Shown here: positions 1-29,820 of the stretch, one piece after another
Layout: each line of letters begins with the position of its first letter
Position numbering within the stretch: position 1 is the first letter of the stretch
Assembly: GCA_036398075.1 (NCBI GenBank)
Contig: DASWHT010000265.1
Location: forward strand, 1-29,820
Direction of reading: 5' to 3'
From: Candidatus Binatia bacterium
GTDB lineage: Bacteria; Desulfobacterota; Binatia; UBA9968
DNA length: 29,820 bases
Made by a program: the position numbers and the translations under genes
The notes under the pieces: model-generated
Seen by the model: the letters and a program-made list of their open reading frames with translations, nothing else
What the model was told of the DNA's origin: nothing
Databases searched by the model: none

Positions 1-709
1 CGATCTCTTCGCTCGGCTGCATGGTGATGCCTTTTTCGGGAGCGATGCGGAACAGATACTGCGCGGGATCGAGGGCTGTGCTGCGCATTTTTTCGATGGT
101 GATGGTGCGCACGAAGCGGCTGTTGGCCAATTCCAACTCCAAGACGATTGTGCCGGCGACAAGATACTCTTCGATGCCGCGGGTGCCTCGGCCTAGGGAT
201 TGGGAAGTGACAAGGGTGGTGATTTCGGGGTTCTTTTGCAGTGACGCGATGAGCATGCGCGCCTGGTCTTGAGCTTTCGACGGGGAATCGGCGGCGTGAA
301 TCAATGGCCCAACGGGATCGATCACCACCCGCGTCGCACCACTCTTGGCGATATGGTTGTTGAGCTCGACGATGATTTTTTGGAGATCGTTTTTCGAACT
401 AATGTCGCTCACCCGCGCAGTGATCAGAGCGGAGGCGTCCAGGATCAGCAAGTCCTTCAGGTCGACATGTGGGGTCAAGTCCCAGCCCAGCGACGCCGCC
501 TGGTCCACCAGGTCGGCGGGTTTTTCGTCGATGGTGACGTAGAGCGCTTTTTCGCCGTCTTTCAGCGCCTGGTGGAGAAATTGCAGCGCGAAAATGGTCT
601 TGCCGGTGCCGGGCTCGCCAAGCGCTAAATAGGTCTTGCCCCGTCTGAAACCGCCGTCGAGCAGGGCATCCAGTTCGTGAATACCGGTGGATACGCGTTT
701 TTCGTTCAT
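1..709 (-). CDS. KaiC/RAD55-like single-domain RecA-fold ATPase, 3' end truncated by the window edge
   Basis: Absent from the ORF track (no stop in window). Manual translation from ATG 709: MNEKRVSTGIHELDALLDGGFRRGKTYLALGEPGTGKT (Walker A)...LYVTIDEKP...RVVIDPV (Walker B)...EEYLVAGTIVL...RTITIEKMRST (KxR finger); open to base 1 (236 codons). Confidence 0.9.
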   Translation of the reverse strand, partial: MNEKRVSTGIHELDALLDGGFRRGKTYLALGEPGTGKTIFALQFLHQALKDGEKALYVTIDEKPADLVDQAASLGWDLTPHVDLKDLLILDASALITARVSDISSKNDLQKIIVELNNHIAKSGATRVVIDPVGPLIHAADSPSKAQDQARMLIASLQKNPEITTLVTSQSLGRGTRGIEEYLVAGTIVLELELANSRFVRTITIEKMRSTALDPAQYLFRIAPEKGITMQPSEEI

Positions 710-806
710 GTGCAAAACTTCCACATTACTGGATCTGTATGGTTTGGCAGCTTGGGCAAAATTTCTGACCGCCAATTATCGTGGCCCCGGCACTCAATGG
801 AACAAA

Positions 807-890
807 TTCTCACTACAAAGCGCAGGAAGGCCATGAAGCGATGGATATTTTTGCTCTTAAGCTTCGTGCTCTTCGCGTCCTTCGTGATAA
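807..890. repeat. Degenerate REP-like palindrome built from 9-nt CACGAAG-type units
   Basis: Left arm cactacaaagcgcaggaaggccatgaag (811-838); right arm cttcgtgctcttcgcgtccttcgtg (862-886). Imperfect complementarity; intergenic. Confidence 0.55.
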
Positions 891-971
891 AGTTTGCGCT
901 TTCATTTTTGGTTGCGTCTCCGCGCGTGTGACCGTCTCCCGATTCTAGGAGAAGGAAGGGGTTAGGGCGCC

Positions 972-3878
972 TCAGGGCGCGCTTCTGCGCACTTTCCACC
1001 GCCCGCTTCGCTCCTTAAGCTCCGCCCGCACGCGCTCGATTTCCGCCGACATCCTTTCCTGGAGTTTGACGAGTTGTTCTTTTTCACTCGGAGGCTGAGT
1101 TGCTGCCGGGTTTTCCCCCTTGGCGATTGGTTCCGGCGCTTGCGTGGCACTTGCCTCTGGCGGCGCCGACACGAACTGAACGGCGACTGGTGCCGAGTTT
1201 TGAGCTCCCTGAATGGCGGCGCTCAACTGCGCCACCCGTTGGATCACGGATTGAGATCTATCCTTTAGTTCTTTCAGCTCGGCATCGCGGCTTTCGAAGA
1301 CGCTGAATTTCTGCGTCACCTGCTGGTTCAACTCATGAATCTTGGCGCTCAAGTTTTCTTCCAGGCAGCGCAGCGCCGGATCGGAAGATGTCATCACAGC
1401 GGGCCGTTGGAGGAGATCCGTTTTGAGCTTGGCCATTTCGGTTGTAAACCCGGCGATGATCTGTTCGGCTTCTTGGCTGCGCTCGGCGTCGCGCCTGTCG
1501 AGGAGAACCAGTTTCTCTGCCACCTGTTGTTGCGATTCTTGAATCTTCGCGCCGAACAATTCTTCGAGGCCGCGCAGGGCGGCGTCCGCGGTGACTTCCG
1601 GGCGCTCGTTCAGGCCTGATTTAAGTGCGGTAATTTCGCCCTGCAGCACGGCGATCTCATTATGCAGGGCCTCTAGGGTCTCATCGGCTTGCCGTGCGCG
1701 CTCGGCGTCCCGGCTGTCGATGAGCGTGAATCTCTCCGCCAGTTGTTGATCGAGTTCGTGAATCTTGGTCCGGAGCGATTCCTGAATGGTATACGACAAA
1801 CTTTCGGCGGACGGAAGACGGCTCTGCTGCTGCACGAAATCCGCTCTAAAAGTTCCCAGCTCAGCATTGAGGCGGTTTAAGGCTTGTTCTGTTTGCTGGA
1901 CGCGCTCGCTGTCGCGGCTGTCATAGAGGCTGAATTTTCGGGTTACTTGTTCTTCAAGTTGGCTCAAGTTGGCGCCAAGGGTTTCTTGCAAGCCGCGAAT
2001 GATCGATTGGGAAGGGGGGGGCGGGCGTTGATCGAACGATGCTTTGAAAGCACTGAATTCGCCGCAGAGATCGGTGAGGCTCTGCTCGACGTGTTGGTGG
2101 GTTGCGGTGGCCCGACCCTCTGCCTGGCGGCCCTGAGATTCCAACTGGCTTGTTCGCTCGCTGAGCGCGCCAAATTCCGAGCGGAGTTGGGCCCATTGTT
2201 CGTGGTCGTAGTCTTGGGACTGAAATTTCTCTTTGAGCTGTGCTTCTAGTTCCTGAATGCTTGCCTTGACGGTTTCTTCCAAACGCTCAAGACGGGAGTG
2301 ACGGTATTCGATCTGGCTCTGGCGTTCGCTGAGGCGCACTTGCATCGCGCTCAGCTCGGCGCTGAAAGACTCGCGGAGACCCTTGCCCCAGTGGTCGAAC
2401 CCTTCCCGTTCGACGGCCAGTTGGCGCTGGAGTTCGTCAATTTTGACGCCGAGCTTGTGCTCGATTTCGGACATCCGCGCCTCGGGCAGACGAAAGGCGC
2501 GCTGTTGCTCGTTGAGTTCGGCTTTGAGCGCCGTGATTGCGCTTTTGAAGCCCTCCTCCAATTCCTCGGCGTGCTTGGCGCTGGCGTCAGCCCGGGCCTG
2601 CACCCTTTGAGCCACAGACTCTACCTGGCCGATGCGCTGCGCCAGCGTCTGAATTTCCGGTTTAAGACGAGCCAGTCCTTCATGGCCGCTGGCGAGGGCG
2701 CGTAGCTTCTCGCCGTTACGCTCCTCTTGCTCCGTGAGTTTAGCGCCTAGACTCGCTCCGAGTTCCCTGGCGCGGTTTTCTTGTTCGGCGTCGTGGCTCG
2801 CGAGGAGCATGAATTTTTGCGCTGTCAGGTGTTGCCATTCCTCGAGCTTGGCGCGCAGCGACGCTTCGAGGTCTTCGATGGCCAGCTGGCGCGTCTGAGC
2901 CTCGCCGAGCTTGGCGTGCAGCGCCGCCAGTTCCGTTGCGATTTTCTCGCGAAAGTCTGACGCTAAACTCACTTCACCCGGCACCAGCGCTTGGATCTCA
3001 CGCGACTGCGACTCTGTTTTCGTCAAGCGCTCCGCGAGCATGGCTAGCTCGGAGTCGAGCTGTCCGAGCCGTGCGTCGCGCCCGAGCTGAACATGATGTT
3101 CCTGCGCCAGCCGGCTTAGAATTTCTTCGATCTTGTCACCCAGGCTCTGGGTAATTTCATCGAGCAGGGAATCGGGCCGGCGGCCGTTGCGCTGTTGGTC
3201 ATTGAGTTCGGCGAATACCGCTTTTAGCGCGACGATTTCTCCCTTGAGGTTTTCGGCGGTGTGTTCGAGTTGCTGAGCATTGCGCGACGCGAAGGATCGG
3301 GTTTGCCAGGCAGTTGACTCAGCTTGACCGACCCGTTCAGTGAGCGACTGTGCCTCAGATTTGAGATGACGCAACTCTCCCTGGGCGGCGCGGACACCGC
3401 CAAGCTCTTCACGTATTTTATCTTCCAAAGCTCGGATCTGGGCGCCGAACGATTCTTCTAGCCTTTCGAATCCCGAGTAGCGAGCTTCCAGTTCCGTTTG
3501 TCGACCGCTGAGTTGCGCCCGCAAAACGCCTAGCTCATCTTGAACAAACTCTTTGGTGGCGTCGCCAGGAGCCTTTGCGCCTTCGATCCGCGTCATGCGG
3601 TCAGAATAGACGGAAATCTCGGATTTAAGATGGTTAAGCTCCGCCTCGCGGCTCTCTAGTATCTGGTGCTGCAATTCGGCGATCTGACCGACCAGCGTAG
3701 TTTCCAAATGTTTGATCTGGTCGACCCGTTGCGTTTCGCCGGCGGCAAAGGACTGAGCGAGCCCAAGATCGGCTTCTGCCTTTCTTACGAGCCAATCGAA
3801 CAACGTATCTTTGCCACTACCCATCCGTCCTCCGTCGCGGTTGGACGGAGTCTCGCTTTTTTCGTCAAACAATCCCAC
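972..3878 (-). CDS. 968-aa internally repetitive coiled-coil protein of unknown function
   Basis: Long ORF; GTG start with GAGGAG RBS. Glu/Gln/Leu/Ala/Arg-rich heptads; no TM segment, signal peptide or NTPase motif seen. Four tandem 68-73 aa repeats (KFxxxDxRDxE). Confidence 0.88.
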   Translation of the reverse strand: MGLFDEKSETPSNRDGGRMGSGKDTLFDWLVRKAEADLGLAQSFAAGETQRVDQIKHLETTLVGQIAELQHQILESREAELNHLKSEISVYSDRMTRIEGAKAPGDATKEFVQDELGVLRAQLSGRQTELEARYSGFERLEESFGAQIRALEDKIREELGGVRAAQGELRHLKSEAQSLTERVGQAESTAWQTRSFASRNAQQLEHTAENLKGEIVALKAVFAELNDQQRNGRRPDSLLDEITQSLGDKIEEILSRLAQEHHVQLGRDARLGQLDSELAMLAERLTKTESQSREIQALVPGEVSLASDFREKIATELAALHAKLGEAQTRQLAIEDLEASLRAKLEEWQHLTAQKFMLLASHDAEQENRARELGASLGAKLTEQEERNGEKLRALASGHEGLARLKPEIQTLAQRIGQVESVAQRVQARADASAKHAEELEEGFKSAITALKAELNEQQRAFRLPEARMSEIEHKLGVKIDELQRQLAVEREGFDHWGKGLRESFSAELSAMQVRLSERQSQIEYRHSRLERLEETVKASIQELEAQLKEKFQSQDYDHEQWAQLRSEFGALSERTSQLESQGRQAEGRATATHQHVEQSLTDLCGEFSAFKASFDQRPPPPSQSIIRGLQETLGANLSQLEEQVTRKFSLYDSRDSERVQQTEQALNRLNAELGTFRADFVQQQSRLPSAESLSYTIQESLRTKIHELDQQLAERFTLIDSRDAERARQADETLEALHNEIAVLQGEITALKSGLNERPEVTADAALRGLEELFGAKIQESQQQVAEKLVLLDRRDAERSQEAEQIIAGFTTEMAKLKTDLLQRPAVMTSSDPALRCLEENLSAKIHELNQQVTQKFSVFESRDAELKELKDRSQSVIQRVAQLSAAIQGAQNSAPVAVQFVSAPPEASATQAPEPIAKGENPAATQPPSEKEQLVKLQERMSAEIERVRAELKERSGRWKVRRSAP

Positions 3879-3935
3879 TTGATTGGCTCCTCGGTTTTTA
3901 AGATTTGGGCGGATACTTGCGCCAGCTACATGTAG

Positions 3936-3967
3936 TTATCGGTCACAGACAAGCCAAACTTGTGCCA
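3936..3967 (-). promoter_or_regulatory. Overlapping candidate sigma54 and sigma28 promoters for the coiled-coil gene
   Basis: Minus strand TGGCAC-AAGTT-TGGCT (3967-3952, GG-N10-GC) overlaps CAAG-N15-ACCGATAA (3962-3936). Confidence 0.5.
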
Positions 3968-4147
3968 GCAGTGAGATTCTTGATGGCTTGACGAAAGTCT
4001 AGGGATCAATAGGGCTCTGGCGGAGTTAGAATCAACTTTAGCGGTCGTAATTGGACGGCGACAGTCGAAAAACTGTCACCAGGTGCAACCTGCGTCCGTG
4101 TTTTCTTGCGTCTGACTAGTTCGCAGGCGGGAGGCCGGGGTGGCTCG

Positions 4148-4163
4148 CGTCAAGGAAATGACA
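4148..4163. promoter_or_regulatory. Candidate sigma54-activator (FleQ-box-like) site
   Basis: CGTCA-AGGAAA-TGACA palindrome between two divergent sigma54 motifs; the same motif recurs at 14074 and 18920. Confidence 0.5.
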
Positions 4164-4300
4164 GCCAGGCTCGTAAGTTTCTTCATCGCCTCAAAGTGTC
4201 CCTGCGTTTCCGTCGCGCAGGAGTGCAGATTTGGCTCACCGCGGAGTGGAGGACAGTATCGTGATCGAGCTTTTACCGGTGATCCAATCTAGTATCACCA

Positions 4301-4316
4301 TGGCAAGCTTATTGCG
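4301..4316 (+). promoter_or_regulatory. sigma54 promoter of the chemosensory operon
   Basis: TGGCAA-GCTTA-TTGCG with exact GG-N10-GC spacing, about 90 nt before ATG 4409. Confidence 0.7.
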
Positions 4317-4408
4317 TCAGCTCCATTAATTTGATTCCAGCCATGCTGCCTAGAGCGCGACGCCAGGAAGCCCGTGGCATATCGTGGGGGTGAAAAGGCG
4401 GTCTAGCG

Positions 4409-4792
4409 ATGTCCAAAAATAGGGGCAACAAAAGAATTCTGTTGGTGGATGATTCGGAAACCGTTCTCATGTTGGAGCGGATGATTCTCAAGGGGGGCAG
4501 TTACGAACTGGCGATGGCAAAAGACGGCAAAGAAGCGGTTGCCAAGGCGCTGGCGCTGAGACCGGATTTGATTCTGATGGACGTGATCATGCCGAAGATG
4601 AACGGGTTCGACGCGATACGCGAGTTGCGTCGACGCCCCGAGACCCGGTCGATTCCCATTCTTATTGTAACTACGAAGGGGGAAGAAGAAAGCATGGAAA
4701 CCGGCTACCTGAGCGGTTGTAATGACTACATCACCAAGCCCATTGACAGCCTGGAGTTGCTCACCAAGATACGAAGCTTTCTTGGTACGTAA
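4409..4792 (+). CDS. Single-domain response regulator (CheY-like receiver)
   Basis: ILLVDDS, LILMD (phospho-Asp) VIMPKMNG, VTT, YITKP; no output domain. Confidence 0.92.
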   Translation: MSKNRGNKRILLVDDSETVLMLERMILKGGSYELAMAKDGKEAVAKALALRPDLILMDVIMPKMNGFDAIRELRRRPETRSIPILIVTTKGEEESMETGYLSGCNDYITKPIDSLELLTKIRSFLGT

Positions 4793-4821
4793 GGCATTCA
4801 AACCTGAGGATAGTTAAACTT

Positions 4822-5583
4822 ATGGCAAAGGCGCCAAGAAGGAAGAGGATCTCTAAAGGGTGGCCCAAAACCGCCCGGGATATCCCCGCTACGCCAGGCG
4901 ATCTTGTGCCCGTGCGCAGACAAGCGGCCGCCGTTGAAGGTGAAACCCCGCGATTGCGCAACCGCGTGGCCGAACTGGAGAAAGAACTCGAACGGTTGCA
5001 AACCGAGCGTATCGACGCAGTTGTCCAGGGATCAGGCGGGGATAGGCTGTTGGCTCAGCAATTCGTTGCCACGGAGTTACAGCACGGCGACATGGCTAGT
5101 CTCTACGTCGCAAGCACGAGGCTGCAAGCGACGCTAAGAAAGCAGGAGGTATTGGCGGCTATCCGTGAAATCGTCATAAACCTGATCGGAGTTGAGGAGA
5201 TGGCGTTGTTCGAGAACCATCCTCGGACGTCGACGTTGTCGTTGATCGATTACTACGGTAATGGGTGGGCGAATCATTCCAATATCCCTGTTGGCGAAGG
5301 TCCCATTGGACGAGTCGCGTTGACCGGCGATTGCTATTTTCACGACCTGAAGGGCACTGAACGGGAGCCCGGCAATGCGAACATGCCGACGGCCTGTGTT
5401 CCATTAAAAGTGGACGGCGTGGCGTGGGGAGTGATCGTGATTCTTCGCCTATTGCCACAAAAGGACCGTCTAGTGGCGCTCGACTATCAACTTCTTGACC
5501 TCCTTTCAACTCAGGCGGGAATTGCGCTTCACTGCGCCGAATTGAGTGCCGAGCGGGCCGCGGCTAGGGAGATCATGGCATGA
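4822..5583 (+). CDS. Soluble coiled-coil + GAF domain protein
   Basis: RBS TGAGGA; basic N-tail, coiled coil (LRNRVAELEKELERL), GAF signatures (IPVGEGPIGRVALTG, ACVPLKVDG..WGVIVI, LLDLLSTQAGIAL); ATGA overlap with cheD. Confidence 0.82.
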   Translation: MAKAPRRKRISKGWPKTARDIPATPGDLVPVRRQAAAVEGETPRLRNRVAELEKELERLQTERIDAVVQGSGGDRLLAQQFVATELQHGDMASLYVASTRLQATLRKQEVLAAIREIVINLIGVEEMALFENHPRTSTLSLIDYYGNGWANHSNIPVGEGPIGRVALTGDCYFHDLKGTEREPGNANMPTACVPLKVDGVAWGVIVILRLLPQKDRLVALDYQLLDLLSTQAGIALHCAELSAERAAAREIMA

Positions 5584-6149
5584 CGCCGAAATTTAAAGCC
5601 AATGCAAACTCTACTGCTGCACGGACCTTGGTAGGGGGTTGGACGGCGTGCACCGTTGCGGACAACGGGAGACTTCGCGTGGCCCCGGATAGCGGCGCGC
5701 GGACTAAGGTGTATCTTCACCCTGGTCAACTGTTTACCGCCGCCCATCCCAGCGCCATTACAACCGTTCTGGGTTCCTGCGTATCCCTGTGTCTTTGGGA
5801 CCCGGTGCTGAAAATCGGCGGCGTCAATCATTATTTGTTGCCGTTCTGGGTGGGGGACGATATAGCATCGCCCCGTTTCGGAACAGTAGCGATCGAGACT
5901 TTGATCGAAAAAGTCCTTTCTCTTGGAGCGCGCAAGAATCGATTACGGGCGAAACTCTTCGGCGGTGCCTGTGTCATTGAGGCCTTTCGGGAAAGGAAAG
6001 ATCATGTTGGGATCGTCAACGCTCGGCTGGCTGAAAATATGTTGCACATGCAGGGTATCCCAGTGGTGGAGCGGGACCTGGCAGGACGCAGGGGCCGCAA
6101 GCTCGTCTTCAACACGGACGATGGTACGTCGTGGATCAAGTACCTTTAG
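5580..6149 (+). CDS. cheD: Chemoreceptor glutamine deamidase CheD
   Basis: YLHPGQ, TTVLGSCVSLCLWD (catalytic Cys), GGVNHYLLP (His), AKLFGGA, DLAGRRGRKLVF. Confidence 0.95.
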   Translation: MTPKFKANANSTAARTLVGGWTACTVADNGRLRVAPDSGARTKVYLHPGQLFTAAHPSAITTVLGSCVSLCLWDPVLKIGGVNHYLLPFWVGDDIASPRFGTVAIETLIEKVLSLGARKNRLRAKLFGGACVIEAFRERKDHVGIVNARLAENMLHMQGIPVVERDLAGRRGRKLVFNTDDGTSWIKYL

Positions 6150-6229
6150 GAGGTCGCCAAAAAAGAACGATATGCCAGTATGTTTCATAATAAGCCTGTG
6201 TGAAAGTTGTGCTCAGTCAAGTCGCGCCA

Positions 6230-6291
6230 TTCGTGCTCGTTTCTCGTGCTCGTGCTCGAACGAACACGAGCCACGAATACGAACGACGAAT
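6230..6291. repeat. Degenerate REP-like hairpin of CTCGTG/CACGAG hexamer units
   Basis: ttcgtgctcgtttctcgtgctcgtgctcg followed by cgaacacgagccacgaatacgaacgacgaa, in the cheD-cheA gap. Confidence 0.6.
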
Positions 6292-6368
6292 ACCGCGCGC
6301 CTCACCTCTGAGATTTTTTTGAGCGGCCCGAATTCAGAGTCTGTCGGCGCTCTATTAGGAAGCGGAGC

Positions 6369-8033
6369 ATGGCTCTAGATATCGATATAGATCTCGAAAC
6401 AATCCTTCGCACCTTCGCCGCGGAATGCGAAGAGCGCATCGCTGAAATGGAAGAGGCGATGGTGGCCCTGGAATCGCATCCCGAGAACCGAGAACTTCTC
6501 AATACGATTTTTCGCGGTGCTCATACGATAAAGGGTAACGCTGCTAGTCTGGGAATGGCCACGGTGGCTGAGTTCACCCACGCGTTAGAAAGTCTCTTGC
6601 AGCGCTTGCGCGCCGGAGCGATTCCGGTAAGTCGCAAGGCGGTAACACTCTTGCTCCAGTCTGTTGACGCGCTGCGCGAAATGTTGCCGGGGGCCATGGC
6701 CGGGGAGGAGCAACGCAAGTCGGATCACGCGGCGTTGCTCTTAAGGCTTGCCGAGGGCGGCGTCGGCATCGAGCAGCATCCGCGCACCGCCGAGGTGGAA
6801 AATATAGAAGAACCTGCCGGCGGCGCGCGCAACGGCACGATCCGCGTGGAAATTCAAAAGCTCGACCGCATGCTCAATCTCGCCGGGGAAATCGCCATCG
6901 CTCAGGGACGATTGCACCAGGCCTTGGGCGGCGAAAAAGCCGGAAAAGACGCCATTGAAGCCCGCGAGCAATTGGAACGCCTGTCTTTGGATTTGCAAGA
7001 AGAGATCATGAAAGTCCGCATGGTGCCGGTGGGCCCGGTTTTTCGCCAGTATGCTCGGGTCGTACGCGATGTCGCGCTGGCTGCGGGTCGGGAGGCGCGC
7101 CTCGCCTTGGAAGGCGAAGACGCGGAGATCGATCTCAGTGTGGTCGAGCATCTCAAAGATCCGCTCACGCACATGGTCCGTAACGCCATCGATCACGGCA
7201 TCGAATCGCCCGAGACGCGCCGCGCGCGGGGAAAAGACCCCTGCGGACTTCTCACTCTCAAAGCTTTCCGTGATGGGGGCACCATCGTCGTGCAGCTCAT
7301 CGACGACGGTGCCGGCTTGAATTGTGAGCGCATTATTGCCCGTGCCAAAGAGCGGGGTTTGGTCGCGAACGGCGATAAATTATCCGAACAGGAAATTTTC
7401 CAGTTCATTTTCGAACCGGGGTTTTCCACGGCGACGACCGTCACGGAGCTGTCGGGACGCGGCGTCGGTATGGAGGTCGTTAGGCGCGACATCGAAGCCG
7501 TGCGTGGATCTGTGGGGCTTCAAAGCGAAGCGGGCAGGGGTACTACGTTCACTATCCGTTTGCCGCTGACGCTGGCGATCATCGAAGGCTTCGGTGTCGG
7601 CGTCGGCGACGATACTTATATTTTTCCGTTACATGCGGTGCGGGAGTGCTGGCCATTCGTCGGCCAAGAACAGGCTGGCGCCAACGGCCGAGGAATGATC
7701 AACTTGCGCGGCGAGCCTCTTCCTTACGTTCGGCTACGCCACCGTTTCGGCATCGAGGCGTCGCGCCCGGGGCGCGAATCTGTCGTCGTCGTGGCATCCC
7801 AGGGCGTAAAGGCCGGGATCGTGGTAGACACTCTCTACGGTCCGCGCCAAACGGTGATCAAACCGTTAGACAAGCAGTTGTTCCGTTCCTCGAGTATCGC
7901 CGGCTCGGCGATCCTCGACAATGGCCGTGTGGCGCTGGTTCTGGACATTCCAAGTGTGCTCCGAGACGTGATCCAAAGTTCCAGTCAAGTAAGTCGCGCC
8001 AACGCACTACCCCTGATCGAACAAGAGCGGTAG
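6369..8033 (+). CDS. cheA: Chemotaxis histidine kinase CheA lacking a P2 domain
   Basis: Hpt (FRGAHTIKG), short linker to dimerization domain (TIRVEIQKLDRMLNLAGE), HATPase boxes (HMVRNAIDHGIE, DDGAG, GFST, SGRGVGM), C-terminal CheW-like domain. Confidence 0.97.
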   Translation: MALDIDIDLETILRTFAAECEERIAEMEEAMVALESHPENRELLNTIFRGAHTIKGNAASLGMATVAEFTHALESLLQRLRAGAIPVSRKAVTLLLQSVDALREMLPGAMAGEEQRKSDHAALLLRLAEGGVGIEQHPRTAEVENIEEPAGGARNGTIRVEIQKLDRMLNLAGEIAIAQGRLHQALGGEKAGKDAIEAREQLERLSLDLQEEIMKVRMVPVGPVFRQYARVVRDVALAAGREARLALEGEDAEIDLSVVEHLKDPLTHMVRNAIDHGIESPETRRARGKDPCGLLTLKAFRDGGTIVVQLIDDGAGLNCERIIARAKERGLVANGDKLSEQEIFQFIFEPGFSTATTVTELSGRGVGMEVVRRDIEAVRGSVGLQSEAGRGTTFTIRLPLTLAIIEGFGVGVGDDTYIFPLHAVRECWPFVGQEQAGANGRGMINLRGEPLPYVRLRHRFGIEASRPGRESVVVVASQGVKAGIVVDTLYGPRQTVIKPLDKQLFRSSSIAGSAILDNGRVALVLDIPSVLRDVIQSSSQVSRANALPLIEQER

Positions 8034-8070
8034 CGGAGAGATAAGTTGCTGGTAGCCAAAGGAGAAAGTC

Positions 8071-9723
8071 ATGTTCAAGCGTATTAGAATCGCCAGTCGT
8101 GTGGGTCTCGGCTTTGCTTTGATCATGGTCATGATGGGAGTTATGGCGGTGGCGGCGTATTGGGCAGTGAGCAAGGTCGAGAGCTTTTCGGTCCAGGTGA
8201 TCAAAGGCGACGCCGAAGTGGCCGAACGTGCGGCGTGGAACGTGGCTCACAGTTTGGGCCTGCGCCGCTTTGAAAAAGACGTCTTTTTTAACATCGGCCA
8301 TCCGGCAAGAGTGGAGGAGAGTATCAAAAAATGGATCGAGCAGCGCGTCCTGATGGAAAAGAGTATCGAAGCCATTGATCATTACTCCCATCGTGACTAC
8401 GACAAATATACTACGGCGGCTATGCGCCGGGAACTTGTGGCGTACGCGGATGGTTTTCTCAAAATCGCGGAACAGGTTAGAACCGGAGCCATCAAAAAAC
8501 CGCAAGACGCGAATGATGCTATTGAAAGTTATAGTCCGATTATGGGCCGGCTGGAAAAAATCGCAATGGACATGGCCCGAGAATATAAACAGAAGCTGAG
8601 CGCCAGCGAGCAGCATTTGGCAAGTTATGTCGCACAAACCATCCAAATCATGCTTGCTCTGCTCGGCGCCACCGCCGTCATGATTGTCGTCATCACTCTG
8701 GGTGTGTCGCGCAGTATCACCGAGCCGATCAACGGACTCGTGGAGCGCTTGCATGATATTACCAAAGGCGATGGGGACCTTACCAAACGCTTGGATGTGA
8801 ATTCCCGAGACGAGATCGGGGAGGTTGCGCAGCTGTTCAACTCTTTCATGGGTAATCTCTCGCAGGTTATTGGAGAGGTGCGCAACGCCTCCAACGGATT
8901 GGCGTCCGCTTCGGCGTTGGTCTCCTCATCGGCCCAGACGCTGTCCCAGGGGACCAGTGAACAGGCGGCGTCGGTGGAGGAGACCACCGCGAGTTTGCAG
9001 CAGATGAATGCCTCGATCACGCAAAACGCTGAAAATAGCCGGCAGATGGAGCAGATGGCTCTCAAGGGCGCCAAGGACATGGAGCAGAGCGGCAGAGCGG
9101 TGGCGGAGTCGGTGGAGGCGATGAAGACGATAGCGGAAAAGATTACGATCATCGAAGAGATCGCTTATCAAACCAATCTGTTGGCCTTGAACGCGGCCAT
9201 CGAGGCGGCCCGTGCGGGAGAGCACGGGAAGGGGTTCGCGGTGGTCGCCGCCGAGGTGAGCAAGCTAGCGGAACGGAGTCAGGGCGCGGCGCAAGAAATT
9301 AGTGCGTTGGCAGCCTCCAGCGTCAAAGTAGCCGAACGCTCCGGCGAGCTTCTGCGGGAGCTGGCGCCGGCAATCAGGAAGACGGCCGAGTTGGTGCAAG
9401 AGGTAGCCACGGCATCACGTGAGCAGTCCGCTGGAGTAGCACAAGTGAACCGCGCCATGACCCACGTGGATCAGGTAACCCAGAGAAACGCTTCGGCCGC
9501 GGAGGAATTGTCAAGTACCGCAGAAGAAATGGCGTCCCAAGCTGAGACTCTCAAGTATCTCATTAGTTTCTTCCAAATAGATTCAGCCAAGGGGCTCCAG
9601 ACCGGCAACGCGGCGCCGGCGAGCCGGAGAAACCCAACCTTTGAGTTCCACCAGCCGCGCAACGCCGTGCGAACGGACCAGCGTGCCAGCGGAGGGGACC
9701 AAGAATTCAGGCCTTGGGCTTAG
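8071..9723 (+). CDS. Methyl-accepting chemotaxis protein (two TM helices, helical periplasmic sensor, HAMP, 34H-type signalling domain)
   Basis: TM1 about aa 10-32, TM2 about aa 192-212, HAMP ([19 protein letters not shown]), hairpin tip [30 protein letters not shown]. The QNAEN-to-QTN segment is 7 aa shorter than in E. coli Tsr (36H). Confidence 0.96.
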
Positions 9724-9755
9724 AAATAGGTGTAGGATTTGCGAAGAACGGGGGA

Positions 9756-9817
9756 GGATGAGAATGAAGGATGAAAGCCGAACGCAGTAGACGGGAGTCA
9801 GAATTCAGAAGACAGAG
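9756..9817. repeat. Degenerate REP-like remnant (GGATGAA units plus cagaattcagaa unit)
   Basis: ggatgagaatgaaggatgaa then gagtcagaattcagaa; the same two unit types recur at 22701-22766. Confidence 0.45.
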
Positions 9818-9870
9818 ATCGGAAAGAATGGGGGGCGATCGGAGACGATGAACATTAGGAGAAGTCAACG

Positions 9871-10353
9871 ATGAAGGCGGCGGAAAACGTCGGCGGGCAT
9901 GGTCAGTACATGACCTTTCAATTGTCGGGGCAGGAATATGGCCTGAGTATCATGCAGGTGAGAGAGATCATCGGATATCGTAGCCTAACCAGAGTGCCGC
10001 AGACGCCACCGTTTATTCTGGGCGTGATCAACTTGCGCGGCAATGTCGTGGCGGTGCTGGACCTGGCACTACGATTCGGCCTGACCCCGAGCCCTATTAC
10101 GGGGCGGACCTGCATAATCATCGTGGAGGCGAATTTGACGGGTAAACCAGTTCGCACGGGGATTCTCGCCGACTCGGTCAGCAAAGTTTTGGAACTTTCC
10201 CCCGACGAAATTTTGCCGGCGCCGGCGTTCGGTACCCGAGTGCGGGAGGATTTTTTGCGTGGCGTTGGTCGGGTCGGGGAAACGTTTGTTCTGTTGCTCG
10301 ATGTCAACAAGGTGTTGCTGAACGGCGGGCTCCCCACGAGCGCCGCGGCCTAG
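9871..10353 (+). CDS. cheW: Chemotaxis coupling protein CheW
   Basis: RBS AGGAG; QYMTFQLSGQEYGLSIMQVREII, TRVPQTPPFILGVINLRGNVVAVLDL, GILADSVSKV. Confidence 0.96.
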   Translation: MKAAENVGGHGQYMTFQLSGQEYGLSIMQVREIIGYRSLTRVPQTPPFILGVINLRGNVVAVLDLALRFGLTPSPITGRTCIIIVEANLTGKPVRTGILADSVSKVLELSPDEILPAPAFGTRVREDFLRGVGRVGETFVLLLDVNKVLLNGGLPTSAAA

Positions 10354-10373
10354 CGAGGTTTTCGCGTTAGCCC

Positions 10374-11264
10374 ATGATTCTGATTACAGACCAGGAATTC
10401 AGCCTATTTCAGAAGCTGATTCATCAACAGGCGGGTATATACCTTTTGCCCGCAAAAAAACCGTTGCTGGAAGCGCGGCTCGGCAAGCGCATATTTCACT
10501 TGGGTCTGGACTCGTTTACGGCGTACTTCAATTACCTGCTAGAAAACTGGGATGAGGAAATCGCTGAAATGCTTGACCGCGTTTCGACCAATGAAACGCA
10601 CTTTTTTCGCGAGCCGCGGCAATTTGATTTTTTATCCCGGCTCGTTGTTCATGATTGGACGGCGCAGGCCGACGCCGGATTGCGTCCACGACATATGCGC
10701 GTGTGGAGCGCCGGCTGTTCGACCGGCGAAGAGCCCTATTCCCTGGCCATGATTCTCTGGAATAATTTCCCGCCGTCGGCGGGATGGGAGATCGAGGTTC
10801 TCGCCACAGATATATCGAACCGGGCCCTCGAACGGGCGCGACAAGCCATTTGGCCCATTGAAAAGGCAAAGAACATTCCCGATGCATACCTCAAGCGCTT
10901 CATGTTGAAAGGGACGGGAGCGCAATCGGGAAAAATGAAGGCGGGAGCGGAAATTCGCTCGGTGATCCGTTTTGAACGGCTCAATCTTAACGACACGGTC
11001 TATCCGGTGACAAGCCTCTTTGACATCATTTTGTGCCGCAATGTGCTGATCTATTTTGACGATGCCCATAGAGCCCGAGTCGCCGATCGGCTGCTGGAGC
11101 ATCTTGCCACCGGCGGCTTTTTTTTTGTCGGACATGCGGAACAATTGAACGGCCTGATGCATAAAATTTTGAATATTTCGCCAACGATCTATGTTCGCGT
11201 CGGCCGAGGGGAATTCGGCATTATGGGCGGCGTGCCGCGCCAGGAAGCGAGCGGCGTTCGATGA
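10374..11264 (+). CDS. cheR: Chemotaxis methyltransferase CheR
   Basis: STNETHFFRE, RVWSAGCSTGEEPYSLAM, ATDIS, FDIILCRNVLIYFD, VGHAE. Confidence 0.97.
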   Translation: MILITDQEFSLFQKLIHQQAGIYLLPAKKPLLEARLGKRIFHLGLDSFTAYFNYLLENWDEEIAEMLDRVSTNETHFFREPRQFDFLSRLVVHDWTAQADAGLRPRHMRVWSAGCSTGEEPYSLAMILWNNFPPSAGWEIEVLATDISNRALERARQAIWPIEKAKNIPDAYLKRFMLKGTGAQSGKMKAGAEIRSVIRFERLNLNDTVYPVTSLFDIILCRNVLIYFDDAHRARVADRLLEHLATGGFFFVGHAEQLNGLMHKILNISPTIYVRVGRGEFGIMGGVPRQEASGVR

Positions 11265-12367
11265 ATAGTGACACCGTCAATCCTTTGCATGTTCTAGTCG
11301 TTGATGACTCGGCCGTTGTGCGCGAAGTCATGAACGCCGTGCTCTCACAAGAGCGGGGAATTATCGTCACCACGGCCGCCGACCCCATCATTGCCATGAC
11401 CAAGATGGCCAGGCAGCGACCGGATGTCATTCTACTCGACCTGGAAATGCCGCGAATGAGTGGGCTGGCTTTTCTCCGAAAGCTCATGACTGAAAGCCCC
11501 ATTCCCGTAGTTGTATGCTCCGCCCACGTTGGCGAGGAGACCGCTCTCGGGTTACAGGCGCTGGAAGAGGGCGCCATTGACGTGGTGGCAAAACCAAACT
11601 TAGGGGTGCGCGAGTTTCTCCACGAGTCGGCGGTTCTTCTGATCGATGCCGTACGCGCGGCGGCCAAATCCAACGTGAAACTCCGTCGCCCCGCGAGCGC
11701 AACGGCGTCGCCGGCACTCAGCGCTGATGCGGTCCTGCCGGCAAGAGCCACCTTGGCGCCGGCGCTGAACAGCGAGAGGATCGTCGCCATCGGCGCATCC
11801 ACAGGCGGAACGGAGGCGTTGCGCGTGCTCCTCGAAGCCATGCCCGAGGACGCCCCGGGGTTCGTGGTGGTCCAACATATGCCTGAAGGCTTTACCGCCG
11901 CTTTCGCTAAACGCCTCAGCAAAACCTGCAAGATCCACGTAACGGAAGCTGCTCAGGGGGATGCGATCGTCAACGGGCGGGCGCTAATCGCCCCTGGCAA
12001 CCGCCATACGCTGGTGCGCCGCAGTGGCACCACCTATTACGCCGAGGTGGTCGATGGACCTCTCGTTGCGCGCCACCGGCCCAGTGTCGATGTGCTGTTT
12101 CGCTCAGTGGCCCAGACTGCCGGGCCGAACGCCGTCGGTGTGATTTTGACTGGTATGGGCAGTGACGGCGCGCGCGGCCTGCTGGAGATGAAACGAGCGG
12201 GAGCGTTGACTATTGCCCAAGACGAGCAGACCTGCGTCGTATTCGGAATGTCGAAGGAAGCCATCGGCTACGGCGCGGTCCGCAACATCGCATCCTTGCA
12301 ACAGATTCCAGGGATAATTCTAAGCGCACATCATGGCGCTTGGCGGGTGGCGGGAAACGCGCCGTAG
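11261..12367 (+). CDS. cheB: Chemotaxis response regulator/methylesterase CheB
   Basis: Receiver (VVDDS, LLDLEMP) plus esterase triad motifs GASTGG, QHMP, GMGSDG; ATGA overlap with cheR. Confidence 0.97.
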   Translation: MNSDTVNPLHVLVVDDSAVVREVMNAVLSQERGIIVTTAADPIIAMTKMARQRPDVILLDLEMPRMSGLAFLRKLMTESPIPVVVCSAHVGEETALGLQALEEGAIDVVAKPNLGVREFLHESAVLLIDAVRAAAKSNVKLRRPASATASPALSADAVLPARATLAPALNSERIVAIGASTGGTEALRVLLEAMPEDAPGFVVVQHMPEGFTAAFAKRLSKTCKIHVTEAAQGDAIVNGRALIAPGNRHTLVRRSGTTYYAEVVDGPLVARHRPSVDVLFRSVAQTAGPNAVGVILTGMGSDGARGLLEMKRAGALTIAQDEQTCVVFGMSKEAIGYGAVRNIASLQQIPGIILSAHHGAWRVAGNAP

Positions 12368-12517
12368 GTTTTCTGGCAAGGCGGAAAAATTCCCGACAGC
12401 CAGGATCGAACCAAAGTGACGAGCATTTTCAGCCAAAGGGGTATCGAAAGTGAGCAAACGCTCCCGCTCGCACCGAGTCGCAAGGCGTTTGGGAGAATTT
12501 TCCCGTCGCGGATCGAC

Positions 12518-12544
12518 TAAATTCGTTTGCGCCGCTGCCGATAT
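12518..12544 (+). promoter_or_regulatory. sigma28 (FliA) promoter of the cheY-cheX-like operon
   Basis: TAAA-N15-GCCGATAT, near-perfect match to the consensus TAAA-N15-GCCGATAA. Confidence 0.8.
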
Positions 12545-12597
12545 ATTTGGATGAGTCACTGTGGGTGCTAGCGCCATCGGAAGAAGGAGAACTTCGA

Positions 12598-12990
12598 GTG
12601 AGCAACACAAAAGCTGTGAAAGTTCTGGTAGTTGACGATTCGAAAACAATGATTGCAATGATTGCCGCGCATCTCAAAGACACTGGCTTCGAGGTCGTGG
12701 CGACGGCGTCGAGCGGACGAGAAGCGCTGGAAAAATATCAGGCGCATAGACCGCAGGTCGTTCTTTTGGACATCGTAATGCCGGTTGAAAACGGCGTGGA
12801 AACGCTGGAGCATATCCTTCACGTGGACACCGCCGCCTGCGTGGTGATGGTCAGCTCCATGGGCACCGAAGCAGAGGTGCAGGATTGCTTAAAGAAGGGC
12901 GCCAAGAGCTTTCTGCAAAAGCCATTGAAAAAAGACCACATGCTTTCAACTCTAAATATCGTCTGCCAGGAGACCGGGGTGGCGCTATGA
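12598..12990 (+). CDS. cheY: CheY-like single-domain response regulator
   Basis: Start revised to GTG 12598 (RBS AAGGAG at 12584-12589); VLVVDDS, LLDIVMP, VSS, FLQKP; ATGA overlap with the CheX-like gene. Confidence 0.88.
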   Translation: MSNTKAVKVLVVDDSKTMIAMIAAHLKDTGFEVVATASSGREALEKYQAHRPQVVLLDIVMPVENGVETLEHILHVDTAACVVMVSSMGTEAEVQDCLKKGAKSFLQKPLKKDHMLSTLNIVCQETGVAL

Positions 12991-13844
12991 GCTCAAGATT
13001 CTTCGGTCAATACCTTCTGGAAAAAGGGCGGATCACCTCGCAGCAGCTGTCCTCGGCGCTGGACACCCAGAAGGCCGCGACGCCGCCCATCGGTATCCTG
13101 GCGCTTGAAAAAGGCTGGCTGACGGCGGAGCAGATCAAGCAGATTCTCGATCGGCAAAAGAAAACCAACTACCGCTTCGGTGAACAGGCAGTTTTGTCAG
13201 CTCTGCTCACGCAGACTCAAGTGGACGAATTACTGGGCGCGCAGGAGACAAGTCACCGAGTCTTGCTCGGCGACGTGCTGGTGTCGAAGGGCTATTTGAC
13301 CCTTGCGGCGCTGGAAAAAGAGTTCAAGGAATACGATAAAGACGAGGAAAAACTTTCTTTCGAACTTGCGGCTGCCTTCGACAAGGTGCGCAACAGAGAA
13401 CTGGTCAAGACCTTCACCGACTTGATGATGATCATGTTCACCCGTTTCGCCAAGCAAGAGCTCAAAATCGAACAGTGCGAGACCGGGAAAGAGAAGGTCC
13501 GGCTGTTTCGCTGGGTATTCTCGCAAAAGATCGCAGGCAAGAATGTCGAATTCAACTGCCTGCTCTCCGTACCGCCGAAACTTTTGCTGCACATGGCTTC
13601 TACGATGCTGGACGAAACGGTTAGCGCGCCCGACGAACTGGCCCTCGATGCGAGCAAAGAATTTGTCAACATCGCCAACGGCAATGCCTGCGCCCGGCTC
13701 TCGGAGAACGGTTTTAACTTTACCATGGAGCCGCCCGAAGTCTATGAGACAACGGCCAAACCCTATCCATTTAATGCCAAGGATGTGGTTTGCGTGCATC
13801 TGGCCTCGCCCGATGCGAAATTGGAAGTCGCCTTTGAGTTCTGA
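12987..13844 (+). CDS. CheX-family phosphatase with four N-terminal MshEN-like repeats
   Basis: Start revised to ATG 12987. Repeats with Gly at aa 7/36/65/95 (FFGQYLLEKGRIT..L..AL..Q and similar); C-terminal DASKEFVNIANG containing the CheC/CheX E-x-x-N motif. Confidence 0.82.
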   Translation: MSSRFFGQYLLEKGRITSQQLSSALDTQKAATPPIGILALEKGWLTAEQIKQILDRQKKTNYRFGEQAVLSALLTQTQVDELLGAQETSHRVLLGDVLVSKGYLTLAALEKEFKEYDKDEEKLSFELAAAFDKVRNRELVKTFTDLMMIMFTRFAKQELKIEQCETGKEKVRLFRWVFSQKIAGKNVEFNCLLSVPPKLLLHMASTMLDETVSAPDELALDASKEFVNIANGNACARLSENGFNFTMEPPEVYETTAKPYPFNAKDVVCVHLASPDAKLEVAFEF

Positions 13845-13989
13845 GCCGGCGCAAAGAACGCAGCCAAGACAAGATTAATCACAGGGGAAACATAGATCAC
13901 TTAGAAAGGGAAGATAGAGGATAGATAGACGGCAGAATTCCCAAGATCGGATTCAAGAGCCCGAAACTTCAAACTCGAAACCAATTCCC

Positions 13990-14005
13990 TGGCACCATCC
14001 TTGCT
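13990..14005 (+). promoter_or_regulatory. sigma54 promoter of fliM-fliN
   Basis: TGGCAC-CATCC-TTGCT, perfect consensus. Confidence 0.85.
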
Positions 14006-14051
14006 CAACTCCTCGCAGCGAGCGCATTGATCAATATTTTTCACCTCCTGG

Positions 14052-14089
14052 CGCATTTGAATTGACGAAGCAGCGCCAAGGTATTGACG
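14052..14089. promoter_or_regulatory. Candidate tandem activator sites downstream of the fliM sigma54 promoter
   Basis: CGCCA-AGGTAT-TGACG (14074-14089) and a weaker CGCAT-TTGAAT-TGACG 22 bp upstream. Confidence 0.4.
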
Positions 14090-14122
14090 GTGGAAGCGGT
14101 TGCGCCCCGGCGCGGGAGAGAA

Positions 14123-15157
14123 ATGGCACAGGTACTTAGTCAAGACGAGATAGACGCGTTATTGAATGGCGTTGCTAGCCAGCAATTTCCGACGACCGAG
14201 AGCACGCCGACAAAAGGCGAGAGCGCACCGGATAAACACCTGGCGCAGACCAGCGCCGGCGCCAACGACGCCAAGCCGTACGATTTCACCCGCAGCGAGA
14301 CGACAACCCGCGGCCGTTTGCCCGGGCTAGAAGTTATCCTCAATGATTTCGCGCGTCGCCTCCAGAGCATGTTCGCCACGGAGTTGGGAAAGTCGGTGGA
14401 CGCGAGCTTCGAGGGCATGGAAGTGGTCACCTACGAAAGCTTGATCCAGAGTTTTCCGTTGCCGGCCAGTATTCACGCGATCCGGCTGGAACCGCTGCGC
14501 GGCATCGGCATCCTGGTCATCGAGGCGCGTTTGGCTTTTGCCATGGTCGAGCTTTTTTTCGGCGGTAGCGGCCAGAAGGTAATGAAGGTCGAAGGGCGTG
14601 ATTTTACACCCATCGAGAACAAGTTTCTTGGCAAATTCGTCGAAAGAATGCTGCGCGGCATGGAAGAGTCGTGGCAGTCGGTGGTCCAGCTTCAGGGGCG
14701 TTATCTGCGTACGGAGCTAAATCCCTATCTGCTGAATGCAGCGGGCCCTGGGGATCCCATGATTCTGGCGACCTACACCGTTAACATGTCGCCCATCAAC
14801 GGCACGGTGCTGTTTACCTTGCCGCTAGCCGCGATCGAAGAGTTCCGCTCGCTGCTCAAGACTGGGGTCGCCATCGGAGACGATCCGGATAACATCGGGC
14901 TATTTCGCCGGGTGCAACAGCAGGTCGGCGAAATCGAGCTTGAAGTACAGGCGGTGGTTGATGTGGTAGAGATGACCCTGGGCGATATCATGGGGCTTCG
15001 GGCGGGAGACGTGATTCAAATGAACTCGCCGGGCTTGGATCAGGTGGAACTCTGGATCGAAGGGAAACGGAAATTTCTCGGTAAGGCGGCGCAACGCGGC
15101 GGCAACAAGGTGTTCGTGGCGAAGGAAAAATTGGAGCCGCGTCCGGCGTCGCGATAA
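14123..15157 (+). CDS. fliM: Flagellar motor switch protein FliM
   Basis: Start revised to ATG 14123; N-terminal LSQDEIDALL CheY-binding motif, PYDF, C-terminal SpoA domain. Confidence 0.96.
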   Translation: MAQVLSQDEIDALLNGVASQQFPTTESTPTKGESAPDKHLAQTSAGANDAKPYDFTRSETTTRGRLPGLEVILNDFARRLQSMFATELGKSVDASFEGMEVVTYESLIQSFPLPASIHAIRLEPLRGIGILVIEARLAFAMVELFFGGSGQKVMKVEGRDFTPIENKFLGKFVERMLRGMEESWQSVVQLQGRYLRTELNPYLLNAAGPGDPMILATYTVNMSPINGTVLFTLPLAAIEEFRSLLKTGVAIGDDPDNIGLFRRVQQQVGEIELEVQAVVDVVEMTLGDIMGLRAGDVIQMNSPGLDQVELWIEGKRKFLGKAAQRGGNKVFVAKEKLEPRPASR

Positions 15158-15177
15158 CTCTAAGGACGGTGAATCTT

Positions 15178-15483
15178 ATGGCTGAACTCGAAATGGAAAA
15201 CAACAAAAGTGGCGGGGGGGATCAGGTCGATCTATCGCTCCTGATGGATGTCCCGCTGCAGGTGACGGTGGAATTGGGGCGCGCGCGCATGACCATCGAA
15301 AGTCTCCTCAGACTCAATCAGGGTTCGGTGATTGAATTGAACCAAGTGATCGGCGAACCGCTGGCTATCCTGGTTAACAATAAGCTCATGGCCCACGGAG
15401 AGGCGGTGGTGGTCAGGGAGAAGTTCGCCATCCGTATCGTCGACGTCGTGAGCCCGGAGCGGCGCATCGAGAATCTACGGTAA
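15178..15483 (+). CDS. fliN: Flagellar motor switch protein FliN
   Basis: LSLLMDVPLQVTVELGRARMTI..LLRL.QGSVIEL, VNNKLMAHGEAVVV..KFAIRI; ATG 15178 fits RBS AAGGA. Confidence 0.96.
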   Translation: MAELEMENNKSGGGDQVDLSLLMDVPLQVTVELGRARMTIESLLRLNQGSVIELNQVIGEPLAILVNNKLMAHGEAVVVREKFAIRIVDVVSPERRIENLR

Positions 15484-16278
15484 CGCTTTTTTGTTTTTGC
15501 CCACATTTTTCTCCAGATTGCGGATTAGGATGCTGATGCGGCGGTTCTCCGAGCTATATGGGTCGTCCGGCACGCTCAGCTGGCGGTCCGCGTAGCCCGC
15601 GACTTTTTCCACCCGTTCCGAAGGCAGCCCCAGCTCTTCCAGGGTGCGGCGTGTATTGAGGGCGCGCTCGGTGGAGAGGTCCCAGTTCGAATAATACTTC
15701 TCGCTCTTAAACGGCCGCGCGTCGGTGTGGCCGCTGATGACGACTTTGTTGGATGCATCCTTGATTTCCTTGACGATGGCGCTCAGGACCTTGCGCATGA
15801 GCGGCTTGACCGCCGCGCTGCTCAGATCGAAAAAGGCTTGCTTGTCCTTGTCGATGACTTCGATTAACAGGCCCTCATCAGTGATTTTGATCGGCACCTG
15901 GTCGGAGATATCGGCTAAATCCTTCAAGCCCGCCAACCCTTCTTTAAGGTGCATCTGTAGAACTTCCATTGAGGGTGCTTGAATGATGCCGGAGCCTAGT
16001 TTGTCCTCGCCGCCGTCCGGAATGATGCCGCGCGATCCGCTAAAAACACCGGGTTCGCGAAAGTAGTGGGCAATGACGGCCTTTTGTTGACTGTTCGAAG
16101 CGCCGAGCAGCCAGAGTACGAGAAACAGGGCCATCATGGCGGTGACGAAGTCGGCGTAAGCGACTTTCCACGCTCCGCCGTGGTGGCCGCCGTGGTGGCC
16201 CTTGGCCTTTTTGATGATGACCCTAGGCTTATCCTCCTTGCCGTGGGACTGGGCCTGCTTGCTGCCTTTTCCAGCCAT
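15475..16278 (-). CDS. motB: Flagellar stator protein MotB
   Basis: HHGGAWKVAYADFVTAMMALFLVLW (ion-binding Asp); OmpA-like domain ISGHTDA, NWDLSTERA, NRRISI. Confidence 0.97.
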   Translation of the reverse strand: MAGKGSKQAQSHGKEDKPRVIIKKAKGHHGGHHGGAWKVAYADFVTAMMALFLVLWLLGASNSQQKAVIAHYFREPGVFSGSRGIIPDGGEDKLGSGIIQAPSMEVLQMHLKEGLAGLKDLADISDQVPIKITDEGLLIEVIDKDKQAFFDLSSAAVKPLMRKVLSAIVKEIKDASNKVVISGHTDARPFKSEKYYSNWDLSTERALNTRRTLEELGLPSERVEKVAGYADRQLSVPDDPYSSENRRISILIRNLEKNVGKNKKALP

Positions 16279-16284
16279 AAACGA

Positions 16285-17142
16285 TTATTCCTTCTTCCCA
16301 CGGCAGGCGTCTTCGAGCTCTTGAGCGGAGGGCCGTTCGGTGCTGAAGACCACTCGACGGGCGTATTCCACAGCGATGATCGGCGCGGCGCCGTGGAGAT
16401 AGGCGAGGATACCCGTCTTGATGCACTCCAGATATTTCGCTTCTTCCGCCAGCAAAATTTCCATTTTCTGAACCAGCGGCTGCAAAACACCATAACAAAC
16501 TAAGATGCCGATGAAGGTTCCCACCAGGGCCACGGCGATCTTATGTCCAAGTATTTCGGGGCCCTGGTCCATAGCGCCCATGGCGATGATAACGCCCAGA
16601 ACGGCGGCGACGATGCCGAGCCCCGGAAAAGCGTCAGCGGTCTTGGCTAGCACGCTAGCGGGGAGCCTCCCTTCTTCTTCATGGGTGGCGATTTCCTCGT
16701 CCATGAGCTGAGACAGTTCCTCGGCGTTGGCCGAGCCGCTGATGACCAAGCGCAAAGAGTCGAGAAACATGCTTTTGGCGGCATGGTTGCCGATGAACCT
16801 GGGATACTTTTTGAAAATTTCGCTGTTGGCGGGATCGTCAACGTCTTTTTCCAGCGCCATTTCGCCGCTTTTGCGCATCACCGAAAAAACCTCGTAAAGC
16901 ATGGCGAACAGCTCCATGTAATCGGCCTTGGTATAGCCGTTGCCACCGATGGCGGCCTTCAGGTTTTTCAGAATCGCCGCTAGAACTTTGATCGGTGTTC
17001 CCACCACCAGCGCGCCGATGCCCGCGCCGCCGATGATGAGGAACTCCACCGGCTGGTTGAGAATACCAATCGCTCCGCCTTCCATGACGAAACCGCCGAT
17101 TACGGCGCCAAAGACAATTACGTATCCTATAATGGACAACAC
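16285..17142 (-). CDS. motA: Flagellar stator protein MotA (E. coli-like long type)
   Basis: EFLIIGGAGIG, DSLRLV, ADAFPGLGIVAAVLGVI, ALVGTFIGILVCYG, AVEYARR, RPSAQELE. Confidence 0.97.
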   Translation of the reverse strand: MLSIIGYVIVFGAVIGGFVMEGGAIGILNQPVEFLIIGGAGIGALVVGTPIKVLAAILKNLKAAIGGNGYTKADYMELFAMLYEVFSVMRKSGEMALEKDVDDPANSEIFKKYPRFIGNHAAKSMFLDSLRLVISGSANAEELSQLMDEEIATHEEEGRLPASVLAKTADAFPGLGIVAAVLGVIIAMGAMDQGPEILGHKIAVALVGTFIGILVCYGVLQPLVQKMEILLAEEAKYLECIKTGILAYLHGAAPIIAVEYARRVVFSTERPSAQELEDACRGKKE

Positions 17143-17215
17143 GGTGTGGACCTAGTTTGAGTTCTGCGAGTTCTCGGGAAAAAAGTACCAAATCGCGCCA
17201 ACTCTCATGGAGGTT

Positions 17216-17242
17216 GAATCGCCTAAATGGGCGAAGACTTTA
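17216..17242 (-). promoter_or_regulatory. sigma28 promoter of motAB
   Basis: Minus strand TAAAGTCT-N11-GGCGATTC vs consensus TAAAGTTT-N11-GCCGATAA; about 70 nt upstream of motA. Confidence 0.6.
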
Positions 17243-17249
17243 GGAAACC

Positions 17250-17276
17250 TAAAGAATTCAGGCCTCTTGCCGAAGT
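17250..17276 (+). promoter_or_regulatory. sigma28 promoter facing the receiver-domain gene
   Basis: TAAAGAAT-N11-GCCGAAGT with exact spacing; its -35 forms the palindrome CTTTAGG-AAA-CCTAAAG with the motA promoter. Confidence 0.6.
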
Positions 17277-17561
17277 CTTTTCTTGAATGATTGGAAGATT
17301 ACGTTCTCGGCGGGAGCCCTTGGCCGTTCTTGCCTTGCCGCCATCATCGGCGCTGGCGTGGATGGCGCGGCGGAACCATCGGAAAACCCTTGGGGGGGAT
17401 TCCTTGCCACCAGTCGGTGAACTGTTTCCCCGGCCCATTACGAAGTTGCGGAGGTGCCTGACGCCGATTGCCGCGAGGGATACCGTTCGGCTACAATTAA
17501 CGATTAAGGATCGCGCGAAGCCTTCGGCTCTGAGCAGACCTAGCCGACTACTTCAGCGCGT

Positions 17562-18086
17562 GTGAGTGCGATGCGTAAACGAAAACTCGATATCGAAAAT
17601 TCTCAGCCCGGCCCACGCAGTCCGACCGTGGCAGGGCGCAAAGCGCGTGTGATCCCCTTCCCCAAGCGACCGGGGGCGCTCGCGAAAAACAGCGACACGA
17701 GTCTCGACAAGAAACTCACGATCCTGGTCGTTGAAGATCACGGCTCGCTCTGCGATATGTTGAGCCTCTATTTCATGCGCTACGGCTATCATGTGCGCAC
17801 CGCCAGCGACGGCGAATCGGCTCTCGACATCATGGACCACGAAGAGATTCACCTTGTGTTGCTGGATTTGATGCTGCCGCGCATGGACGGCTTTACGGTA
17901 CTACGGCGGATCCGGGGGCGCGGGGACGGCAAGCCGCCTTACGTCATCGTCGTTTCGGCGGGAGCGTCGACGGGAGACCGGAACTTGGTCCTGGACCTGG
18001 GCGCCGACGAATACATGCCCAAACCCTTTCACCTCATGCGCCTCCTAGAGCGCATCCAAAACGTCGAAAAATACCTGCTCAATTAG
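17562..18086 (+). CDS. Receiver-only response regulator with a basic N-terminal extension (start uncertain)
   Basis: ILVVEDH, LLDLMLPRMDG, VSA, YMPKPF; about 48 aa Arg/Lys/Pro-rich N-tail; ends right after the receiver domain. Confidence 0.88.
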   Translation: MSAMRKRKLDIENSQPGPRSPTVAGRKARVIPFPKRPGALAKNSDTSLDKKLTILVVEDHGSLCDMLSLYFMRYGYHVRTASDGESALDIMDHEEIHLVLLDLMLPRMDGFTVLRRIRGRGDGKPPYVIVVSAGASTGDRNLVLDLGADEYMPKPFHLMRLLERIQNVEKYLLN

Positions 18087-18091
18087 CCGGT

Positions 18092-18207
18092 AGTTCAATT
18101 CGTTCAAAAAGTTCCAGCCGTTTCAAAGGTAGAAGGCATCGGCGCGAAGCCCGGCCAGCCAGCCTTCAACGCCTACGGTCCGTTCACCGGCTTGAATGAC
18201 TCGAACG
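18092..18207. repeat. REP-like stem-loop (GTTCAA units) between convergent genes; possible terminator
   Basis: gttcaattcgttcaaaaagttccagccgtttcaa ... ttgaatgactcgaacg outer arms; inner gtagaaggc/gccttcaac arms. Confidence 0.5.
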
Positions 18208-18220
18208 TGACGAAGTCACC

Positions 18221-18640
18221 TCAAAGTTCCGCCGGCACACGGCGGACGGCTCGGAAACGTCCTTCATTAGTTTCTTCGAGGCTGAATTCTTCCGGCCCTA
18301 ACAGTGCCGTTAACAGATTACACAGATGGTAAGCATTGTCGGTCATCTTGGCGAGCAAATCTTTTTGGCCGACTAAGAGATTTCCCAGGTGATCTTCGAG
18401 CATGATTTCCGCGCCGCTCAATATCACCTGAAGGGAATTGCGTGCTTCGCAGCAAAGCGCTTCGTTCCAGCGAGTGGCCATGGAAACCTTCAACGCCGGG
18501 TCTCGTTTGGCTTGCGCCGTCATCGCGGCCGCCTTGCTTTCATTGGTGACAGCTCCTCTGCCTATTTCGAACGCCGCTCTCGTATGTTGTGTCTGTGTCT
18601 CCACGGAAGCCATATCCGAAGTCGTTGACGATTGAGCCAT
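18221..18640 (-). CDS. Stand-alone degenerate HisKA (DHp)-like protein, phospho-His replaced by Cys
   Basis: Start revised to ATG 18640 (RBS GGAGG), 139 aa. LCCEARNSLQVILSGAEIMLEDHLGNLLVGQKDLLAKMTDNAYHLCNLLTALL follows the HisKA pattern HELRxPLxxI.G..ELL......L...Q...L..I......L..LI..LL; no ATPase domain. Confidence 0.7.
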   Translation of the reverse strand: MAQSSTTSDMASVETQTQHTRAAFEIGRGAVTNESKAAAMTAQAKRDPALKVSMATRWNEALCCEARNSLQVILSGAEIMLEDHLGNLLVGQKDLLAKMTDNAYHLCNLLTALLGPEEFSLEETNEGRFRAVRRVPAEL

Positions 18641-18676
18641 AAATCCTCCCGGCCAATAATTTGCTCTGGAACGAAC

Positions 18677-18692
18677 AGCAAGCGTCATGCCA
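18677..18692 (-). promoter_or_regulatory. sigma54 promoter of the pseudo-DHp gene
   Basis: Minus strand TGGCAT-GACGC-TTGCT; predicted 26-nt leader contains the GGAGG RBS. Confidence 0.8.
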
Positions 18693-18919
18693 TGAATTCT
18701 AGCAGCGCGGCTCGGCGCTACCTTTGGCGCGGTTCTTTATCAACATGATTGGCCCTCCCAAGCGCTCAAGTTTTCTCGTCTGAGCGCGATAAAATCCAAC
18801 CATTGCGCTAAGTTCCGCGTTCAACAGCGCGGCACTAAAGCGGCAGAATCAGGGCAAATACTTAGTTCCGCGGGCATCGGAATTCCCTCTGCCCTGAGCT
18901 TCGATGGTTGCACCGCGGT

Positions 18920-18935
18920 CGTCAAGATGCTGACG
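18920..18935. promoter_or_regulatory. Candidate sigma54-activator (FleQ-box-like) site
   Basis: Perfect CGTCA-AGATGC-TGACG palindrome about 85 bp upstream of the fliL sigma54 motif. Confidence 0.55.
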
Positions 18936-19018
18936 AGCGAGCGCCGAACTTGACGCGGGAAACGATCCCGCAAGTCATCTAAACTCTCTAAACTGGGCCT
19001 GTTTCTTGGCGCCAGCGT

Positions 19019-19034
19019 TGGCACATCGGTTGCT
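19019..19034 (+). promoter_or_regulatory. sigma54 promoter of the fliL-fliA operon
   Basis: TGGCAC-ATCGG-TTGCT, perfect consensus. Confidence 0.82.
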
Positions 19035-19047
19035 CAAAGCAGGCGCC

Positions 19048-19518
19048 ATGAACAAGAAATTAGTCATCATAGGCGCCGGCGCTCTCGCCGGCGTACTCAG
19101 CGCAGGGGCCGGCGTCTACTTCTTCAAACGCGACCTGTTCCCCGGATCCGTTGGGTCCAATGGCGCCGCCGCGGGCAAACCGGCCAAGACGGAACCCAAA
19201 GACAAGAAGCATGAATCCGAAGTCGGCGCGGATCTCGAAGTCTTCGTCGTCAATCTGGCGAGCTCGGGGCAAGGGCGCTATCTGAGAACTACTTTAAGCC
19301 TGGGCGTGAAAAGCGAGCATGAAAAGGAACGGGTCAAGGAGTTCACCGGTCCGATACGCCACGCAGTCATCATGTATCTCACCGAGCGCAAGGTCGAAGA
19401 GCTGCTCGATCCTCAAGGCAAAGAAAATCTGCGCCACGCGCTGCACGAGCAAATCAACGAGGCCATCGGCCATAAAATAGTTTCCTCCGTCTACTTCAAG
19501 GAATTTTTGATCCAGTAG
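19048..19518 (+). CDS. fliL: Flagellar basal body-associated protein FliL
   Basis: Start revised to ATG 19048; N-terminal TM (LVIIGAGALAGVLSAGAGVYFF), FVVNLA, RYLR, IRHAVIMYL, VYFKEFLIQ. Confidence 0.93.
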   Translation: MNKKLVIIGAGALAGVLSAGAGVYFFKRDLFPGSVGSNGAAAGKPAKTEPKDKKHESEVGADLEVFVVNLASSGQGRYLRTTLSLGVKSEHEKERVKEFTGPIRHAVIMYLTERKVEELLDPQGKENLRHALHEQINEAIGHKIVSSVYFKEFLIQ

Positions 19519-19526
19519 GAGCACCG

Positions 19527-19826
19527 ATGTTTGCTATGTTTCACCGTCAGCCGGCGCGGCCAAGAACCGCGCTGCTCGATTTCGCCACCGCCGCAAACTT
19601 TTTTCTGCGTTGGCTTTCGTTGCCGGCGCGGCGGGCAACGGCACATTCGCTGCAGCTCTTGGAGAGCGTGCCGCTGACCGCTCAGGCCTCGGTGGCGCTG
19701 GTGCGTTTCGAAAGCGAAAACCTCGTCCTCGGCGTCACGCCGCAAAGCATTACGGTGCTCGCCAAGGGCGCGGCTCCAGCCGGCGCGAGAACCAGCACGT
19801 CGTTTGCCGAAGAGAGGCAGAGGTAA
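19527..19826 (+). CDS. fliO: Short FliO-like protein
   Basis: Between fliL and fliP, RBS AGGAG; LQLLESVPLTAQASVALVRFESENLVLGVTPQSITVL matches the FliO beta-domain pattern. Confidence 0.75.
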   Translation: MFAMFHRQPARPRTALLDFATAANFFLRWLSLPARRATAHSLQLLESVPLTAQASVALVRFESENLVLGVTPQSITVLAKGAAPAGARTSTSFAEERQR

Positions 19827-19835
19827 ACCGTTGCC

Positions 19836-20507
19836 ATGAATCCATCTTCACTCAACCTATTGACCAATCCGCTTAAGGGCACCGAGGTCTCCACCGTGGT
19901 CGAGATCTTCACTCTCTTAACGCTGCTGTCCTTCGCTCCGATGGTGCTGATGACCGTAACATCGTTTACGCGCATCGTCGTGGTGTTGTCTTTTTTGCGC
20001 CAAGCCCTGGGCACGCAACAATCGCCATCGAACCAGATCGTTATCGCGCTGTCGCTCTTTATCTCGTTCCACGTGATGGCACCGGTGTGGCAAAAAATCG
20101 AAAGCGAGGCGGTGACGCCCTACTACAACCGGCAGATCCCGCCGTCGGAGGCGCTGCGGCGCGCGTGGGAGCCGCTTCGGGAATTTCTCTTGAAGCACAC
20201 CCGCAAAGCCGATCTCGCGCTGTTCGTGAAAAATCCCGACGGCAACGAAATCGAGATGACTCAAATACCGGCCACTAGTTTAATCCCGGCCTTCGTGATT
20301 TCGGAGCTTAAGACCGCCTTTCAGATGGCATTCATGATTTACATTCCGTTTCTGATTTTGGACCTGGTGGTGGCCTCGGTTCTCATGTCGATGGGCATGA
20401 TGTTTCTGCCGCCGGTGTTGGTCTCGCTGCCTTTTAAACTGGTGTTGTTCGTGCTGGTGGACGGCTGGAACCTTCTCATAGGCTCGCTGGTAAGGAGTTT
20501 CGCATGA
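19836..20507 (+). CDS. fliP: Flagellar export gate protein FliP
   Basis: TSFTRIVVVLSFLRQALGTQQSPSNQI, LIPAFVISELKTAF, SMGMMFLPP, LPFKLVLFVLVDGW. Confidence 0.97.
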   Translation: MNPSSLNLLTNPLKGTEVSTVVEIFTLLTLLSFAPMVLMTVTSFTRIVVVLSFLRQALGTQQSPSNQIVIALSLFISFHVMAPVWQKIESEAVTPYYNRQIPPSEALRRAWEPLREFLLKHTRKADLALFVKNPDGNEIEMTQIPATSLIPAFVISELKTAFQMAFMIYIPFLILDLVVASVLMSMGMMFLPPVLVSLPFKLVLFVLVDGWNLLIGSLVRSFA

Positions 20508-20773
20508 CCCCCGACGGTCTCATCGACATCATGCGCAGCGCTCTGCAAGCGGGCGGCGTCGTCGCGGCGCCGGCGATCCTCTTTGGCCTGATTGCCGGAG
20601 TGGCCGTGAGTATTTTTCAGGCGACCACGCAGATCAACGATTTTACGCTGGTGTTTGTCCCTAAGGTGTTGGCGACGGTCCTGGCGCTGGTCTTGTTCGG
20701 TTCATGGATGATTCAGTTCTACGTCAACTTTACGAGGGAGATTATTGTCAACCTGCCGACGATTATCGGCTGA
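20504..20773 (+). CDS. fliQ: Flagellar export gate protein FliQ
   Basis: GVAVSIFQATTQINDFTLVFVPK, LFGSWM; ATGA overlap with fliP. Confidence 0.96.
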   Translation: MTPDGLIDIMRSALQAGGVVAAPAILFGLIAGVAVSIFQATTQINDFTLVFVPKVLATVLALVLFGSWMIQFYVNFTREIIVNLPTIIG

Positions 20774-20786
20774 AACCAACAACCCA

Positions 20787-21566
20787 ATGGTACCATTAAC
20801 CCATCTCATCAGCACCGGTTGGCCCGAAGCGGTTACCTTCATGTTGGTTTTTGGCCGCGCCGGCGGGTTGATGATCAGCGCGCCGTTTTGGGGCAGCCGT
20901 GTCGTGCCGGTGGTGGTGCGGGTGTGGATCGCGATACTTCTAGCGGTCGCGACCTACCCGACGGTGCGCGCCGCCGCGCTCACCGGCGGCATCACGATAC
21001 TTTCGGTTTTTTTTGCCTTCGCCGGGGAAACTCTCTTGGGACTGGTGCTCGGTTGGCTGGCCCAGCTGATGTTCTCCGGCATGCGCCTCGCCGGCCAGGA
21101 AATCGAACTTAAATCAGGCCTGGGTTTGATCCAACTCGTTGACCCCAACGAAGGCGGCCAAAGCGGTCTTTTCAGCACGCTCTTCGAATTGATCGCCGGC
21201 CTGCTTTTCTTCGCCATGAACGGTCACCACCTGCTCGTGCAGGCGCTCTGGTCGAGCTACAACGTATTTCCGCTGGCCGGCGACAAATTCGCCACCCGAC
21301 TGTTGGAGGGTTTGGTTTCCTCAGCTGGGGAAATCTTTACTATCGCGCTGCGCGTCAGCGCCCCGGTGGTGATCGGCCTGCTGCTGAGCGACATCATCCT
21401 CGGCCTCATCGGCCGCGCGATTCCGCAGATGAATGTTTTCATGGTGGCCCAGCCGCTGCAATTTGGCCTGGCGATACTGCTTTTGTTTTTGGCGATGCCT
21501 GCCTTTGTCTGGTTTTTCATGCGGCATATGCCGTTGATGATCGGCGTACCGGGGGGCGTAGGTTGA
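20787..21566 (+). CDS. fliR: Flagellar export gate protein FliR
   Basis: Likely ATG 20787; polytopic hydrophobic protein, APFWG, NGHHLLV, GRAIPQMNVF..AQPLQ. Confidence 0.95.
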   Translation: MVPLTHLISTGWPEAVTFMLVFGRAGGLMISAPFWGSRVVPVVVRVWIAILLAVATYPTVRAAALTGGITILSVFFAFAGETLLGLVLGWLAQLMFSGMRLAGQEIELKSGLGLIQLVDPNEGGQSGLFSTLFELIAGLLFFAMNGHHLLVQALWSSYNVFPLAGDKFATRLLEGLVSSAGEIFTIALRVSAPVVIGLLLSDIILGLIGRAIPQMNVFMVAQPLQFGLAILLLFLAMPAFVWFFMRHMPLMIGVPGGVG

Positions 21567-21606
21567 AACGGCGAGTTTTCTCGGCGCTCTAAGAACAGAG
21601 ATTTTT

Positions 21607-22716
21607 ATGGCGGAAGAAGCATTTAAAGACGACTTAGAAAAATCAGAAGAACCCACTCCAAAGCGGCGCGAAGACGCGCGCAAGCAGGGGCAGTTTCCAA
21701 AGTCGCGTAACCTCATTCCCGCAGTGACGCTGGCGGCCATTGCCATCGGGCTCAAGTTGGGTGGAGCGGAACTGATGGAGCGGCTGGCTCGCTGTGTCAC
21801 CGGATTTTTGGTCGCGGCCGGGACCACCAAGCAGCTAGGCAGCCAAGACATGATGGCGCTGTCCTTTGAAGCCGGGCTCTTGTTCGCGCCGGTGTTGTTG
21901 CCGATTTTTGCCGGCATCATGATCACCGGCCTGGGCTCCGGCTTTTTACAGACCGGTTTCGTCTTGGCGTCCGAGCCGTTGCGCTTCGATCTGAAGCGCA
22001 TCAGTCCTGTAGCGGGATTCCGCCGGCTTTTCAGCGTCGATTCAGTTGCGGAGAGCATCAAGTCAGTTATTTTTATCGGCGGCCTGGGCTCGATCGGCGG
22101 CGCGTATCTTTACGGCGAACTGCCGGCGCTAGTGTCTCTGTCCACGCTGGCGGCGGGCGACATTGTCGCCTACGCGAGCCGGGACGGCGCCGTGCTCAGC
22201 GCCTGGATCATCGCCGTTATGGTCGCGTTAGCGGGCTTTGATTTCCTCTATCAGCGCTGGCACATCGACAAACAGTTGCGCATGAGCCGCCAGGATATCA
22301 AGGAAGAGATGCGCGAGCAGGAAGGTGATCCACTGCTCAAGTCGCACTTGAAGAGCCTGCGGCAGAAGATGTCGCGGCGGCGCTTGATGAGCGAGGTGGC
22401 GAAGGCGGACGTGGTGATCACCAACCCGGCGCATTTAGCGATCGCCTTGCGCTACCGCGCCGAAGAGATGGGTGCGCCGCGAGTGCTCGGCAAAGGGGCT
22501 GGCTTTATCGCCGAAAAGATTCGCGAAGTGGCGCGCTCGAAGGGGATTCCCATCGTCGAGAACAAATCGCTGGCGCGCTTGCTCTATCAGCAGGTGGAAA
22601 TCGGCCGAGAAATTCCTGAAACGCTTTACCGCGCCGTGGCGGGGGTTCTGGCTTATGTGTACCGCCTGCGCGGTGGCAATCTCGCGACTCTGGCCGAGGT
22701 GAAGGATGAAGGATGA
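21607..22716 (+). CDS. flhB: Flagellar export switch protein FlhB
   Basis: EKSEEPTPKRREDARKQGQ, MSRQDIKEEMREQEGDP, ADVVITNPAH, GAPRVLGKG, IPIVENKSLAR. Confidence 0.97.
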   Translation: MAEEAFKDDLEKSEEPTPKRREDARKQGQFPKSRNLIPAVTLAAIAIGLKLGGAELMERLARCVTGFLVAAGTTKQLGSQDMMALSFEAGLLFAPVLLPIFAGIMITGLGSGFLQTGFVLASEPLRFDLKRISPVAGFRRLFSVDSVAESIKSVIFIGGLGSIGGAYLYGELPALVSLSTLAAGDIVAYASRDGAVLSAWIIAVMVALAGFDFLYQRWHIDKQLRMSRQDIKEEMREQEGDPLLKSHLKSLRQKMSRRRLMSEVAKADVVITNPAHLAIALRYRAEEMGAPRVLGKGAGFIAEKIREVARSKGIPIVENKSLARLLYQQVEIGREIPETLYRAVAGVLAYVYRLRGGNLATLAEVKDEG

Positions 22717-22766
22717 AGGATGAACAAAGAAGATAGTATTCAGAAGTCGGAAGACGGAATGCTGAA
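22701..22766. repeat. (GAAGGAT)3 tandem units plus a cagaagtcggaa unit, overlapping the flhB stop codon
   Basis: gaaggatgaaggatgaaggatgaa at 22701-22724; same unit types as 9756-9817. Confidence 0.55.
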
Positions 22767-22835
22767 ACTGGATTGCAAGATTCACAGTGGCGCGGCAATT
22801 GGCGCCGTGAAAACTGAAACCGAAACGCACTGACA

Positions 22836-24902
22836 ATGGCGCAGCACATGGAAACATCTAAAAGATTGCGCTGGACCGAACTCATGCCGGCCTTGGGCCT
22901 AACCGGCGTCATCGTCATGATGGTATTGCCGGTGCCGCCGTTTTTGCTCGATCTCACGCTAGTGATGAGCATCGCCTTGTCGCTGACGATTCTGATCGTT
23001 TCCCTCTATGTCAAAGAGCCGCTGGACTTTTCCGTGTTTCCCTCAGTGCTGTTGTTCGCCACGTTGTTTCGCCTGGCGCTCAACGTTGCCTCGTCTCGTT
23101 TGATTCTGCTGCGCGGCGAAGAAGGCGTGTCGGCGGCGGGCCATGTGATTGCGGCCTTCGGCCAGTTCGTCGTCGCGGGCAATTACGCCGTCGGTTTCAT
23201 CGTCTTTATCATTCTCGTGATTATCAACTTCATCGTCATTACCAAGGGCGCCACCCGCATCGCGGAAGTGGCGGCGCGTTTCACCCTCGATGCCATGCCG
23301 GGCAAACAGATGGCCATCGACGCCGATTTGAACGCCGGCAGCATCAACGAGGCGGAGGCGCGCCAGCGCCGCCATCGCATCCAGAAAGAAGGCGACTTTT
23401 ACGGCGCCATGGACGGTGCTTCCAAGTTCGTGCGTGGCGACGCCGTGGCGGGCTTGATTATTTTAGCGGTCAATCTGCTCGGTGGATTTTTCGTCGGCGT
23501 GATGCAGAAAGGAATGGAGCTCGGCGACGCGGCCCAGCTTTACAGCCTGCTCAGTATCGGCGACGGCCTGGTAAGCCAGATCCCCGCGCTTATCGTTTCC
23601 ACCGCCGCCGCCATGGTGGTAACGCGCACGGCGTCGGGCGGCGAGCTTGGTGTGGAGATCACCAAGCAGCTGTTCTGGAATCCTATGGCCCTCGGCGTGG
23701 TGGCCGGCATCCTCGCCATGTTCGTGTTCGTGCCGGGATTTCCGGCCATCCCGTTTATCCTCGCGGCCGGAACTTTCGGAGGCCTCGCTTATACCTTGGC
23801 GAACGATAAGAGCATGGAAAAGGAAGAATTTGCCGCCGAAACCACCCGACCGGAAACCATCGAAGAGCCCACGCGCCCGCAGCCGGTGGATCTGCTCGAA
23901 CTTGAAGTTGGCTATGAACTGATCCCTCTCGTAGACGGTGAAAAAGGCGCCGTCGTGGAAAGAATAAGGGCGCTCAGGCGGCAGTTTCTCACGGACAAAG
24001 GATTCTTGGTGCCACAGATTCACATTCGCGACAACCTGCGTCTAGGCAGCAAGGAATACGTCATTCTCGTCAAAGGTGTCGAAGCCGGCAGGGGGGAACT
24101 CAAACCCGGACGTTTTATGGCAATGAACGCTACGGGCGGGGCACAAAGCGAAGGCGGCGTGAATGGTGAGCCCACCACGGAGCCGGCATTTGGACTGCCG
24201 GCACTGTGGATTTCAGCCTCCGATAAAGAGCGCGCCGAGATCATGGGATACACCGTGGTCGATCCCGAAACGGTGCTCATCACCCATGTCTCCGAACTGG
24301 TTAAGCGCCATGGTCCGGAGCTCCTCACCCGCCAGGACGTTCAACGGCTGCTCGACGGCCTCGCCAAGGAGCACCCAAAAGTCATCGAAGAACTGATCCC
24401 GCACCACATGACGTTGGGCGGCATACAGAAAGTCTTGCAAAACCTTCTGCGTGAGGAAGTGCCGATCCGAGATCTTTTAACTATTATCGAAAGCCTGGCG
24501 GACCACGCGCCGCACAGCAAGGACACTGACGAACTGACCGAATCTGTGCGCCAGTCTCTGGCCCGCACCATCACCTCGTCTTTCCGAGGTCCGGAAGGGT
24601 TGATCCCGGTGATGACCATCGATCCCCAGATCGAACGGGTGATCCGCGAGCGCGCCCAGGAAGGCATAACCCTGGAGCCGCAAGTAGCGCAGCGCATTAT
24701 GACCGCGGTACAGCAGGCAGTGGAGACCTTCGGCAGGCGCGGGTTGTTGCCCGTGTTTCTTACCGCCACCGGCGTCAGGCGCCATCTGCGCCAACTGATC
24801 AGCCATTATCTGCCGCAAATCGCCGTACTGTCGCACAACGAAATCGCCGGCGGCGTGAAGATCCAATCCCTCGGCGTGCTCAGGTGGAAAGATGAATCCT
24901 AG
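22836..24902 (+). CDS. flhA: Flagellar export protein FlhA
   Basis: FSVFPSVLLFATLFRLALN, RIAEVAARFTLDAMPGKQMAIDADLNAG, FYGAMDGASKFVRGDA, LSIGDGLVSQIP. Confidence 0.98.
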   Translation: MAQHMETSKRLRWTELMPALGLTGVIVMMVLPVPPFLLDLTLVMSIALSLTILIVSLYVKEPLDFSVFPSVLLFATLFRLALNVASSRLILLRGEEGVSAAGHVIAAFGQFVVAGNYAVGFIVFIILVIINFIVITKGATRIAEVAARFTLDAMPGKQMAIDADLNAGSINEAEARQRRHRIQKEGDFYGAMDGASKFVRGDAVAGLIILAVNLLGGFFVGVMQKGMELGDAAQLYSLLSIGDGLVSQIPALIVSTAAAMVVTRTASGGELGVEITKQLFWNPMALGVVAGILAMFVFVPGFPAIPFILAAGTFGGLAYTLANDKSMEKEEFAAETTRPETIEEPTRPQPVDLLELEVGYELIPLVDGEKGAVVERIRALRRQFLTDKGFLVPQIHIRDNLRLGSKEYVILVKGVEAGRGELKPGRFMAMNATGGAQSEGGVNGEPTTEPAFGLPALWISASDKERAEIMGYTVVDPETVLITHVSELVKRHGPELLTRQDVQRLLDGLAKEHPKVIEELIPHHMTLGGIQKVLQNLLREEVPIRDLLTIIESLADHAPHSKDTDELTESVRQSLARTITSSFRGPEGLIPVMTIDPQIERVIRERAQEGITLEPQVAQRIMTAVQQAVETFGRRGLLPVFLTATGVRRHLRQLISHYLPQIAVLSHNEIAGGVKIQSLGVLRWKDES

Positions 24903-25986
24903 CCGCTTCTGGGGAAAAGACCTGGCGTCGGCGCTACGCGCCGTGCGCGGCTCGTTAGGGCCCGATGCGCTAATTCTGGAGACGCGCTCAGGTTCAGACA
25001 AAAACGGCGGCGGCATCGAGATAGTCGCTTTGTCAGAAACGCCAGAAAAACAAAACCTCAATCCGCCGGCGCTGCGGCCTCTCATGCGGCCGGAGGTATT
25101 GTCCGCGGACGAAAATGCGGGCACGCCCGTTGCGCCAGAAATGGCGCCCCCGCCGGGCGCCGAAATGCGCGAGGAATTGGCGGCGCTCCGATCGATGCTG
25201 TCGTGGCTGGCACCGGGCCTCAATCATAAGAACCGGATTCTCAAGTCGCTGATCGCGCAGGGCCTCAACCCGGAAATCATGGCGCGGCTCAGCGAAGCGA
25301 TTCATGAGGCCGAAGGCACCGACGAGCGAGAAAGAACCTATCATGCACTGACGCGCTTGGTGCCGACCGGAGGTCAGATCCCGGATGCGGTGGATAGACT
25401 GGCGCTAATCGGACCCACCGGAGTGGGCAAGTCCTCGAGCATAATCAAGCTGACAGTATTTGAAAGCCAGCGGCTCCAGCGTCGCGTCGGCTGGCTCAAC
25501 CTCGACCACCGGCGCATAGCCAGTGGCGACCCGCTCGCCCTGTACGCGACGATTCTCGGAGCGCGCTACGAAACCGCCGCCGACCCTAAGGAAGCGAAAC
25601 GAGCATGGGAGCGGCTGGCCGATTGCGATTTGATTCTCGTTGACACGCCCGGCCTTACGCCGCGGGATGAAAATGGGATCAAGGAACTAAACCGGTTGCT
25701 TCAGGCTATGCCTGGATTGCGCCGCGCCCTGCTCCTCGGCGCGTCCACCAACGGCGCGGATATGGCCATGTGGGTGAAGGGTTTTCAACGCTTGGGATTC
25801 GATTCGCTGTTCTTTACCAAGCTTGATGAGTGCCGTCACTTCGGGCCACTCATCAATACCGCTTTGGGATCGGGCTACCCGCTGTCCTACATCACGCTCG
25901 GACAAAACATGGCCGGCGATTTGGAAGCGGCCAAAGCCGAGGTGCTTACCAGTCTTTTACTATCAGGGAGCGGCAACGATGAATGA
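24892..25986 (+). CDS. flhF: SRP-family GTPase FlhF
   Basis: Follows flhA; N-terminal FWGKDLASALRAVRGSLGPDALIL, G1 GPTGVGKSS, G3 DTPG, G4 TKLDE, GQN. Confidence 0.93.
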   Translation: MNPSRFWGKDLASALRAVRGSLGPDALILETRSGSDKNGGGIEIVALSETPEKQNLNPPALRPLMRPEVLSADENAGTPVAPEMAPPPGAEMREELAALRSMLSWLAPGLNHKNRILKSLIAQGLNPEIMARLSEAIHEAEGTDERERTYHALTRLVPTGGQIPDAVDRLALIGPTGVGKSSSIIKLTVFESQRLQRRVGWLNLDHRRIASGDPLALYATILGARYETAADPKEAKRAWERLADCDLILVDTPGLTPRDENGIKELNRLLQAMPGLRRALLLGASTNGADMAMWVKGFQRLGFDSLFFTKLDECRHFGPLINTALGSGYPLSYITLGQNMAGDLEAAKAEVLTSLLLSGSGNDE

Positions 25987-26887
25987 TATCGAATCCATGA
26001 ATACGGTTCGATGGCGCCGTTCGACGTGGGCTTTTCCAACGCGCGCGCGCCGCCAACGGGGACCGTTGGGCATGGCGCGGGTGTTCGCGATTACCAGCGG
26101 CAAAGGCGGTGTCGGCAAGACCAATGTAACCGCCAATCTCGCGACGGCGCTGGCGCGCAAGCGGCAGCGGGTGTTAGCGATTGACGCAGACGTAGGGCTC
26201 GCCAATCTCGATCTTCTGTTCGGTGTCAAGCCGGCCTATACGATGGCGGATTTCTTTTCCGGCAAGGCGGCTATAGACGAGATCGTCACGACGACGCCGC
26301 AGGGTGTACTGTTCTTGCCCGGAGCGAGCGGCGTGCAGGAACTGACGGCGCTAAGTGGCGCGCAAAAACTGACGCTGGCCAGCGCTCTAGAAAGCCTCGC
26401 CCGGCAGGTAGACCTGGTTATCATCGATACGTGCAGCGGTATTTCCGACGCGGCGACCTTTTTCGCCGCTGCCGCGCAAGAAATCATTGTGGTGGTGACG
26501 CCGGAACCGGCGTCCCTGACCGACGCCTACGCGCTCATCAAAGTATTAGCTTCGACCTACGGCGAAAAGAGTTTCAAAATTCTCCCCAATAGCGTTGAAG
26601 ATGAAGATCAAGCGCGGCGGTTGTTCGACAGCCTGTCGCGGGCCGCGGTGCGCTTCCTCAACGTCTCGCTGGATTATCTCGGCTGGATTCCGCGTGACCC
26701 GCAACTTCTGGCCGCGGTGGCGCATTCCCGACTGGTGGTCGAAGAGGTAAAGGACGCGCCGTCGGCGCAGGCATTTGGCGCGATTGCCGGTCGGCTCATC
26801 GAGTCAGCCGAGGTGGGCGGACGAATGAAAGGCAATCTTCAATTTTTCTTCCGGCAGGCATTGGATGGTATACAAGGAGCGCGATGA
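25979..26887 (+). CDS. flhG: MinD-like ATPase FlhG/FleN
   Basis: Start revised to ATG 25979 (RBS GGGAG, overlaps the flhF stop); ITSGKGGVGKT, DADVGLANLD, TPEPASLTDAYALIK. Confidence 0.94.
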   Translation: MNDIESMNTVRWRRSTWAFPTRARRQRGPLGMARVFAITSGKGGVGKTNVTANLATALARKRQRVLAIDADVGLANLDLLFGVKPAYTMADFFSGKAAIDEIVTTTPQGVLFLPGASGVQELTALSGAQKLTLASALESLARQVDLVIIDTCSGISDAATFFAAAAQEIIVVVTPEPASLTDAYALIKVLASTYGEKSFKILPNSVEDEDQARRLFDSLSRAAVRFLNVSLDYLGWIPRDPQLLAAVAHSRLVVEEVKDAPSAQAFGAIAGRLIESAEVGGRMKGNLQFFFRQALDGIQGAR

Positions 26888-27714
26888 AAGCACAAAGCAA
26901 ACTACCCAGAAATTCGCGGCCGGCGCTACGCCAACGCGAAAAGGATGCGCCCAGTGAAGAGCTGGTCAACCGGTATCTGCCTTTGGTGCGCTACGTCGCA
27001 GAGAAGGTTCACCGCCGATTGCCGCCGGGGGTGGATCTGGAACCCCTAATTCAATCGGGGGTCTGCGGCTTGTTGGAGGCGCTCAAGCGCTACGATCCCA
27101 AGCGCGGTGTCGATTTCGAAGTCTTCGCCCGCTACCGCATCCAGGGCGAAGTTATGCAGTGTCTGCGCTCGCTGGATTGGGTGAGCCGCTCGGTACGCGC
27201 CTGGGGGCGCAAGATTGAAGCGGCAAAGGCCCGCCTGGCGGGCCAGTTAGTGCGCGAGCCCAGCGCTGAAGAGCTGGCACGGGAGCTGGAAATCCCACTG
27301 GATACCTATTACCGAGTGGACCAACAGCTGAACGACGCCACGCTCCTCAGTCTCGAAGACTTGTCCGTGTCTTCGGAATCGGAGTGGGAGCGTAGCCAGG
27401 AGAAGCAGTCGCAAAGCGCTTTTATCGATCCGCTTACGTTTGTTGAGAGTAAGGACATGGTCCAGAAGCTCGGCTTGGCAGTGGAAGGGCTGCCGGAGCG
27501 GGAACGCATGGTGGTGACGCTTTACTATCATGAAGAACTGACGCTACGGGAGATCGGCGAGATTCTGGAACTGAGCGAGGGGCGCATCTGCCAGATCTTC
27601 GGCCAGGCGGTGGCGCGGCTGCGTCTCGCTCTGGGCGTGAAGCCGCGGGAGACGGCGGTTAAGCGCGGCGAGAAACGGTTGCCGCAAAATTCCAAGAAGA
27701 CGGTGACGGTGTGA
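26884..27714 (+). CDS. fliA: Flagellar sigma factor sigma28 (FliA/WhiG family)
   Basis: YLPLVRYVA, DLEPLIQSGVCGLL, YARYRIQGE, RSLDWVSRSVR, LPERERMVVTLYYHEELTLREIG..LELSEGRICQI. Confidence 0.96.
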   Translation: MKAQSKLPRNSRPALRQREKDAPSEELVNRYLPLVRYVAEKVHRRLPPGVDLEPLIQSGVCGLLEALKRYDPKRGVDFEVFARYRIQGEVMQCLRSLDWVSRSVRAWGRKIEAAKARLAGQLVREPSAEELARELEIPLDTYYRVDQQLNDATLLSLEDLSVSSESEWERSQEKQSQSAFIDPLTFVESKDMVQKLGLAVEGLPERERMVVTLYYHEELTLREIGEILELSEGRICQIFGQAVARLRLALGVKPRETAVKRGEKRLPQNSKKTVTV

Positions 27715-27802
27715 GCAGGAAGAGACAGGGTAGGGCTTGGGCGCGCTACGGCGGAGGCGGCCGGGCACGTGAGTTGGCGTGAATTGGATCTGGAGTTGAC
27801 CT

Positions 27803-28018
27803 ATGGCGGATGCGGTAAATCGCATCGTCCCCTCCTCGGTGGCCCCGGATCGCGCCTCGTGGCAGGGAAGGGAACGACAAAAAAGGAAAGCAAAAGAGAC
27901 CCCCAACGGTACGCAACCGTTGGATGAATCGGCCCCGGTGGATGCAATGGATGGCGCTGAGCCAGCGCCGAAGGAAAGCCAGAAGGACAAGGGCAAACAT
28001 CTCGATATCAGTGTGTGA
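27803..28018 (+). CDS. Small hydrophilic protein with a C-terminal KGKHLDISV motif
   Basis: RBS GGAG, 71 aa, fills the fliA-downstream gap; C-terminal GxxLDIxV pattern recalled from small flagellar-cluster proteins. Confidence 0.65.
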   Translation: MADAVNRIVPSSVAPDRASWQGRERQKRKAKETPNGTQPLDESAPVDAMDGAEPAPKESQKDKGKHLDISV

Positions 28019-28056
28019 ATCAATCGTCAAAGGGAAAAGGAGAAAGGAAAAAATTT

Positions 28057-28638
28057 ATGGAAATTAATTGGCTGTGGATCTCGGCTGTGAACGGGGCCGT
28101 TTTGTTAGCCCTGCTCGGCATAGTGATCGGAATACGCCGCGGCGCGAATCGCAAATGGAAAGACCAGTTCGCCCAGTTCGACGACGCGGTGCGCAGCGCG
28201 GAGATGAGCAACGCGGCATACTTCCGTTCGCTGGAGCAAATGCTCAAGAATCTCGAGTTCGTCCGTGCCTTGACGGAGCAGACCGAACAACGGCTGTCGG
28301 GCATCGTCGCGCGTCCCGGCACGGAGCGTGACGGCCGTTTTGAAACCGCGGCGCTGTTGCTTTCGTCGGGGGAAAAGCCGGCCAAGGTGGCCTCGATGCT
28401 GAATCTGCCATTGAGCCATGTGAAGCGCGTGCGGGAACCGCAGAAAGCTTCGGCAAGGGGACGCAAGGCGGCGCAGAAAATGATCGCCGAGCAGGCCACG
28501 GCGGAGCGCGAAGGCCGCATGAGCCTCTGGTCCGCCCGGGTGAAGAAGCTGTTTCCGCAAACCGCGTCGAGCGAAATCGGCGGCAATGACCACGGGGCGA
28601 ACGGCCAGAGCGGTCCCAACGCTACCGCCGGCTCCTAA
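28057..28638 (+). CDS. Membrane-anchored coiled-coil protein with a C-terminal HTH-like segment (DUF2802/DUF6115/SwrB-like), paralog A
   Basis: Likely ATG 28057 (RBS AAAGGA); N-terminal TM, coiled coil, FETAALLLSSGEKPAKVASMLNLP. Confidence 0.75.
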   Translation: MEINWLWISAVNGAVLLALLGIVIGIRRGANRKWKDQFAQFDDAVRSAEMSNAAYFRSLEQMLKNLEFVRALTEQTEQRLSGIVARPGTERDGRFETAALLLSSGEKPAKVASMLNLPLSHVKRVREPQKASARGRKAAQKMIAEQATAEREGRMSLWSARVKKLFPQTASSEIGGNDHGANGQSGPNATAGS

Positions 28639-28683
28639 CGGCGCCCCGCCATAGTTAAAGTGACTCAGAGGAGCAGCACGAAC

Positions 28684-29274
28684 ATGAACCAAGGATTGAT
28701 TATATTGATCATCGCGCCGCTATTAATTGCCGCGTTGTGGATGGTGAGCCGGCGACGCAAACAGGACAGCTCGCAGCGCCCCGCCAGCGCGAGTCATCTC
28801 GCCGAGATGGTACGCAGCGCGGAAGTCGCCAATAACGGATTTTTCCGCTCGCTGGAGCTGGTGCAGAAAAACCTCGAGGGGTTGATCGCGCGGGCCGAAA
28901 ACGCCGAGCAACGGCTTCGAGGGTTGATGCTCCATCCGGGTATCGAGAAACGCGAGCAATATACCGCGGCGGCGTTGCTACTTGCCGAAGGCCATGACGT
29001 TGCACGGGTCTCATCGATGCTTGGGCTGCCGGAAGCGCAGGTGCAATTGATTCGCGAGCTGCAGCAGGTTACCGGCAAGGAAAAGCGTTCGGGCCGCGCC
29101 AAGAAGGCCGAGGAAAGCGCTGTGAAGGAGGCGGTACGGCAGTCAAAAATTGCCGCCCCACGGGATAAAACTGCAGCGCCGCCGATTCTCCTGGTGGATG
29201 TTCTAAAGAATGCCGGCGCCGGCGAATCCATAAATCCGGATACCGTGGCCCGTTTCAAGGGCGTAATGGTGTAG
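28684..29274 (+). CDS. Membrane-anchored coiled-coil protein with a C-terminal HTH-like segment (DUF2802/DUF6115/SwrB-like), paralog B
   Basis: Likely ATG 28684 (RBS GAGGAG); N-terminal TM; YTAAALLLAEGHDVARVSSMLGLPEAQVQLI; 41/83 ungapped identities to paralog A (hand count). Confidence 0.8.
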   Translation: MNQGLIILIIAPLLIAALWMVSRRRKQDSSQRPASASHLAEMVRSAEVANNGFFRSLELVQKNLEGLIARAENAEQRLRGLMLHPGIEKREQYTAAALLLAEGHDVARVSSMLGLPEAQVQLIRELQQVTGKEKRSGRAKKAEESAVKEAVRQSKIAAPRDKTAAPPILLVDVLKNAGAGESINPDTVARFKGVMV

Positions 29275-29344
29275 AACAGACTGCGATGGCTCCTTGCCGG
29301 TTGGCTGCTATGCAAGCCGCCGTTGCCAGCTATGGAAGTATCGC

Positions 29345-29360
29345 GGGTATGTTAATTGCT
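29345..29360 (+). promoter_or_regulatory. Candidate sigma54 promoter of flgF
   Basis: GGGTAT-GTTAA-TTGCT, GG-N10-GC spacing with a good -12 element and a variant -24 element. Confidence 0.5.
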
Positions 29361-29376
29361 TTGAGGTAACTGAATT

Positions 29377-29820
29377 ATGGATGCGGCAATGTACAAGGCG
29401 CTATCCGGCGCGATCGTGCAGATGCGCAAGCTGGAAGTTGCGTCCCAGGACCTGGCAAATGTCAACACCTCCGGCTACAAAGGCCAGCGGCTTGCCTTTA
29501 ACGAGGTGCTGGCCGCCCGGTTGCCGGCCGAGACGCGGTCGGGCGGATTCGTCGCCGTGGGCGACCAGCGCACCGATTTTTTGCAGGGTCATCTTCAGGG
29601 CACGGGCAACCCCTTTCATCTTGCCATCGACGGCGATGGCTATTTTGTTGTGGAGACCCCGCGCGGTGAGCGCTACACCCGTAGCGGCGGTTTTACCATG
29701 AGCGCCGACGGTACTGTCATCACGCCCCAGGGCGAGCCGCTGTTGGGCGAGGGTGGGCCAATCCAGGTGCCCGACGGTAAAATGATAGTCGGGCTGGACG
29801 GCACAGTGCGGTCGGAAAAC
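29377..29820 (+). CDS. flgF: Flagellar basal-body rod protein FlgF (FlgF/FlgG family), truncated by the window edge
   Basis: Manual translation from ATG 29377 (RBS GAGGT): MDAAMYKALSGAIVQMRKLEVASQDLANVNTSGYK...TGNPFHLAIDGDGYFVV...YTRSGGF; open to the window end. Confidence 0.92.
   Translation, partial: MDAAMYKALSGAIVQMRKLEVASQDLANVNTSGYKGQRLAFNEVLAARLPAETRSGGFVAVGDQRTDFLQGHLQGTGNPFHLAIDGDGYFVVETPRGERYTRSGGFTMSADGTVITPQGEPLLGEGGPIQVPDGKMIVGLDGTVRSEN

Follow-up and report, generated by a model that had tools for sequence, protein, structure and literature searches.

The window, that is, the whole stretch of 29,820 nucleotides from a Candidatus Binatia bacterium analysed here, begins with a gene for a single-domain KaiC-like ATPase, which is encoded together with a long coiled-coil protein (hereafter the rod protein) beside a divergent chemosensory operon. 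The reading that we favour, with moderate confidence, is that this CI-type ATPase and the rod protein form a co-transcribed unit, which would act as an accessory of the adjacent chemosensory pathway and would probably control the type IV pilus. We infer the function of the unit from its genomic context; family, fold, motifs, operon structure, promoter conservation, synteny and co-occurrence are presented below as they were observed. Neither the protein family nor the concept of KaiC-like signalling hubs is new; in the literature that we searched, there is no description of this clade, of its obligate rod partner, of the sigma-54 operon or of a coupling to Che or pilMNOPQ genes.

The KaiC-like ATPase and its relatives

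The kaiC-like open reading frame is located on the minus strand and runs from the ATG at 709 to base 2 of the window (2..709), where it is still open. It comprises 236 of 238 codons and is supported by the reading frame and its translation, the Pfam match, the 238-aa orthologues and the AF2 model. Because base 1 of the window is also base 1 of contig C265 (part of a metagenome-assembled genome, 83.5% complete and in 566 contigs), the gene is truncated by the assembly and not by biology. The orthologues of the same genus (G001, G002 and G003, with 97%, 94% and 83% identity, respectively) are each 238 aa long with one domain and stop two residues past the last codon of the window; therefore, the gene misses just two codons and the stop, and the single-domain reading is correct. 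The start codon is fixed by conservation among the relatives, which sets in precisely at ATG 709. When longer proteins were searched for fused or extended forms of the ATPase, only distant multi-domain KaiC homologues with at most 40% identity were found. Between genera, the ATPase is far more conserved (55–66% identity) than the rod protein (25–33%).

The original prediction described the product as a single-domain KaiC-like ATPase, and the Pfam KaiC profile bears this out together with the one-domain orthologues (PF06745: 201.3 bits against a gathering threshold of 26.6, E 1.9e-59, profile positions 1–230 of 231). The best sequence matches in the PDB are also KaiC, with 117 bits for CI and 45 bits for CII (8zn5) and 31–33% identity to CI. 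The structure was modelled with AF2 from a 55-sequence alignment (pLDDT 87.8), in favour of which a first model from 21 close sequences (pLDDT 61.6) was discarded. The best fold matches of the model are KaiC CI crystals (TM 0.83–0.88, rmsd 2.6 Å, 32% identity). Judged by alignment and model, the ATPase is a stand-alone CI-type KaiC protein with a predicted RecA-fold P-loop domain, and it has glutamates at the place of the clock-KaiC phosphosites.

All NCBIfam scores of the ATPase are under the respective cut-offs: 145 bits for the circadian KaiC CI region, 100–125 bits for the archaeal KaiC groups and 53 bits for ArlH. A maximum-likelihood tree of 72 sequences places ArlH in a separate clade (SH-aLRT 99) and the archaeal KaiC-like proteins in clades of their own; the archaeal relatives sampled have about 27–33% identity to the ATPase. 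The bacterial proteins of the family form one radiation, within which the coiled-coil-linked ATPases are one clade (SH-aLRT 100). The ArlH analogy of the original prediction, if taken as kinship, is contradicted by these data: the score with the ArlH/FlaH model is 53.1 bits against a cut-off of 215 (NF052589; with the same model, a Methanolobus ArlH scores 274.7 bits as a control), ArlH falls in its own separate clade, the fold is closest to KaiC CI, and the neighbours are the coiled-coil gene and the che operon.

Further assignments were tried and rejected. As a circadian KaiC, the protein scores 106 bits against 546 (TIGR02655) and 145 bits against 408 (NF006799); it has one domain, a Glu–Glu in the phosphosite segment and no adjacent KaiB, the sole KaiB of the genome being on contig C172 beside a two-domain KaiC. 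The GvpD profile (PF07088) matches at the P-loop only (39 residues, 24.3 bits), and gvp genes are absent from the window. Among anti-phage defence ATPases (PADLOC), the sole match is mad8 with 21.6 bits and no stretch passing alone, and the partner protein has no match.

Concerning the motifs, those quoted in the original prediction (GEPGTGKT, TIDEK, VVIDP, EEYLVAG and IEKMR) are all present in the translation. The Walker A motif GEPGTGKT can be read directly at residues 31–38 (596..619, minus strand), with G31, G34 and K37 invariant in the 55-sequence alignment; one orthologue of genus g17 has GKL in this motif. The pair D61–E62 within TIDEK (524..529, minus strand) is located at the place of the catalytic Glu–Glu pair of CI, according to the alignment to KaiC 8zn5 and the motif table; at this position the orthologues of genus g27 have D–Q and, in the motif table, the archaeal relatives have E–E. 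The Walker B motif VVIDP (314..328, minus strand) contains D131–P132, of which D131 is invariant in the same alignment of 55 sequences. E180–E181 within EEYLVAG (167..172, minus strand) align with ‘VEEF’ of CI, at the place where CII bears its Ser/Thr phosphosites. The CI-type Lys/Arg finger segment, K207-x-R209 within IEKMR (83..91, minus strand), aligns with ‘LKFRG’, and both K207 and R209 are invariant. The features D–E, IDP and EEY are common to the whole bacterial radiation of single-domain KaiC-like ATPases and are not peculiar to the gene of the window. The CII half of the two-domain KaiC of the same genome has D–E, IDP and S–T phosphosites, the latter where the ATPase of the window has E180–E181.

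With Walker A, Walker B and the Lys/Arg finger all intact, the ATPase is predicted, by analogy with CI, to bind nucleotide between its subunits, and it is expected to form a ring (hexamer). The Asp in place of the first catalytic Glu, the D–Q of genus g27 and the GKL of the g17 orthologue suggest that slow or dispensable hydrolysis may be tolerated; if so, the ATPase would fit a switch better than a motor.

The coiled-coil partner and the two-gene operon

The first gene of the operon (972..3878, minus strand) encodes a 968-aa repeat coiled-coil protein with a conserved N-terminal motif and a C-terminal helix that carries a basic ...SGRWKVRR tail. Among the relatives, rod proteins of 324 to 1189 aa occur; the N-terminal motif is kept, and the C-terminal helix with its basic tail is found after a variable linker. 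An assignment of the rod protein to HmpF (NF038350) was rejected, as its score of 18.1 bits against a cut-off of 200 is at the level expected from coiled-coil composition.

The coiled-coil gene is found directly upstream of the ATPase gene and in the same orientation in 20 of 20 relatives, these loci having been picked by homology to the coiled-coil protein. It is also upstream of the ATPase in 49 of the 59 soil-metagenome loci that have at least 450 nt of upstream sequence (79 loci in all). The metagenome loci were picked with an alignment of the C-terminal half of the ATPase alone.

In the window, the ATPase gene is co-oriented downstream of the coiled-coil gene with a gap of 262 nt (710..971, minus strand), in agreement with the original prediction. 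The REP-like element that was proposed for this gap is real in one sense: a repeat of 25–44 nt at about 843–886 is dispersed over at least eight other contigs of the same genome with 92–96% identity, and the longest match from the gap is 44 nt at 86% identity. The size of the gap is 262 nt in the window and in G001, 129 nt in G002, 3 nt in G003 and 50–215 nt in genus g17; in the sub-lineage of the window, it is lengthened by an inserted stretch which bears the repeat. Searches of the gap for sigma-70 promoters, sigma-54 promoters and terminators gave no match. Separate transcription of the ATPase gene across the gap, which had been left open, seems unlikely, because one relative has just 3 nt between the two genes and others have 50–215 nt, and because the gap of the window shows no promoter or terminator match. 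It had also been considered that the gene might belong to a separate left-hand operon; in the relatives, however, an aminotransferase gene that is convergent with the ATPase gene comes next on the left. There is therefore no separate operon on that side, and the ATPase gene closes a sigma-54-type operon of two genes.

A sigma-54-type −24/−12 element (TGGCAC-N5-TTGGC) is located at 3953..3967 on the minus strand, 74 nt before the coiled-coil start. About 17 of 22 loci (g1, g17, g27 and metagenome contigs) have the element TGGCA(C/T)-N5-TT(G/A)GC at a distance of 47–117 nt from the start of the coiled-coil gene, on its upstream side, and g13 has a near-variant of it. A second element of this type is found at 4301–4315 on the plus strand; the region shared with the che operon contains elements on both strands.

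Further clades of single-domain KaiC-like proteins occur in the same bacterial family, and the loci of such paralogues differ in their surroundings. Contig C362 of the same genome contains, in a row, a 1019-aa coiled-coil gene, a 238-aa paralogue of the ATPase (46% identity) and clpB. In G010, ClpB comes directly after the ATPase, whereas in G012 the order is ATPase, REC-KaiC fusion, hybrid histidine kinase, ClpB; G009 contains the rod protein, the ATPase and ClpB; in G015 the coiled-coil gene is upstream of a tandem pair; and in Marinamargulisbacteria the gene after the ATPase encodes a protein that contains a receiver (REC) domain. Therefore, a rod protein with a single-ring KaiC is a recurring design with varied neighbours, and the che-linked ATPase clade is one derived branch. 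Four of the genomes used are unpublished (G009, G015, G046 and G067) and are included in the family tallies.

Chemosensory, flagellar and pilus gene context

Pfam confirms the chemotaxis and flagellar genes of the window, and with them the flagellar/chemotaxis locus named in the original prediction. Divergent from the pair is a chemosensory operon (4409..12367, plus strand), whose Pfam domains identify an RR, a GAF protein, CheD, CheA, MCP, CheW, CheR and CheB. The make-up of the che operon is of the flagellar type, which speaks against the reading that we favour: it contains CheD and a short CheA without a receiver, and CheX is nearby. A survey of synteny shows that the chemosensory linkage holds in genera g1, g17 and g20 and on metagenome contigs: the divergent RR-CheD-CheA operon lies beside the pair in 18 of 20 related loci, and also in G094, and the same arrangement is seen in 13 of 13 metagenome contigs which reach at least 2.5 kb past the coiled-coil gene. 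The carriers are all related members of one family, so these counts are not independent and the synteny may partly reflect shared descent. The che adjacency is kept despite differences between genera in the order of the che genes and in the opposite flank.

Regarding co-occurrence, of the 31 genomes of g17, 17 contain both the module and the CheA orthologue, four contain one alone and ten contain neither. A CheA with at least 53% identity is found solely in genera which also carry the rod protein. The pair is present without che genes in g27, G016 and G003. In g27 the CheA orthologue is found in none of the eight genomes and the module is retained; in G003 the che operon is missing and the pair adjoins cheX-fliM-motAB; in G016 the neighbours are DHDPS-like, methyltransferase, PMT and TPR genes, which rules out a pilus context for this copy.

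FlhA is found in 17 of the 90 genomes of the family (4/4 in g1, 3/31 in g17 and 0/8 in g27), and no FlhA was found in eight carriers from g17 whose genomes have a completeness of 90% or more. The flagellated genera g19, g16, g5 and g8 have no strong match to the rod protein; they use a different, longer CheA, which is on the flhA contig where both were located (g16, g5 and two g19 genomes). The motility-control module of the original prediction is thus supported in part, as a conserved pair linked to chemosensory genes and possibly to the type IV pilus; a flagellar role does not agree with the distribution of FlhA in g17 and g27, in both of which the module is common.

PilM is present in 81 of the 90 genomes of the family, and the family norm is that priA is divergent from pilMNOPQ. 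Three species of g27 depart from this norm: the module stands between the two, in the orientation of pilM, with both of its genes in G098 and G102 and with the ATPase alone in G105. The gap between the ATPase and pilM in g27 is at least 235 nt, and the pilM adjacency is a single evolutionary event.

All carriers are uncultured soil bacteria of one family; among 401 sampled genomes of the phylum, close homologues were found in no other family. Two database matches with about 60% identity, on short contigs, are labelled Terriglobales and Limnocylindria and may be binning errors.

Proposed role of the pair and comparison with known systems

According to the reading that we favour, the ATPase would be transcribed together with the rod protein from the sigma-54-dependent promoter, and a nucleotide-dependent ATPase ring would bind the rod, for which the conserved C-terminal helix with its basic tail is the candidate docking site. 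The nucleotide state of the ATPase would then set the assembly, the location or the partner binding of the rod. Through the shared control region, the unit would be co-regulated with the che operon and functionally coupled to it, most likely on the output side of the back-to-back pathway (CheY-like RR, CheD, CheA, CheW, MCP, CheR and CheB), with a presumed link to CheY. The controlled machine would probably be the type IV pilus, or whichever motility machinery a given cell possesses, rather than the flagellum in particular. The pilus is the probable target because flagellar genes are lacking in most carriers, type IV pilus genes occur in every carrier, and the insertion at the head of pilMNOPQ is seen in one genus.

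Among known systems, KaiC CI is the best match of the ATPase in both sequence and fold, and shares with it the Walker A and B motifs, an acidic catalytic pair, Glu–Glu instead of phosphosites and the K-x-R finger. Unlike clock KaiC, the ATPase has no CII ring and no adjacent KaiA or KaiB, has Asp for the first catalytic Glu, and is found with a coiled-coil partner in a chemosensory or pilus gene context. The solved archaeal proteins PH0186, PH0284 and SSO2452 are likewise single-domain and of similar length (E 1e-23 to 1e-26), but they are less similar to the ATPase than KaiC CI is and their contexts differ. The coiled-coil protein HmpF, whose gene lies next to chemotaxis-like systems, controls type IV pili through its localisation (PMC12288463). 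The genomic logic of HmpF in Nostoc punctiforme, a coiled-coil gene by a chemotaxis-like operon, matches that of the rod protein; however, there is no real homology between them, and HmpF is reported in cyanobacteria only and is without a KaiC-like partner. KaiC-family ATPases, sometimes with helical partners, are also found in or beside archaeal type IV pilus loci and are predicted regulators (Makarova et al. 2016, PMC4858521); those families are archaeal, whereas the ATPase of the window belongs to a bacterial clade beside a Che operon.

ArlH (FlaH) of the archaellum motor resembles the ATPase in having one KaiC-like domain, a length of about 230–240 aa and a link to motility. The ArlH hexamer binds ArlI, a homologue of the pilus ATPases PilB/PilT (bioRxiv 10.1101/2021.03.19.436134), which makes an analogous action of the ATPase on the type IV pilus conceivable. 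In contrast to the ATPase, which is closer to CI, ArlH is reported to be closer to CII, and there is no arlI or arlJ near the ATPase. A bacterial counterpart of ArlH–ArlI, in which a KaiC-type ring, delivered or gated by the rod under the CheY of the Che system, would dock on the pilus base (PilB/PilT or PilM) and switch its extension or polarity, is a speculative version that we regard as distinctly unlikely.

The pair could also be a neighbour by descent, that is, an autonomous scaffold and ATPase (a cytoskeletal or polar organiser, or a regulator of stress or proteostasis) with no tie to chemotaxis or the pilus. The paralogous modules of C362, G010 and G012 adjoin clpB and not motility genes, so that the che neighbourhood may be incidental; the occurrence of the pair away from che genes in g27, G016 and G003, and the origin of all data in one family, point in the same direction. 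However, the divergent che arrangement outlasts internal rearrangement and the full replacement of the opposite flank; within g17, gain or loss of the module goes along with that of the CheA orthologue; the single relocation observed has placed the module at the start of another motility operon (pilMNOPQ); and sigma-54-type elements are present on both strands of the shared control region; overall, we consider an untied pair possible but somewhat unlikely. ParA-like ATPases, namely ParC and PpfA, position or partition chemoreceptor arrays in Vibrio and Rhodobacter, and the pair might likewise position or partition the array of the neighbouring operon, in which case it would not be an output. 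An ATPase and a long scaffold beside MCP, CheA and CheW genes, and their co-occurrence with that type of CheA, would agree with such an organiser. It is made very unlikely by the fold, which is that of RecA/KaiC and not of ParA/MinD, by the retention of the pair in g27 (where no CheA orthologue was found) and in G003, which has lost the che operon, and by the pilM adjacency, which fits an output role better.

We give hardly any credence to an ArlH-like motor accessory of the bacterial flagellum, although the gene is at the edge of a flagellar/chemotaxis supercluster in the genus of the window and the G003 copy is beside cheX-fliM-motAB: the ArlH score is far below its cut-off with true ArlH in a separate clade, and the distribution contradicts it, since most carriers show no FlhA and several flagellated relatives show no strong match to the rod protein. 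A phospho-timer or clock component of the KaiC type would be in line with the family membership and with a genome that has KaiB and a two-domain KaiC, but it is extremely improbable given the single domain, the Glu–Glu at the Ser/Thr phosphosite place, the location of KaiB by the two-domain KaiC on another contig and scores far below both circadian cut-offs.

Chemosensory outputs beyond the flagellar switch are known for few systems, for example Pil-Chp, Frz and Hmp. If the ArlH–ArlI-like version were true, it would be a new output branch of bacterial chemosensory systems. A conserved, sigma-54-driven pair of a rod protein and a CI-like ATPase, associated with one type of CheA and moved once to the start of pilMNOPQ, is a concrete and testable candidate for such an output or for an organiser, within the limits that all known carriers are uncultured and come from a single family. 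KaiC-like ATPases are predicted signalling hubs in archaea and, outside the clock, are almost unstudied in bacteria; the loci described here reveal a radiation of single-ring KaiC proteins within one bacterial lineage, in which their partners differ and include coiled-coil proteins, REC-KaiC fusions and ClpB.

Organisation of the gene pair and its control region

The gap between the genes for the coiled-coil (rod) protein (972–3878, minus strand) and the single-domain KaiC-like ATPase (2–709, minus strand) contains a dispersed short repeat of CACGAAG-like units (843–886), which is located inside an insertion that widens this gap in the window's sub-lineage. Copies of the repeat are found on at least eight further contigs of the same genome (92–96% identity over 25–33 nt); there is also one 44-nt match at 86% identity. 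Two sigma-54-type elements, on the minus strand at 3953–3967 and on the plus strand at 4301–4315, are present in the 530-nt interval between the coiled-coil gene and the divergent che operon (4409–12367, plus strand). Since both point outward from this shared region, joint control of the two sides by one enhancer-binding protein is suggested.

Variant loci of the pair are seen in two relatives. Based on a genome that is only 60% complete, G003 of the window's genus lacks the entire operon from the response regulator gene to cheB between the coiled-coil and cheX-like genes (locus L026, contig C35, 4171–8883); the pair, with a gap of 3 nt between its genes, directly adjoins cheX–fliM–motAB. One species of genus g27 (G105; locus L188, contig C218, 6126–7581) has a lone ATPase gene ahead of pilM, and approximately 560 nt of non-coding DNA occupy the site of its relatives' coiled-coil gene; this species may thus have lost the rod gene.

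Active-site variants and other KaiC-like proteins

Among the ATPases of the coiled-coil-linked clade, those of g27 (L080, L081) have D-Q in place of the D-E catalytic pair, and that of one g17 genome (G051, L088) has GKL in place of GKT/S in Walker A. These natural variants hint that hydrolysis is not always needed.

The window's own genome also contains a paralogous module on the minus strand of contig C362 (8279–15028; locus L184, 4280–11029), in which a 1019-aa coiled-coil protein, a 238-aa KaiC-like paralogue (46% identity to the window ATPase) and ClpB (875 aa) are encoded in this order and in one orientation. As in the window's rod protein, the C-terminal tail of this coiled-coil protein is basic and contains Trp (...KRRWKA); it follows a low-complexity linker. 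Distinct from the module is the KaiBC pair of this genome (C172, 13876–16000): a 605-aa two-domain KaiC homologue (312 bits vs the circadian KaiC cut-off of 546; CII phosphosite motif I-S-T) with the KaiB gene directly downstream.

Single-domain ATPases are also found beside receiver proteins. In G012 (L029, contig C149, 4389–10427) a member of another clade is followed by a REC–KaiC fusion (396 aa), a REC–HisKA–HATPase hybrid kinase and ClpB; in Marinamargulisbacteria (L036, L037) the gene after that of the ATPase encodes a REC-containing protein of ~370 aa. These arrangements look like a split, receiver-gated two-ring KaiC.

Che systems of the family

In G020 of genus g17, the che operon linked to the module still ends with genes for a CheX-like protein (66% identity to the product of 12885–13844 in the window) and a receiver (L079, contig C58, 620–2079), although a search of this genome for FlhA found none. 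Flagellated relatives in which the rod protein has no strong match possess a CheA of another type, which is longer (690–890 aa) and ~42–44% identical; it is encoded on the same contig as flhA in four genomes (G019, C130; G043, C1; G088, C105; G085, C66). Two distinct Che systems thus exist in the family, of which only one is accompanied by the KaiC-like module.

What the first reader, a model, noticed from the sequence alone, without database searches (positions are those of the whole stretch)
972..3878. 968-aa nested-repeat coiled-coil protein, candidate polar or cytoskeletal scaffold for motility
Seen: four tandem repeats whose core Asp codons lie at 1911, 1707, 1488 and 1284 (spacing 68, 73, 68 aa; KFSLYDSRDSE, RFTLIDSRDAE, KLVLLDRRDAE, KFSVFESRDAE), plus a dispersed fifth copy near 2790 (KFMLLASHDAE). 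A second repeat type occurs three times (LKSEAQSLTERVGQAES, LKPEIQTLAQRIGQVES, LRSEFGALSERTSQLES). Pro-containing hinges (RRPD, RLPE, RPPPP, RLPS, RPE, RPA) break the helix periodically. The tail is a low-complexity linker plus a short helix ending SGRWKVRRSAP. No TM or enzyme motif. Inference: a segmented filament or hub protein (functionally like TipN, AglZ or crescentin, with no homology claimed), divergent from the che operon and preceded by flagellar-type promoter motifs.
Basis: partly seen in the sequence, partly recalled or inferred. Interest (0 to 1): 0.66.

Follow-up and report, generated by a model that had tools for sequence, protein, structure and literature searches.

The report
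Rod protein paired with KaiC-like ATPase
This is a real gene for a long, repeat-built helical rod protein that, in uncultured soil bacteria (Binatia), nearly always sits in front of a small KaiC-type ATPase gene and usually beside a chemotaxis operon, even in relatives without flagella, so it looks like an undescribed accessory of chemosensory signalling rather than a flagellar part.

Summary

The protein has about 10 diverged copies of a 65-70-aa helical unit. These lie between a conserved N-terminal module and a conserved C-terminal helix that ends in a basic R-W-K tail. Relatives (362-1189 aa) keep both ends and vary the repeat number.

- A single-domain KaiC(CI)-type ATPase gene follows in 22 of 22 loci that have downstream DNA.
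- A sigma54-type promoter precedes the gene in 17 of 22 loci.
- A cheY-cheD-cheA operon lies divergently in 18 of 23 loci.

In 90 genomes of the same family, the protein tracks that CheA (24 with both, 7 with the rod only, 2 with CheA only) but not FliM (7 with both, 24 rod only, 9 FliM only). Five 92-99% complete genomes carry the module without FliM, FlhA or flagellin.

A paralogous rod + KaiC-like + ClpB operon exists, also in this genome.

No Pfam, NCBIfam or PDB relative was found, and no paper was found describing it. This scan found the same module earlier on other DNA (e1-4896232).

Function is inferred from gene context only.

The parts
972..3878 (-). Gene for the 968-aa repeat-built helical rod protein (P0001)
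   Evidence: Open frame. There are 47 homologues down to 23% identity. The protein is all-helical in AlphaFold2. No Pfam or NCBIfam family reaches its cut-off.
3952..3967 (-). Sigma54-type promoter TGGCAC-N4-TTGGCT, with the -12 GC about 75 nt upstream of the start codon
   Evidence: Read directly. The same motif lies at the same distance in 17 of 22 homologous loci, including loci from genomes without flagellar genes.
3936..3942 (-). Sigma28-like -10 element CCGATAA
   Evidence: Present here and in the closest relative (L041), but not in more distant loci. Weak evidence only.
3887..3892 (-). Shine-Dalgarno GAGGAG, 8 nt before the GTG start
   Evidence: Read directly.
3693..3812 (-). Conserved N-terminal module, aa 23-62 (KD.LF.WLV.RA.ADLGLAQA...LE.TL)
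   Evidence: Invariant or near-invariant columns W29, L30, D37, L58, E59 and L62. It is kept in all forms from 362 to 1189 aa. A profile of it finds about 45 clusters in 1.84 billion proteins with the module at the protein's N-terminus.
1179..3716 (-). Repeat array, aa 55-900: about 10 diverged helical units separated by Pro/Gly hinges
   Evidence: hhalign self-comparison. Helix breaks in the model fall at the hinges. Hydrophobic period is 3.55-3.6 residues. The number of units differs between relatives.
1179..2021 (-). Four well-preserved tandem units, aa 620-690, 691-760, 761-828 and 829-900
   Evidence: Profile E 1e-8 to 1e-15 between units. They share 28-31% ungapped identity.
2364..2411 (-). 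Central invariant block, aa 490-505 (EREGFDHWGKGLRESF)
   Evidence: Invariant columns E490, R491, E492, W497 and G500 in the alignment of long forms.
1086..1196 (-). Pro/Ala-rich flexible linker, aa 895-931
   Evidence: pLDDT below 50 and no secondary structure. Composition checked.
975..1085 (-). Conserved C-terminal module, aa 932-968: a helix (LQERMS.EIERVRAELKE) followed by the basic tail SGRWKVRR
   Evidence: The largest run of invariant columns, 935-964. It is kept in nearly all forms. A similar helix plus RRW...KRRWK tail ends the paralogous rod proteins that also precede KaiC-like genes.
2..709 (-). Downstream single-domain KaiC(CI)-type ATPase gene, cut by the contig end about 2 codons before its stop
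   Evidence: PF06745 at E 2.6e-59. The orthologue is 238 aa. The best solved relative is the KaiC CI domain, at E 1e-46 to 1e-50, with Walker A GEPGTGKT and a D-E pair at the catalytic Glu-Glu position. It follows the rod gene in 22 of 22 loci with downstream DNA.
808..925 (.). Dispersed ~118-bp repeat inserted between the two genes (not part of the module's function)
   Evidence: Copies at 71-83% identity lie on at least 10 other contigs of the same genome. There is no Rfam match and no unusual fold.
4409..4792 (+). Divergent cheY, the first gene of the cheY-GAF-cheD-cheA-MCP-cheW-cheR-cheB operon
   Evidence: Pfam. The divergent arrangement is conserved in 18 of 23 loci.

Best explanation
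SHOWN. The gene encodes an acidic (net charge -37) all-alpha segmented rod. Its parts are a conserved N-terminal helix module, about 10 diverged 65-70-aa helical units separated by proline hinges, a flexible Pro/Ala linker, and a conserved C-terminal helix that ends in a basic Arg/Trp/Lys tail.

It is the first gene of a sigma54-type two-gene unit. The second gene is a single-domain KaiC(CI)-type ATPase. The pair belongs to one family of Candidatus Binatia. It has a paralogue there (rod + KaiC-like + ClpB). It is most often placed head-to-head with a cheY-cheD-cheA chemosensory operon, and it is gained and lost with that operon.

INFERRED.
- The rod oligomerises as a coiled coil of lineage-specific length.
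- One conserved end, most likely the C-terminal helix and R-W-K tail that it shares with the paralogous rods, docks the hexameric KaiC-like ATPase (or the membrane).
- The other end contacts a component of the neighbouring Che pathway or its target.
- The ATPase's nucleotide or phosphorylation state switches this assembly, as ArlH and CirA do for archaeal motility machines.

On this reading the pair is an accessory scaffold and switch of the chemosensory pathway. It is usable with flagella (this genome) or without them (aflagellate relatives that have type IV pili). It is not a flagellar structural or landmark protein.
For: Anatomy:
- Motif positions, repeats and helices.
- The short form is modelled as helices 3-88 and 97-263 (pLDDT above 90 over about residues 110-240), then a disordered linker and a C-terminal helix.
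- The two end modules are conserved while the length varies from 362 to 1189 aa.

Partner:
- A KaiC-like gene lies immediately downstream in 22 of 22 loci with DNA, at 54-97% identity, while the rod itself is only 24-90% identical.
- It also follows in metagenome contigs of 23-63% identical homologues, once with a 10-nt overlap.
- Paralogous rods with a similar tail precede KaiC-like genes in L063-L066.
- A repeat-sharing rod with a different C-terminal tail and a hydrophobic N-terminal segment (P0047) has no KaiC-like neighbour.

Che link:
- A divergent che operon is present in 18 of 23 loci.
- In 90 genomes: rod and CheA-orthologue together 24, rod only 7, CheA only 2, neither 57.
- In some genus-g3 genomes the KaiC-like orthologue stays at the same locus while che and the rod gene are both missing.

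Independence from flagella. The che operon is complete in those genomes.

Other:
- The sigma54-type promoter is conserved.
- The KaiC-like protein keeps Walker A and acidic catalytic residues.
- Analogy: ArlH/FlaH interacts with the coiled-coil ring protein FlaX (PMC5019145 abstract). The KaiC-like CirA represses archaeal motility (PMC10983859).
- Short metatranscriptome contigs 92-97% identical lie inside both genes.
Against: - No physical interaction, oligomer or localisation has been tested. AlphaFold2 gives only secondary structure (pTM 0.23-0.26).
- The pair also occurs without a neighbouring che operon. It sits upstream of pilM-pilN in genus g105 and upstream of clpB in genus g100.
- The paralogous operon has no motility neighbours.
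- Seven genus-g3/g105 genomes keep the KaiC-like orthologue without any detectable rod gene, so the ATPase does not strictly need it.
- The co-occurrence counts come from related genomes and are not independent events.
- The RNA evidence is thin. DNA carry-over cannot be excluded, and the contigs come from relatives.
Confidence: 0.45

Rival explanations
1. Output adaptor to type IV pili, working like cyanobacterial HmpF. The Che pathway controls where the rod (with its ATPase) sits, and the rod switches the pilus motors on at one pole. In this flagellated genome it would act in parallel with flagellar control.
For: - Aflagellate carriers keep a complete che operon next to the pair and have PilM.
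- In genus g105 the pair lies directly upstream of pilM-pilN on the same strand.
- HmpF is a coiled-coil protein that is often encoded next to chemotaxis-like operons, whose localisation is controlled by that system, and which is needed for pilus assembly (PMC12288463).
- The NCBIfam HmpF model gives a weak hit.
Against: - The HmpF hit is 18.1 bits against a cut-off of 200, which is coiled-coil noise level.
- PilM is present in 88-90 of 90 genomes, so co-occurrence says nothing.
- The pilM adjacency is limited to one genus.
- HmpF has no KaiC-like partner in the text read.
- The CheA here has a flagellar-type P1-P3-P4-P5 layout with cheD and cheX, and in this genome it is embedded in a flagellar cluster.
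Confidence: 0.2
2. A general KaiC-like signalling or stress module with no direct role in chemotaxis. The rod is a lineage-specific cofactor of a KaiC-family ATPase (for example a timer, energy sensor or proteostasis regulator), and the che neighbourhood reflects shared sigma54 regulation or locus history.
For: - The paralogous operon rod + one or two KaiC-like genes + ClpB + a membrane protein is found in this genome and in relatives.
- In genus g100 the che-type rod itself sits in that ClpB locus.
- KaiC-like genes at 42-50% identity are present in 86 of 90 genomes, often with receiver/kinase genes and ClpB.
- The pair persists without che in 7 genomes.
Against: - The che-linked subfamily has its own N-terminal module, which is not detectably shared with the paralogue.
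- It is gained and lost together with the che operon.
- More distant members (23-35% identity) again sit inside flagellar or che clusters.
Confidence: 0.2
3. One reading: a polar landmark or cytoskeletal filament (TipN-, AglZ- or crescentin-like) that serves flagellar motility.
For: In this genome, and in several metagenome contigs, the pair lies inside a che-flagellar supercluster. It has a sigma54-type promoter, as many flagellar genes do. It has a segmented rod anatomy.
Against: - 24 of 31 carrier genomes show no FliM, and five near-complete ones also lack FlhA and flagellin.
- 9 FliM-bearing genomes of the family lack the protein.
- It has no receiver domain (AglZ/FrzS), no TM (TipN), and no IF-type Pfam match for this protein.
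Confidence: 0.08
4. An SMC/Rad50-like or phage tape-measure-like protein mis-seen as novel. This is what the automatic names of homologues suggest ('chromosome segregation ATPase', 'SbcCD ATPase subunit').
For: Source annotations of homologues. Sub-threshold hits to SMC models.
Against: - The SMC hit is 36.8 bits against a cut-off of 567 and covers only the coiled-coil arm of the model (698-933 of 1181).
- No ATPase or hinge family was matched by Pfam or NCBIfam.
- No tape-measure family matched the protein and none of the neighbours scanned matched a phage family.
- There is no PDB sequence relative.
Confidence: 0.02

Closest known systems
HmpF (Nostoc punctiforme; NCBIfam NF038350, 'pilus motility taxis protein')
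   Same: A long SMC-like coiled-coil protein with no enzyme domain. It is typically encoded next to a chemotaxis-like operon, and its behaviour is controlled by that operon (PMC12288463). The rod here is likewise encoded next to a che operon, including in aflagellate genomes.
   Different: There is no detectable homology (18.1 bits against a cut-off of 200). HmpF is described as cyanobacteria-only and has no KaiC-like partner gene in the text read. A pilus link for the Binatia protein is untested.
ArlH (FlaH) with ArlX (FlaX) of the crenarchaeal archaellum motor
   Same: A single-domain KaiC-like ATPase works with a coiled-coil scaffold protein inside a motility machine (PMC5019145 abstract). 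ArlH's phosphorylation state controls its oligomerisation and binding (10.1101/2021.03.19.436134 abstract).
   Different: The partner ATPase here is far closer to the KaiC CI domain (E 1e-46 to 1e-50) than to FlaH (E 2.7e-4). The rod has no membrane anchor. The host is a bacterium with flagellar and/or type IV pilus genes, and no ArlI/ArlJ were seen in the window.
CirA of Haloferax volcanii (a stand-alone KaiC-like regulator in the arl cluster)
   Same: A KaiC-like ATPase gene sits in a motility gene cluster, is divergently transcribed, and acts as a regulator rather than a motor part (PMC10983859).
   Different: It is archaeal. No coiled-coil partner is described in the text read. It acts on arl transcription.
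FrzS / AglZ (Myxococcus xanthus)
   Same: Long coiled-coil proteins tied to a Che-like (Frz) pathway and to polarity of surface motility (PMC9811614 abstract; the rest is my own knowledge).
   Different: They carry an N-terminal receiver domain. None is found here. There is no KaiC-like partner.
The same module noted earlier by this scan in another Binatia genome (e1-4896232)
   Same: A sigma54-promoted operon of a repeat-built coiled-coil protein plus a KaiC-type ATPase, next to chemotaxis or flagellar genes. I reproduced this independently here.
   Different: That note concerns an 838-aa homologue. The points added here are independence from flagella, the ClpB-linked paralogue, the pilM adjacency and the shared R-W-K tail.

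Membership tests
SMC / Rad50 (TIGR02168, TIGR02169, NF041035) | Whole-protein score above the curated cut-off, with N- and C-terminal ABC ATPase heads and a hinge | tested here: not met
   36.8, 26.6 and 15.7 bits against cut-offs of 567, 729 and 1000. The match covers only the coiled-coil arm of the model. No ATPase or hinge family was matched by Pfam or NCBIfam.
HmpF (NF038350) | Score at or above 200 bits to the equivalog model | tested here: not met
   18.1 bits, E 7e-4.
HmpF (NF038350) | Encoded beside a chemotaxis-like operon | tested here: met
   A divergent cheY-cheD-cheA operon is present in 18 of 23 loci.
HmpF (NF038350) | Dynamic polar localisation, and required for type IV pilus activity | not testable with these tools
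   Needs microscopy and genetics.
FrzS / AglZ | N-terminal response-regulator receiver domain fused to the coiled coil | tested here: not met
   No PF00072 hit in P0001, although the same scan finds it in the neighbours.
TipN-type polar landmark | N-terminal transmembrane segments followed by a coiled coil | tested here: not met
   The maximum Kyte-Doolittle 19-aa window is 0.79.
Crescentin / intermediate-filament-like | IF-type rod domain (PF00038) and self-assembly into filaments | tested here: inconclusive
   P0001 has no PF00038 hit at E<=0.01. Some short homologues carry a precomputed weak PF00038 hit. Polymerisation is not testable here.
Phage tape-measure protein | Tape-measure family match and a phage tail gene neighbourhood | tested here: not met
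   No such Pfam hit. The neighbours are che, flagellar and KaiC-like genes.
ArlX/FlaX-ArlH pair | The partner ATPase is an ArlH/FlaH orthologue | tested here: not met
   NCBIfam ArlH gives 52.6 bits against a cut-off of 215. PDB FlaH gives E 2.7e-4, against KaiC CI at 1e-50.
ArlX/FlaX-ArlH pair | The coiled-coil protein is encoded with, and binds, a single-domain KaiC-like ATPase | tested here: inconclusive
   Adjacency holds in 22 of 22 loci. Binding is untested.
Binatia rod + KaiC-like module (defined by this scan: e1-4896232 and this report) | N-terminal module KD.LF.WLV.RA.ADLGLAQA at the protein's start | tested here: met
Binatia rod + KaiC-like module (defined by this scan: e1-4896232 and this report) | C-terminal helix plus a basic (S/N)GRWK tail | tested here: met
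Binatia rod + KaiC-like module (defined by this scan: e1-4896232 and this report) | Single-domain KaiC-type ATPase gene immediately downstream on the same strand | tested here: met
   window:2-709(-).
Binatia rod + KaiC-like module (defined by this scan: e1-4896232 and this report) | Sigma54-type promoter TGGCAY-N4-TTGGCT about 85 nt before the start codon | tested here: met

The most novel reading that the evidence does not exclude
The rod and its KaiC-type ATPase are the missing output device of a flagellar-type Che pathway in bacteria that have lost flagella. They would be a bacterial counterpart of the archaeal ArlH-ArlX arrangement. CheY~P would act on a coiled-coil/KaiC-like complex that gates type IV pilus motors or another polar machine, with the rod's repeat number setting a lineage-specific reach.
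Probability: 0.15. Interest if true: 0.8.

Novelty: new variant of a known kind. Interest (0 to 1): 0.55.

Why it matters
Chemosensory pathways that persist in bacteria without flagella need a target, and for most such systems the target is unknown. Here a complete cheY-cheD-cheA...cheX operon is kept in aflagellate genomes, always beside the same two genes.

That gives a concrete, testable candidate for the output or organiser of the pathway. It would also extend to bacteria the pairing known from the archaellum, in which a KaiC-like ATPase works with a coiled-coil scaffold.

The variable repeat number between two fixed end modules also makes the protein a natural test case for ruler-type or tether-type scaffolds.

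If the link proves to be only regulatory neighbourhood, the result is still a new, cleanly delimited family of partners for single-domain KaiC-type ATPases in bacteria.

Tried and rejected
- **Pfam and NCBIfam scans of the protein.** Only sub-threshold coiled-coil noise turned up: SMC, ASRP, HmpF, PspA, Baculo_PEP_C, CCDC92.
- **PDB sequence search with the family profile.** Only short coiled-coil artefacts, E at or above 7.5e-5.
- **ESM Atlas.** No model is held. The feature hits are its own Binatota cluster plus unrelated helical proteins, all below 0.9.
- **Foldseek of the full-length model against PDB.** Nothing: one hit at E 8.6. No further fold searches were run, because both models are extended helices with pTM 0.23-0.26 and would match any long helix.
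- **Self-BLASTP.** It returned only the diagonal. The repeats needed profile methods.
- **Stacking the four units into one HMM.** The model was mis-registered at 143 columns, so I use it only for the qualitative statement that repeat number varies.
- **Homology between the N-terminal modules of the che-linked rod and the ClpB-linked paralogue.** Not detected. Only the repeat part aligns, E 8.5e-7.
- **PilM co-occurrence.** Uninformative, because PilM is nearly universal in the family.
- **The sigma28-like motif.** Not conserved beyond the nearest relative.
- **The intergenic 118-bp repeat.** No Rfam family and no significant structure.
- **The acidic N-terminal peptide (GLFDE...) as a CheY-docking motif.** I considered this because the peptide is missing in the che-less g105 forms. 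I rejected it as evidence: there are too few independent cases and there is no resemblance to FliM-N.


Full report

window:972-3878 on the minus strand is an open frame of 968 codons. It starts at GTG 3878, 8 nt after a GAGGAG Shine-Dalgarno. The residues right after the start (GLFDE) are conserved in homologues, so this start is preferable to the internal Met19 used by one database record.

- Five KF..(D/E)SRD.E copies at aa 355, 648, 716, 789 and 857, with spacings of 68/73/68 aa.
- Three LK.E...L.ER.GQ.ES copies at aa 172, 405 and 565.
- The six proline hinges.
- The SGRWKVRRSAP end.

This is far beyond chance. A loosened motif occurs five times here; none of 20000 shuffles reached five (mean 0.002). 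The four C-terminal units share 28-31% ungapped identity, against about 8% for random pairs of segments of the same protein.

Profile-profile self-comparison of a 27-sequence alignment (A1) relates the four units 620-690, 691-760, 761-828 and 829-900 at E 1e-8 to 1e-15. It also detects weaker copies with insertions at about 55-130, 134-233, 232-330, 331-463, 464-530 and 530-621.

**2. What does the protein look like?**

- Composition is E, L, A, Q, R and S rich, with net charge -37 and no hydrophobic segment (maximum 19-aa hydropathy 0.79).
- Hydrophobic positions recur every 3.55-3.6 residues, as in amphipathic helices of coiled coils or bundles.
- AlphaFold2 on A1 is of low confidence for tertiary structure (mean pLDDT 59.6, pTM 0.23). 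Its secondary structure is clear: eight long helices (26-100, 105-229, 236-461, 466-617, 623-686, 691-756, 763-823, 834-894) that break at the Pro-containing hinges. A disordered Pro/Ala linker (895-931) and a last helix (932-958) follow.
- A 346-aa short homologue is modelled as helices 3-88 and 97-263, with pLDDT above 90 over about residues 110-240. A disordered linker and the C-terminal helix follow.
- A Foldseek search with the long model gave nothing, as expected for extended helices.

Oligomerisation is inferred, not shown.

**3. The family.**

A word-indexed search of 5.8 billion proteins found 47 relatives (94% to 23% identity). Almost all come from metagenomes. The few with an organism name are Candidatus Binatia or 'Deltaproteobacteria bacterium'. 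The functional names ('SbcCD ATPase subunit', 'chromosome segregation ATPase') are automatic coiled-coil labels.

Pfam, NCBIfam and PDB give only sub-threshold coiled-coil matches.

Forms of 362, 440, 528, about 630, about 965 and 1189 aa all keep two end modules:
- An N-terminal helix, KD.LF.WLV.RA.ADLGLAQA...LE.TL.
- A C-terminal helix, LQERMS.EIERVRAELKE, followed by (S/N)GRWK.

What changes between forms is the number of repeat units.

A profile of the N-terminal module, run against 1.84 billion cluster representatives, finds about 45 clusters with the module at the protein's N-terminus. All further hits match only the repeat part, inside other long helical proteins. In GTDB species representatives the family was found in 4 of 201 genomes sampled from the class, all in the window's own family.

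**4. Neighbours.**

The window is a che-flagellar supercluster. Its genes in order are: cheY, a GAF protein, cheD, cheA, an MCP, cheW, cheR, cheB, a second cheY, cheX, fliM, motAB, fliL, fliP, fliR, flhB, flhA, flhF, flhG, fliA and a rod gene.

The rod gene is divergent from the first cheY. About 260 nt downstream lies a single-domain KaiC-type ATPase gene (window:2-709, cut by the contig end).

That ATPase most resembles the CI domain of KaiC (E 1e-46 to 1e-50). It keeps Walker A (GEPGTGKT) and has Asp-Glu where KaiC CI has its catalytic Glu-Glu. Its similarity to archaeal FlaH/ArlH is only marginal (E 2.7e-4).

I located the window's own Che and KaiC-like proteins by tblastn in 23 homologous loci (metagenome contigs and genome representatives):
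- The KaiC-like gene follows the rod gene in all 22 loci that have downstream DNA. It is 54-97% identical, while the rod is 24-90% identical.
- The cheY-cheD-cheA operon is divergent in 18 of 23 (called genes).
- A 23%-identical 865-aa relative again has the KaiC-like gene, overlapping it by 10 nt, inside a flagellar cluster.
- A near-consensus sigma54 promoter (TGGCAY-N4-TTGGCT) lies at a fixed distance upstream in 17 of 22 loci.

**5. Flagella or chemosensing?**

I compared distributions in 90 genomes of the same taxonomic family.

| Comparison | Both | Rod only | Other only | Neither |
|---|---|---|---|---|
| Rod orthologue vs FliM | 7 | 24 | 9 | 50 |
| Rod orthologue vs this CheA clade (at least 53% identity) | 24 | 7 | 2 | 57 |

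Rod orthologues (matches that include an end module) occur in 31 genomes. FliM occurs in 16.

Five carriers that are 92-99% complete lack FliM, FlhA and flagellin. They still keep the full operon from cheY to cheX beside the pair.

In several genus-g3 genomes the KaiC-like orthologue remains at the same locus, flanked by the same SurE/HSP15 genes. There both the che operon and the rod gene are replaced by enolase and an endonuclease-III-like gene. The rod gene therefore travels with the che operon.

These genomes are related, so the counts are not independent events.

PilM is present in essentially all 90 genomes, so it cannot discriminate. In one genus (g105) the pair sits directly upstream of pilM-pilN with no che operon nearby.

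**6. A paralogous operon.**

The window's genome (contig C362) and relatives carry a second operon: a rod of 1019-1641 aa, one or two KaiC-like genes (42-49% identical to the partner here), ClpB, and a membrane protein. It lies next to the same aminotransferase/glyoxalase/CNNM genes that flank the che-type pair in genus g100, where ClpB also follows.

These paralogous rods share the repeat unit, and they share a C-terminal helix that ends in RRW.....KRRWK. They do not detectably share the N-terminal module.

A third group of repeat-sharing rods has a different C-terminal tail, and its N-terminus carries a hydrophobic, TM-like segment. The one example checked (P0047) has no KaiC-like neighbour.

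The recurring combination 'rod with a basic Arg/Trp/Lys tail, then a KaiC-like ATPase' is the best argument that the two proteins act together and that the C-terminal module is the shared interface. It could instead be a shared membrane anchor. This is inference.

**7. How it most likely works.**

Shown:
- The anatomy of the protein.
- The operon partner.
- The promoter type.
- The attachment to, and co-inheritance with, a che operon.
- The independence from flagella.

Inferred: a coiled-coil oligomer of lineage-specific length carries a KaiC-type hexamer at one conserved end and a Che-pathway or motor component at the other. The ATPase's nucleotide or phosphorylation state switches the assembly.

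The precedents are archaeal:
- ArlH/FlaH with the coiled-coil ring protein FlaX (PMC5019145).
- ArlH autophosphorylation, which controls its oligomerisation and its binding to ArlI (10.1101/2021.03.19.436134).
- CirA, a KaiC-like regulator in the arl cluster that represses motility (PMC10983859).

On the coiled-coil side, the precedent is cyanobacterial HmpF. It is often encoded next to chemotaxis-like operons, and its localisation is controlled by that system (PMC12288463).

I put 0.45 on the che-accessory scaffold/switch reading. I put 0.2 on the narrower pilus-output reading, 0.2 on a general KaiC-module reading with no direct chemotaxis role, and under 0.1 on the flagellar landmark reading.

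**8. Expression.**

Two rRNA-depleted rhizosphere metatranscriptomes contain short contigs (151-281 nt, 92-97% identical). These lie inside the rod gene and the KaiC-like gene and nowhere else in window:1-4900. This is weak evidence: the contigs come from relatives, and DNA carry-over cannot be excluded.

**9. Novelty.**

Full-text searches for KaiC-like plus chemotaxis, coiled-coil or flagellar terms, and for Binatia/Binatota plus motility terms, returned no description of this bacterial pair.

This scan had already noted the same module on another Binatia genome (e1-4896232). My results agree with it and add four points:
- Independence from flagella.
- The ClpB-linked paralogue.
- The pilM adjacency.
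- The shared tail.

I class it as a new variant of a known kind (a coiled-coil scaffold with a KaiC-type ATPase around a motility or chemosensory system). Interest is moderate, because function rests on gene context alone.

Noticed in passing
window:808-925: A ~118-bp dispersed repeat sits in the spacer between the rod gene and the KaiC-like gene. Copies at 71-83% identity lie on at least 10 other contigs of the same genome. There is no Rfam family and no unusual folding energy.
   Followed up: partly
L063:4280-11029 (own genome, contig C362): A paralogous operon: a 1019-aa helical repeat protein ending in ..RRWNMGLFKRRWKA, a KaiC-like ATPase (46% identical to the one in the window), ClpB (875 aa) and a 471-aa membrane protein. 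The same operon, with two tandem KaiC-like genes, is found in L064-L066.
   Followed up: partly
L052-L058, L060 (family relatives): A ~50%-identical single-domain KaiC-like gene is followed by a ~400-430-aa protein that begins with a receiver domain and, in three of the loci (L052, L057, L058), also matches a short stretch of KaiC-like sequence around the P-loop. In most of these loci a ~400-480-aa ORF with a histidine-kinase-like C-terminus comes next, and a ClpB-sized ORF follows in L055 and L057. This looks like a KaiC-centred two-component unit.
   Followed up: no
L025, L026, L070, L071 (genomes G241, G244) and G011, G056, G199: Genomes that are 92-99% complete and have no FliM, FlhA or flagellin keep a complete cheY-cheD-cheA-cheW-MCP-cheR-cheB-cheY-cheX operon. 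Its CheX is 65-66% identical to the one in the flagellated window genome. The pathway's target there is unknown.
   Followed up: partly
L035:9560-13764, L038, L043 (genus g105): The rod + KaiC-like pair lies directly upstream of pilM-pilN on the same strand, with priA divergent. In L043 only the KaiC-like gene is present.
   Followed up: partly
window:12885-13844 and its homologues: The cheY2-cheX pair stays next to the rod gene even where the core che operon is gone (L036, L050). This hints that CheX, or its long N-terminal extension, is part of the same functional neighbourhood.
   Followed up: no
L003:13878-15843 and the no-DNA contigs: In flagellated relatives the pair is followed by a partner-switching set (receiver-SpoIIE phosphatase, STAS, anti-sigma-type kinase) and then flgE, flgD and fliK.
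   Followed up: no

Follow-up and report, generated by a model that had tools for sequence, protein, structure and literature searches.

A four-motif MshEN-CheX fusion coupled to cheY in a Binatia genome is a candidate c-di-GMP-responsive CheY-P phosphatase

The MshEN binding unit for c-di-GMP was described by Wang et al. 2016 (Nat Commun 7:12481) as two 24-residue motifs with a five-residue joiner. Arg at position 1 of each motif stacks on guanine, position 2 is hydrophobic, the backbone amide of Gly at position 3 reads guanine, Gly at position 10 stands at a turn, positions 17 and 21 are Leu, and Gln at position 24 contacts ribose and phosphate (Wang et al. 2016). In the same study the MshE substitutions G11L and G40I abolished c-di-GMP binding, and the relaxed search pattern permitted Pro at position 1. 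CheX was named among the MshEN partners in the main text, and Supplementary Table 4 listed the architecture "(MshEN_N)2-CheX" for Geobacter lovleyi Glov_2742 (ACD96455), with occurrence in Deltaproteobacteria and Firmicutes. The architecture is thus already known from that work, and the gene described here, at 12987-13844 of the DNA that we analyzed, joins the same family as Glov_2742.

Later studies of Thermus thermophilus PilF bear on how such motifs are to be read. Its GSPII-B domain carries Lys and Leu at position 1 and binds c-di-GMP at 6 nM; the K167L variant binds at 2 nM, restoring Arg reduces affinity, and the extended position-1 consensus is Arg, Lys or Leu (PMC11731258). GSPII-A keeps the fold and shows no binding even with the consensus restored, for which N-cap and subdomain contacts are responsible (PMC12002112); a positioning or protein-interaction role has been proposed for it. 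Given the non-binding GSPII-A, motif and fold together are therefore no proof of binding.

On the chemotaxis side, c-di-GMP has been tied to CheY-P level or to switching through Vibrio cholerae PlzC, V. vulnificus PlzD and Pseudomonas aeruginosa MapZ-CheR1, a likeness that the protein described here would share. PlzC acts on CheX (PMC12799141) and suppressors of PlzD map in cheX (PMC12887009), such that CheX is the control point in both Vibrio studies. These two 2026 papers place CheX at the junction of c-di-GMP and chemotaxis via separate PilZ proteins, and the way in which c-di-GMP tunes chemotaxis, beyond a mere brake on the motor, is an active question. In contrast to the PlzC, PlzD and MapZ systems, each with a separate PilZ protein, the present gene combines a receptor-type module and a phosphatase in one polypeptide. 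The fusion family would accordingly represent a one-piece version, with receptor and phosphatase in a soluble protein of 285 aa encoded beside its CheY.

The window analyzed is the whole 29,820-nucleotide stretch of contig DASWHT010000265.1 from a Candidatus Binatia MAG (GCA_036398075.1), and the features below lie on its forward strand unless noted otherwise. The fusion gene (12987..13844) encodes 285 aa plus stop with no internal stops, and its ATG shares bases with the stop codon of the upstream cheY in an ATGA overlap, in line with the sequence-only reading that the gene is coupled to its own cheY. cheY itself (12598..12990) encodes 130 aa from a GTG at 12598 with the ribosome binding site GAAGGAG upstream, and we presume its product to be the substrate. 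It matched Pfam Response_reg (E 2.9e-26), and its closest solved relatives were CheY proteins, including T. maritima 1tmy, with B. burgdorferi CheY3, the substrate of Borrelia CheX, from the CheX-CheY complex 3hzh also among the best. Ahead of both genes, a sigma-28-like promoter, TAAA-N15-GCCGATAT (12518..12544), could be read directly from the sequence and agreed with the flagellar sigma-28 consensus TAAA-N15-GCCGATAA at 11 of 12 specified bases. A terminator scan returned none after the fusion gene. cheY and the fusion gene are probably translationally coupled and co-transcribed from a sigma-28-type promoter. The single sigma-70-like match was found on the opposite strand, inside cheY. An ORF of 319 aa from TTG 12885 was considered as the gene and rejected; this start is an artefact, because the ORF overlaps cheY out of frame and because it disagrees with the starts of the homologues, all of which lie 3-5 residues before the FFGQ motif.

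Chemotaxis genes precede the fusion in the window in the order receiver (4409), GAF protein, cheD, cheA, MCP, cheW, cheR, cheB and cheY, and the fusion gene is followed by fliM, fliN, motB and motA (the latter two on the other strand), a third receiver, fliL, fliP, fliR and flhB. The adjoining fliM, which begins at 14084, and the three receiver-only proteins (genes at 4409, 12598 and 17562) had both been recognized in the sequence-only reading. The MAG has a size of 3.67 Mb and a completeness of 83.5%; at least five of its genes encode GGDEF domains, and one is a PilZ gene. Searches of this 83.5% complete MAG gave no CheZ match and no further CheX or CheC match, and the fusion is the sole predicted dedicated CheY-P phosphatase gene within the assembled part, another possibly lying in the missing fraction. 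A 98%-identical locus is labeled as coming from an uncultured delta proteobacterium.

The C-terminal part of the protein (aa 133-285; 13383..13841) was delimited as a CheX domain by Pfam profiles and by structure alignment of a model. Pfam CheX (PF13690) matched with 41 bits, above its cut-off of 27, and an E-value of 2e-10, and Pfam CheC (PF04509) reached 22.7 bits against a gathering score of 22. An AlphaFold2 model of the 285-aa protein, for which 91 family sequences served as input, had a mean pLDDT of 93 and a pTM of 0.77. Aligned with VIA-align, residues 133-285 of the model matched eight solved CheX-type chains, among them 1squ, 6vpw, 1xko, 3hm4 and 3hzh_B, at Z 18-20.8 and rmsd 2.1-2.7 Å over 144-152 residues, and the middle domains of CheC, FliY and FliM ranked next at Z of about 10-12. 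The catalytic stretch D221-x3-E225-x2-N228 (D-A-S-K-E-F-V-N; 13647..13670) continues to P249/P250 (13731-13736), which gives the full active-site motif D-x3-E-x2-N-x21-P. Conservation was assessed in 128 aligned representatives of 50%-identity clusters, which are roughly 30% identical to the query: E225 was kept in 127, N228 in 122, D221 in 107, G232 in 123, P249 in 99 and P250 in 105. The first CheX helix (aa 137-154) is without E-x-x-N, and the domain therefore has a single active site and is CheX-like, unlike the two-copy CheC. In fold and in the single helix bearing the motif, the domain resembles stand-alone CheX from T. maritima (1xko/1squ), B. burgdorferi (3hzh) and V. vulnificus (6vpw), whereas these proteins are about 150 aa long, have no sensor and carry Thr at the position of residue 153, which is Arg in the fusion protein. 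Assignment as a CheX-type phosphatase is safe at the level of sequence and predicted fold, and the CheX-type C-terminus with E225-x-x-N228 claimed from the sequence was borne out by the HMM scores and the fold alignment.

The N-terminal part contains four MshEN-type motifs: M1 (aa 5-28; 12999..13070), M2 (aa 34-57; 13086..13157), M3 (aa 63-86; 13173..13244), which has the canonical R-F-G...Q, and M4 (aa 93-116; 13263..13334), with L-L-G...Y, the long helix of which continues as a linker helix up to aa 132. NCBIfam NF053729, a c-di-GMP motif related to MshE, matched in four stretches, M1 lying in one of them, and scored 72.8 bits where the cut-off is 38 (E 1.4e-20); in the genome scan, the individual stretches scored 47.3 bits (aa 6-57), 37.1 bits (aa 35-86) and 25 bits (aa 63-111). 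The four repeats with Gly at 7, 36, 65 and 95 that had been described from the sequence are therefore present at a score far beyond chance, and the HMM comparison with MshEN and CheX proposed at that stage placed both domains above cut-off (NF053729 and PF13690). FumaraseC_C, DUF2949 and DUF4388 also appeared as Pfam matches on the helical repeats, all below their cut-offs, and were discarded as noise or distant MshEN-like similarity.

The ligand-contacting positions are kept to differing degrees among the motifs. Gly at position 3 (G7, G36, G65 and G95) was found in 123, 112, 108 and 109 of the 128 representatives, respectively, and Gln at position 24 of M1-M3 (Q28, Q57 and Q86) in 102, 113 and 118. 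In M4, position 24 is Y116, and across the family it is Phe or Tyr, with Gln in one of 128. Position 1 is F5, P34, R63 and L93 in M1 to M4; family-wide it is Phe or Tyr in M1, Lys, Pro or Arg in M2, Arg or Lys in M3, and Tyr, Leu or Phe in M4. R63 and L93 match the published R/K/L consensus for this position, and F5 and P34 fall outside it. M3 has Ala in place of the turn Gly, and the M1 signature FFG...Q is the most conserved motif of the family. Like Glov_2742, the protein has a K-F-F-G-Q start at its N-terminus, four motifs and a C-terminal CheX domain.

Wang et al. 2016 (Supplementary Fig. 3c) aligned residues 1-60 and 61-119 of Glov_2742 as tandem MshEN_N units, an arrangement given there with no experiment, and the sequence-only reading of the present gene likewise proposed two tandem MshEN domains. 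Our models, residue couplings and patterns of joint Gly loss instead favor a pairing of M2 with M3 and of M1 with M4. In this predicted arrangement the motifs are nested, M2 and M3 (aa 34-86) being the first and second halves of an inner four-helix bundle, a contiguous unit of 53 residues, and M1 and M4 the first and second halves of an outer one, whose spacer would contain the inner unit; we regard it as a well-supported prediction from model and sequence covariation, and as new relative to the tandem alignment of Wang et al. 2016. In the AlphaFold2 model, aa 32-89 superposed on residues 7-64 of c-di-GMP-bound MshE (5htl) and on residues 165-221 of PilF GSPII-B with rmsd 1.2-1.4 Å over 56-58 residues (identity 26-29%, Z 10.7-11.7), and pLDDT fell at the M1-M2 and M3-M4 linkers but not at the M2-M3 linker. 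A second AlphaFold model, of a homologue from Pseudoxanthomonas composti that is 29% identical (pLDDT 94.7, pTM 0.87), gave the same picture, with its residues 32-89 superposing on the MshE and PilF bundles at rmsd 0.9-1.5 Å.

The inner unit thus resembles MshE (5htl) and PilF GSPII-B (8pdk, 8pfa and 8pe0) in having two 24-residue motifs, a 5-residue spacer and a four-helix bundle, and aa 32-89 differ from these bundles by about 1-1.5 Å at 26-33% identity, with Gly3 and Gln24 kept. Unlike MshE and PilF, for which binding is established, the fusion protein has neither the MshEN_C subdomain nor an ATPase, the neighbor of its sensor is CheX, and binding is predicted. A further difference is that the second motif pair is predicted to wrap round the first; this nested topology had no counterpart among the solved MshEN proteins.

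We assessed motif pairing by mean-field DCA of a family alignment with 327 non-identical members and a Meff of about 190-205; nearly all matches from an added profile search came from the same close clade, and Meff stayed in that range. The top coupling of the entire protein was I16-L98, linking position 12 of M1 to position 6 of M4. Among the top 12 inter-motif couplings, six were M1-M4, five M2-M3, one M3-M4 and none M1-M2, and the subset of sequences less than 55% identical to the query gave four M1-M4 and seven M2-M3 couplings among its top 12. Across twenty random halves of the alignment, 173 of 240 couplings were M1-M4 or M2-M3, compared with an expected one third. The M1-M4 couplings repeated the types of position pair seen between M2 and M3, for example position 24 with position 3 (Q28-G95, 67 residues apart). 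The outer M1-M4 bundle is drawn from these couplings rather than from model coordinates, and such couplings report within-chain and cross-dimer contacts alike. Model and couplings share one family alignment and hence are not fully independent.

Patterns of residue loss point to the same inner pair. G36 and G65 were lost jointly in 23 sequences (odds ratio 72, Fisher P = 1e-19, uncorrected for phylogeny), and losses of Gly3 in the other motif pairs showed weak or no association. Members without G36 and G65 retained M1, M4 and the D, E and N residues of CheX intact. Profile similarity among the four motifs showed no clear A-B-A-B pattern by which tandem duplication could be told from insertion. 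If the nested pairing is true, the reading of runs of MshEN motifs in other proteins would change as well.

The best inter-domain couplings converged on Arg153 (13443..13445) in the first CheX helix, a residue specific to the fusion family: position 153 is Arg in 262 of the 327 family sequences and Thr in the aligned stand-alone CheX proteins 3iic and 6vpw. In DCA it was linked to G36 and G65 and, in the spacer between M2 and M3, to N61 and K58; these four residues form the ligand-facing side of the inner bundle. Two further couplings, W44-S223 and L45-A222, connected the inner bundle to the active-site helix. Of the sequences that have both inner Gly residues, 85% retain Arg153, compared with 39% of those in which both were lost. 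Together, the couplings of Arg153, a contact derived from DCA and not from model coordinates, and its co-loss with the inner Gly residues suggest an inner pocket oriented towards the catalytic domain. A pocket in this orientation would offer the most straightforward way for ligand binding to alter CheY-P access.

Binding of c-di-GMP by the sensor is likely, judging from its motifs and predicted fold. That only the third repeat has the canonical Arg, raised as a caveat in the sequence-only reading, is correct, although it was given too much weight there, considering the nanomolar binding of PilF GSPII-B, in which Lys and Leu take the place of Arg (PMC11731258). The alternative that survives best is that the repeats retain the MshEN_N fold, bind no nucleotide and act as a fixed module for docking or positioning at the motor or receptor array. 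In its favor, PilF GSPII-A combines the same fold and near-consensus motifs with no binding (PMC12002112), the fusion protein has the canonical Arg in one motif only and no Gln in M4, and its nested layout is unlike that of every characterized binder. We nevertheless consider this alternative doubtful: Gly3 and Gln24 contact ligand rather than build the fold, and persist across phyla where overall identity is about 30%; the inner bundle has both Gln residues and the outer has one; GSPII-A has His and Arg replacing both Gln residues, which is not so here; and the joint loss of the inner Gly pair and Arg153 is what would be expected of one functional site. Full-text literature searches returned no binding or activity study of an MshEN-CheX fusion for any family member, as had been supposed from the sequence-only reading.

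We lean towards the fusion protein being a c-di-GMP-responsive CheY-P phosphatase that acts on the co-transcribed CheY, a reading in which we infer c-di-GMP binding, substrate identity and gating. On gene context, the co-transcribed CheY would be the most likely substrate. The inner bundle would turn its ligand face to the first CheX helix, at Arg153, and c-di-GMP bound in the inner and possibly also the outer bundle would shift the packing of the sensor on the catalytic domain. The repacked sensor would in turn change the access of CheY-P to E225 and N228, such that the level of c-di-GMP could set the lifetime of CheY-P and thereby flagellar switching. The direction is a guess by analogy: other c-di-GMP effectors suppress switching, and c-di-GMP may thus activate the phosphatase. 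More tentatively, we propose a nested double sensor with an inner pocket completed by R153, in which c-di-GMP at the interface of sensor and enzyme would directly control the single CheY-P phosphatase of the flagellar pathway; we count this full version as possible rather than probable. If true, it would provide a one-protein route from c-di-GMP to the frequency of motor reversal.

A second alternative accepts binding and differs in the output, with c-di-GMP governing where the phosphatase resides or how it assembles, by recruitment to FliM/FliN or a shift of the CheX dimer, and not its catalytic rate. CheX proteins are dimers in crystals, as given in the titles of the structures, and the gene adjoins fliM and fliN. 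The possibility of a composite surface created by bound c-di-GMP was also raised by Neissner et al. for PilF GSPII-B. We judge this output quite unlikely, since DCA sets the inner ligand face on the Arg153 helix and W44 and L45 near residues 222-223, for which intramolecular control is the better fit. A third alternative is that the sensor recognizes a different cyclic dinucleotide, for example 3'3'-cGAMP, in place of c-di-GMP or in addition to it. In its favor, V. cholerae MshEN shows weak binding of cGAMP (Wang et al. 2016), the stacking residues differ between the two bundles, and Geobacter, from which the family was first listed, is a genus with cGAMP signaling. This is highly improbable, as the affinity of MshEN for cGAMP is about 600-fold below that for c-di-GMP (Wang et al. 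2016), and as the Gly backbone contacts that read guanine O6 and N7 are kept in all four motifs.

The reading of the protein as a c-di-GMP-responsive CheY-P phosphatase would extend to a large family. A representative library contained 2406 matches at E ≤ 0.001 and 760 at E ≤ 1e-10, the 760 being representatives of 50%-identity clusters, some of which may match one module only. Among the best 150 matches, 127 were 260-310 aa long, mostly aligned over the whole query. Carriers included MAGs labeled delta-proteobacterial or Binatia, Planctomycetota (including Ca. Uabimicrobium), Sericytochromatia, Nitrospirota, Acidobacteriota, Elusimicrobiota, Armatimonadetes, Spirochaetia and Gammaproteobacteria, the last with cultured members in Pseudoxanthomonas, Novilysobacter and Cognatilysobacter. 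The family was thus seen in many more phyla than in the list of Wang et al. 2016, and with a family this large and widespread, a positive result for gating would apply widely.

An association with a receiver was common in the family. We examined 76 loci from many phyla that had room for an upstream receiver gene, retrieved in a search seeded with a 15-sequence alignment. In 55 of them a same-strand receiver gene lay upstream at a distance of no more than 250 bp, and in 6 more one followed directly downstream (61 of 76 in total); the conserved unit is the receiver-phosphatase pair. Eight representatives had a receiver fused to the protein itself, N-terminally or C-terminally, and PAS-HisKA-HATPase was added in one.

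A near-consensus sigma-28-type site, TAAA-N15-GCCGATAT, was read from the sequence at window positions 12518–12544, upstream of cheY and the fusion gene. With this candidate site ahead of cheY, the cheY-fusion pair would form a late flagellar transcription unit distinct from the cheA-cheB operon. Elsewhere in the window, at 4822–6149, a gene for a GAF-only 253-aa protein is followed by cheD. The usual partner of CheD is CheC, which was absent among matches in this 83.5%-complete metagenome-assembled genome, where the fusion gene was the sole CheC/CheX-type match.

Both inner-bundle glycines were missing in ~7% of sequences in the family alignment (327 non-identical (MshEN)x4-CheX sequences), and Arg153 in the first CheX helix was often missing in the same members, while M1, M4 and the CheX catalytic residues were retained. 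Judged by these residues, such members look like a subfamily in which the outer motif pair alone is intact. Among cluster representatives, a receiver is joined to the (MshEN)x4-CheX protein at either terminus, N-terminally in P0124, P0145, P0155 and P0198 and C-terminally in P0173, P0182, P0185 and P0244. One relative (P0205) carries PAS-HisKA-HATPase downstream of CheX, an architecture that would combine kinase and phosphatase in a single protein.

Four MshEN-type motifs also occur in succession in another ORF of the fusion gene's genome (G000:C481:3970-4371; L081:271-672), of which two exceed the cut-off of the NF053729 profile. This ORF is truncated by the contig end, ahead of any C-terminal partner domain. 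The cheY-fusion pair is also present in the cultured or enriched Pseudoxanthomonas composti GSS15, Novilysobacter viscosus, Cognatilysobacter terrigena and Ca. Uabimicrobium (loci L072:3310-4852, L068, L074 and L030/L032), carriers that could be used for bench work on the pair.
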